From Dimorphilus gyrociliatus (lineage: Eukaryota; Animalia; Annelida): a stretch of 64,000 bases of DNA. Below the pieces are notes generated by a model. The model did not search any database. It was not told where the DNA came from and was given only the letters and a program-made list of their open reading frames with translations. A program made the position numbers and the translations under genes. How positions within the stretch are numbered: position 1 is the first letter of the stretch; every line of letters starts with the position of its first letter. Of the stretch, positions 1-64,000 are shown in pieces. Location of the stretch: assembly GCA_904063045.1 (NCBI GenBank), contig CAJFCJ010000014.1:1299643-1363642 (forward strand). Reading direction: 5' to 3'.

Positions 1-175
1 TTGTGACAAGAGGGCATTATTTTTTTAAATGTTTTGCATGACTAGAAAAAAGAGGATAAAGCAGCACTGTTCTGCGCCCGAGAAATTACAAATTATCAAC
101 AAAAATTTAAAAATTAATTAATAAAAACATACATAGTCTATAGAAAAGATCGTAATAAACGAATTTTTGATGGCA

Positions 176-2523
176 TTATATATCGATAACCATTTTCTTA
201 TGTACATCCAAATTTCCAACAACCTATTTATGGAATAAAAACATTGAATTTTTAGTAAAACGTAAAGTATTAATTCCAACTAGTTTAAACTAAAAAGCGG
301 TAAAAAAAACCGAAACATTAGTTAAATCGAAATTAAAAGAGTTTCAACTTACTCCACAAAATTCTTCGAACGAAATTTTACCGTCTCCATCCGAGTCAGC
401 GTAAATAATAGTTTTGTCTACTATTTGCTGCAGTTGTGCATCTTTCAAATTCGAACCAACCATCATCTTAAGTACTTGAAATAATTCACCATTAGAGATA
501 TAGCCATCCTTATCCATATCATATATCTTAAAGGCAACTGTATAAACGGAAAGGGAGGGGAAAAAAGAATAGATTTTATTTCTTATCTGTTTAATGAACT
601 AAAAAAATATCTAAAAAAAATATCTAAAAATATACATATATACATATGTATAAAATATATATATATATATATATATAATTGCATAATATATGTTAATAGA
701 TAATAAATAAATAAAGTGCGTGTTAAACACTCACATCAGTCGACAAAATACTACTAATAAAATAAAAGTGCGTAATATAATCAGAATAGCTGGGAATTGT
801 AGGAAATCATTAAATGGGATTAAATTACTTTTTTTACGCTTTAAAGCAGCGTTAATAAAACTTTTGATAATTAAGAAAAAAAAATAAAGTGTATAATGTA
901 AAAACGTATAAAGCTACATGCTAATTTTTTGTTTGTTTTTCTAATATTGAATAACTAAAATCATTGATAAAAGCTATATATGAAAAAATAGATTTATCAT
1001 GCGGGTTATACCACCGCCACAAAAGAACCATAGATAGGCAGTCAGATTTTACTTCTGAAAAAAGATACCATACATTTCGACAAGTTTTACATAGGTAGTA
1101 ATGATTATTACGGATTATACTAATGCCGCTTAAAAGAAAGTTTTTGTTATATTTAATCTCTGCTAATACTAACATCTTAATTTGGATTCCTTGTCACCTT
1201 TAACCGAGAACTGTGACATTCCTTCTATGAATTCTGCAGATTTATATATTCATGCATTAGTATATACTTTTGAATGTTGTCAATAGTCAACTACCTTTAA
1301 AATCAACTTCACCATTGCCATCTGTATCGAAGATATCAATCACTCGCTGAACTAGCGGATTTTGCTGAAGCTCTGGTAATGACATAAACTCTTCTACACT
1401 CAAAGATCCAGAATTATCCAAATCTAACTTCTTAAATCGTTTTCCTAATCGTTTTATTTCATCTGGATCAACTGTAACGAAAAAATAAATGACTCAACCT
1501 TTTTCAATATTTTACCAGTTGCTTCGGGGAGGGCGTGACTTACATACAACGCCTCCTAAAGTTACTTGACTGTTAGCGTTTACTGTAGGCTCCATTGTGC
1601 TACTAAATGCCCGAGCGTTGCGCCTCTACTTATTTTTACCAGCGTTTAAATCGCCATTCGTAACTAAGGTATGCAAAATTAAGAGCAGGGGGCGCACCGT
1701 GTTCGAAATAAAGCTATTCAATCCAACTCTTATATTTCACGGTTAATCAATATTTATCCTTTGTATACAAATTATGCTATGCCAACATACGAAAATAAGA
1801 CCTTAAAGAGGTTGACGAAACGCTACTCATTTTTAAGTGCACAATCTTTAGACGCTCAAGAATCTGACAATAAATCAAGTTCAATACTTACACGTTGAGC
1901 AAAGTTCCAACGGTAATGAAATGTCGTTTCCCTGAAAATCGATGGTATAAGCATTTATAAAAACGATTGACAAATTTATATATTATTGTTATATCGTACA
2001 TGTATATTATGCATTTATGTATATGTATATAGATAGTTGTAGATACATAGTATACACGCATATAAGCACGCAATCTTTTTATATATTATCAAATAACTCA
2101 CAGGACATTGACTTCAAGAAATTCAATGTATTTAGCAAAAAACTATAATACTAAATAAATTGCCAATGCTACTTTGTAATATCAATTATAAAATACTCTA
2201 ATATATATATATATATATATGTATATAGTAGATCCTTCATTTGCATGTATACTAAATTTTTCCCATTCCTTAGATGTTTGTATCATTATTATAAAAATCT
2301 ATTTCTATTGCATTAATTCTAATTTATTGCCTATACGAATTATTATTATACAGTAAATGTTATTAAAGAACGGTTAGGAATTTCCAAATGATTCCTAATA
2401 AATGTACGCAAAACACCCAAACAATGTATAATGAATACATCATGAAAGATGAAGATGTCATTCTACAAAATATTGATATTATTTTCTAATTGGATCGTTG
2501 ATTTAACCATAATAACTAACCAT
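176..2523 (-). CDS. PPP3R1: Calcineurin subunit B (protein phosphatase 3 regulatory subunit), multi-exon
   Basis: Exons 2521-2523 (ATG then gttagt), 1892-1931, 1295-1471, 1174-1233, 353-537 and 176-223 splice in phase to [78 protein letters not shown]...[15 protein letters not shown]. This has four EF-hands and the ATG-only first exon typical of CnB. Missed by the ORF track. Confidence 0.95.
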
Positions 2524-2787
2524 TTCAAACTTTATACTATATTTCATTGCACAATTCTCTTAGATATTGAAAATACTAACCATCGTGCTGTTATTTTTAA
2601 AAAAAAAATTTTGCAAACAGACCAAATCTAGCGGAAATCCGGGAGCTTGACGGGGTCGGAAATTTTTTCGTAGCATTCATTTATTAAAAATATTTCATTT
2701 TATTTGCAAAAATAATATTCATTTTTATTTAATTAGAAAAATATAACAGTTATTTTTTTAATTTTCCGAAAAATAGTCGGTCCTTCC

Positions 2788-2829
2788 TATATAAATACCG
2801 GAAAGAGAAATACGAACTTCCTTTTTGCC
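2788..2829 (+). promoter_or_regulatory. TATA box and TCT/5'-TOP polypyrimidine initiator of eEF1-gamma
   Basis: TATATAAA at 2788-2795, about 29 nt upstream of CTTCCTTTTTGCC (2817-2829), just before ATG 2837. TOP starts are typical of translation-factor genes. Confidence 0.7.
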
Positions 2830-2836
2830 GGCGACA

Positions 2837-4739
2837 ATGTCTTGTGGTGTAAGTGTGCAGTTTATAACCTAAATCTTTATTTATCTCTCTTATTTTACTA
2901 CGTATATATATTTTTCTTTCCTTATATTACTATTTTAATTACAATCATTATTATTATCTATTTTCAGACGCTTTACACGTATCCAGAGAACTTCAGAGCT
3001 TTTAAGGCTCTTATTGCTGCTGAATATAGCGGATCTAAGATCACGCTTAAATCTGACTTCGTTTTCGGTGAAACAAATAAATCCGAAGCTTTCCTTAAGA
3101 AATTTCCTCTTGGAAAGGTACGATGTCAATTTCACGATATTTTTTAGACGTTTCATCATCATTACCATTCTTCCGTCATGAGTGACGAAAACTGAAATTC
3201 TGTTGTGCAATACAATTTATCTTAAACTAGGTTCCAGCTTTTGAAGGAAACGATGGAACGCTTTTGTTTGAGAGCAACGCCATAGCCTATTACGTAGCTA
3301 ACGAGCTTCTACGTGGCGCCAACGCTGCTGATGCCGCTAAAGTTCTACAATGGGTTAATTTCGCAGATAGCGAAATTCTTCCAGCAGCTTGTGACTGGAC
3401 TTTCCCATGCCTTGGGATAAAACAGTTCAACAAAACTGCAACCGATAGCGCTAAGCAAGTCATTAAAGCCGCTTTGTCGACTTTGAACTCTTACCTAGCC
3501 ACAAGAACATATTTGGTTGGAGAAAGAGTCACCTTAGCCGACATTAGCGTCGTCTGCAGCATGCTCCTTCTATACAAACTTGTAAGTATAAGTAACAAAT
3601 GCCCCTGGCTCTTGGAAGTTGATGAACTAGCCCTACACGTTCATTAGCATTTCATGCCAGGAATATTACAATTGCTAGTTTGGTCTACTGTTTAAACAAA
3701 ATTGTTTATTACGGTTAAGAAAACGTAATTACACTTCAGGTCTTGGACCCAGAATTCCGTCAACCATACCCCCATGTCAATAGATGGTTCACCACCTGCA
3801 TTAATCAACCAAGCTTTAAGAAAGTTTTGGGAAGCGTTGAATTGTGCACTAAGATGGCTCAATTTGATGCCAAAAAGTGGGCAGAATTCTCTGGCCAAGG
3901 ACAAAAGAAAGATAAACCGAAGAAGGAACAGGTACGACACACGTATATTTCGTAAAAATCATCGAACCTTATTAGAGTCACTGATATTGTGCAACTTTAA
4001 CAATATCGGTGCTAGAGGATTCGTAAATTAGTGTTCAGAATGCGCCAACTTGTATTTAATTACATTTTCGGTCACCTCAGCAATGCACAAATAAAATGTT
4101 AAATCATTTCAGAAACAAGAACCCAAGGCTGCTAAGCCCAAGGAAGCAGCAGCACCGGCAGCTGAACCAGAACCAGAGAAGAAGCCAGTCAACAAGGATC
4201 CCTTCTCAGTTTGTCCACCAACTAACTTCAACTTCGATGCTTTCAAGAAAGTCTACTCTAATGAAGACACCATCACAAAAGCCGTTCCCTACTTTTGGGA
4301 ACACTTTGAACCTGAAAATATGTCCATCTGGTATTGTGAATACAAATACCCTGAAGATCTAACAGCAGTCTTTATGAGCTGCAATCTCATCAGTGGTATG
4401 TTTCAACGTTTAGAGAAATTAAGAAAAGCAGCCTTTGGAACTGTACTCCTATTTGGAGAGGCTAACAATTCAACGATTTCTGGTATCTGGTTTTGGAGAG
4501 GACAGGACCTAGCCTTCCCAGTAAGTTTACCTACTATTCAAAATGTTTTTTCAAATTACACGATTTAAATGTCATTTTTTTAACAGCTCTGTCCTGATTG
4601 GACGACTGATTATGAAACATACGATTGGAAAAAATTAGACCCATCTTCCGAAGAAACTAAGAAGATGGTTCAAGAATATTTTGCTTGGGAGGGTGATTTT
4701 GGTGGTAAAAAATTCAACCAAGGAAGAGTCTATAAGTAA
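2837..4739 (+). CDS. EEF1G: Elongation factor 1-gamma (eEF1B gamma)
   Basis: Exons 2837-2848, 2968-3117, 3231-3581, 3740-3931, 4113-4520 and 4587-4739. GST-like N-terminus ([32 protein letters not shown]), then the C-terminal domain ([11 protein letters not shown]...[19 protein letters not shown]...YFAWEGDF...FNQGRVYK*). Confidence 0.97.
3604..3715 (+). ncRNA. Possible H/ACA snoRNA (or remnant) in EEF1G intron 3
   Basis: Stems CCTGGC(3604-3609)/GCCAGG(3656-3661) and GTTGATGAAC/GTTCATTAGC enclose an internal loop. ANANNA box ATATTA at 3663-3668 lies 14 nt after the upper stem. A second hairpin is present but has no well-placed ACA. Confidence 0.4.
3962..4092 (+). ncRNA. H/ACA box snoRNA candidate in EEF1G intron 4
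   Basis: 12-bp stem CACTGATATTGT(3979-3990)/ACAATATCGGTG(4000-4011), H box AAATTA (4025-4030), a second hairpin, and ACA at 4087-4089 followed by 3 nt. About 130 nt long, in a TOP host gene. Confidence 0.65.
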
Positions 4740-4878
4740 AAAACTAGGACGGTAAATGTTACTCGAATAAAAAATTATAAATTTAAGTCTGGTACGACTA
4801 TTTTCAATAAACCATTCAATGAAGATACTTAACTCATATCTTTGACTAGAGTATTATTTATTCAAGACAAATAATTTG

Positions 4879-7800
4879 TTATAATTTAATAGAAACTTTG
4901 TAGGCAAATATATCCATAGGATTCATGTTTTTTAAGTCAGCGGACTTCGGCGGAATTGCTCTGTAGTCTCTAATCATGGTTAGAGATGTGCTGGTCACTT
5001 TTATGATACCCTTAAACATTTTATATAAGTTAAAAGAGTTTTCTAAAACACAGTTTTTAGGAATTGAGCTTGATTCGCAGTCGTAGGGCACTTTTTGTAA
5101 AATCATTAGGCAAGTATTTGCGCTCTCTTTCCGCAAAGTAAGCAAATGTACATCGCAAGGAAGAGTCGCTTTAAGTAAGGAAGATGTAACTCTTGAATTT
5201 TCGGTAAAAGCAAATATTAAAGGTGGATTGTTTAAAAACAATGAAAGGTGTCTCAATAAGAGACTTGGCTGCGAGAGGGTTGGCTCAGCAGGTGCTTTGG
5301 TTTTTTCAAAAAAAATTGTAACATAAGTATTAGAGGGTCTCATATCCTCTACTCCTCCTCCTAAACCTTTGCCATCATCTTCTGTTGGAGATCTATCGAG
5401 CAAAATGTCAATCTGACCATTCTTAAGGGATGAAACTGCATGAGACTGTCCAAGGAGAACATTGAATCTCTTTCCCTCTGCGCTTTCTACAAAAGCAAAT
5501 TGGGTTGCAGGGAAGAAATTAGCTTGTAGGGGCAGTTGCGATATATTCATTCTTGGAACTGTATTGAATCCATTTAAGTCAGTAAAAAAATGACTTTTGT
5601 CATTGACAGGTTTAATGCTTGTTTCAAATCGAACGATAACTTCCCTATCACGCCTTTCAGTCAAGTCTATTTCATTATACAAGTGTATAGCTTTAGCTAT
5701 GTCAGATTGGATGTTAATTACACGGGACGAGAGAACTATTACGTCCTGGGAATGAATAACTTCAGATGTGACGGGTCCTCGAATGACGCTTATTATAGGA
5801 GTGGAAGATAGCCCATTTCCTGTTGCAGGTCCTTCAGCACCAAATAAATAAGCCCCACTCCCAGACGAAGTATAAGCTAAAACTTTAGTGTTCACTGGAT
5901 CGTCATTTATACTATTTAGGAGGCCGGATTCTGTAGAAAACTGTGCAGTTAAACTACTTCCCTTCAAAACTAAGGGTTCATTTTTTTCTAATTTATCTAA
6001 TTTGAAGGGTCCTTTGGGAATATTTGTTGAAAGGCTTGTTTCAATTGCTGATATACTAACTTTATTATCATTTATCAAAGAGAATGTACTAGTAGCTAAC
6101 GGCTTTAAAACAACCAAGCAAACAAGCTTAAATTCACTTGTACTAATTTGTTTTCCTCTCTTTCGCCATTTAGGATTTACCTGACATTTGACAACATCGT
6201 CTCCAATTAGATTAGAATGAATTTGTTTAAGATTAATTTCAATTATAGCATGTCGTTTATGCTCAATAGGGTTAAAGACAGCAACACTATAAGTAATTGG
6301 AAGGTCCATTGGCTGTTTGGAATGAGCCGCTTTTATTGAAGGATCAGGAAGTAAAGTAAATGAAGATTTTGAAGCTAATTGAGTTTGCATACAAATTTCA
6401 GCAACTTTTCTTAAAGCATTTAATCCACCTATCATACGGTGTCTATAGTCTTCTACTACATAACTTCTTGATGTACCTGTTATTGCATCATGATGCATAA
6501 ACAGACCCAAAGCTCTTCTACCCTTATTCATAAGAGATTGGGCCTTTGTAAAATTATGGTTTGTTAGTGCATAGAGAATCTCAGTGGCTCTTAAACGGTA
6601 CTCTAATACCTTACCCAGCCTTTTTAGCGCTGGTCTAGTAGTAAAGTAACCTGTCCAATAATTAAGAGGTTTATCTGCATAAGGGAAAAAATCACCGGAT
6701 AGTTTTTTTGCAGAATCTTTCATAAATTTCTTTTTTAATGATACATAATCTGCAACTGTACCAAATTTGGCTTTTACTTTCCAATCCTTTTTGGAATTGA
6801 TATATTCAAATAACATCATATAATTATTATATTGTTGCGGCCACTCCAACGGCCTGTCATATCGAAAATCGTCACCCAAAGGAACGATTACAACTGCTGG
6901 ATCAGTGCCAGCTGCGGCAATAACCGCTTTTTGTGACCATTGATCAACCAGCTTAGTAGCAAGTGACACTATATTTTTATCCGTTACTGGTTCAGCTCTA
7001 GATTCACTTATTTCACCTTGAATTTGACGAAAATCAAAATAAAGGCATGTATCTGTTGAAGGTCCACATGTATGTTTGATATTATACAACGTATACGGCA
7101 TCATATGTGTTGGCATGTCATATTTCCCAGTAGAGTCCCAAGCCTGATGCCAATCAAAATGCAAAGCTCCTTTATCTTCGATTGCGCGTTTGACGCCAGA
7201 GTGAACTCGTAGAATGACCATATGCTCGTATCCAGCAAGTTTATAGATATATGGATGGGTGTCTGAATATCCAAATGGATCAAGAGCCCAACTATTTTTA
7301 GGCGTATATTTTAGATATTTTCTCAGCCAGGAATGACCCTCAACCATTTGATTTATAAGACCATAAAGAGAGGGAGTAGCCTGATCAGGAACAACCCAAC
7401 CTCCTTCAACAATTTCTAAACGTCCCGATTCCAAATGTTTTTGTATTTTCGCTAGATTTTTTGGTTCAGTTCTTCCTGACCATGCATTTAAAAATGAAGT
7501 TTCAGCCCAAACAAATGTCATATTTGGTAATCTTTCCAGTTCTATAGCAACATTTTGTAAAGTCTGATAAGTTTGATCTAGGACATATTCGTCAAATGTC
7601 TTTAGCCATCCAGGATCAGAATGAGAATGAGGTATAACTACTACATGTAATTCCCTTGCGCCTAATGTATATGTCTGAGAAGGTTCGTTTACAGTTAATC
7701 TTTGAGATTGCAGTTTTGCAACCGTCTGCCAAATATCTCTAACATTAATATCACTTTTAGTATGACCAAGTTTTTTGCAAACGAGATCTTTCTTTTGTAA

Positions 7801-7977
7801 TTTTGCAGTTGTAATCAACTTGGAGAGTGTAACTTTATTTATTTTTTCACTATTAACATTCTGAATATGAATTGGAGATCTATTCAAAATCCTTTCCTTC
7901 TTATTAAAAAGAGTATACAATAAAAATCCAATTAAAACAAGGCAGCAAACCACTATAAATCTCCTAGCACATTTCAT
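4879..7977 (-). CDS. MAN2A1: Golgi alpha-mannosidase II family (GH38), type II membrane protein, intronless CDS
   Basis: Single ORF. Likely start MKCARRF at 7977, followed by a transmembrane segment. Zn ligands PHSHSDPGW, nucleophile WALDPFG, acid/base GDDFRY and HHDAITGT are all present. MAN2A1 versus MAN2A2 orthology is not resolvable. Confidence 0.92.
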   Translation of the reverse strand: MKCARRFIVVCCLVLIGFLLYTLFNKKERILNRSPIHIQNVNSEKINKVTLSKLITTAKLQKKDLVCKKLGHTKSDINVRDIWQTVAKLQSQRLTVNEPSQTYTLGARELHVVVIPHSHSDPGWLKTFDEYVLDQTYQTLQNVAIELERLPNMTFVWAETSFLNAWSGRTEPKNLAKIQKHLESGRLEIVEGGWVVPDQATPSLYGLINQMVEGHSWLRKYLKYTPKNSWALDPFGYSDTHPYIYKLAGYEHMVILRVHSGVKRAIEDKGALHFDWHQAWDSTGKYDMPTHMMPYTLYNIKHTCGPSTDTCLYFDFRQIQGEISESRAEPVTDKNIVSLATKLVDQWSQKAVIAAAGTDPAVVIVPLGDDFRYDRPLEWPQQYNNYMMLFEYINSKKDWKVKAKFGTVADYVSLKKKFMKDSAKKLSGDFFPYADKPLNYWTGYFTTRPALKRLGKVLEYRLRATEILYALTNHNFTKAQSLMNKGRRALGLFMHHDAITGTSRSYVVEDYRHRMIGGLNALRKVAEICMQTQLASKSSFTLLPDPSIKAAHSKQPMDLPITYSVAVFNPIEHKRHAIIEINLKQIHSNLIGDDVVKCQVNPKWRKRGKQISTSEFKLVCLVVLKPLATSTFSLINDNKVSISAIETSLSTNIPKGPFKLDKLEKNEPLVLKGSSLTAQFSTESGLLNSINDDPVNTKVLAYTSSGSGAYLFGAEGPATGNGLSSTPIISVIRGPVTSEVIHSQDVIVLSSRVINIQSDIAKAIHLYNEIDLTERRDREVIVRFETSIKPVNDKSHFFTDLNGFNTVPRMNISQLPLQANFFPATQFAFVESAEGKRFNVLLGQSHAVSSLKNGQIDILLDRSPTEDDGKGLGGGVEDMRPSNTYVTIFFEKTKAPAEPTLSQPSLLLRHLSLFLNNPPLIFAFTENSRVTSSLLKATLPCDVHLLTLRKESANTCLMILQKVPYDCESSSIPKNCVLENSFNLYKMFKGIIKVTSTSLTMIRDYRAIPPKSADLKNMNPMDIFAYKVSIKL

Positions 7978-8887
7978 TCCTGCAGCTGTAGCTCCTACAA
8001 ATGAAAAATAGGGCAATAAAATTAAACGATTTAGTCCATTTGCATTGTCACACGTGTCCCAATGGCCAATATTTTTACCAATTCTTAACATGTACGCTTT
8101 TAAGACTAAACAACGTTACCTAAGCATTGATCGGACAAATATAATATTAAACTATTAGTTTACTTTCTATGTCTGTTTAAAAAAATAGTAGGCGTATTGG
8201 CAAAGATGCAATTGCAAAAACGTTATAATCTCAACAAATATGCAAATCGTATCATTTAATCGTAACAATTGAAATACTTACTCAAACTTTCTATAAAAAA
8301 GTAAGTGAATTAATTTAGAAAAATTTGTATTGCGATCAACTGCATTGTTGCTTTTGTTGTCAATGCTGTTCTGGAATCAAAATTAAGATGTGTAAAGATA
8401 GCTTTCAGCCTATTGTGCGCATGCGTACAATTGAGTTTTAAGAGAATGCGGATATGACCTAACACTATATTAAAATGGCCTCCAACAAAACAGCGTGACA
8501 TACCGGTGTCGTCTGCTAAGGGGTGGTCTATTTGTTAGATTTCAAAAGTTCAATGCTTAGCTGATAGATAAACTTGACCTCGAGTTTCTTCTAATTTAAT
8601 AGATAATGGCAAAGTTTAAATTAATATTTTTACTGATATTGTTATACAGATATCCATATATTAGTTTGACTATAGAGTTTATATTTTTATTGCATTCTTA
8701 AGTTTATTCTACTATGTAAATATATACATAGTATAATTTATATATATTAAATATTAACATTCAAACTAATATATTAATCCGTATAAACTGTAGTCATATA
8801 TTCAAACCTACTCTTATGAAAGAGAAAATCAATTTTTGTACATATATTTGAACAAATATATGCATACAATCGAAAAAGTAACACTTT

Positions 8888-11800
8888 TTATAATGAAATT
8901 TTATGAGAATCTGGATTGTAATTTCCCATCAAGTATGAAACGATATAGTCTGTTTTCAATATAGTTTCTGCTCGAATGGAGTTTAAGAGTTTCTTGTCAT
9001 TTTTTTTGGACCCATCAACGAAACAATGTGAAACTTTTTTCGCTGCTACTTTTGGATCTTTTAAGAAAGCTATAGTTGCGCCTCCAGATGCAAGAATCTT
9101 TCGAAATCCTTCAACTTTATCCCTGTTTGCCAAAATACCAACCGTCCAAGATTGAAAAGGTAGTGGTTCTCCCGCTTTGATTTTAATTCTCCAATGTCGA
9201 CTCCATTTTGCTAACTGTTCAGTTTGCGGGTTACCTGTTGATATGTCCGCCTTAAAACTATTCGCCCATTCGTAAGATTCTTCAGGAAGCCATTGATTAT
9301 GTTCGTAACTTGAGCTAATGTATTCGGGTTTCAATATCCATTTGCCAGCCGCAATCGCTGATAAGATTTTCTCATTTCGAATTAAAGTTTTACAGACCAT
9401 GTGTGTGCAGCTGTCATCATAGCCATTGCTCTTCAAAATTTCACAATTCTTGAAACTTATAATCATTTCGGTTGCGGCCAACCTATCATTATCGTTAAAA
9501 CCAGATAAAATAAAAACTTTCTTTTCGGCATGAACAAAATCTGATTGTTGAGATGGTTCGTCATGCCAACGAACATCTCCTCTCTGAGATTGGGATTCAG
9601 TTTGTTGAGTTTGAGTGAAAGAAGCAAGACCACAAAATGAACCTTTACTTGGAACGTCAAGATTCATTCGATTGTCATCTAATTCCATTAAAGCTTGAAT
9701 ATCTGATTCAATCTTTTCGTCCTCTGCAGAACTTTCTCTAATTAACTTTGGTAAAAAATTTTCTTCGTCGAGAAGTTTATTATTTTCAGCACAAGAATCC
9801 AACCAGTTTGCAGTTACAACTTTTCGACCTAAGCTGATTTCAGAATCTAATTCACTTTTCAAGATTTTATCACATACCAAGTGTGTAATTCTTTCGTCGT
9901 CAACATCCCAACGATATTCTGCGCCTAGTTTGTCAGCCAACTCGTTCAATCGAGTTTGCTTGTCTGCAAGTTTTGTCGATACACCTATAACAACACCATC
10001 TAGAGGAGAGATCTTTTTCCGTTTAATGGCGGGAGTCATTCCCCTAGGAGAGGCTTTCTCTTTTGAGTGTTTCAAAGCAGCCTCGATACCTTTCGAACAT
10101 TCCTCCATTAAATCTCCACTTTGCCTTGGCCGTTTTCTTTCGTTCGGAGTACTTTTCAACAGGCCTTCATCAATTGTTATCCTAGGTTTAAAAGATTTGT
10201 CAGGATTTAAAAATACAGAAGGTGAATCAATGTAATCGGGCTTAGTAGGCAAAGAAGGCTGAGGGGGAATGTCTTCGGTTTCATCAATATCTTCTTTCTC
10301 CTGTTCATCAGAAATTTCGCCATCGTCAAATGTCTCAATATCGTATTCTTCTTCAGATACTCGTTCCAAATTTACAAAGCAGGCTTTTAACCAAGAAATT
10401 TTAAGAGCATGACGTTTCCAACGTCGAGCTGCTTCAAATTTTGGGCCAGAAGCTTCAACTAATATTAAATGAGTTGTCGCCAATAACTCCTTTCGATTTT
10501 TTCGACATAGTTGTTCTTGAACACATGCTCCTAATGCTGTTGCTATTCTAATAAGAGATTGTCGCTCTTCTCCTTGGAAACCAGAGAAACAAAGTACACA
10601 TTTCTTTAGAGGTTCCCCATGAGCATATGGTAAAGGTTTGCAAATAAAAGAAGGCTTGACTAAAGAATTTCTTTCGAGGCATAATTTAATCCAAGTTTCT
10701 GTAACTACTTTTCCTGAAGAAACCTCATATGTTCCTTCATTTGGAACAATCAGGTAGTCAGGGTTTTCATCAACGACTTCACCTTTGTTTTCTTGAATTA
10801 CTGCAGAAAAAACTTCTCTATCATCAAGATTTTCATTAACTTTAAATTTTAAATTAGCAAATATTGTGTTATTTTGCTGGCTAACTTCAAAAGACTCGTC
10901 ATTCGTTGTTACTTGATCGGTTGTCTCTGAGGTTTGATTCGAATGTGAATTTTCCTCCTCAATAAAAGTCGTCTTTTCATTTCCTCGCATATTTTCCTTT
11001 TCTATATCGGCTGCTACTTTTTCCATTGTGCTATCTCCCATATACTGAGAATAAAGGTCTGCATTTTCGATATTTTCTCCATGTACCCCTGTAGTTTCAA
11101 GACACTGTGCAGCTTTAGGAGTTTCCGTCGTAGTCTTGGAATGGGTTTTATTGAGCGAATCATTTTTATTCGCAAAGGTATATTCAGATGTACGAAGCAT
11201 CTTTCTGTCTTTAGCACAATCAATTAACCACTGCTGTGATACAACAACGGCGTTTTTATTTTCATAATCCTTTGCGTCATTAGCACTTCCCACCACAACA
11301 TGGGTAACTGAATCAGAGTATATATTAACCCTTACAGCTCCACAAACGTTGATTAACTTTTTCAGATTAAGTAACGAATCTGCATTAAATCCGTGTAAGA
11401 GAATGACACAGCCATCCAAGTAATCTCCGGATTTAAAATTGGTTATATCCAGTATCGTGTCTTGTATAGATGACACATTTGAAACCATGCTAACTTCAGG
11501 GCCCGAAAAATTCGTAGTGGATGTATTAGGTGTTGAAGTTTTTCGTGCTGAGCTTGTATTCGATACAACTTTATATTGATTTTCATCTCTTGCTTGTTTT
11601 TTATCATAACAGTCATTCAACCAATCTAAATTAACAATTGGTATTTGCCAACGTACTGCGTATTCATATTTTTGACCTCCTGGTTGGTTAACAATTAAAT
11701 GTGTACATGAAGCTTGTTGCATTGATCCTGAAAAATTTCCTCCAAGCTCTTCCACTTTAGTTTTTACCATACTCCGAACACTTGATCCGTATCCAGAGAC

Positions 11801-12406
11801 ACATATCGTTAACCCAGCAAATAAGGGGCAAACGAGATGCTGGTAGTCCTCAATATTTATCGAAGGTTGCTCGTGACAGTCTTTCCAAATACTATCAAGC
11901 CAGCTAAAAGTCATTATAGATTTGTTTAAGTAGGAGGCGACAATAAATTTTCTTGAACCAGCTTCCGCAGCTACCAAATGGGTAATACCTTCGTGAAAAT
12001 CTCCACTAACTTCCCCATTCATTAGCTTCACTTTTTCTTTATAATTCTCACGCTCTTTTCTTGGAATGGAAGTAAAGCAAATCAAGCATTCCGACAGTAC
12101 GTTTGCGATTCGTCTGGTGCCTAACGGTATTGTTGGAGGTAAATTTTTTCTGCAAATCTGCAGTACATAACATGGTCCTAGAATACAGGTGTTGGGTGAT
12201 ATGTCTTTTAGAAGAGGATTATCAAGTATTCTTTCGCAAACATAAATCTTCATTTCATCATTGACATCGTCTGTCCAAGATACTTCAATGTTTACTTTTC
12301 TAGCAATTTCAAACGCTCTCTCCATAAGAGAAGTTTTTTTACCGAAGAAAAAGAACTTATCAACAGTTATAACAGATTTATTATCAACGGATGTTAAATT
12401 TGACAT
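8888..12406 (-). CDS. TOPBP1: DNA topoisomerase II-binding protein 1 (multi-BRCT scaffold), intronless CDS
   Basis: Tandem BRCT repeats throughout (ITHLVAAEAGSRKF, CTHLI...KYEYAVRWQIPIVNLDWL, ITHLVCD) and a C-terminal BRCT pair (CTHMVCKTLIRNEKILSAIAAGKW). An ATR-activation-like Trp motif (SQSQRGDVRWHDEP) precedes the last pair. Start placed at ATG 12406 after a 5'UTR intron (12429-12491). Confidence 0.93.
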   Translation of the reverse strand: MSNLTSVDNKSVITVDKFFFFGKKTSLMERAFEIARKVNIEVSWTDDVNDEMKIYVCERILDNPLLKDISPNTCILGPCYVLQICRKNLPPTIPLGTRRIANVLSECLICFTSIPRKERENYKEKVKLMNGEVSGDFHEGITHLVAAEAGSRKFIVASYLNKSIMTFSWLDSIWKDCHEQPSINIEDYQHLVCPLFAGLTICVSGYGSSVRSMVKTKVEELGGNFSGSMQQASCTHLIVNQPGGQKYEYAVRWQIPIVNLDWLNDCYDKKQARDENQYKVVSNTSSARKTSTPNTSTTNFSGPEVSMVSNVSSIQDTILDITNFKSGDYLDGCVILLHGFNADSLLNLKKLINVCGAVRVNIYSDSVTHVVVGSANDAKDYENKNAVVVSQQWLIDCAKDRKMLRTSEYTFANKNDSLNKTHSKTTTETPKAAQCLETTGVHGENIENADLYSQYMGDSTMEKVAADIEKENMRGNEKTTFIEEENSHSNQTSETTDQVTTNDESFEVSQQNNTIFANLKFKVNENLDDREVFSAVIQENKGEVVDENPDYLIVPNEGTYEVSSGKVVTETWIKLCLERNSLVKPSFICKPLPYAHGEPLKKCVLCFSGFQGEERQSLIRIATALGACVQEQLCRKNRKELLATTHLILVEASGPKFEAARRWKRHALKISWLKACFVNLERVSEEEYDIETFDDGEISDEQEKEDIDETEDIPPQPSLPTKPDYIDSPSVFLNPDKSFKPRITIDEGLLKSTPNERKRPRQSGDLMEECSKGIEAALKHSKEKASPRGMTPAIKRKKISPLDGVVIGVSTKLADKQTRLNELADKLGAEYRWDVDDERITHLVCDKILKSELDSEISLGRKVVTANWLDSCAENNKLLDEENFLPKLIRESSAEDEKIESDIQALMELDDNRMNLDVPSKGSFCGLASFTQTQQTESQSQRGDVRWHDEPSQQSDFVHAEKKVFILSGFNDNDRLAATEMIISFKNCEILKSNGYDDSCTHMVCKTLIRNEKILSAIAAGKWILKPEYISSSYEHNQWLPEESYEWANSFKADISTGNPQTEQLAKWSRHWRIKIKAGEPLPFQSWTVGILANRDKVEGFRKILASGGATIAFLKDPKVAAKKVSHCFVDGSKKNDKKLLNSIRAETILKTDYIVSYLMGNYNPDSHKISL

Positions 12407-12703
12407 AGTTGTTCCAAAATCCAATTCCCTAAATGAGCGATAATAAATAATATAATGTCCTTTCCTAAAAAATGTTAAAATCAAAGCTTACCTATGTTTT
12501 TAAAACTAATTATTTAAAACAAAATATAACTTAATAAAAAATCCATATATTAAAATTTAGAAACCGTTTGTTCATTACATGAAATTTCACTTAAGAATTT
12601 CAATATTTTTAGTAATCGCACGCCTATAGGGCAGCAGAAAAAACGGCTCCAATCGGTCTCTATGCAGTCTTCCTCTACCGTACCACGTGACATTTAAATA
12701 AAA

Positions 12704-15235
12704 ATGGTGGCTTTGTATAAAAGTTCATTTCGTCTTTTCTTAAGTAATTACTTTTATTTTTAATTGTTTCCTTAAAAATAAAATTTTGTATGATTGTAAA
12801 AATTGCTTATGTATAGGAAAAATTGTTTGTAACTTTTTTCAATTATTTTTAAACACTCTAGACTCAAGATCAGCGTGTAAAAAACTGGGACACTTGAGGT
12901 ATAGCTCCACAAATGCCGGAAAAATTACAACACATTACACAATTGTTCCAAGAGAGACGGATCCGAGATGGAAAGGTAAATAGTCATATATTTGTATCCT
13001 ATTGATTCATAAAAGTGATTCAAAATGTACTTTCTAGAGGTAAACATGGAAAGATACGCTGACGAAGCGGATGTTGTTATTGTTGGAGGAGGACCGGCTG
13101 GGCTTTCTGCAGCTATTAGAATAAAACAGTTGGCTGCAGATGCTGGCAAAGAAATACGTGTATGTCTTTTGGAGAAAGCTTCTCTAATTGGTTAGTTGAC
13201 TTACATTTGAATTAAGAAAAATATTTGAGTCAAAATCACTTAAATTATTTTGAAAAATAAGTTTTAGGAACGTTTCATTCATTCATTCATTCATACTTTT
13301 AAAGTACAAAAACAACTAGCGTTCGTGGGTAAAAACTTGAAGGTTAAAAGGTTATATCTGTTGTTTGACTCAAATTGATTGTAATCTCTTCCGCTAATAG
13401 ATAAGAAATCACTTTATCGCTACTCTCAACTCTTAGGAATGTTATTTTTTCCAATGTAAAAGATGTAAATAATTCTGAATAATAACCTAATGCTAATTGT
13501 TCAATAGGAGGCAACACCCTCTCAGGTGCTTGTATTGAAACGTCTGCTTTGAATGAACTAATTCCTGATTGGAAAGAAAAAGGGGTAAACGTCTACGAAT
13601 CTTAAAAATAGAATATTGTTATTATACCTGTCTAAAAATAAAAGTACATGTGTTTCTTTTTCTTATTTTAACAGGCTCCTATGAAAACAAAAGTAACAAA
13701 AGACAAATTTGCTCTCCTAACAGAAAAGAGTAGAATACCTATACCTGTTTTTCCGGGTAATAATGGCCAATTATAATGTATTGCAAATTAGCATGAATTT
13801 TTTTATGTTTTTACAGGTTTACCAATGTATAACCATGGCAACTACATTGTTCGTTTAGGAAATCTCGTATCTTGGCTAGGCGAACAAGCTGAGAATCTTG
13901 GAGTCGAATTGTATCCTGGTTATGCTGCAGCGGAAATCTTATATAACGAAGACGGTAGTGTTAAAGGTATAGCAACGAATGATGTTGGTATAGCTAAGGA
14001 TGGATCACCAAAAGAAACTTTTGAAAGAGGTATGGAGTTTAATGCCAAATGTACAATTTTCTGCGAAGGTTGTCATGGACATTTGGCCAAAACTCTGTTC
14101 AATAAATATGATTTAAGAAAAAATTCTCAGCATCAAACATACGGAATTGGACTAAAAGAATTATGGGAAGTTGATCCTTCAGTTCATGAACCTGGTTGTG
14201 TTGAGCACACGATTGGATGGCCTCTAGATAAAAATACTTATGGTGGATCATTCCTATATCATTTAGATGAGGGTGAACCTCTAGTTACGATTGGCTTTGT
14301 TATTGGCTTAGATTATAGTAATCCCTATATGTCTCCCTTCCAAGAATTTCAGCGATGGAAGCAACACCCTAGTATTCAGAAAGTGTTGAAGGGTGGAAAG
14401 AGAATAGGTTATGGTGCCAGAGCTTTAAACGAAGGTGGTTTGCAGAGTCTTCCTAAATTACACTTTCCAGGAGGATGCCTTGCCGGTTGTTCTCCAGGTT
14501 TTATGAATGTAGCAAAAATTAAAGGAACGCATGGCGCAATGAAAAGTGGAATGTTGGCCGCAGAGGCAGTTTATAAAGCTTTAGATGAGAATCCTGATAG
14601 CTCTAATGTTACACCAACAACTTTGGACGAAAGCGTAAAAAACTCTTGGTTATATAAAGAATTAAAATCTTGCAGAAACATAAGACCAAGCTTTAATTCA
14701 GCGTTAGGATATTTTGGAGGTATGATATACACTGGTCTATTCTATGTATTAGGTAGAGGAATGGAACCGTGGACTCTGAAGCATCATAATGAAGTAGATG
14801 GTAAATTAATGAAGCCTGCCTCCCAGTGTCAGCAGATTACTTATCCAAAACCTGATGGGGAGATTACTTTTGATTTATTGTCGTCAGTCGCATTAACGGG
14901 AACTAATCACGATCATGATCAACCCCCTCATCTGACATTGAAAGATGATTGTGTTCCGGTAAATAATAATTTGGCTGTCTTTGACGGACCCGAGGCTAGA
15001 TTCTGTCCAGCAGGTAAGTTTTTTCATTAAATCCTACCAACTCACTATTCAAAGTAATTATCTGTTTACAGGTGTTTACGAATATGTAGAAACTGAAGAC
15101 GGTAAGGGAAAGCGCTTACAAATAAACGCGCAAAATTGCATCCATTGTAAGACTTGCGATATTAAAGATCCATCTCAAAATATTAACTGGGTATGCCCAC
15201 AAGGAGGAGAAGGTCCAGCATATTCTGGAATGTAA
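12704..15235 (+). CDS. ETFDH: Electron transfer flavoprotein-ubiquinone oxidoreductase, mitochondrial
   Basis: Exon 1 12704-12743 ([13 protein letters not shown], presequence-like), [19 protein letters not shown] motif [15 protein letters not shown], large exon to about 15013, and 4Fe-4S motifs FCPAGVYE and [12 protein letters not shown]. Stop at 15233-15235. Confidence 0.97.
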
Positions 15236-16233
15236 AATTGGAACAACTATGACGATAAACTGATATATGCTAATTTGTTAATTAATTTAGCAACTATGTA
15301 TTCAATCGTTAAAAAATTAACTTCTTTTTGGAATAGATATAAATAGCTGATTAAACAATTGACCTTGTCTAACATTTTTATCTATCTCACATATTGTCAT
15401 GTAATTTTCCAAAATATTGTTTATAAATTCAGGACGAACTTGAATAATTCTTCAACTTTGACCATTCAAAGTATATACTGTACATTGTTAAACAAAGGCT
15501 TAACCAAAAAAAAAGTGTTGCTAAAATTAGCTTACACAAGGCATATAGTTATTAAACTTTAACAAAAAAAAATTATAAGCATTGTAATTCCACGAATATT
15601 GATCATAATCAAGGTAATTTCCAACTTTATCCTTTGATTTCTTTGAAAATAATCAATTAAAAGTAGGGAAAAAGCCTACATCTTAAACATTCTCAATGTT
15701 AAATGAATAACATACAGAAAATTTTCCGTTAAGATTAATTACATGAACTTTGCAAAGAGATCTTTGGATCGGTGTAAAATATTTCAGCTATTTCAAACTA
15801 ATTGTTCGTTTTAATGATTTTTTATAGGGCATTTGCTAGTATTACATTTACACATTCGTTTATAACTGAAATATTCTTTGTTAAAAATAAAACAGAATAC
15901 AAATGGTAACAAAAGAAGGATAGTTCTTTTGATGCTTAATTAGATAATTACGCTGGTATTAAAAGGAAATTGTACTCTTTCAAGATTTTTTTCGAAGCTT
16001 TTTCGATTTTGAATAGTTCAAGGTCATAAGAGTTACAACTTTAAATCTCCTTGTTATATCACCAATCTATCGTTTGTTCATTTCTAGGTAAAAAATACTT
16101 TGTAAATTTTGAACGATTAAATGAGATTATTGTCAACTTTAATTATCTACGTAGTTCGTACATATCATACAACTTTTATATTATCGCTCAATACATGGTT
16201 TCAGGGAGCCTGTCGGCAAAGTAAAATATAAGC

Positions 16234-16708
16234 ATGGCAGGAAGATTTATACCCGAACTGCTTTTTAAACGTCAATTTGGGTTGGTAGCTGTCACCAATG
16301 AGTACAAAGTTTTTAAATTAATTTTTCCTATACAGTACTACACCATTGTTAAACGAAATACGGAAAATGGCTAGACTTAGGGTTGTAGATAACTCAATCC
16401 TCGGTAGACAGGCGGAATTGGAAGGAAAGCCAGCCAAATGTATACATGTATATAATAAGAATGGTGTAGGAACAATCGGCGATAAAGTTCTTGTCGCAAT
16501 TAAGGGGCAAAAGAAGAGAGCCTTTCTAGTTGGAGTTCGACAAAAGCAAAAAGCAATGGTACCTAGATTTGACTCTAACAACATTGTGCTCATAGAGGAT
16601 AGCGGACAGCCGACTGGAACACGTATAAGAGTACCTATTCCATCTTTATTAAGAGGGAAAAAGGGTGAATTTAGCAAAATATTAGCTTGTGCCACAAAAT
16701 TTGTCTGA
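16234..16708 (+). CDS. MRPL14: Mitochondrial ribosomal protein L14 (uL14m)
   Basis: Two exons give MAGRFIPELLFKRQFG|TTPLLNEIRKMARLRVVDNS...GDKVLVAIKGQKK...PRFDSNNIVLIEDSGQPTGTRI...ATKFV*. Confidence 0.93.
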
Positions 16709-16752
16709 TTATTGTTTTCTTCTTTTATTATTATTGCTATTATTAATATTAA

Positions 16753-16784
<32 letters not shown>

Positions 16785-16865
16785 TATTAAAAAAGGATAC
16801 ATGCCACGTATAGGTTTATAAAATGATATATTATTTACAAAACTTAACTACACAGCAAAACGATT

Positions 16866-18285
16866 TTATAAATTTTTCTCATCTGAATTAGGCATATAAT
16901 TCGAATGTATTCTTCGACTTCGCAATTTAAGAACATTCTTCTTCTTTTTTCCATGTCTTTTTTCTAAGGCTGGTAGTTGTCTTGGTAAGGCTTTTTTGAA
17001 AGGAGGAAATATAGATGCAAAAGAAGGAGCATCTCCTTTTGTGTCATTGTTAGTTTCTTCATTTGCGTGCGTTGGAGGAAGATTCTTGACAGACAAAGGT
17101 TGTTCACTAAGAACTGGGCGTATTTTGATACCTGATTCACTTACACACGCCGTTACTTGAGGTCCCATAAAAGGTAATTCTGGAGCGTCATCGCCTAAAG
17201 TATTTCGAATTTTAGAATTTCCTTTTGCCTTTGAGTACTTAACATCAAGCTGGCGTTGTACAATTGTTTTTGAAGATGAATATTTGACGCCTATAACAAC
17301 ATCTTGATAAGGCTCAGAGAATTCTGAAGAATAGTGGTTCTGTTGAGCAGGTGGAAGCTGACCATGACCACCATTTAAACAACTACAGGGACACGATCTT
17401 AGAGATGACGTTAAGCCGTTCCGAAAATCTTTGTTAAGGTAACCGTATAGAATCGGATCTAAGACACTTTCTAATCTTGCAAACCAGGCGGCTGTCAGTA
17501 TCAAATATAGTGGAGGAGGAGAACACTTGAAATGTAATATAAACTGAGCTGCAATAAATGGTGCCCAAAATATAACGTAACAGACTAACATTAATGCCAT
17601 CATTTTTAAGAGGTGAAGTTCATTTTTTGTTGTTTGAGAAGCATTATTGTTTCCTTCACAGATGCGCTTTTGAGATAAACGAAATGTTCTCCAAATTAAT
17701 ATGTAAGCAGTGACAGTTAGCAGTAGAGGTCCAAATACAGTAAGAATCGTATAAAGAGTCCAAAATATCCTACCATCAGTTTTACTATTCCAAGCTTCCT
17801 CGCAAACTTTCCTAGGCGAGTCATAGAATGTTGAAAACCGGAGTTTAGAGACAAAGAGATGCGGCAAACATATAACTATAGAATGGAACCACACCCATGT
17901 AACCATTATTTTACCTTTGAAGAGCGTCATTTTTCTCTCTCCTGGAAACCTTACAGAATAATAGCTACAAGTAGAATATTTAAAAAAAAATCAACACCGT
18001 TAGTGGCCTTGACAAGGAAAATTTAAAAAACGCCTTACCGATCTATAGCAATTGCACTAAGTGTTAAGAAAGCAGCTGAAGTAAAAAGCATGTAAAGGTA
18101 ACGTTCCACCTTACAAACTACTGAACCTGCTAACCAAGTACCATCATTGAATAAATAATGACCTTCCAAAGGTACACATATACTTGATGACAAAAGATGA
18201 GCCAAAGCCAAGTTTACTACCAGTATATGGGTGACAGTCTGCCAGAGACGTTTTTGTACGACGACCCATAAAACTACACTATATA

Positions 18286-18321
<36 letters not shown>

Positions 18322-18537
18322 AAAAAAAGACAAAAAGTGGAAAAAAAAACATGTAACAATTGTAATATACAAAATGAAAAGTCATTATTTTTTATGTATT
18401 TAAGAAAAAAACACTATGTCTTACCTGTTAGCTAAAATCGCTAATAAGGCACACGTGCATAGTAATAGTGCGCTTAAAGTAAAATAAATATGCTTTTGGG
18501 AGTGATCGCTTGTAGAGTTATTGTATAATTCTTTCAT
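16866..18537 (-). CDS. Orphan rhodopsin-like (class A) GPCR with a long C-terminal tail
   Basis: Three exons (about 18425-18537, 18038-18290 and 16866-17966). Seven TM segments, LANSVV (TM1), NLALAH (TM2), C3.25, DR|Y across the splice, FWAPF (TM6), DPILY (TM7) and NKDFR (helix 8). Ligand family not identifiable by eye. Confidence 0.9.
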
Positions 18538-18617
18538 GACGGCGAACCTGCGCCGCTTGATTATCTACATAAAAGAAATAAGTATTTATCTATCAGTATA
18601 TAGACAATAAGTTATAA

Positions 18618-18654
<37 letters not shown>

Positions 18655-21300
18655 ATATATATTTGGTATATGAATATCGATAGATGATTTCATATATTAC
18701 ACACATACATGCACATACAGCACTATAAATATATATATATATATATAAGCACGAAATATATAAATATTTATTTCTAAATGTATTACTTTGTCGCAGCTTG
18801 CTAGCGTCTGCGTATACTCCAGAAGCGCACACAATCATCGGTTGTGCTAAAGTCGCCTGCAATGATTTCTATGGTTACGCTCTAGACGCGTCGCCTTGCG
18901 GTCGGGTTCATGAAAATAAAGTAAAAAACAGAAGAAAATTACATCATTTTCTTATTGTATTCGTATATATAAACAATTTTAATGAAAGTATTGGTTTAAT
19001 AATTTTCCAGTAGGAAATTTCTTCAATAATTTCGTGTTTCAATGCAGTCTACTAATTTATTTCTCGGTATTCTCTTCGGCTAATTATCCTTCGTCCGTTA
19101 CCTCTTTAATCAAGAATAGTAAAAAGAGTAGGGTAGCCTAGTTAGAAAATTGGAAAGCTTATCAAAAGAGAAGGAATCCTTACAAAAAAGAATATTCGCT
19201 AGTTATCAATTTTGACGTGAGGTTTTTTTTATTATAGAAATTGTTATTAAAAAATGTCGACATTTCTAACAGAATTATTGTGAAAAGAATCGACTCGTTC
19301 ATAAAAAAAAGAGGAAAAATGTTCAATGGAGACTAAACATCCTCTTGCAAAACAAACAGTGAAGAGAGTGAATTATTTTTTAAGTATAATATGTGATTTC
19401 ATTTCTCTCTTTTTTTTTTTGCACTCATGACAAATGTAATCTTTACCTGCTCTTAAAGAATCAGAATAATGTATTTTAAGAGAGATAAGAATATTCGTTT
19501 AACGACAGGCGAGCAAACAACTACAGAAGAAAAAAGAATAGGAAAACAGAGAAAAGAGAGTGTCTACCTAACGAGTAATGTCAATGAACTAATCGATTGG
19601 TTTATAATGTATAGGTGATCTACCCTTTAAAAGTTTTTAAAGTAATGGCCAGTTCATTAACAGAAACATTATAAATTTTACAATTCCTGATGGAATATAG
19701 TTTTAATGACGTAAAAGAACATTTGTACTCCATGTAGAATTCTAGATATTACGTTACGTGAATTTCGATTTTGGAAGGTGTTGAGCTATTCTGTTCGAAA
19801 TACTAAACGCATAACCGCCTCTATTAGAGAGAAACACTTATATATACATATGCAATATCAAATATTAAAATATAAAGGCATATTTATACAAACAGTATAT
19901 ATATTATATATTAGCATATATAGTATATTGTGTATATATTACTGTAGACGCTATTCCCCTTAATGAGAAAATTTTTAGATAAAAAAAAAAGTAGTTATTG
20001 TTCTTTGTAAATAGAGACTGTATATTATAAAAGATAGAAGAAAAAAGTAGGAAAAAATAAACCATCCGCCGCCATTTTAGTTTCAATTAGTCTGGAGAAA
20101 ATAGGTTGTCTATTCATCAGTTCGCTAAAGTGGTCAATCAGTTAAATCAGTATTGTTTTTTTATTCCATCGAAGAAAAAAAGTGATTTATAGATCTTTAT
20201 TTGATTTTTCTTACTTGTAATTAAGGGTAAAAATGATATTTTTGTTCTTAAGTAAATTACATAGATGTTAAATAAATGACAGTTTTAGAATATGAAGACG
20301 ACAAGTAATTTGCTTTTCTATATAATGCTCAGAGCGCTCTCTTCGATTGTAGCAGTACATTCTTTTAGGTCAAGGTCAATGAACCTGCTTATAGTATGAG
20401 TAAACGCTGACAGAGTGAAATATCTCTTATTGTTTATTAACCTTTCTTAACATTCACTCTTTATAAAAAGCAATGACAATCTAAAGAAGAAAGAAGGAAG
20501 GTATTTATATCGTAAAATATATCTGATTTTCCATTTTTTAAAAAACATGCTTATTGTTTGTCTTGTACATAAAAATGAAATATAAGAACAGTAATACTAA
20601 TAATGAAAACTGTCTATTAGGGATTTTATTATTTGTTTCCATTTGAGCTGTGTATATTGAATTATTACACTGACCTAAATATCGTTTTGTTACAATAGAG
20701 ACAGAGGGGAAAATTTAGTACCATATAAGATGTAAGACCTCCCCCTCCCTTTATTGTCTGCATTGTTACTTCTACCTTCCTCGTTTGGACTCATAATGAT
20801 AATTTCGACGAAAGCCACTCCCTAACGGGTTCAAGTTGTAATATATATATATATATATACTGTATATATAATAGATATTTATATTATAAAATAGATGATA
20901 TAAAAACACAAAAGACTAGATAAAGGAAGAATATTTTTTTCTAATACTTTCTTCTTTCTCTTTATCTTCTTTTGTCTATATTTCAAATCTGTGTATTTTC
21001 TTTTGCTTTTATCTTTTTATATCAACAAACGTAAACATACTACTATTCATTTTAAAAATGATTTTAGCACCTGTATAAGTAACTTTATGTATGTAAAAAA
21101 AAAAGTATATGAAAGTTGATTAATATACTCAAAATGAAAGATCGTTAGTATTATTCTTTCAAGTTTCTTTCAATTATACACTTATATACACATATATACG
21201 ATACACACTGATATAAACAACACTTCTTTCTATCAATTTTTTCTATCTATTTTTTCTCTTCCCCCTCCATCCATTCCCCCTTTCTCACACTCACACTCAC

Positions 21301-21355
21301 TCTCTCTCTCTCTCTGCTCCTTCCCTCCTTCCTTCCTTCCTTCCTTCCTTCCTTT
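21301..21355. repeat. Compound (CT)n/(CCTT)n microsatellite
   Basis: Direct reading of the sequence. Confidence 0.9.
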
Positions 21356-21440
21356 CTTACTCATTCTTTCCAGTATCAGTTAATGGAACAAAAAAAGAAA
21401 CGTGTAATAATAATCAAAACCTGAATAACAGTATAGCAGT

Positions 21441-24168
21441 TTATCGGCTTCTTTGAACGGCAGTGATAGTGGCTTTTACGGCATCCTCTACATTATTAAA
21501 TAAAGATCCGCCTTTAGTAATCTCTTCTAAGTAGGTTCTGGCTCTGTTGTAATCTTTCTTGGCTGTTTCGCTTAGAATCTCATTATTAATACGGTCTCTC
21601 TCTATTCTCATTACACACAATATAACTTTACAACCGAGACCATAATAGTAGGCTGCTTCCAGCATTGAGGAAATACCTCTAGAATCATCGGTAATGACGT
21701 AAAGGAGGACACGGCATCTATCCTTAAGAGCCGCCTCTCTGGCAATATAGCGTGTGGTCCACTTATTCAAATAGGGATTATAATATGTTAATCCATTATC
21801 TTCAAATATCGGTACAGCAATCTTTTCTCTCCAATTGGAATTAGCGCAAGTACCACCCAAGTAAACATCGTAAGATTCACAGTAATAATTAGATAATTGA
21901 TAGGCCTTTCCAAAGATCAAATTATAAAAGTATCGGCTAAATGATTTTACTTTTTCCCAGGCGTCTCTGGTAAAGCTAACATTTTGATGATAATGAAACT
22001 CGGCAAGAAGACAATAAAATTCCTCAAGGCTATATTCTTCCATATTAAGTTTATTTTCAAATTCATATAACCATGCAGGTAAATCACGAGAAGTTAACTG
22101 TTTAAAAGCTTTTCTCATAACGTCTTTATTTAATTTTCCTTTTCCCTTCTCATCAAAAGTATCGAATACTTCCTTGACAATTCTAGTTTAAGAAGAAATA
22201 GCATTTAAATATATACAATATATATATATAAAACCTAATCTTTATTGAATAATTTAAAGGGAATGAATAATCTTACTTGAATTTTTGCCCTATTCGTACA
22301 TGTGGGCATTTCACAGGTATAGCACCATCGGCAGTTGATAAGTCTTCAATATTGATATTTTCATATAAGACTCTTTTAAGACATTCCAAAGCTGTTGGTA
22401 AATCATTAAAAACTGGTAATCCTTTTCTTTCTACCAAATGAATAAGGAAGGCCTGACTGCGACAAAGGTCATCGTATTCCCTAAAAGTAGAATAAGGTTA
22501 AATGGAGAAAGGACGGGAAGCATATATGATGGTTTATAACGAGAATACATATTTGTATATATAGCAATCATTATAACTATATATGCAAAATATAACTATA
22601 CTTACGTAGAAGATAGTTTTTCCCCAGCTACTAATTGCTCTGGTCCTTCAAAGGCTTTAACGACTAGAATAAGTGGTCTTCCCCTAGCAGCTAAATTAGC
22701 TGCTTCGACCATGGACGCAGTTGACCTTGTTGTATTTTCAATAACGAATAGAAGTATATCCGCATTTTCTTTTGCCTCATTTTCTATTTCGACTAGGGAT
22801 TCGTTCCAATCGTCTCTTTGCTATTTAGTATGATGATGCAACATAAACATTAGTATATTTATTAAAGAATCTTCCGGTTTAAATAAAAGATTGTCGAGTT
22901 TACTTACGGGATTGTAATAAGTAATTTTATTCTTTTCTAGGTATGGTAAAGCAATATCGGCTCTCCACTGTTTAAATAAAAGTATATACAATAGATATTA
23001 TTCGAATCGTAGAAATGAAGAAAGAGACAGAGAGAAGCAGAGAGAGAAAGAGAGGGAGAGAGGGAGAGAGGGAGAGAGGGAGAGTGTGTGTGTGTGTATG
23101 TGAAAATATAAATGTTTCTTACCGTTGTTGGATTACAGGAACCGCCGAGAAAGACTAATAAAAAAGAATAATTAATTAATTAAATTTAATTAACATTTTA
23201 AATTAAATTACAAAAATAATAATAAATATCTATAACATATATATGGAAAAATATACGGGTAAAGTGAGATATATGGTGGGGGTGGGTGTAGGGAGGAGAG
23301 TATTGTTTGCTATTACATATACCTATACAATACACAGTATATACACAGTATATATATATATATATTTATATATTTTTATATACTCTATATATACTGTGTT
23401 GAAGGGGTGGGTGGGATATTGTAGGCGGTTATAGGAGAAACATAAAATATATACACAGTAAAAAAGTTTTTATGGTGTATATAGGATAAAAACAAAAAAT
23501 GGGAGAGGGGGTGGGGGGAGAGAGAGTGAGTGAGTGCGAGTACAAAATTTTGGATACTAAAATGGCGGTTTTTCTTGTTTATACTAGATTGTGGAGTAGT
23601 AAAAATTGGGAGCAATATATAGGTTATAAGCATGCCCTTGACATTTTTACCTCTTCGTAGATTAGGAGATTGGGCTATAATTTTCCGTCTTAATGTTATA
23701 TACGATAATATTAAACAAACAACTGAACCTAGAAAAGCGAAAATGACGTAATATTTAAAGACATTGCTTATAGGTTATGTTATAAATAGAAAAGTGTTAA
23801 GCTCACCATTGAAAGACCTTGAGGAAGCTGTATGGAATATATAAACAAAATGATTAGTCATCGATGAAAATGTTTATTTATTTTTTTTAAAAAAAAAGAA
23901 AAGAAATTAGTAAAGTTGTTCCATACTCACATTTAACAGCACATTCTCCGGTTTTTTCCGAGAGAAGAGATAAAGGCCTGCTCGGAAGAGATCTGTTACG
24001 AAAAAGAAAAGGAAAACGTTATTTATTGTAACAAGAATACTACGATCTTTTTTTAGTATATACATATAATTAACAGTTTCGTTATTATGTAAACAATATT
24101 TGTATATACTTTATATATACTGCATTTACGTATAAAACTACTCACGAATTTCTATATTCTTTCTTCAT
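21441..24168 (-). CDS. raw: Raw/OLRN-1-like protein: two nucleoside 2-deoxyribosyltransferase-like domains flanking a degenerate EF-hand pair
   Basis: Nine exons from ATG 24168 (MKKEYRNSSLPSRP) splice in phase. Domain 1: VFLGGSCNPTT|WRADIALPYLEKNKITYYNP|QRDDW...LLFVIENTTRSTASMVEAA. Domain 2: VYLGGTCANSNWREKIAVPIFEDNGLTYYNPY...LLYVITDDSRGISSMLEAA. These match my recollection of the Raw repeat. Confidence 0.82.
23051..23096. repeat. (AGAGGGAG)n followed by (GT)n in a raw intron
   Basis: About four 8-nt units, then a GT run. Confidence 0.9.
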
Positions 24169-27100
24169 CTCCGCTACAATAAGACAAAATTCACCAAAAT
24201 TAACTTTATTATCGTCTTTCCTATTGGCAACTGCGCAGGCTTCGTGAACGGCATCTGAGACTGTTTATTTGTTTGTTAATATCATTTTTATTATTATTAA
24301 ACACTGATGACAAACCTTGCGATCTAGAAGGATAAATATTGAAAAAGTGTAAACTCTTTCGAACTTCTTCGTCGGTATGATAATTCTTATCGGTACTATT
24401 TTGCTTGAATACGTACCATAACGTTCTAAAATATATGAAAACACGATTATAGTTTACATAGAAAATATGCGGTTTTGTTGTAATAACTATTAATATTCGA
24501 CCGCCTACATTTAGATCTAGTTGTTACAACAGCGGTATATAAATATATACAGTAAATGCACATGTACTCCCTCAACAGTTTTTAATATTGGTTTGATTAA
24601 ACAATAAGATTTACTCACATTTACTCACATATCACGTGTTAATTTATAATCATACTAAAATATGAAATTATTAATAATAAACATTACGAAATCTCATTTT
24701 ATCCTCTCAGTCCTTTATTGTATAAAAAGAAAAAAAGGCCTAATCTGCTTTCACTAAACAATTTCTCATTCAAGGAGTTGATTGTTAAAAAAAAAGGAAT
24801 AATGAAAAAATTCAAACTAAACTGCCAGTGAAAGATCATTTAAACATTTGTTTACGTGACGGTTATGCAAATAGTATTAGGTGGATTTTTTATATTTATT
24901 CTATTCTTTACAAAATTGTTAAAGGAGGAAGATTATTAGGTAATAAAGAAGACTTGAATGAATTGAAAAGTAGGTTTGTTCAATCAATTATTCAGCAGTT
25001 TGAATTAATGAAAACAAATCATAGTAATAAGGATTTCGCAATCGCAATGATACACTATATAGGCTATATATGTGTTTATATATATATATATAGTATGATA
25101 TATGATATAAAATATAGTTATCATCGATTGTACAATCACACTAGCCACTATCACGAATTTTTACAAATAAAGAAATAACGTGAGTTCTATTACATATCGT
25201 TGGTTTGATAATTTCTCAAATCTATTATTAACTTCCATATATATATATATATATATATAATTATATGTATATTATATGTATATTTAATTTAGGCTCTCTT
25301 AATATTATATAATATTAGTTCATATTAAAAACTTCATACCTGAATGGTAACATTATATTTGTTGTTCACCTTACGGAGGTTGGTTGCTTTCTGTCTTCAA
25401 TCGAAAATGTCTTATAAGTCATCGACTGAATCACTTTTTAAAAATGCAAAATCTTGTTCTTTTGCATTAACTTTTTAATTTTTATAAAGAAAAATTTGTT
25501 TTGTTTTTTTTTTTAAAAAAAAAATATTCAAAAAACTTTTTCCTTTATAAATTTCTGACCGACCAACAACCAAATAGATTGTGAATTTCACTTTCGCGCG
25601 TAAGTAAAAAGTTAGCCACCAGGATCGCTGTATCGTGACGTAAATTTCTAAAAATAGAACTGACATCAACATGTGATTAATCAGAGTTTTGCTACAATCA
25701 AGAGCAATTAGTAAAACTACTGCCTTGCGTCTCTGCACAATAAGCGATATCAGCAAAGATCTGAATTGAATATTCAACGAGAACTTTTGAATATCAGCAA
25801 TATTTATTGCAGTACCCTGGACATGGGATGTAGGCTTAAATCTGTCAAATCAGCGGTTTTTCGGCTTACACGAATAAAAGAATAAGCTGAATATTGAACT
25901 TTTCTCAAACTCTACGTAATTACAAAGACAAATTTTGAATAGGACTAGTTTCCTAAGCGCAAAAGGCAATAATCAGGTTAAAGCAGAACAGTATGATGAA
26001 TTTGGAGGTTGAATTAGGGGGCGGTAGGTGTGAAATGACACATACAAGACAGACTAGGAGCCAATAAAATGAGATGAAAGATAGAATAAGTGTGAAAATG
26101 ATAATGAAAGAAGGACAACTAAAGCAAGGTTAAAATATAAGAAAAAACTACTTTTACTGGTACAAACTAGTATCATTTTTAAATGGTTATAACGAACTTG
26201 TTAAACAGCACTTCAAAGTAGAGTTTAAGGTCATATTGACAAAATAATCGTAAGCAAAATTCTCTTCGTTGTTGATTTACAACGTTTAGCTAGACTTTTG
26301 AAATAAGGACATATTGTTTAGTTAGACTTTATATTTATTACATTAACACTCTTCGTACTCTTTGATTAAAACCAGAAAAAGTAGAGTAAAACGGAGATGG
26401 AAATATACGTACAGTTACATATACAGTATATATTTATATAGACATATAGATAGGAAAGATGGAAGGGAGGAGATAGAGAGAGAGAGAGAGAGAAAGAGAA
26501 AAAAAGAAACGACAAGAATACAGATAAATATATAAAAGGAATACTTATATAAATTTATAATTACAACTTAATTAGCGTTTTAATTAATTATGAAAAAAAA
26601 GGCGAAATATACATGAAAGAATGATTATAATAAGATGTTTGTTTTAGCTAATTTTCCATTGGAGCTTTGATTGATACAATATACTTTGTAGACAATGCCT
26701 TGAAGTTTTCTATACGCATAAAAAAACTGACTTTTTACATATTCTACCCTTTTATTCGTTGTTTGGAAATTTTCTCTTCTATTTATCAATTTAATATATA
26801 TGATATAAGATAAATAAAACATATTATCATGTATCCTCCCTCCCTGCCTTCCTCCTTCTCCCACACACACACACACACACACTCTCTCTCTCCTCTATTT
26901 TTAGTCTCAAATGTTTTTTACATTTTTCAATGTCCAAATTATCTATCTTAATCCCGCCCATCTTTTATTCTTTAAGTCGTTCGGTACACTAGACAATTCT
27001 GTGAGCATTTTTCTTTTTTCTCCACTCTGCTTGTTAGCTCCATTTTAGTGAGGATAAAAAGGAAATATATATATATATATATATATATAAGAGAGAGAGA

Positions 27101-30100
27101 GAGAAAAAAGGGAAAAGATGCGATAGTTTCAATTACACTTAATTACATATCACTCTTAAGGAATGCTATTATTATATTATGAACTTCTTTTCTTATGCTG
27201 AATAGACAAAGTTTCTGACATATAATGGCGTATCACTAACGTATCTATAATTAGGCGAATGATTCTATATAATTTATGCAAATGAGAATATTATATTATA
27301 AGTTATCTTTATTTTATAATATTGTTGTTGTTAATTAGGTAATTAATATATAAGAAACATTATTCATACATTGATCGATCTTTTAATGAATGCTAAAGAA
27401 ATAAGGTTAAAGAACAGATTGAAAATTTATCAATTCCTGGCCTATATGATTTTTTTTCTTATTTCTTCCTGTCTTATACTATCTATTAAATTTTTAAAGA
27501 ACATGTATCGATAACACCATAAAATATAGACTTACATGATTGATTTTGCAAAAAGTTATGCCTATTTTGCCGTATTGATGTTATTATTATATACCTAATT
27601 TTAACTATGTCCTTCAAATGAGCCACAAAGTTAGACCAACTAGTAAAATATTGTCCTTTTTTCTCATTTGATAAAAGAAACTATGAATAAAAGATCAGAG
27701 TTCTATAATGAAACTTTCTAATCATTTTCCAGCCTTAGATAAAGTCGTATTAATTATAAATAGAATATTGCACATTTCTCTTTAAAACATGAATATAGTA
27801 TATTAAAAAAAAAGGAAATAATAAAAAAAGAATTAATCATTTATAAGAAATTTAAATTGAAATGATCTAATTTTCTTCATACTTCTATCTTAGTTAGTTG
27901 AAATGTATTGTTTTATATATAAATTTACCATTTTCGACACTTTTTTTGAACTCTTTCTGTTTTATTGCTGACAGAATGAAAAAAACTGAATTACGTAAGC
28001 TTCTTATATGACGGGCATATGTTGAAAATATATAAAAAAATATAACATTTGTCTTAAGTGTCTCTCTCTCTCTATCAATCTATCTTATCTTTGAAAAAAA
28101 TTATATATATGTATATATATTACTATTAAGAACAAAGAGAAGAGAAAACTGAGGCAGAAAAGATATATATATATATACTGTATATACATATGGAAATGTA
28201 CATTAAGCATAATTTGCTTTTTTTTCTCTGAGTCATAGTTATGAATGATTATCAGGTAAAGATTTTTATAATTCTTTACAGAAGAAGAAAAGTTCATTAG
28301 CATTCAGCTGATTCATTATTGAAAATGTTTTTGCTTTTTCATTTCATTCATTCTTTTTTAAACTAAAGAGATTTCTTTCATAATTTCTATTTAACATTGA
28401 ATTGTAGAAAGGACATTGGTCTCTTTATTTTCTCTTCTTTTAAGAGAATGGCTAAATGACAAGTTAGAAAGGAGTTTGATAATAATTAATTTTAAAAATT
28501 TACACTTTAGAAAGAAAGAAAAAGTACAAAAGAGTATTTCTACAGGCACGTCTACATAATTAACATCATATTTGAAATATTCAGTTAAGTTTGTCATCCG
28601 TTCACATGTGCCCTCTACCGGAAGTAAAAACATAAAGAATAAAAATTAGTTAATTCTATATTGATTTTTATGCCTTTCACTATGTTTCGTTCTGAACAGA
28701 ATGATATGTTTTACTCTACTAAAAATGAATATTTTATATATCATTTACATAGTATGTACAGTTTATGGTTTGAGAGTTATTATTCTATCATATGAGAAGA
28801 AGGTGAAACACTTCATTCCCTTTTTTTTTATTTAAATTTAAATCCATTAGTTTTACTGTATTGATTCATGCTTTTGTAAGAGAGCATTAACCTTTACATA
28901 GAAGGGTTTTTTTTTCCTTTATCATCCAGCCTTAATTTTATTAAGAGCGTAACTCTTAACATTATCGAATTGTCTCTGAAATAATTGAAAATGACAAATA
29001 TTAAAACAGAAAGAAAAAAAAACAATAAATAAATAAATAACAAGGATAGGCGTAGAATAAAAAAAGAAAATAGAATAAAGAATTGATCAATTGGCTTTTT
29101 TTTTCTCGTTACAATGTTATTATTTGTAAATATATAAGTATATAAACGTTGAATATATACAGTATATATATATATATATATTTATGTGTATACATACTCT
29201 AATTAAAAAAAACGCTACAGCATTTGATTCTCCTTATTGGATAAATCGATTTTCTTTGTTCACATTTTACGCAACGAGGATCACCTTTTATACCAAATAG
29301 TAATTAGCTGTATTTGACTATATTATTTTATACCATTTTTCACACTACCGTAACCTAAATATCTTATTCTTCATAGACTAGGATTTTTGTGTCATGCTCG
29401 TTCTCTTAATTGCAAATAAAGTCTGTATTTTTATTTCTCCAAATATATATTGATTTTTGTCAATTTCCCTCTTCGTGTTTCTACGTCTCTGGAACCTTTA
29501 TTCTTTTCTTCCTCTTTGTCTACCTATTTCTTCTCTTTTTTCCTCTTATTCACACCAGTTTGTCATTTTCTATATGTATCATGTCTTTAGTCTCTTCACC
29601 TATTCTTTACACTTCAGAGTTTCTCATTAAAAATTTCCACTTTTCTTCAACCAGCTGCTCTTTTCTGTATTTAATTAATGAATGAAAATGATGTAGATGA
29701 GATCTCTAATGCATTAAAATCTACTTTTTTGAGTTATCTCCAAATATGTCTGGTTTCTAAAGATAAAAACATCTGTTAAATTAACATCTTTTAATTTATA
29801 ATGCTCCCAATGTGCAATTTTATCGACTTTAACGATTTTGCGTTTTCATATACAAAACTACTACACCATATGTAATAAAATACTGAAAAAGAAATAAACT
29901 AACATCAGTTGGCATAAACATTATAGAAAAAAAAGTGTTACATACTTTTAACAAATGAAAACAATATCTTAAAAGGTTTATTATTCTTGTTCAGTTAAAT
30001 ATTTTTCAATTACAATAAGGAAAGTAGTAAGAGATACATTTAACAGATATCGTTATTGCGTTGCTGTATATTACCAATCAAACGAATTGATTGTACACTC

Positions 30101-31535
30101 ATTCAGGCGAAAGTAATGATTAAGAGCCTCTGTTACGTAGATTTTCTATGCTATATGTATATCCAAGGAATGCTAATCAAATTAGTATTGATATCATCTA
30201 AAGTGAATATATACTTTATAAGAAATAGTGCCAATTAAATAGGAGACGAAAATTAGTTTCCATAGAAATTGTTTTTGAATATGTGCGATTATGACCTCCG
30301 GCTTTCGTCCTTTTTATTGCTAACCGATTTTTTTTATTTCATATTGAAAATAAATAAATAACAAAGGCTTTAGCATGAAAATTGTATAGTTGTATGGCTT
30401 TTTATACATTTACATGAAATCAAGTCTAAATATAATTATAACTTCAATTTCAATTGATCCCAGTTGAGGAAATAAAACTTGTTATAAAAATGAAGTAACA
30501 ATATTTCCGCTTATAAATAAGTTAGTAGTCAAAAAAGTATTCCCCTTCTTTCATATAGGCGACAGTTTAGAGAAGGTTAGGGATTTACTATTTATGAGAG
30601 ATGAATGCCAATAAGAGGAGATAATCTTTTTTTCATGTATATCAAATAATTTAATGCTACTATTATTCACTTGAAGAAAAGCTTGTTTGTTAATAATTTC
30701 ATATTTTAACCTTTTAGTTAGAAAAATGAGTTTTATACTTTCTGTTTTTTCACACATCTCTTGCTAATAATCCTACTACTATTGTTAAACAATAACATAA
30801 ATGTTGATAGTTTGTCTACTAATAATTTTCTCAGTATTACACGATATTTTGCACCTGTTATTTCTATAAATACGAAACGCTATTAAACAAAATAAAAATA
30901 TTAAGCTATTCGAACATATTTTGTGTTAGAGGCCTCAGTATTTCGTCCTGTCCTTGCAATGCTTTTATTTTAATGCTAGTCATTTTGCTTAATATTTTAC
31001 TTTTGAAAGTTTATTCCTCTCATTTCGTTTAAATGCGTACTAAGAGCTCCAGGGTGTAAGTTAGTTTGCATTGTTTAGCCATATACGTGAACATAGTAGC
31101 TTATTTACGACGCCTTTGCTCTATTCTACCTTGTTGAAATTAATATTTTAACCTTGGTTTCAAATTAAAATCATCAGTTTCCTTTCGTATTGAATTTCGT
31201 CGTTAATAACGTATATTTTCCCTAAAGAGCACAATTGAAATTGAAAAGTAGGTTTCCTTCAAGCAATACCGGTAAGCTTACCCTTAATATATCTTATTGT
31301 TAATTACAAGTTGTAGTAATAAAGTGATTGATTTGAAACGCACTGAGTAGTGTTATACTCACTTATTGATTGTTCGTCCATATCTAAGTCTAAATCTAAT
31401 AAAAGACGCGAAAAAGAATGCGATATTTCATACATCATTTACGTCGAGTCCATTTTACAAACATGTAAATAAAAACATTCATTTGCTTTATAAAATAGAG
31501 GAGTGATAATGACAGAAGCATTCAGCTCTATATAA

Positions 31536-34500
31536 TTAATAAATTATGTTACTTCGCCTTCTCCTTATATGTTGCCCTTGACTCAAAATCTGATTAAGAT
31601 CAATATTTTCCACACTTTCTTCTAAATTGAGTAATTCCGCTTCAAACACCTCCGACTTTGGAGATTTAGACACTCGACTCAAATCCGTCAATTCCACAAC
31701 AGGAAAATTATTAACTCTATCGACTAGCACAACATCATACATAGCATGAGGATCTTTCTCTAGTACAGAAGAAAATTCTACTCTTACTCGATCAACGAAG
31801 CGCAAAAACGCTAATCTGTTGGCTGAGTCTCTTATTATGTAATATCTGTATAATTTTTTATCTGCCAATCCAATCGGAAGTTTATCGGTAACATCTTCTG
31901 AAACCAATTTGGCGACAATATCGTAAAAATTATTATCAACCGTCTGGGGTAAGTGTCTCAAGGCAATTGGAAAGCGTTCGACTGTACAGCAAGAGTCTAG
32001 CAGCTTGATTTCAGAATGCATTATTTTTCGTAATTCAATAGAATCCCTTCGTCGAGCTACATTGAAATTTATAAGACGATAGCTAAGTCCTTCTTTTACC
32101 TGAGAAATAAAATTATGATGATGATTAAAAACAAAAAAAATAGTAAATAAAAAACATATAGAATTGGTCAAAGAAATTTCAATGATAGTTTAGATTGTTT
32201 ACCTGCTCGCTTTCCGCTGAAGTTCGCAGAAGCAGCATACACTTTGCCCGACTTTTTAAACAACGTAATGTGGCTCTCTGGCACTCATAGTCATTTTCTA
32301 AAGGATCAGACATACTTGCTGCTTTTAAACCTCTTTCGATTCGTTCCTTCTTACGATATCCCACCATGCATGGTGCATGAATCCTCTCTATAACGACATC
32401 TACAGCAGTTACATATCCTCCACCACATTTCAAGGAGTTTAGTGGTAATATAGGAAATTTATGAAAGTGCCCTAATTTCAACCACCCAGCGGCTCGTCTG
32501 GTTGAATTAAAAGATAACTGAAATCGGACATTTTGTGCTTCATCTTCCCATGGCTCACAAGCCTCACCAATCATCTTAGCATTAGCCACAATTAACTTAG
32601 CACCATTTCGAATTTTTCCACTCCTAGCTTGTTTTAATAGTAATTCGTCAAGATCCGCTCGTATACAATAATGCCCATCAGATAGAGTAATAGAGTCTTT
32701 TATTCTTGCGCAAACTAAAAGAACTACAGGAATTGCAGAGTTGACATCCTTATTTAGAATGCTTCGTAACACAGGAATATTACGTGCTCTTCGTTCCAAA
32801 TCCAATCGATATCTAGAGTTGTTGAAAAAATATAAACTTAACAAAAGTACTTTCGAAATCGAAAAATACAAGCTTTAGTTAGAAAATGAAAATTTCATAT
32901 TATTGATGTGTTAAGCGCTGAAAGATGACAAGATCTAATTAAGTTTCCTTTTTCTTACCTTAGCAGCAGGTCTCTTAGAACTTCCTCTTCCATTAAACTT
33001 CTTCCAATAGATGAGTACCGTTCATAATTAGATAATTTCCACACGATTAAACCATATGCTGTTTTAGTCCAATTATGATGAACTTTCGCTGGATTCACTC
33101 CGGGAGATGCTCGTAGCGCATTGTGAAATTCTTCCCAACCAGCTTTACCTCCCGAGTTCCATATTAGGTTTGTACCGTTTGACAGTGTTTTAAAAATTTC
33201 GCTAGAATCTCCGCATGAGAATTCGTATGCTAGGGAATTATTTAAGGAAAGACAAATTGACGTTTCAGTCTTTTTTATAGATAATATTTTAGATAGTCAA
33301 TTATACAAGAGCTAAAGTTGTCTGTTTTTGACGTATTAAAATGTCAATTACTCGCAGAAATTAAAAGAAAATAAATATTTATAGGTAAATCGATTTACTT
33401 GTTTCTGAGCTTAATTGGTATCTAATTTATATTATCTATAGACCTTTGTCGATTTCAGAGCTTCTTTAAGAGTCATTCGTTTCCCTGTGTTTTGAGCTAC
33501 CTCATTAGATGGAAATTCTTCGTGAGAGTCTGTTTTTGATAAAATAAATTCTTTTTGATTATTTCTCTCTCTTTCACGTGCCTGCAAGACGTCACATAAA
33601 ATTGCAGCATCCTCTAACCAGTCATCATCTTCTGCGTTTGAATTAAGAGACGATGTCAAAGTCGCATCGGATCCTACTTCTAAATTAATATCTTTCCATT
33701 GGTTTTTTTCGTGTTCTTTCGAAACTTTAATGCCTTCGTTAATGTTGGATTTAATACAAATCGATAATTTTCTTTTTATTGCCTTTGCATTATTTTTATC
33801 GGTTTCAAAATTGTCTATTGGGGTTTCATTTGTCTCCTTTAATCCTTTACTACAAAAATAATTTAATTTTTCCGTATCTATTAGGGATTCCGATGAATCC
33901 TCTTCCTCTTTCCATCTATTTCTGACATGTCTTAAAGCTTCTTCTGAAATGGTAATGCTTTTTCCACTGGCAGTTTGAAAACCTACGAAAGAATTTGTAT
34001 TCCCCTCAGAGACATTTCCAGACCTTGATATTTCTTTGCCAATCACTACATCGACGTCTTTTATACTATCGGTAATGTTTCGCGACAGATTCTTGTTAAC
34101 TGAATCTGAACATGTAATTTCCATTTCCTCATCTTCCATACGACTTCGAATTTTCTCCAGAGCTTCCTCGGAGATGTGAATATTTTTTCCGCTCGCTGTT
34201 TTAAAGCCTATACAAGGCCTTTCTACTTCCGTGTCTTCATTGTTAGCAGCTTTTGTTGTTTTATCTATATTCGCTTCTCTTTCTTCTAGTTGCTCAGTAC
34301 TTTCCTCGTCAAGTAGAGAATTAAAACATGAATCTAATTCATCATCTTTCCACATGCTTTTGACTTGCTTCAGAGAATCCTCAGATATGTGAATATCCTT
34401 CCCGCTCGCCGTTTTAAAGCCTATAAGAGATCCGTTAAAGGTCTCTTTTTCGCAAACGGCCTTAGATTCCATAGCATTCAAATCATATTCTGAACAGACG

Positions 34501-35078
34501 GTACTCTCCCCCTTTAAGAGGCTTGAAGAAATACAATCTTCTTCATTCCAGCGACTCCTTACAAGTTTTAAAGCTTGTTCCGAAATAACTATATCTTTAC
34601 CATTTGCAGTTTTAAATCCTATGAAGGGTTGCTCCGCTGATTTTTTATAATTTTCATTAAAGTGATCTACTTTCTTGTCTTCATTTGCATTAGGATTGAA
34701 TACATTGCCTAAATCTTTTTTATATTCATTGCTAGTTGAATCTAATTTTCTCCTTTTCTCTTCTTGGGATGGTTCTATATTTTCTACATTCTCTCGTTTT
34801 GCTGGAACTTTAAAATTTGTAACTTTTAAAGGTTTTTTAAAAATTTTAGAATCATTGTTTAAGGTAGAACGAATAATTGATGATAACTGTTTTAAAAGAG
34901 TGCCTGAAACAGAAAATTGTCTTATTTTGCAAACAGAATCGCAATTGTTTTGTAAAGATTCCGTCAATTCTTCTGTTGAAATTTGTATAACTTTATCTGA
35001 AGAAGTTCTGAATCCAATATACTCAATACTTTTTAGATTGTCTCTAAAGCTATCATCTGGAACTACTTGCTCATTCAT
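31536..35078 (-). CDS. BRCA2: BRCA2 homologue, compact (about 1,100 aa)
   Basis: BRC repeats (GFKTASGKxIxISEEAL) in the 548-aa exon; helical domain (GKAGWEEFHNALRASPGVNP...WKL); OB1 (TLSDGHYCIRADLD...KIRNGAKLIV...FNSTRRAAGWLKLG); PLNSLKCGGGYVTAVDVVIER; OB2/OB3-like terminal exon. The junction near 33260-33440 is not resolved. Confidence 0.93.
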
Positions 35079-35142
35079 AATTCTGATATTCTAGAGAAAA
35101 GTACTTATTTATTGAATTCACAATTTGATGTCCGCCATAAAG

Positions 35143-35221
35143 AAACCGGTTGGTGGAACAAATACTGAAATCTATACAGTTTTACACAAGATATATTAGA
35201 AACCGGTTTAAAAACCGGTTT
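35143..35221. promoter_or_regulatory. Three palindromic AACCGGTT motifs in the BRCA2/THAP divergent promoter (Grainyhead/CP2-like consensus)
   Basis: AAACCGGTT at 35143-35151; AAACCGGTTT at 35200-35209 and 35212-35221. Confidence 0.45.
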
Positions 35222-35399
35222 AAAATTATAGTAATTTTCCGAACACTATATACAAAGTTTCGTATTGTATATTTGTTACTGGTGTTTATTAACTGAAGGT
35301 TCTTTATGTATTATTGTTAATTAGAAATAAAATTTAAACTTTTAAGAATCATTATAAGATTGTTTAGATATATTTTTTGTTTCTTCCGTTTTGATCAAA

Positions 35400-38300
35400 A
35401 TGTAAGTTTACTGTTTTTTCAAATTTCACTACACTTTCACAAAATTCTAAGTAATTAATCTCAAGAACCATTCGATGGCATAATTTAAAGCACCATTTAA
35501 GCTAAATATTGTTTAACAGGAACCTGAAATATGTTTGTGCTGTATTCGATTGTCTAAATAATGATAGGAATACACAGGATGTTTCATTCTTTGAGTTTCC
35601 AAAGAAAGAGAAATATCCTGATTTGCACAAACAATGGATAGCATTATCAGAAAGAAATAACCCTCTTGATTTAGAGGTTCACCGATTGTGTTCAAAGCAT
35701 TTTAATGACAGTGATTTGAAAGTCACGTTAGATTCAAATAATCATAAAAGATATGAGTTAATTGATGAAACGAAAGCATTACCTAGTAAATTTCCTGGAA
35801 GAGATAATCAAAAGCAAAACGAAGCACTTGAAACAGTCAGTAGCTGAATAATTCTATTAAAAGTTCATCCATTCATCAGTGTATATACAGATTTCCTGTG
35901 TAATTTGTGGATCGACTGACAAGAGAGCTGAAAATTTCATCAGGTATATAAGCATTGTTTAATTTTATGCTCTCAAAAAACGGTTATTTGGTGCAGATTC
36001 CCTGAAAATTCACCAATAAAAGAACTATGGACTGAAATATGCTTTGGAGAAGAGAAAAGAATAAACAAGAGTTCTTTGGTCGTTTGTGTGGAACACTTTT
36101 GTACAAACTCCCTTCAATTTGACGGAAACGGAAAATATTCCTTAAAAGAAGGATCTGTACCCATCATACATTCTGCAAGCTCTACAGATGTGGTGAGAAA
36201 GAAATTTAGTTATCGCTCATAAATTATTTATCTAAATTTGATAGAAAAGCGAACCAGAAAATGATATTACTGAAGAGGAAAAAAATACAGATGGTGAAAA
36301 CCAGAATTCCGTAGAACCTGTAATTATTCCTTGCTTCTAATATTACAATATGTATGCAAATTGTATTTTTAGATGCCATCTGAGACTATGATTGGCGATG
36401 AAACGAGTGAAGAAGACTATGGGATAAGTGTTCGAGTTGAAAGAAACATTCCTTCTGATTGTGCGTACAATCTTCCAAAAGTCAGTTTTATTTTACAGCT
36501 AATAAATAAAACAATGCACAGAATATATTCATTTGTAGGTGTCATTTAAGTTGGATAAAATTGATGAAGTATTAAGAATTAAGCCTGACGACACAGGGTA
36601 CTTTAGCATAAATATTAAAGACTTGCCAGGCTCTCTAATAGGAAAACAAACCGTTAGAAAAAGAACTGGCCAATACGAAACAAGTGAGGTCAAAGACTTA
36701 AGCTCTCAACGAGGTCGACGGTATCTAGAAGGAATATGCTTAATGAAAGGCTGCTCGAATAGAGTATCAAATGCCATTAAAACTGGTGTAAGATTTTTCC
36801 CTTTTCCGAAAACTGAGATAATGTTCGTATAACTTTATCAAAAAAGGATATAGTATATAGTATTTTCTTATAATGCAAAAGGGCTCGAAAATGGGCGGAA
36901 TGCACTGGAAGAAAGAATATGCTAAAGGTTAGCACGGACATTTTACAACGAAAAGTAATTTGCAGTGAGCATTTTGCTGATGAAGATTTCCGGAATCCAA
37001 GGTCGACATTTACGAGTCAACTAAAGAAAACTGCTATACCCCAAGAAATAAGTGATACTGAAGACAGAGAAGATGACGACGATGATGATGATGACTCATC
37101 ATTGTGGCTCGAGGATACTAATGTAAGTGTGCAGTTTTCTTTATGTGCTCTAGTTTTTCGAGAAGTTTAAGTTAAATGTCATTTTAAATTTAGGACGATT
37201 TCTTATACGAGTGGAAACCAAGAAAAAAACGACGCCGATTTGCAGATTCAATTAAACCTTTGAAGAGTACAAGGCAGACCTCCGTAAGTATACCATTGAA
37301 CTTTTCTGCGCAGTTTGATTTTAAATAACAGGTTTTAAAGGTTAAATTAGAACGAATTACCAAAAAGTATTCGTCCGCTGCAACAAGAAAATCGATGGAA
37401 ACTGGAGAAAGGACTGGTAAAATAGCTACTCTTTCAACATCAACTCAAACACCTAATACAATAGTTGTAAATAAAACTACAAATAAAGGTAGCAGGCCAA
37501 TGGAGGCTCCCCTAGGAACTTTACAGTTGATTGACAACAAAGCTTTAAAAGTACGTCTTCCTGAATTCTGGAAACCGAGCAGAGTTTATGCTACAGAGCC
37601 TGTTCCAAATATTAACAATAGAAAATTATATATTCCAAAATTATGTTACGACGGTATGAAAACGGATGTGAAACGTATTGTTCTAAGCCTTGGTAAACAT
37701 GAAGATGGGTTAGGAATTACTTTACCAGGCGCCTGGAAGGCTTTAGACGCTTTTGTACTCGCGCCTGAAGCTAAAAAAGGGAAGCATAAGCTTGTAATAC
37801 CATGTGAAGTTCCTAAACGTAGTAAAATGAATAAAAACCAAACATCCATCATTATAAAAACATCTGGTAACTTTCGTCAATCAGTCAGTTCTTCCGCTAC
37901 CGCAAATAATACTCCGCCAAAACCCTCAAGTACACAAGCTCGAGATGCTTTTATTATGGGAAACGAAAAGGTTGACGATTCAGTATTGAAAGAAGTTTCG
38001 AACGAATATACAACAAGTGAAACAACAGATTCAACTGATATATTAGAGAACGTTTTAAACAGTATGGAGGGAGTTAAAAACTATCGATTTACAGACAATT
38101 TAGAGCCGACTATCACCTGCTTCCCACTTCGATTGTTCTCAAAGTCCCCTGCCAGTCCGTCAACCGAAGATGCATTCGTTCTTACACGAGAAGAAAAGAT
38201 TGCCTTCGCTAAATTACTAAAAAAAGTGAGAAGCAATCAAGTACAAGACGAGCAATCGACCAACGTCGTGATGGCGTTGACGAACGAGCAAATAAGCCAG

Positions 38301-38468
38301 GTATCTGAACTATTGAGAGCAACGCATGAGTTGAGCGATAACATAGCAAAAACTCCGCTCGGTTTTATGATCGATACTGGTATGCATAAATTAACGATCG
38401 TTCCTGCTGAAAGCTCAGAGCAGAATTGCGATATTGTAGAAGCGGCAATGCAAGTTGCGGATATATAA
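35400..38468 (+). CDS. Multi-THAP zinc-finger protein (three C2CH THAP domains, acidic tract, basic NLS, long low-complexity C-terminus)
   Basis: THAP1: CAVFDC...FFEFPK...W...LCSKHF...ALP. THAP2: CVICGS...FIR|FP...W...VCVEHF...GSVP. THAP3: CLMKGC...FFPFPK...W...ICSEHF...TAIP. NLS-like KPRKKRRR. Terminal exon ends at 38468. Confidence 0.88.
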
Positions 38469-39011
38469 TACTGTTGCACGTCATGAATAGTTAGAACGTA
38501 GTAATGCTATTAGTATTCAGTATGATCTAATAGGGTATAATATTATATCCACTGATGTTATTCGTGTCTCGTTTTCTCATTTGTTTCGTGTGTTCTGCGA
38601 AATAGATTTTCCTTCATGTATTCTTTCACTGCATGTTATCTCCGAACAAATTAAACGAAATGATTGATGGCAGCAGAAAACGAAAAAAAAAACGAAAGCA
38701 CATGAAACGTATTCAAACAACTGAACCTTTAACAAACACATTTGAGGAAAAAATTTTCGCATGCTTTCCAAAATAATTATTACCGGTACAGTTAAACAAA
38801 TAATTTTCAAGAAGAATTTACGTTGTACAGAGAGAAAGAACAATTTATACAACTCGCTTCTTTGAATTATTAAACAAAAAATTCACCCAGCAACATTAAT
38901 CTAGTGCAGGCGCGTTAACGCAACTCAACAATAATTTTATGTATAAACAATTAAGGTGAGCAACCGCGTGCAACAAATTGGCCCATTTCGGAAAAAAACA
39001 GTCTTTTTACA

Positions 39012-41224
39012 TTACACGGCAGACGGTAGCGAAGCTGAATCATCTGTAAAGAACATCTCGACGTACAGCTGCGGAAAAGTTAGTTCCGTATGGTCTTCTT
39101 TAATTCTATGAACAGCAAGACGGTGTTGATTGTTCGTCTCTTTCAAGTCAGTTAATAAGCTCAGCATGTCGTTTTGCCTGCTTAATCCCAGCTCTGCATT
39201 ACGAAATTTTGCTGTAGGGGAAAAGGAAAAGCTTACGTAAAAGTATGGAATTGGAAACCCTTAGAAAAGTGAACAAAGCTCGTTTTTGTATAAAACTCAC
39301 ATTCGCAATAACGACGTAAAAATCCATGCTGAATAGCTGATACAGTTTCAATTATCTGCTTTCCCGTCTTGAATTCGTTTTCTGGCACTGTTATATATAT
39401 TTTTTTTAAGTTTATGTTTTTGTTTTTTCTCGAAAGATAAGATTACCAAAGCACTAAGGAATACAATTAAAACAAAAATCAAATTAACTTACCATTTGTG
39501 ATGAGAACTATGGCACACAGTACGGCAACTTCAATGTCATCTAATTGTAATCTTTTTACATCAAAACCTATCTTGTGAAAGTGCATGAGCAGAGATCGGA
39601 GAGGTGTGAACGTTGTCAGCATTGTTTCCTTCTCCGAAGGAGAGAGATTGAAATAATTATACTCCTGTCAAGAACAATAAATAATTATATAATGTCCTCA
39701 TAGTGAACAAATAATTATCTTACTCTTCTCTCTATATTGTAGTCCATGGCTAGCATTATCATAACAATTTGATAAGTGGCAAATTGAACCATTACTATCT
39801 GATCTTCGACGTGTATGTCTTTAAAACCTGGTACCTTCTTAGCAAATCTCAATACACCTTGAGCATGTAGAGCAAACATTTTCATAACACCCTGCCAAAC
39901 AACGGTAAAAGAAGTTCCTGGTGGCTGTATAGGCACAGCCCTTTGATCCCTATTACATATTACGAGCAATTCCTTATACGCAGTCATAAGAATCTCCGAT
40001 AAAGCTGTCATCGAATGATCTTTGGCCATTCGGGGCAAGATAGACGGCTGAGGTACGAGATTTTGAACGACAGAGGTGGATTGCGTTGAAGAAGGTAAAT
40101 ACGGAGCAGGAGGTGGTATCGGCTGCTGAGGATTATGGAGATGTTGCGTGTGCAAATGAGGAATTGATTGAGTGAGCGAAGGATGAGTAGGAGGAGGCCC
40201 TGGAGTAGAATCGGCAATTGCATTAGAAGGGGCTGTCGTGCGTCCTTCCGAACGTAAATTCTCTAATTCGAGCATTGTGGCATGCTTCACTGAGTTTGGT
40301 TGGCGACCAATTCTAGAACCCTCAGGAGTCATCCCGACTCCTCGGCATTTCTGATACCGGCAAAATTTGCACATATTCCTCGTAGCTGTTGTAATAGTGC
40401 ATCTGCCATTCCTGGCACAAACATATTTACAACTATCTCTTTCCCTGACCGTACGACGGAAGAATCCCTGTACAAAGAGCAATTATTAATGAAAAAGAAT
40501 CCTGTAAAGAGAGCAATAACAAAAAGCGATTCACTTTAAGCGTAAAAAATATAACGGCTTATAACAGTGGCGGCGACCGCCACGGTTGTCGACATTAAAT
40601 CTAAAAAAGTCGCTATTTAATCTACGGCGCTTCTTATCCGTTCAACGCCGGCTGTTATAATACGGTATCAATTAGTAGCAGCTGCCCTACCTTACATCCT
40701 TCGCATGTGATCGCACCAAAGTGATACCTGAAGAAGTTTAAAAAATTAATCGTGTTACAGTTCCACATTTAAGACAAAAGCTTATATAAGGATTTTCTAA
40801 TGAATTATGCACACAATTGCCAAAATGAAAACTCACCCAGATGAAGGCGCGCCGCATACTTTGCAAGGTATATTTGAAATCTTCGCATCTAAAAATCCTT
40901 TCTGACCTGAGGATTATAGTAATAAGATCATAGTATATTTGTATTGAAAGTAAAAAAAAAACGTCTTTAACAATATTAATCTATTTATAATTTAAGTACA
41001 AAGATGAGTCTCCGCAGTTAGAATTACACTTGTTTTGTCTTATTCTCTGTCTTATGTACTGTGTAATTTGTATATATGAGCAACTCTCTCACGAATGAGC
41101 ATTATTATACAATTTTTTAATGAATTATTGTTAATCCCATTTTTGATAGTTCTATTTTTAAGTCCTTATAAATACCTAATAAAATAGGTATTAAGTGCTC
41201 AACAGATATTCAATACATATAAAC

Positions 41225-41276
<52 letters not shown>

Positions 41277-43372
41277 CCGTATAGAATATACTATTTATAA
41301 ATTTATATATATGACCGTATTTGTTAATAGTACAGGCGACTCTTATAAAGCACATATACATATATGCTGTATACTGTAAATACAGTGTATGTGTTTAAAA
41401 ATATCTAACTGTGTAAAAAACAATCGAATAATAATAGCCGTAAGAAGCTTTAACGTACAATGACACATTAATTAATTAAAAGCTCCTAACGGCAACTCTT
41501 CTGGCAAGAACATACATATTTCTGTTCGTGTAAGATATTATGCAATCCTCTTATGTAACTCAGTTGGTGGTTAAGACGAAAAGAAAGAAGCTTTCATAGT
41601 GAGACGCGGACGAAGAAGATGAAAGCATTCGGTGGCTAATCAGGACACACACTTACAACTAGTCAAAAAACTGAATAAATATACAGGAGTAGTAAACATC
41701 GAACACTAATCACTACTGCTAGAGCAAAGAGCATCATTTCCGACTAAGGGAATAATGCCTCGTCTGTCGGTGTCGGTGCTAATTAGAAGTAATACGATTA
41801 TAATTGCTGGACCCAGATACACATATAAATACAAGACAGATCGTAGGCGTATGTTTTCCTTTTCAGTATGACGTAGTGACTTCTTTTTTTTCTTTTTTCT
41901 TGGTTACAAAATTACCAAAAGGGTTTTCGAATGTAAAACCAAAAAGCGTAATTAAATCTTAACGGCAGGCTTAGCCTAGTTATTATGGCCGTATAATCAA
42001 AATAATCCCTTCAACGGCCGTTTAACAACCCACAGTATTACCATGATCAGGTCAGCGACTTTTTTTTTAAAAGAAAATCCTGATCAATTACAATCGGCAA
42101 TACAATAACAATCCTATATATACTCGTACACCGCTTTTGTGATAGCCTAGTCGCCTCACAATACAACGTCTGAAAAAAAATGCTTGGCCAAAAATGCGTT
42201 TTCACTAAAATGAATACGCTGATATCGGAGGGAGTTCTGTATATATATATATATAAAACAAAATACAAAACAGCACAGCTTTACATTTATAAAACAGATG
42301 TAATATAAGTAATAATGAACGTACCTGGTCTGTACATTCCTAATTGTATACATTTTTGATATCTGCAGGATTGACATTGTGTTCTAGTTTCCTTCGTCAC
42401 AACGCAGTCTCTGTTACGTTGACAGGCAAACTTGACATTCTGCTGCTTTTGGCATCGTACAAAAAATTTCTGTAACAAAAAAAGATGTATCAACATTACG
42501 TAAGATAGTCTTTTAAAAGGTCGGACAAAAATAGTTCCAAAAAATACAATAAAGACAAAATAGGATACGAGAGAACAAAACTCTGCTGTCCTTGAATAAA
42601 TACAATCGAAACAAGCGGGGTGTAGGCTAATTATTAAAAGTTCATTTCCTACTACTAAGGCAACTCTAGGTATACTCAAACAGAGAAAATAAAGATAAAT
42701 GGAACGTATTACAAGGAAAAGAGGAAATAGTTTCCCTACCTTACAGGCTTCGCAGACGTACGCACCACAGTGAAAACCGGCTGCAACGTCGTTACATACT
42801 TGACAAAGTGTTCTTTCGACGTTCTTATTTTGAGCATACACATGGGAGCTCGTTGGGGCACCTTCGTCACCGCTCGGTCTCCTACCAACCGATGATGAAA
42901 AGTTTGGCGAAGGTTGATAATGACCATCAATTCCGAAGGATTCGGATTCAGCCGGCTCAGTCTTGATAAGTAAGGACTGCTGTTCACTAGAGTGATGATT
43001 TACGGGTGAATTGTACGGTTTATACGGCGAAGTGTGGCGGTCGGTGTGCGTAACTTGTTCAAATAGTCCATGATACGAGTTACTTGTTAGAGGTAGTCCG
43101 TTTCCATTCGGCGTTACCTTATAACTATCCTCTAAATCTTTGTTGTAGTGATCCTCGGTGTCTAGGCTGCTGTTGTCCTCTTTCAGAGCTCGCTTCTGTT
43201 GGCTGTTGTTCGTCAAATCGATAGCCTTCCTCTTCCGACGTTCCTCATCCTCCATGTTTCTGAAGGATTGAAATTGTTTAGGGGGAAGATGATTTCTCTG
43301 TAAGCCGTAAGTAGAATCTTGATAATACTTAGCATCATAAGACCAATAATTGGCGTAGAAAGTTTGATACAT
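39012..43372 (-). CDS. Two-DNA-binding-domain nuclear receptor (2DBD-NR)
   Basis: DBD1: CQVCNDVAAGFHCGAYVCEACK|KFF...CQSCRYQKC (exons 42740-43372, 42325-42469). DBD2: CKVCGAPSSG|YHFGAITCEGCK|GFFRR...CKFCRYQKC (exons 40837-40906, 40691-40727, then the large exon). LBD signature FAKKVPGFKDIHVEDQIVMV, and AF-2-like LYVEMF before the stop at 39012. Confidence 0.93.
41230..41272. repeat. (AT)n microsatellite, among the longest in the window
   Basis: About 21 AT units in the intron between the DBD1 and DBD2 exons. Confidence 0.95.
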
Positions 43373-43816
43373 TAGTAATACAAGCGTTAATGACGCTCTC
43401 TGAGCAGCAACTGTTAAGAGACTAGCAGACAACCTGGCCTAACTGCGCATCCAGTTTGCGCAGATCGCCTTAATACGCACTCTAGTCATAAACACAGCTT
43501 ATCCAGGTTGTCCTCGGGGTTTTATGGGTTATTTTCGATGTAAAGCGATCACTTATTATTTAAAGACAACATTCAACACAAAACACAAAATAACATACGT
43601 GCGTAGTTTGATAATTATGATTAAAATCCCACACGGTAGCGCTCCTCTGGAAACCTTCACCTTCTTACACATTCCACCTTGACCTTGAGTGAAAACGAGG
43701 CTTGTTGCCGATTAGCAGACGACAACTTATTAGAGATTTAATGGGAATTATTCCTAGAATTGGCTTCAAGAAACGTTTAATTGACCCTAGCTAGGTTTCA
43801 CATAGTCACCAGGGGA

Positions 43817-44833
43817 ATGTCTACAATTCAATTTAGAAATTCAAGCTGTTGCGTAGAATGCGGTGCTAAGGCGAAAGAACCTTTCAAGAAGTTCGACGGA
43901 AATGTCATTAAAATGACTTACTGCGTAAATAGGCCGTACTTTTTTGAGATTATCATTAAACTAGTTTTTTCTCAACCAAGTAGGACGAATGTGGGGAGTT
44001 AGTTGATAAATATTTTGAATACGATACTGTCTTGAAAATACTGTCCCTACTTCTACACAAACCTCAAGGTTACAAACACATCGTACTAAATAGCCGTTCC
44101 ACAGGTGTAAGTTTTCTTCTAATTTAATGTACGCGCCGAGATCTACGTACATATATTTAATTGCAGGAGCACGAATGGAAGTTATTATTAGTTTTGGTTT
44201 TGTGTGACGCTTACCAGAGATGGGCTATTTTGTACGCTAAAGAATATTCGAAAGAGACTGAGATGATATTCTATGCAGCTTTGGAAATGAATTTTTATTA
44301 CTGCTTCGTTTACGCCATGTTCAGTAAGCGATCGCAAATTAGTTGTCGAGCTGTAATGATTTCATTGCCTATTTTATAAATTTTTATATTCATACAGAAT
44401 GGTTTATATTAAATATTATACTCTCTGCAACGCTTTTCCTCTACGATGGAAAACCTTGTTTAGATCGGTTGACAACGATAATGAGATGTATGATTATATC
44501 CAGTTTCGCGAAACTATTTGCCATTCCGGCCTTAATCTGGGCTCAAACCCAAAGCACTAATTACCTTGCTCTTACCTATTTATTTTTGCTCACTTCTAAT
44601 ATTACCGCCTTAAAGGGTAAGTATTTTTTTCTTTCTCTCCTTTTTATTACTTTCCATCATGTTTTTTCTTTTCTAATATTTTCTGAACATAGTACATTTT
44701 TCCTTTTTTTTCTTTTTATACTACAGCAATTTTAAACACGAACCGAATAGTTTGTACATTAATTGTTACTCTGTCCCACTATTCATCAGCATTGATTTGC
44801 GAGCAAGTTTCATCAATGTTCAACAATCTATGA
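43817..44833 (+). CDS. ARV1: Protein ARV1 (ER sterol/GPI homeostasis)
   Basis: Five exons. Arv1 homology domain CVECGAKAKEPFKKFDGNVIKMTYC|DECGELVDKYFEYD...HKPQGYKHIVLN, followed by several TM segments. Stop at 44831-44833. Confidence 0.9.
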
Positions 44834-45007
44834 GTACAAAAGCGAAGACGAATGAGAGAAAGCAAATATTTGAGCACATGGAAAGAGTTCATATGTATAA
44901 AAAAAATACAGAATGTTTTTTTCTTCTTTTGCAGTTTTGTACATATTTTGTACATTAATATATATATAAATATATATATATATATTGTATACATGTGTTT
45001 GTATATA

Positions 45008-46257
45008 TTATAGTCCCGTATCCATTGCACTATCTTGGATGCTATGAAAGAATAAACCACAGAATGCATCCTCCAAAGAACGTTGCAAGTGATATAATGG
45101 CCTATAACCGCCAGCTTTATCCGATGGTTTTGTCATTTCCAGACTTTCCCTTGTTGCATAACCCAAATCTAATAATTCTTCCTCTTCACCAACCTCTGGT
45201 CCGCACATATCTCTTTCGATTGGTATATATGAATACTGTTCGTATTCGATTTTGACTTCAGCTTTTACATTCAATCGAGCACCAACACTAATTCCTGTAG
45301 AAAATTCAGTTTGGCGCTTAACTTCCTTCTCTTCTTTTTTATGAGCGTTAATAATTTTATCTGCAGATAAGGTTGATGTGGTCTATAAAAAATTCATTGT
45401 TAGTAATGAAGCGATATTAATGAAGAAAATTTACCAGCTCTTCAAGTAGCGCTTCCTTGCGTTTCTTTTTTTGCTCCTCATTTTCCGCCTCTTCACGCTG
45501 TATAAATTTATTCCAATTTTCTTTTTGCATTTTTTCGTCTTCTATTAGTCTGGATAAGAACTCTTCGTCCTTGCTCTGCAACAAGTAAAAGAATAAATTT
45601 GCCAACGTTCAATCAAATATTCTTTCAGGGCACGGACCAGTTTCGATCTGTTTCGTGTGATAATTTCTTGATTAGCCCTTCTATATTCTTCTACTTTTCT
45701 ATTTGTTTCCTCAACATCCACTTCATTGGTTAGATTGAATACTGTAAGGGAAATAACACCAATAAATAATATCATTCATTTCCATTTGAATCAATTTACC
45801 AATATTCTCAACTTCTTCTAAATAGTCATTGTACTCAGCAAGCGTAAGAAAATCTTCCTCTCGTTTATTAAAACTAGAATATATATAAGAATATAAGTGA
45901 ATTTGTAGAGGAACAAATGACGTAAACAAATAAACAAACTCTTTTAGAATCCTCTTTCTTATGTCAACTTCCTTTTCTATATAGGAATCTTCAAAGGTCT
46001 GCAAACGAAACTTCTGCTTTCTTAGAGAGATTCCGCACTCCGGACACGGTCCGGATCCTCGTGTAAAAAGAAATTCTACACAAGTATGACATCTGTAAAA
46101 GTAAATTTTAATAAAAAACAGTCAAACATTAGCTTATTATCGCTCGGCAAAAATGAAATATCACTTACAGTGGATGGCCGCATACGTTAACCAAAAGTTT
46201 TAAAGATGGATTTCTATATTTAGTTGTTTTACACCGAGGACATTGGATATCGTCCAT
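45008..46257 (-). CDS. MNAT1: CDK-activating kinase assembly factor MAT1
   Basis: RING finger [56 protein letters not shown]...YNDYLEEVE, and C-terminal AGGY...[11 protein letters not shown]. Confidence 0.96.
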
Positions 46258-46424
46258 TTTTCTCGTTCATTAGGCAGTAAAATTAACTAAAATAAATTTT
46301 TGAAACGACCACCGGAACCTGTGCCTTTCGGTGCTGCCATCTACACTATAACGAAACAATTAAAGTGATTGCGACGAGAAGTTGAATTGTACCCATAAAA
46401 TTAACACACCCAAGGGCTGTCAAT

Positions 46425-47636
46425 ATGACAAATTACGTTGAGACGGAGGATGATTTGGAAAAAGTATGGAATTTACAATCAAAAATCTTAAAAGTTGTTA
46501 AAAATTCACGAATATTACTTTGTTTAGCATCAGGAGCTAAAAACAACCTCTTACAGACATTAGACAATCGGGAGAGACCAATTACTTGTTTAGAATTAAG
46601 TAAAAAATGTGATATGGATGAGTCTTATGTAAGAGAGTGGTTAGATATGCTGATAAGCTGCGAGGTAATTGACATAATTGAAAATAGCCGTGTTGAAAAG
46701 TATTGCCTAAGGAAATATGAAGAAAAGTCTCTAATTAGTTTATTAATTTCTATACCGGAATCTCCTAATTTTATGGAAATTCTAGATCGTATTAACGAAT
46801 CATTGAAAATTGATGGACCAAGAGGTTTCCCCTTATCTCTAGTTGGCGAAACCGATGATTACTATTATATAAAAGGTTTCGAAGAAATTTATCCCTGGAG
46901 CGATATCAAATCACCGTACGAAGTTGTTCCAGGTCTTGTCAATCGTTTAAGAGCGGGAATTTCTGTACTAGACAGCAGTTGCGGTTCGGGGTCTTTTATA
47001 TTTAGCGCCGCTAAACATTTTCCCGAATCGATGTTTATAGGCGTCGACTCGTCTAAAGAGGCTATCGAAAAAGCTAAGAAAAGACAGAAGCATTTATCGA
47101 ATGTCGTATTGCTACACTGCAAAGTGGACAAGCTTCCGTTAAACTGGACTAAAAAATTTCACTACATCCGGGCTATAAATTTGCTACGAAAAGTGCAGCA
47201 TCCAAAAAGATGGCTTAGGGAATTATATAGAGTATTAAAGATTGACGGGACTATATCTGTAATCGAACGGGAATTGGGCAACAAATTAGATGACAACACC
47301 CAAGAGAAACCTTTCCCAGTCGTTCCGCTAATACAAGAAGCGGAACATGATGAGAGTGACAAGGATGACTATCCATTCGAGAGTCTAACAATACAAGAAG
47401 CTCAAAATTTGCTTCAAACAATAGGTTTCATTTCAATGTTATCGAGTTTTAATAACTTTTATGAAAGAACCCAAGGTCAAGATCGAGACAAGATAAATTG
47501 CGATGAATTAAAAATTAAAACTTTTCAATTATCCAATAAGAAAGAAGATGAAAACGACGGTGAACAAGAAGGCGGTACTATTGATAATATATATAAACAT
47601 TTTATCTGTACAAAACCGTTAATATGGATGTTTTAA
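46425..47636 (+). CDS. SAM-dependent methyltransferase with N-terminal winged helix, Rv2258c-like, intronless
   Basis: wHTH segment ELSKKCDMDESYVREWL; VPGLVNRLRAGISVLDSSCGSG (motif I); acidic motif II GVDSS; post-motif LKIDGTISVIE. Confidence 0.8.
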   Translation: MTNYVETEDDLEKVWNLQSKILKVVKNSRILLCLASGAKNNLLQTLDNRERPITCLELSKKCDMDESYVREWLDMLISCEVIDIIENSRVEKYCLRKYEEKSLISLLISIPESPNFMEILDRINESLKIDGPRGFPLSLVGETDDYYYIKGFEEIYPWSDIKSPYEVVPGLVNRLRAGISVLDSSCGSGSFIFSAAKHFPESMFIGVDSSKEAIEKAKKRQKHLSNVVLLHCKVDKLPLNWTKKFHYIRAINLLRKVQHPKRWLRELYRVLKIDGTISVIERELGNKLDDNTQEKPFPVVPLIQEAEHDESDKDDYPFESLTIQEAQNLLQTIGFISMLSSFNNFYERTQGQDRDKINCDELKIKTFQLSNKKEDENDGEQEGGTIDNIYKHFICTKPLIWMF

Positions 47637-48385
47637 AAACAAGAGATAAATCAAAAACCAGAATATAGTTTATAATATTTCATGTTTTTTTTTTTAAAAA
47701 AAATTATTTAAAAGAATGACTAAAATCGAAGAAGAAAAAAAAGTCATTATCTCTCAATTAAACAAGATTTCCTTTCACTAATAAAAAAGAGCAAAAAAAG
47801 CAGAGTAAAAAGTATAGATATACGTAAAAAAAGATGCTAAAATAGGAAAAAAAGAAACAAATTATGAAACATATGAAGAAATTGTCTTCTTTCTCATTTT
47901 CAAACTTTCGTTTCCTTCGTTTTTTTCTCCCCTTCTTCTCTCTTCTCTCTCTTCTCTCTCTCTCTCTTTCCCTTTCAATCATCTCAGCAATCGTTGGGAA
48001 AGACTTAAAAAATTTACAAATTGCGTTGCAAACCTTCGAGATAGACAGAAGAAACAAAAAAAAGCGTATTGTGCACTTGTAGAGAGAGAGAGAGAGAGAA
48101 AGAGTTAGTTAGTTATGTAACACAAAAAAAGGTAGGGAAGACAAGAGGGACAAAAAAAAATCAATAAAATGGTATTATTATAATGACAAAGAGAAAACAA
48201 AATATAATTAAAACAATACCGTCGAACAAAGAAAGATTAAAGTCTTTTCGTATGTGTTTATACGCATAAACTCATACGTGCAATATATAATATGTACAGA
48301 GACATCGGTGCATCTTCATCGTTTAGTATGGATGCTTCTTGTCTTTTATTTTTTTTATTTTTGTTTCTATATCGCATTAATGAGG

Positions 48386-50472
48386 TTAGACGTTTGAAGT
48401 CAAAACATCTTCCAAAAATTTATCTTTTGAGAGCATATTCTGTTCGAAAATATAATTGTTTTAATAGTAACAATAACAAAGATTTATTGAATAATTTCTT
48501 CTTACCGTTAAGGCGTTTATATCATTTGAAACAGTACCAATTTCATTTGAACTTCCGTTCCTTATTGATGAAGTTGGTGTAAAATCTTTATTTAATGGAC
48601 AGACTAATTCCTCTGGATCCTGCTCCGATCGGGAACGTTTATGACTGAAGAGTTGGACTAGCTTTGGCTTTACTCTTACTTTTTGGGAGGAGGATAAGGC
48701 AACGTAACCTGGCTGATTTTCGGCCTCTCTTTTCGACATTTGAACGTCGTTTCCGACTAATGTAATGAAATGAGTATTCAAATGTCGTCTAATAAGGGTT
48801 TTACTTTGAGGAATAGATAATATGGAAGCTAATTGTTCAGAGGTAAATCTTGGTTCAAGAACCATTAGAGCTCCGTGTACTCCGGAACCCCTCAAGTTTG
48901 CCGTATATTCTGACAAGTCTATCGATCTTAGCCAATCCATGACACGATGATTTGACCAAAACATGACTCTCTCAGCACCCGTTTGCGAACCATTGCCAGG
49001 TCGCCTAATCATGTAACTAGTATCAAATTTATTTAACCTAAGTAATTGTATGGCTCGAGAGATAGAGGCGTGATGTAAGGCGGAAGTTACTCGGACCGAA
49101 ATGAGATCATCAACAGTCATTTGATGTAGCACTCTACCATCGATACGGGCTTCGCTGAATGCTTCCTTATATTGAGGTAGTCCAATATCGTCCAACCATC
49201 GCGAAACGCAGTGATGATCGAATCTGGCAATAGAGGGCGGTTCAGCGCCTTTCGGGCTAGAAGCGGCAACGGCGGCTAATAAAAGTTTCTTCCTGTGCAG
49301 CGGATGCTTCATACCCAACTCTTTTTCCAAATCATGAGGCGTTGCATTCTTAAGCCATTCACCGGTTCTGCCAAATCTCTTACACGTAATTACATACTGA
49401 CTTAAACCCAAAGAATGAAGCCAGGCGGCTAAACGATCCGAATCCCATAGTTCGAAAGCCAAATCGTCGTCCCTCGACCAACCTAACCGAGGGCCGGCCG
49501 TCGCTCTTAAAGCATTCCTCTTAAATTCATCGGTTGTCTCTAAATCAAGATCTTGAGAGCTACTACGCCGAAGCCTAAAAAGAGAACGAGATGGTAAAAT
49601 AGATAAAATGCTTAAAAGATAGATGTCAAACAATTAAACATGTATAGTGATAATTGAATATAAAGAATTTCGATGAATAGCGTATATGTAATACCTTTGA
49701 AATATTTTTTTAATTGTCTTTTTCTTCTTTCGCTCATGCGAATTACTGTCAAGACCGTTACTTCCACCTCCATTAAACTGTCTCTCTTGACGTTGTTGAA
49801 TAAGGCGATATTCGGCGGCCAATTCATCCTTTAAAGCTTCATCATCCGTATCAGCTCGGGCTGTCAAAGATGAAAAGTAAAAAGAGTTTAGCAACATTTA
49901 GGCTTTGTAAATGATATACTTCTTAATTTTAATTTATAGGCATTAAAAACTGAACAAGTATTAATCGGATTAATCGACTAATTATTCAAAGAGTATATAT
50001 TTCACTATATTGTAGGCAGTAGTAGGAGTAGTAATAGCAATTTAAAGGACAAGACAGTTTTAAAACGCTAAATATCAATGGATCATGCTCTATTTAACTA
50101 TTTTCTCTTTCTTTTCCCTTCATTCACGCGCACACAGAAACACGCATTCACACACTCTCGTTACAATTATCCCTATCCTTTTCTCTATCCCTCTCTTCCC
50201 TTTCCATTCCCTCTCTTTCCTTTTTTATTAATAGTTTGATAAGAATTAAAAAGATATTAAAAATTAATATCATGCTAAGCGGCGCATAGAATAACTTAAA
50301 GTATTATTGTTATTATTATATTATTATGTTAGTCGATTGAATAAGGGAGCAAAATTTTGTTGTTTTTTTTTTGTTAGAAAATGTGCTCTTTCTAAAAGAT
50401 AAATGCTCCTTTCATTATTCTAAATTGTTTTTTAATCTCTTTTTTATATCTATCTATCTACATAAATGTATG

Positions 50473-50508
<36 letters not shown>

Positions 50509-53500
50509 TGTATACATCTGCCCATGCCGTATTCACCTAAACTTGGCGCTGATGAACTCCATCTGCTCGGTTTCGACCTAAATAAACTTTTGCCGAAATT
50601 ACTCAAAGTCGTATATGCGTTTGACGGTGGCATTTTTCGGCTATGATTTCTAGTTAATGAGGAAGTTACGGGACGCCATAATTGTAAACTTGCCGATGGC
50701 GTAGTCGTCGTTGTCGATGGTAACGTACCGTAATCTCTACGTGGTGGCGTAGGACTCTCGATGTCAGGTGTTAATTGTTCAAAAGAGGAAGATTTTGTGA
50801 CGGTATTGCAGGAAGAGGACGGCGAAACGCAAACGATTGTTGAGGGAGGACTGAGTATCCCAGATTCAGTTAAAACCGCGGGAGGTTGGGTAGATCCATT
50901 CCGTAACGTCGTCAATTTTGTCGACGCAAGGGGTTGCACAGGAGTACTCGTAGCACCGGGAGGGGGAAGACGGGCATTATTTGCATTTTCTGCAGGTAGC
51001 CTTCTAGATCTGAAAGCCCTCCTTAAATCTTCAAGTTCTCTGTCTTTAGCAGCGTTTGATTGTAATAACTGTTCGACAGACCGACGTAATCGATCAACTT
51101 CTGCATCTAAAAAATTAATATCTCAATAAATTTCTCAAATACCCCTGATATATATATTGTATATATAATACAATTAATTGTTTTTACTATAACTAGTATA
51201 ATCTAATTAATCTAAATATAATAGTTTAGCGCTAAAGCACCTCTAATTAAATCAATTATAGACAAAAGAAAAATACACACACACACACACACATTTATAC
51301 ACGCAAGAATTAGCTTCTTAATTATTTCGTTTAATATTAAAATGTTTTAAAAAAAGAAGATCGAAAAAATCAAAAAAAAAAAAAAAAAATCAATTAAGAG
51401 AGAATATTAAAGAAACGGAAAATAAAATATAGGTTAAATTAATTTAATTATTAAAAATAATAATCATTATTATTGAATTAACGTGTTGTTTTCATTTTTT
51501 TAAAAAAAAAATTGAGAGAAAAAAAATGATCAAAGACAGAAATAATGACAGAAAGAGAAAAATTGATTTTTTTTTCTTCTTCTTCTTCTTCTTCTTCTTT
51601 TTCATCATCATTATCATCTTATTTTAGATTGGGAAAGTAAAAATAAAAAAAAAAAAGTTTCCATTGTTTATTTGTTTGTTTCCTCCGTTCGGTTTGTTTT
51701 GAAATTAGAGCATTAAAAAAAAATCAGATAAAAAAAAAGATTTCTTATAGAAATGTTTACAAATTGTTTACATATGTATATAAAATAAATAATGACTAAA
51801 GCGACACCGTGTAGATAACACTGTTTTAGGCTTACGTTTTCGTTTCAATCTCTCCAAAGTCCTTTCTCTATCCAATGTACGATTAGTTTGAGACATATCT
51901 GTAAACAAAGGTTTTGGGATTTTTTGGTTTTTTGGTTTTTTTCATTTTTTTGTCTATTTTATTTTTGGTACTGTTTTTTTTATTTTAAGGTAGTAATGTA
52001 GGTCAAAAAAAAAAAAAAGAATGTATTGTTCATTCTTTCAACTACGCCCATTGCCTATTATTACTCCATCTCTTAGATTCCTCCTACGCTTTCACCTACT
52101 TTTCACAGGCATATTTGATATCGTTTTGGAATGAATCTACTGTATATACTAAAATATACAGTATATATTGCTAAATTGCTTATTAAATTATTTAAATCTC
52201 CTTTTTTTTTCTCTCGGTTAGTAAATAAAAAAAAAGGACGAAAATAATAATTAAAAAAAACTGGCGTTCTAGGGATTCTGGAAGGACACCGCAAATACTG
52301 ATAACGCAGCCAGAATACCTTGAAGCGCGCGCTCCATTTCACACTCGTACACTGTTGAACAGGCCGAATCGGCTTTCATCTCACCTGGAGAAGAATGCGG
52401 ACTTAAAAGAGAACTGGCGTCGTAGGCCGCCAAACGTGCTTTCAATTCTGCAACCTCCCTTAGGCGTTGCGTCAATTTTGCTCTAGTCTCCTCCGAACTG
52501 GATTGAACAAATTTTAATTGTTCATTCAATTCTCGCCTTTCTTTTTCGGAAGTTGCCAATTTCAGTTTCAAATTAGAAATCTCAGCCATCAAATCTAACT
52601 TATGAGTTTCGGCGGCTGTCCGACTAAGCAATTCCTGTTAGAAAATAGAAAAAAATTCCATTAAACTAAATATTTTTCCAATAAATTACCTTTATAACGT
52701 ATATTTTCTATTGAACACGAAGGGGCGTAGAAAGGTGACGGAAGGTTAGATAGCAGATGGAAAATAGGCTATTTATTTCCTTGAGAAAAAACGTCGCCTA
52801 CATCCGGTTAATTATACACATAAAACCCCCGTAAATACATACTATACGTTTACAAGTGACGGGGACTGACGCTGGAGGAGGATTTGCCACGTAATACTTT
52901 TGACTAAAAAGCATAACTGTAAAACAAAAGAAGGAAGAGAGGGGCGTTTAGCTGTCCATATACAGACCATCTGCTCTCTATTTCACTCTTATTTTTTCTT
53001 TAATATTATATATATTAACTGTATTCATTACTGTGTATGTCATATATAAATATTAACTCCCTTTTTAAGTTGACGTTGAGCTCGTGTCATCGTTGAGCGA
53101 CCTCGTATAAACCTAATTGTCGCACATATGGCAGTTTTATAGGCCTAGAGACACCGGCTAGAAGAAAGGGGTTACTACCACCTGTCGTCTTATTTCGTCG
53201 ACTACTGCTACAACTACCCACTTGTGGTAGTTTTTTATATATATATATAAGCATATAAAGAAGAAAAGGGAATAATGGTAGTAGTTTAAGCTGAAAAAGT
53301 AGACACACATAGGCAATTTCACAGATTTTCAATAAGATTACATAGATTGCCAAACAGATGGGCTTAAGACGAATTTCCTATAGGAAATAAGAGACTATTA
53401 CGTAGTGCGAGTTGTGTATAGTAACATTTACTCTTACGGTATTCTAGCTAAATCGATCCCTATCTTATTGGGGACCAGGCGCCAGAATATTTTTAAACGA

Positions 53501-56500
53501 CTCGTGCCAGATGTTCAAATCTCCACCTCCTCGATAAAACCTCATTTTAAACTATGCATAACATATATTCTGATTTATGATACGTAATAAATAACTGATA
53601 TGAAATCAGTTACAGTAGTTACAGTAGTTAATTATAATAAAAGATAAGCTATACTTATTTAATAGAATAATTAGCGATGAACATCAATAATACATTTTAA
53701 AAAAATACCTTAAAATATACATTTGCCGTTCGTGAGGCGAAAGGAGAAAAGGGCTGCTCTCCCGCGGCATGAATCCTACCACGTTTACCAACGCAACCGC
53801 AAAAGGCGTTCATCACACGCATCTTGCATCAACGAAGCGTCGTCGTCAAATGCCTTCTGAATGGAAGGAGGGAGAGAGCTAGCGGTATGTACTTAGGGGG
53901 GTTGGTGGGTGAATAACGGCGGGGGGGGTTTGGGATACTTTTACCCATGAGGGGCGGATATACGTACATCCCCAACCGTGCTAGGTCATTGGATGTGAAC
54001 CGCGCCGCCCCCTGCCTTTTCCCCTCGTTTATTCCTAGTCCTGAAAACTGACCAGCTGCCGTCCTCCCCCTCATAAAAAAACGACGGGGCGGATCCCCAT
54101 ATACATGAATGAGAGAATTCTCTCACGAAAAGCGCGTGCCACAGTAGCATTCACTCTCTTCTTGATAGAAAGAACGTAATTACAAGCCAAAGCGTGTCGC
54201 AGGTGCTTTTGGGACCGTGACTTGATAGGTCACCATCAAGGGTTTTTTACTTAAAAGCCCTTAAAGTTTGATTTCCCAACACCTTATAAAACGAAGTAGA
54301 GTGCTTGCGGCGAAAGTCACCCTTCTTTTTTTCTTTCTTCCGCTCTCGACCGATAAATGTTCTATAATATTTTCAAGCGATTAAAAGGCGGTACAGATCG
54401 AAGCTAATAGATTTCTAAAGAGACAAAACGTTCTTTCAATCCTTCTTTTCTTTTTACAAATATTACCCGCCAAAGGGCTTTTACCTTCTCCTCTCAACTA
54501 CCCTAAATTTACAAGCAACGGAATACGACATGATAGAAAGAAAGAGCGGAAGGAGAAAATACGTGAAGGAGGAAAGGGTCAACTTTAGCACCTGTCTCCT
54601 ACCTATCGCAATTTTTCCATTCTGGACATCGGTCAGTTTGCGCACCTGTCGCGTGCGCTTCCTACGAGTACATGCCTATTGTTCACCATACTAATCGCTA
54701 CCCTTATCGTATGGACACTTTGCAAAATTTAGTTTCTAGCCTATAATAAAAGAAATTCAGCCTATAGCGTCCCTCCCATTTTCTTATCCAATTAAATCGA
54801 ACAAAATTCCCTTGGAAACGAGTACAAATATTTAAGAAGTGAGAGAACGATGGTACCTTCTCTCTCTCTCTTTCGATGGGAACGACTTTTTTCGCAGTCT
54901 AGAGCCAATAATAATCAAATTCAAAAAAGAGAGGGTCTATAGGGTGAAAACTCTTGAATATTTAAAATGAGAAAAAGTTGGAAAGAGCAGGTGTTTATTG
55001 GTCTGGAGGGGGTTCGAGATTGTATATTTATCTACAAGATTTTTATACTATATAGATACTAGGGGGGGGTAGTTTACAGTCTGCTTCAATAATACAAGTA
55101 GTTATTTTTATTAGATTAATTACAAACGTAAGATGGCAGCACTTTGCATTAGAAATCAGAAGTACAGTAAGAGAATCCTACAAAACGAGTATGTTTTCCT
55201 ATTCGGACAAAACTTCTAAATTTTCAGTAAGGCTATTCGAAACAGTGTACGCCAGAGAAACTTTCTAAAAATAAAACACCTTATGTTTATATATATATAT
55301 ATATATATATATACTATAATATAGTAAATGAAAGGTATATTCGAATAGATGCCGTATATATGCAGCGTATATAAATACATATTTTTACTTCAAATGTACA
55401 GACTATATCCCTTGTATATATATACATAGTTTCCTCTGTGTATTTAATAAATACTTATAAATACCAAAAGAATTCATAGGTGTCTCTATACCCTCTCTTT
55501 ACTTTCTTTTATATAATACTGTAAAAACAGTAGTGTTAAGTTTATACTGCATGCATATATATATATATATATATTTATATATAAACTGTGCATACTGCAT
55601 ACGTATGTATATCACATACACACACGCTTAGCGTTAATCTCTAACAGGCATATTCCACTTGAAATGGAACGTTTGGTCTGTATAAAGCCTTCCCACCGAA
55701 ATGCAACCGTTTATTACTAAAAGCACCTAATAAATCGTCTATCTCATATATTTACTCGAATTACAAACGCGCGGCGGTTTTCGTCTCGTTCGTGACATGA
55801 AGTAAAAACAAACAAAATGGAACAAAAATTCTTGACGGATACAATACATTTGCAAACAAGTTTGGCGGGCGATAGAAAACGAAAAAGAGTTTTGAGATTA
55901 TGGTGGAATAGTGGAAAATAACGGTAGAGATTTTTGTGGTTGGCTGTGGTGGTGGTGGCAATGATTATGGTATTCGAAGTTAAGGCAGTGGTAATAGTGT
56001 ATAATAGGTTGAAAGTTAGTAAAAACTTTTTCTAATATTTATACTTATAATAATAATATATAAATGGATATAGTCTTGCACATATATACCGAAAATACCT
56101 GTTTTATATTTACAAGTGTACTATTTAATGTATATAATGGTTGGGGAAGGGAAGGAGGAATTAGGAAGTTGAGGGGGGAGGAGGGGATTAAGATTGGGAA
56201 ACGAATAGATAAATTGTACCGTAAGCGCTAGCCATCGGCGTTCGAGTATGAGACCGTCGCTCCGGCGTTTATACATTGTAGATAAAAGAGCCGTGGAAAA
56301 AAAGAGATGGGGTTGGGAGAAGAGCGAACTACTATTATACTAGCCCGCCTGGCAAACACGTGTACAAACTTACTTTCTGCAGGAAATGCTGCGCCCTGGC
56401 CAGTTGCGTTTGCCGTTCGTCGGCGCAAAGTTGAACATCGCGCAATCTGACCGCCTGACTATCCAGTTGGTCGTTCAACATGGCCACTTGAAACATCAGG

Positions 56501-57943
56501 GCCTGTTTGTCACGCTCTGCTCGTCTGATTCGTTCAGCAGTTATCTGTTGTAAAGAATTGAGTCGCGGTAACGAATTTGGCCGTCGTTTATCCATTTGAG
56601 TAAACGTTGTTCTTCCTTCCCTCTCTCTCTCTTCTATTGGAGGGTAGAACGAAGATACATGGGGAAGAAAGAGTAGGAGAGAGAGAGAGAGAAACAAACA
56701 GAGCGAGAGCGAGAGATAGCGAGAGGAGGGGGAGGAGCCAAGGAGATACAGAAGGAAAAAAGAAGCTCGGTAGAAGGCGATAGGGACACCATCTACCTGA
56801 CAAACTTCTTCCAGATGGCGCCACCAGGCAACGACGACGACGACGACAAGAGAACGGAAAACAAAAAACGAACGCGAGATAGAGATAATGGGCAAACATG
56901 CGACGGACGACAAATATAAACGTGCACAACATAAAATATGCAAGCAAGCGGCGGTTCACCGTCCCGGATAATACCGACCTTTTTCTCTTCATTAATCCAA
57001 TTCTGTAGGAATAAGCGGGTCTCCGGTTGCATTATGTTTAAAATTTTCCTCCGCAATCCAACTTCTTCATTCTCAAGAGTCAATTTTAAATCCTCTGCCA
57101 AACTGAACGCTCTATTTTCCGTATCTCGTCCATTAGACGTCGCGCACCCGTCTCCGGCCTTTCCTGTTTGAAGAAACGTTTTATTTTTTTTTGTGATCCT
57201 CTCCGTCTCTATTGCCAGTCTTAAAAGTACAAACACGAATAAATATCTTGTATCAATTCTGACGAATCTTTCTTTTTTCGATTAACGGTCGTTTACAACG
57301 ACCAATCAAGCCTATAGTGTTATTGATGCGAATTTAATAATAGCTCAACCTTTTCCTCTTTAAATATACATAGAAAAATATTCCGTTGTTTTATTTTATA
57401 TACAAGTATGTAATTTTAATTTTATCTATATACTTAACTATTTAATCGTCCATTTTATCACTAATTAATAAGGATTTATCTTTAAAATCATATATCACTT
57501 TCTAAATCATGCTATAAAACTCAAAAGAAATTTTTTCTTTCTTTCCTTGAAACTCATAAATTATCAAATGGATACTTTCAACATCTCAACATTTATATAT
57601 AAAATAATAATTAATAAATGAATAAAAGTGATTAATTAACTAGTTTTTCTCTCTTTTCATATGAAAATAATAATAGCGCGGTATCCTATCTCCTATTCAA
57701 TTGGTAGCTTTAAATAAATATACGACACTGAGCGGTATAAATTATATGTTGATATTCGTAATAACTCTGAAAACAATTTTCATCCTGAGAGAAATTATAC
57801 CAGCTTTAGGCCTATACATAGACAATGCGGTATAGATACGCTAATCCTTGCATATACACGTTATTCAAATGGATCAATACTACTTGCATAATTTTTGTAT
57901 GAGAACACTTACTAGCTGAATCGTTTGACGAACCAGGTGCCAT
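48386..57943 (-). CDS. PPFIBP1: Liprin-beta (PPFIA-binding protein)
   Basis: N-terminal RAFSLAEDLK exon; coiled coil AERDKQALMFQVAMLNDQLDSQ...LLSRTAAETHKLDLMAEISNLKLKL; three tandem SAM domains (48461-49633 ORF). The final exon at about 48386-48439 encodes NMLSKDKFLEDVLTSNV*, the liprin-beta SNV end. The start exon (MAPGSSNDSA, ATG 57943, gtaagt donor in matching phase) is less certain. Confidence 0.9.
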
Positions 57944-60181
57944 GATCCTCTTCTAAAATTAACTTGATAATATTATAGTTGGTCGGTGGTGTATACAAAA
58001 ATAAGGGGAGGGAGGGGGAGGGGAGAGAAAAATCAATTGGCGTCCGTTTTTTTATAGTCGCACTGCAATGTAATTTAAATCAAAAAAAAATAAAAAGAAA
58101 GCAAGAAAAAGAAGAGAAAGAAGAACTTTAATTTATACGTTTGTTTGAATAAGAAAGAACAAAAATTACTTACATCTAATAGTGTTGTTTGTCCTTTTTT
58201 AGAAGTATTTTCTTCTATTTTCAGTTTCCTGTATAATTTAGAACAATCAACTATAAACAGGAGAAAAAATAACGAACAGAGGAAAAGTTATTAGGAATTC
58301 GTAATAATTTAAAAATCTATAAAAAACAATAGATCAATAGAAACAAGTAAAAATTCATTTCTTATTCATTTGCAGTCAATAGATATGAAAGTGGCGTAAT
58401 ATTTGATAAACGCCATACTGATAATTATAATGATAAGTCAGACTAAAGTTAGGAGCCCACCTACGCGTTTATTTCATGTTGTTTGCAAGCTTTTCCGGTC
58501 TACGACAGTTTCGATTTCATATCGATTTACAATATTGACTTTATCGAAAATAGCCGAAAGAAGAAACGCTTCACCTAATCGCTAAAGGGTGTTTGTAACT
58601 GAAAAAGTTTACCTAAACGGATACTTACGTTTTATAAGCGGTACAGACTCAAAATCAAGCTTGATCGAATCTCTACAAACTCAATTATAACTTTGAATAA
58701 TAATTTTCTGACGATCTTTATGAACGAGGAGCCAAAATTAACTTTTTCTCTCGCTACCAATGCGCTTTGTTTGATATAATTGGTGTTCCGTGTCTCAGCG
58801 CTTAAACATCTATACTATAGTAAAAAGCGCCCAGTAGAAAATTTCTATACAATAGTATTAAAAACGAAAAGCGCTCTCCTGGTTCGCTTAGTGCGCTGAG
58901 TAATAGCTTGGACCACTTCCGGTTAAAAATCGCCATCTATCAGACATTGTAGAAATATTAGCTTTAGTTTACACATAATTAAGAGTAAGTCATTGTTCAC
59001 TTGTATCTTGATAGCAAAGTATAAAGAAAGAAGGTGAAACCAACAACAACAAAAAAAACTTCGTTAAACTAGTTAGCGAATGTATGCTACCTCATTAATA
59101 AAATTTTGATGCAATTATCGTTTGTAACTGTCACATTATGTTGTTAAAAAAAAGAAAATAATGTAAATATTAGTATCGGAAATAATACTTCTAGAATGCT
59201 ATACTATCTCAATTTTATCGTAAGTTACCTTTTCAAATTTGACTCATCGATTAATTGGGAAAGGCAAAACCTTTTGTATAAATATTACTTTCCCATATTG
59301 TTTGAAATCCATTAATAAGAGTATAAACTTTATTTAGGCCTATGTATTTATAAGCATCGAAGACAGTAAACGGAAATTTTATCCGGTATTTGTATTTTTA
59401 ATAAAAAAAAGAAAGACGTTAATTTCTCTCTCTATCTTATTCTTTATATCCATTTATCTATCCTAATATATACTGTATCTACCTCTATTTATTCTTTACA
59501 ATCTACGGACCATTATCGCATGCTCTTTTAGCGAATTTTTTATTTTATACCATTATTGTATAGTCTATATCTATTGACATTTAAAAAAAAAGAGAATAAG
59601 AGAGATTTATGGCATCGTTTAATCATTAAAACTTTTAGGTAATTACATTGATTGTTCACTTGTAATAAGATTAAGCTTTAAAATATATAAAATCTTAGGA
59701 TATTGTTCCATACAATACGTCTCTTTAATTACGCTCAAAGTAATTTGTATAATATTTTCTTACCAACCCCATTGTAAATTCATTTGAAATATAGGTCTTG
59801 ATTGTTGCGCCGAACGATCAGAAATCCAAATAATACGTTTGCAGATATTGTAACGTTGTATTTATTATAATTTAACAATATGAGTCAGACTAATAAACGT
59901 TATGGTACCATATGGTTGGTAGCTAATGAAATAAACAAAACGTCCTCTTAGAGGCTTCTTGAATTTAGCGCCGCTGGAAATAGGCAAAACACACATGAAA
60001 ATAATGTAAATAGGTTTTATAAAAATTCCCTTGTCTATGTTAAATTTTTTGATTTTATGAGATCGGAATACCTAACCTGTCCATCAGTTTTTTTACAACT
60101 TTATTTTATCTTATTGATTATCGCTCAAAATTCATCTCTTCTTTAAATAATTAATACACTGCCTTTTCTTTGGATTATAAC

Positions 60182-60430
60182 ATGAATGAAGAGGACATAC
60201 GAAATACTCGTGTATTCTTACGAGAGAGATTTTTACAGCTAATTCCATCCCTTAGCGGACAATCAGCGTCATTTCACTTGTATGATGGTTTGACTGTGCA
60301 AGCAGAATTTCACGGATTAGATTTGGACGGAGAATACTTTCTTGCAACAAATCTTCAAACGCCTATAGGCGAAAAAAAATCTGCTCTTTTACGATCTGGA
60401 GATGTTTATTCCGTAAAAGTATCAATATAA
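60182..60430 (+). CDS. GEMIN7: Gem-associated protein 7 (SMN complex, Sm-like fold)
   Basis: RVFLRERFL...SFHLYDGLTVQAEF...DLDGEYFLATNLQTPIG...ALLRSGD is the Gemin7 pattern. Single exon. Confidence 0.9.
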   Translation: MNEEDIRNTRVFLRERFLQLIPSLSGQSASFHLYDGLTVQAEFHGLDLDGEYFLATNLQTPIGEKKSALLRSGDVYSVKVSI

Positions 60431-60575
60431 TAATAAAATAACTCTTTTGAACAATAACAACTGGTTTTTTTGCCTTTTCTATTTCAGCTGTTAGAATGTT
60501 TACTTTATGAATAAAAAACTCTTTTAAAGCAATTACATCGTTGATATATTTTACAATTAGAACCACATATATTTA

Positions 60576-61729
60576 TCACCAATCAGCATCGCCAGTTGCT
60601 TTTTGAAAAACATAATCCTTTCCTTTAAGATTCATTATTCCGTCTTTTAATGTGAACTTCCATTTAGTCTTATTTCGATTAATCTGTTATTAGATAAAGT
60701 AGGATAGTAATGTGCTCTCCGTTCTACTATGGCAAAAAATTAAGAAAAATAATATAGATTAGTTATTACCTTATCGTAAAGGCAAACGACGAGGTTATCG
60801 ACTTCAAACAATGAACCAGTGTCCTCTTCGCTAACATCGTCTCCAGAATTTAGTGACTTTTCTTCCTCTCCTTGCTCTTCTTCCTCTTCATCTTTTTCAG
60901 ATTCGTCAGACGAATTTGAGTCAGATGAAGAGGAGGAATCATTTGCTCCGTCATGTTGTATGATGATCTCCACTTTCTTGCCTTTACAAATAAAGTTCTG
61001 CTTGAAACATCAACATTTGAAAAATTTTAATTAAATACCTTTTCTCCTAGCTTTGTGTTCTGTGATTTGTGATTTAGATGGCAAGGTTTCATCATCGGAA
61101 CCTTTCCCACTTTCATCATCTGCAGTGCCATCTACCTGATTTATACGGTTCTGTTGGTTATTTTGACCAACCATCAAGTTTTGACTTCCAGATTGAATAA
61201 GAAAATTTTGACCGTTAATTTGAATAAGATTTTGACTCAATGAAACAGGAATTTGCATTGCCGCCGAAGCTCCAGCTTGCCCAGAGGTGGTTAGAGTGGG
61301 ATATACTGTTTGTTGTGTTCCCGGTTGGATAACGGATTGCAAGTAAACAGGGGCAGATTTTGTTTCTGTTCCGGAGAATTCTACGACTTTACTTTTCTTC
61401 AATTTCCCTTCCCATAACTACAGATGAAATTTACAGACTTAACTAACTTTTACATGTAAAACCAATAATAATTTAATAACCTGTCTAAGTTCGTGCAGAA
61501 CGTTTTCATCATATCCTTCATCTTGAAATGCTTCCCGAACATTGTTAATAACATCATCTATGACTGATTGGTAAATTTTCCCCTAAAACGAAAATGAAAA
61601 AGTTAGATTCATAGGCCTAAAGCGGACAATTAATGACTGAGAAATATATTTCTCTCTATAATCGCTCAGGTATGAAAAAAAATCATAAAACAAACTAACT
61701 GTGGGATTTTGAGAGGAAGATCCCGACAT
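60576..61729 (-). CDS. GTF2A1: Transcription initiation factor IIA large subunit (alpha/beta precursor)
   Basis: MSGSSSQNPT|GKIYQSVIDDVINNVREAFQDEGYDENVLHELRQ|LWEGKL, QVDG, LNSGDDVS, NLVVCLYDK|INRNKTKWKFTLKDGIM...KATGDADW*. Confidence 0.96.
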
Positions 61730-61813
61730 TCTGATTTCAAAAGTTAATATTTGAGCATAAAAGTGGACTTCGAAATCGGCTCCACCGAAGCCAGACTGTC
61801 AAGTTTCCGATCC

Positions 61814-61890
61814 CTTATATACTTCGTTTTCCGTTAAAAATGGCGGATTATAATTATTCGTGGTCACGTGATATATTGAGGCGCCATCTA
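61814..61890. promoter_or_regulatory. GTF2A1 promoter: TATA (minus strand), YY1-like AAAATGGCGG, E-box GTCACGTGA, CTCF-like GGCGCCATCTA
   Basis: TATATAAG on the minus strand at 61814-61821; AAAATGGCGG 61837-61846; CACGTG 61865-61870; GGCGCCATCTA 61880-61890. Confidence 0.5.
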
Positions 61891-62389
61891 TCGAATAATA
61901 TTGAAATAGTCATTTTCCGCTGTTTAGTTCTCTTGTCTAAAATCTGCTCTCTTCTTGATAGTTGGGAAGTGTAAATTTACTTAAAAGCCAATACGACTTC
62001 CCCTCTGACAATTGACCCAAAACAGAATGAGCATAGTTTTCGGCTGACATAAATCGGTGGGGGTAAAATTGCTACAGTAACTTTCTCGTGGGAAAATGCA
62101 ATTTAAACACGCTCCATCCGTTTTCCAAACACGACTCTCGGAGGAATCATTAACTAAGTGGGCACTACTTTTTTCCCTCTCTAAATAGTCTTTTAACAGC
62201 TTTTCCTAATTATTAAACAATTATTTATTTATTTTTAAATTAAAATTAAATGACCCGTTACCTGTATACGATCAAACGCTTTTCACGTTAAGTTGACCTA
62301 AGGTCCAGGCCACAAGCGGTTTTTTTTTGAGTATTTCAAATAAAAGGCCTTTGAAAATGTAAATGATTTAAGCCTATATCAACTCGACG

Positions 62390-63605
62390 TCTATTGGTCG
62401 GAAGTTGGCGCGTAGACCACGTAACCGGGTTATTCGGTACACACGTTAGGCCTCACTAGAAAGCAGTTCTGCTCAACGAGGAATTGTAGTGTTTACAGCT
62501 TCGGAGTATACGAATTTAGCTTGAGTCTTTTTTTTTTTACTGAAGGCAGTTTTTTTAACTTCAACGCATTTTTTATTTGCTTCGGAAATTTCCTCCTTCC
62601 ACGTAAGTATAAAGTGAAAAAGTTTAATATTTTAACCTAATACATCATATATATATGACTTGTTTGAATAAAATACGTGCTTAGTCTGCCTTTTAACGGC
62701 TGCGTAGTCTAGGGTAAGGTTTTTTGAATAATAAATAAAACTAATAATAGAAAAGTGAAGCGACCTATAGATTTTTAAGTACCTTATTTAATCAGTTGTT
62801 TTTTTTCTTGTCACGATCAACTATTGTATGATTGGTTTTGACTAGTTGTCTTTCACTCTTTATTTAATCAACGCAATTTTTCTAAGGGATAGAAAGTTTT
62901 AATAATAATTTCAAAAAGTCTTTTGTCTTTCCTTCTCTCCCTACTTTCTCTCTCTCTCTCTCCATCTTCATTCTTTATTTCTTTCAACTTAAACAACAAC
63001 TCACTACTAGGAAAAAAAGACTAGGTTTCTCTCGAGAGTGAGGCGGATGTAAAGTAATCACTTGGTCTACTCTTCGCCGTATGCTATGAATAGTGAGAGT
63101 TTTTTTTGGCTGTAAGATGTAAGAAAGAATTTCCTACAACCGGCTGCTGTGCGCCGTTTGGATAATTACAAGTAAAAGAATTTCCGCCAAACGAGTCGAA
63201 AATTAGGAACGACAGAGTTAAAAAAGAATTTTATCGCATAATTAACTTTAAACTATTTCCGGTTTCATGCCATTAAGACTTTCAATTTTATATTAGTAGT
63301 ATTAAAATTTTCAGAAGGATGTGGAGAAAAGGGTAGGCGAGATGCACAATAGTAAAATATATAAAGTACATTTTTAATACTGTATTAGAGAACTTACTAT
63401 GCTTATAAACGATATATATCTTATAAGTAGTATAAATATGTGTTTCTGTATATAATATACAGTTTATTTCTTTTTATTTTACAGTAAACAGAAGATCGGG
63501 TAGCGGTCCCGAAGAAGAGAAAGTATGCTAGTAATCCGCCAACAGCTTGTTCTATTCTCTCTTTTTGTACTACTATTCGACGAGTCGACCTGTAAAGTCG
63601 GTAAG
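62390..63605 (+). other. Probable promoter and 5' non-coding exons of a gene continuing beyond the window
   Basis: Cluster ATTGG / CGGAAGT / TTGGCGCG (CCAAT-, ETS- and E2F-like) at about 62393-62412; donor-like GTAAGT near 62603; an acceptor...donor-bounded segment at about 63484-63600. No convincing coding frame. Confidence 0.35.
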
Positions 63606-64000
63606 AAATGTTTTTTAAATGCACATTCCATCGACGAATTACTTCAATGCAATCATTGTTATTATAACAAGACTATTGAAAAAAATCCTTTTCTTTGCAC
63701 GTTTTACTCTTATTATAAAAAGAGAAAAAAAGAACAAAGATTAGGTATCCTGGATATTTTTGTTCACCCTTGCAAGAAAAATAGTAGGCAAACCTTTACC
63801 TATGTCTGAGTGTACTCTATAGACATTCCGAATTTCGATGGATATATAGAACAGGGAGAGAGATTTTAAGCCTATTTTTCATTAATAATACTACTAACTT
63901 GGATTGTTTTCTATATTTATTTCTCTAATCAATTCTATTATTTTGAAATATTTTCCCTCTTAATCTTTCCCTCCCTCCCTCCCTCCTCCTATCATTACCT

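What the first reader, a model, noticed from the sequence alone, without database searches (positions are those of the whole stretch)
21441..24168. Raw/OLRN-1 homologue looks like a tandem nucleoside-deoxyribosyltransferase-fold enzyme, a candidate nucleotide-signalling component
Both repeats keep the FLGG/YLGG strand, W, YYNP and a helix with an invariant Glu (STASMVEAA; GISSMLEAA), placed like the catalytic Glu of NDT/DNPH1-type N-glycosidases. Between them is an EF-hand-shaped pair (VFDTFDEKGKGKLNKDVMRKAF...YSLEEFYCLL) whose first loop lacks the acidic ligands at positions 3, 5 and 12, so it probably does not bind Ca2+. A short hydrophobic stretch followed by basic residues (SVVCLILSYITLRRK) precedes domain 1. 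Established: Drosophila Raw restrains JNK signalling and affects axon degeneration; C. elegans OLRN-1 affects learning and p38 immunity; I know of no biochemical activity assigned to either. Inference: Raw may cleave or sense a nucleotide metabolite, analogous to TIR/NDT-fold enzymes in immune signalling.
Basis: partly seen in the sequence, partly recalled or inferred. Interest (0 to 1): 0.72.

Follow-up and report, generated by a model that had tools for sequence, protein, structure and literature searches.

The report
Worm Raw gene: cADPR hydrolase orthologue

Summary
A minus-strand gene of at least ten GT-AG exons (24425..21441) encodes EF-like domain, NDT/TIR-like domain, EF-hand pair, NDT/TIR-like domain. 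Both catalytic-type domains pass Pfam PF15891 (E 3.6e-16 and 1.9e-10), and a protein named Raw (Bactrocera) is a clear homologue (E 2.5e-34).

PMC13455253 (Cell Commun Signal, 4 June 2026) shows that Drosophila Raw and C. elegans OLRN-1 are cADPR-specific hydrolases. One composite pocket is formed by two Glu of domain 1 (E396, E422) and a D/R/Y/D helix of domain 2. The window keeps both Glu and F/C of domain 1, and D, R, Y plus a D-to-E change in domain 2.

- The Glu of the second repeat is not invariant (30 of 69 homologues; lost in insects).
- A second invariant Glu in repeat 1 was missed.
- The hydrophobic stretch is 12 residues, lineage-specific and not a conserved membrane anchor.
- The gene starts upstream of 24168.

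What remains open: this lineage, like sponges, placozoans and choanoflagellates, keeps a Glu pair in domain 2 as well, so a second site is possible. The linker domains are EF-hand pairs, which the paper does not mention.

The parts
24316..24425 (-). Exon e0: first half of the N-terminal EF-like domain (DD1), ..TLWYVFKQNSTDKNYHTDEEVRKSLHFFNIYPSRSQ. An upstream ATG exon was not located.
   Evidence: AG/GT borders and fitting phase. Conserved with L001 and L002. Aligns to the DD1 region of the homologues.
24146..24260 (-). Exon e1: second half of DD1, ..NRKDDNKVNFGEFCLIVAEMKKEYRN (EF-hand-like exiting helix).
   Evidence: 86% DNA identity to L001, no gaps, substitutions 5/2/9 by codon position. 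The FGEFC motif is shared with homologues.
23931..23992 (-). Exon e2: polar linker (SLPSRPLSLLSEKTGECAVK).
   Evidence: AG/GT borders and phase. Gap-free against L001, substitutions 0/3/10.
23807..23827 (-). Exon e3: 21-nt micro-exon of the linker (SSRSFN).
   Evidence: Gap-free and 86% identical to L001 between gappy introns. There is no RNA evidence.
23651..23728 (-). Exon e4: linker with the 12-residue hydrophobic stretch SVVCLILSYITL followed by RRK.
   Evidence: L001 has SISCLLFSYLTLRRK. The stretch is absent from the linkers of homologues in other phyla. It is too short for a membrane helix.
23123..23154 (-). Exon e5: strand 1 of domain 1 (TIR1/NDT-like 1), FLGGSCNPTT. F at 23152-23150 corresponds to fly F354 and C at 23137-23135 to fly C359.
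   Evidence: F is 72/72 and C 71/72 in the homologues.
22908..22967 (-). Exon e6: WRADIALPYLEKNKITYYNP (helix A and strand 2 of domain 1).
   Evidence: W, R and P are 72/72 and N 70/72.
22606..22820 (-). Exon e7: catalytic core of domain 1. Glu at 22784-22782 corresponds to fly E396. Glu at 22706-22704 (in STASMVEAA) corresponds to fly E422.
   Evidence: Pfam PF15891 E 1.9e-10. These Glu are 71/71 and 71/72 in the homologues. The spacing from F matches the fly numbering exactly. 97% identical to L001 at protein level.
22277..22480 (-). Exon e8: C-terminal helices of domain 1 (EYDDLCRSQAFLIHLVERKGLPVF..) and the linker to DD2.
21441..22182 (-). Exon e9: EF-hand pair DD2 (residues 1-69; degenerate loop DEKGKGKLNKDV at 22154-22119; Ala at 22109-22107 corresponds to fly A532), then domain 2 (TIR2/NDT-like 2) and the stop codon. 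Helix D-YN-R-A-R-T-Y-LE-E at 21554-21522 corresponds to fly D946, R949, Y953 and D956 (here Glu). The Glu pair of domain 2 is at 21737-21735 and 21659-21657.
   Evidence: Pfam PF15891 E 3.6e-16. AF2 pLDDT 87.9. Fold matches. Column counts. Coordinates checked.

Best explanation
The locus is the orthologue of Drosophila Raw / C. elegans OLRN-1 in a lophotrochozoan. An earlier scan note names the genome as the annelid Dimorphilus gyrociliatus; I did not verify that. The protein is an internal duplication of [EF-hand-like pair + NDT/TIR-like Rossmann-type domain]. By homology with the characterised fly and worm enzymes it most likely hydrolyses the N-glycosidic bond of cyclic ADP-ribose to give ADP-ribose. 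It would do so in a composite pocket at the interface of the two catalytic-type domains. Domain 1 supplies the two Glu (e7 residues 13 and 39, equivalent to fly E396 and E422) together with the FLGGSC loop. A C-terminal helix of domain 2 supplies Asp, Arg and Tyr plus an acidic residue (equivalent to fly D946, R949, Y953 and D956). It would thereby remove the cADPR made by the SARM1/TIR-1 orthologue and restrain ASK1/JNK-p38 signalling. What is shown here: gene structure, purifying selection, domain families, fold, and conservation of every published catalytic residue. What is inferred: the activity and substrate in this species, and the domain packing.
For: Pfam PF15891 is found twice, above the cut-off. 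There are 1253 homologues, 77 of them at E<=1e-30, mostly two-domain proteins of 450-650 aa, one of them named Raw. In an alignment of 73 full-length homologues, with the window's exons added as separate fragments, F, C, E and E of domain 1 are 72/72, 71/72, 71/71 and 71/72, and all are present in the window. In domain 2, D is 68/68, R 67/69 and Y 67/68, all present; the last position is D in 56 and E in 8, and the window has E. The spacing F-5-C-37-E-26-E equals the fly numbering 354/359/396/422. Ala at e9 residue 25 aligns with Bactrocera A555, which corresponds to fly A532 by the offset of 23. The published biochemistry is: Km 20-47 nM for cADPR, no NAD hydrolysis, E396 and E422 mutants dead, both domains required, and OLRN-1 active. 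Third-position-biased divergence from L001 shows that the gene is under purifying selection. The gene tree places it among protostome sequences next to molluscs, sister to the arthropod Raw clade.
Against: There is no RNA evidence for this gene, the first exon is missing, and exons e2 to e4 rest on comparison with one relative only. The window's domain 1 could not be folded because the exons were not joined. The last pocket residue is Glu rather than Asp. No activity has been measured outside fly and nematode, and this branch is long (0.99 substitutions per site). All the enzymology rests on a single paper.
Confidence: 0.8

Rival explanations
1. Two-site enzyme. Besides the published pocket, this protein has a second, mirror-image pocket, formed by the Glu pair of domain 2 (e9 E149, E175) and the C-terminal helix of domain 1 (D..R...F). 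It would then resemble an NDT homodimer, which has two composite sites. The second site might act on cADPR or on another nucleotide such as a cADPR isomer.
For: The two domains are clear duplicates (E 1.8e-58). The window keeps both Glu in domain 2. So do 22 of 73 homologues, including Ptychodera, Antedon, Trichoplax, Oscarella, two choanoflagellates and Cyanophora. Insects (Bactrocera Raw: N, L), a mite and crustaceans (E, M) have lost them. Arg plus Tyr/Phe in the domain 1 helix accompanies the domain 2 Glu pair in 15 of 22 homologues, against 2 of 46 without the pair.
Against: With phylogenetic control the association is not significant: 5 independent pairs, sign test p about 0.5. The window's domain 1 helix is imperfect (D, R, F, H instead of D, R, Y, D). 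Domain packing could not be examined, because the tools return no coordinates. In OLRN-1, deleting the second Raw repeat left most function intact (PMC2213652).
Confidence: 0.25
2. Classical NDT/DNPH1-type enzyme: it cleaves or transfers the base of deoxynucleosides or (d)NMPs rather than acting on a cyclic NAD-derived messenger.
For: The best structural matches are NDT-like proteins: 4mcj Z 12.3, Leishmania NDT 10.7, MilB 10.6, RCL/DNPH1 9.2. Pfam files the domain as 'nucleoside 2-deoxyribosyltransferase like'.
Against: The classical NDT model PF05014 scores only 14.9 bits against a cut-off of 28.8. No solved structure is found by sequence. The orthologues tested are highly specific for cADPR and reject NAD, cGDPR and cIDPR. 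All of their pocket residues are kept here.
Confidence: 0.05
3. Non-catalytic sensor or scaffold: the protein binds a nucleotide or partner proteins and regulates JNK/p38 signalling without cleaving anything.
For: For decades Raw and OLRN-1 were known only genetically. The EF-hand-like domains are called dimerisation domains in the paper.
Against: Both catalytic Glu and the whole pocket are under near-absolute conservation (70 of 73 homologues have E,E). The fly point mutants lose activity and phenotype together.
Confidence: 0.07

Closest known systems
Drosophila Raw / C. elegans OLRN-1 (Raw-TIR family cADPR hydrolases; Chen et al., Cell Commun Signal 2026, PMC13455253)
   Same: The DD1-TIR1-DD2-TIR2 order is the same. 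F, C, E and E of domain 1 and D, R and Y of domain 2 are identical, and the Ala that is mutated in raw(dcp-1) is kept. The sequences are clearly homologous.
   Different: The protein is much shorter (about 545+ aa from e0, against roughly 1000 in flies) and lacks the disordered inserts. The last pocket residue is Glu, not Asp. Domain 2 keeps a Glu pair that fly Raw has lost. There is a lineage-specific 12-residue hydrophobic stretch before domain 1. The bipartite hydrophobic region of OLRN-1 is absent.
Pfam PF15891 (Nuc_deoxyri_tr2) proteins, and the putative NDT BDI_0649 (PDB 4mcj) and YtoQ (8of6), which are the top fold matches
   Same: Both domains pass the PF15891 cut-off. 4mcj and YtoQ give the best fold matches, Z 12.3 and 11.8 over 122 residues.
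   Different: The bacterial proteins are single-domain and of unknown or different function. There is no tandem duplication and no EF-hand pairs. Sequence identity is 16-20%. Whether 4mcj or YtoQ belongs to PF15891 was not tested.
Nucleoside 2'-deoxyribosyltransferases, DNPH1/RCL and MilB
   Same: Same fold (Z 9-11). From background knowledge, not a residue-level test here, the acidic nucleophile sits on the helix after the third strand, where the Glu of STASMVEAA sits.
   Different: PF05014 scores below its cut-off. The substrate of the characterised orthologues is cADPR, not deoxynucleosides or dNMPs.
TIR-domain NAD(+)-cleaving enzymes (SARM1/TIR-1, plant L6/RUN1/RPS4, AbTir)
   Same: Foldseek's top hits are plant TIRs (E 1.9e-4), and VIA gives Z 8.5-10.3. 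They share a catalytic Glu and NAD-derived chemistry, and there is a functional partnership with SARM1.
   Different: No Pfam TIR model matches, even at E<=1. The orthologues do not cleave NAD. The active site is built from two tandem domains of one chain rather than from oligomerised TIRs.
Calmodulin-type EF-hand pair
   Same: DD2 (e9 residues 1-69) superposes on calmodulin at Z 8.3, rmsd 1.7 A over 62 residues, with helix-loop-strand-helix twice. In 14 of 51 homologues DD2 matches EF-hand_7, down to E 2.7e-15.
   Different: The window's loops (DEKGKGKLNKDV; NKLNMEEYSLEE) lack the ligands at positions 3, 5 and 12. Its own Pfam score (19.8 bits) is below the cut-off of 30.

Membership tests
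Raw/OLRN-1 family (Raw-TIR cADPR hydrolases) | Four-domain order DD1 - TIR1 - DD2 - TIR2 | tested here: met
   Exon-by-exon: e0-e1 are EF-like, e5-e8 are PF15891, the start of e9 is an EF-hand pair and the rest of e9 is PF15891. The N-terminal exon is missing.
Raw/OLRN-1 family (Raw-TIR cADPR hydrolases) | Conserved set of domain 1: Phe354, Cys359, Glu396, Glu422 (fly numbering) | tested here: met
   All four are present with identical spacing. Family counts are 72/72, 71/72, 71/71 and 71/72.
Raw/OLRN-1 family (Raw-TIR cADPR hydrolases) | Conserved set of domain 2: Asp946, Arg949, Tyr953, Asp956 | tested here: met
   D, R and Y are identical. The last position is Glu, as in 8 of 69 homologues (D in 56).
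Raw/OLRN-1 family (Raw-TIR cADPR hydrolases) | Significant sequence similarity to a protein named Raw | tested here: met
   P0067, 'Raw' of Bactrocera latifrons, E 2.5e-34 with e9 alone.
Raw/OLRN-1 family (Raw-TIR cADPR hydrolases) | Hydrolyses cADPR to ADPR and does not hydrolyse NAD | not testable with these tools
   This needs recombinant protein. It has been shown only for fly Raw and worm OLRN-1.
Raw/OLRN-1 family (Raw-TIR cADPR hydrolases) | Co-occurrence with a SARM1/dSarm orthologue in the same genome | not tested
   Only this 64-kb window was available. No SARM1-like gene was looked for.
Pfam PF15891 Nuc_deoxyri_tr2 | Score above the curated cut-off (30 bits) | tested here: met
   59.8 bits (e9) and 41.4 bits (e7). 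47 of 51 homologue segments also match.
Classical nucleoside 2'-deoxyribosyltransferase (Pfam PF05014) / DNPH1 | Score above the curated cut-off (28.8 bits) | tested here: not met
   14.9 bits, E 0.031, on e7 only. Only the fold is similar (Z 9-11).
TIR domain (sequence families) | Match to a Pfam TIR model | tested here: not met
   No TIR family is listed at E<=1 for any exon. Fold similarity is present. The 2026 paper classes it as a separate TIR family on profile and structure grounds.
Ca2+-binding EF-hand | Canonical 12-residue loop: D at position 1, D/N/S at 3, D/N/S/T at 5, G at 6, hydrophobic at 8, E/D at 12 | tested here: not met
   The window's loops are DEKGKGKLNKDV and NKLNMEEYSLEE. 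9 of 50 homologues do have a canonical first loop.

The most novel reading that the evidence does not exclude
Ancestrally Raw was a pseudo-symmetric two-site enzyme, and this worm's protein still is one. Domain 2 keeps its own Glu pair, and the domain 1 helix keeps Asp, Arg and an aromatic residue. Together these would form a second pocket that the experimentally studied fly enzyme has lost. In addition, the so-called dimerisation domains are EF-hand pairs that still have canonical Ca2+ loops in some lineages. That could couple hydrolysis of a Ca2+-mobilising messenger to Ca2+ itself and would bear on the paper's open question of how Raw is regulated.
Probability: 0.2. Interest if true: 0.55.

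Novelty: already known. Interest (0 to 1): 0.3.

Why it matters
This locus adds an ordinary orthologue. It shows that the complete catalytic set is kept in a compact, fast-evolving lophotrochozoan genome. It also gives a short, insert-free version of the enzyme (about 545 residues from e0) that might be easier to express or crystallise than the roughly 1000-residue fly protein.

Two leads come out of the comparison and do not appear in the paper's main text (I did not open its supplementary files):
- A retained Glu pair in domain 2 of non-arthropod members.
- The EF-hand nature of both linker domains.

Tried and rejected
- **RNA support for the splice model:** no RNA run holds the locus and there is a single DNA holder.
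- **Sequence search of solved structures:** with e9 and with a profile of domain 1, only chance-level hits came back.
- **Word-index protein search with e9:** it found only four exon-sized fragments because of the length filter. I therefore used the one exhaustive search.
- **Synteny between the window and the related loci outside the gene:** none.
- **Search for the ATG exon** through the family's [IV]FG..T motif, up to 4 kb upstream: no convincing candidate.
- **Literature linking Raw or OLRN-1 with deoxyribosyltransferase, or naming PF15891:** nothing.
- **Co-variation between the domain 2 Glu pair and the domain 1 helix:** striking in raw counts but not significant on independent pairs, so it stays a lead.
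- **Membrane-anchor reading of SVVCLILSYITL:** rejected. It is 12 residues long and absent from homologues in other phyla.
- **Residue-level superposition of the Glu on NDT E98 or the SARM1 Glu:** not possible, because the fold tools give ranges only.
Full report
**Observation.** The window is AT-rich eukaryotic DNA. On the minus strand between 24425 and 21441 I find ten open segments. Each is bounded by AG and GT, and their phases fit one another: 1636 nt from e0 to the last codon, in frame. The exons are e0 24425-24316, e1 24260-24146, e2 23992-23931, e3 23827-23807, e4 23728-23651, e5 23154-23123, e6 22967-22908, e7 22820-22606, e8 22480-22277 and e9 22182-21444, with the stop at 21443-21441.

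A related contig from a public run (L001, about 80% identical) supports the model. Exons e1 to e8 align without a single gap at 72-91% identity, and substitutions are concentrated at third codon positions (e7 4/0/25, e8 4/3/26, e2 0/3/10). Most introns are gappy at 55-68%. No RNA run holds the locus. The real first exon was not found.

**What it is.** Pfam places both halves in PF15891, 'nucleoside 2-deoxyribosyltransferase like' (e9 59.8 bits, E 3.6e-16; e7 41.4 bits, E 1.9e-10; cut-off 30). The classical NDT model PF05014 stays below its cut-off, and no TIR model matches.

An exhaustive phmmer search with e9 found 1253 relatives, 77 of them at E<=1e-30. Most are 450-650 aa proteins hit twice. 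Named members include 'Raw' of the fruit fly Bactrocera latifrons (E 2.5e-34). There are also uncharacterised or 'EF-hand domain-containing' proteins of a hemichordate, a crinoid, a bivalve, a cephalopod, crustaceans, insects, a mite, sponges, Trichoplax, choanoflagellates, an oomycete and Cyanophora. One beetle member is auto-named 'nucleoside 2-deoxyribosyltransferase like protein', so the NDT link is already in databases.

In a tree of the DD2 plus domain 2 segment, the window and L001 sit with two unnamed sequences next to molluscs and sister to the arthropod clade. That fits an orthologue in a lophotrochozoan.

**Already known.** A paper of 4 June 2026 (PMC13455253) shows the following:
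- Drosophila Raw consists of DD1-TIR1-DD2-TIR2.
- It hydrolyses cADPR to ADPR with Km 20-47 nM and does not touch NAD, cGDPR or cIDPR.
- It needs both TIR domains.
- It is killed by mutation of E396 or E422 (TIR1) and by the axon-degeneration alleles R949C and Y953N (TIR2) and A532D.
- C. elegans OLRN-1 has the same activity.

It is the only paper on the point that I could find.

**Mapping onto the window.** I aligned 73 full-length homologues and added the window's exons as separate fragments.
- In domain 1 the window has F, C, Glu (22784-22782) and Glu (22706-22704). Their spacing is identical to fly 354/359/396/422. The columns are 72/72, 71/72, 71/71 and 71/72 conserved.
- In domain 2 the helix D-YN-R-A-R-T-Y-LE-E (21554-21522) gives D (68/68), R (67/69) and Y (67/68). 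At the fourth position the window has Glu where most have Asp (56 D, 8 E).
- Ala at 22109-22107 aligns with Bactrocera A555, which is fly A532 by the constant offset of 23.

Every published functional residue is therefore kept, so the most likely function is cADPR hydrolysis in a composite pocket between the two domains.

**Fold.** AlphaFold2 on e9 with 51 aligned homologue segments gave pLDDT 87.9. Domain 2 is a five-stranded alpha/beta domain. An exhaustive structural comparison ranks the matches as follows:
- A putative NDT, 4mcj: Z 12.3, rmsd 3.3 A over 122 residues.
- YtoQ: Z 11.8.
- Leishmania NDT: Z 10.7.
- MilB: Z 10.6.
- The RPS4 TIR: Z 10.3.
- RCL/DNPH1: Z 9.2.
- SARM1 TIR: Z 8.5.

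Foldseek puts plant TIRs first, at weak E-values (1.9e-4), with a cyanobacterial NDT close behind. The two domains of the family are unmistakable duplicates (hhalign E 1.8e-58; BLASTP of e7 against e9 1e-7).

**Linker domains.** Residues 1-69 of e9 fold as helix-loop-strand-helix twice and superpose on calmodulin (Z 8.3, rmsd 1.7 A over 62 residues). In 14 of 51 homologues this segment matches Pfam EF-hand_7, down to E 2.7e-15. Nine of 50 have a canonical first loop. DD1 (e0 and e1) ends in the same ..FGEFC..E.. helix. The paper calls these 'dimerization domains', never mentions EF-hands in its main text, and states that the regulation of Raw is unknown.

1. The Glu of repeat 2 (GISSMLEAA) is not invariant. 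It is E in 30 of 69 homologues, L in 19 and M in 9.
2. The second catalytic Glu (VEIENE in e7) was missed.
3. The hydrophobic stretch is 12 residues long. It is conserved only in the close relative (SISCLLFSYLTL) and absent from the polar linkers of other phyla. The hydrophobic region of OLRN-1 lies elsewhere and is dispensable.

**Residual lead.** The window keeps both Glu equivalents in domain 2 (21737-21735 and 21659-21657). So do 22 of 73 homologues, mostly early-branching animals, deuterostome invertebrates and protists. Insects (Bactrocera Raw: N and L), a mite, crustaceans and a cephalopod have lost them. The pair co-occurs with Arg plus Tyr/Phe in the matching helix of domain 1 (15 of 22 against 2 of 46). 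On phylogenetically independent pairs, however, this is not significant. A second, mirror-image site is thus possible but unproven.

The window's own domain 1 and the full-length protein were therefore neither searched nor folded as a whole.

Noticed in passing
L001 (whole) and L003:3007-5805: The same public run (SRR23372229) holds two Raw-like genes, one about 80% identical to the window's (L001) and one about 44% identical (L003, the same as L002 and L004). They are either two species in one sample or two paralogues. The second type is more compact: FLGG..YNP lies in a single exon, and there is an extra intron after SMLE.
   Followed up: partly
window 24440-24523 (minus strand): An open stretch upstream of exon e0 (QLDLNVGGRILIVITTKPH..) is still alignable with L001 and gives a 40% tblastn match to L002. 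It has no ATG and does not fit the family's N-terminal motif. It could be an alternative or mis-bounded exon, or a conserved intron end.
   Followed up: partly
window 23020-23100 and 21233-21364: There are (CA)n and (CT)n microsatellites inside intron 5. A GA-rich repeat just 3' of the stop gives spurious KEGRKEGR open frames. Both are low-complexity DNA, not coding.
   Followed up: no
P0006, P0088, P0028, P0046 (homologues, not in the window): Two-domain Raw-like proteins also occur outside animals: in the glaucophyte Cyanophora paradoxa, an oomycete and choanoflagellates. The Salpingoeca protein carries an extra N-terminal region that UniRef names ECSIT N-terminal domain.
   Followed up: no
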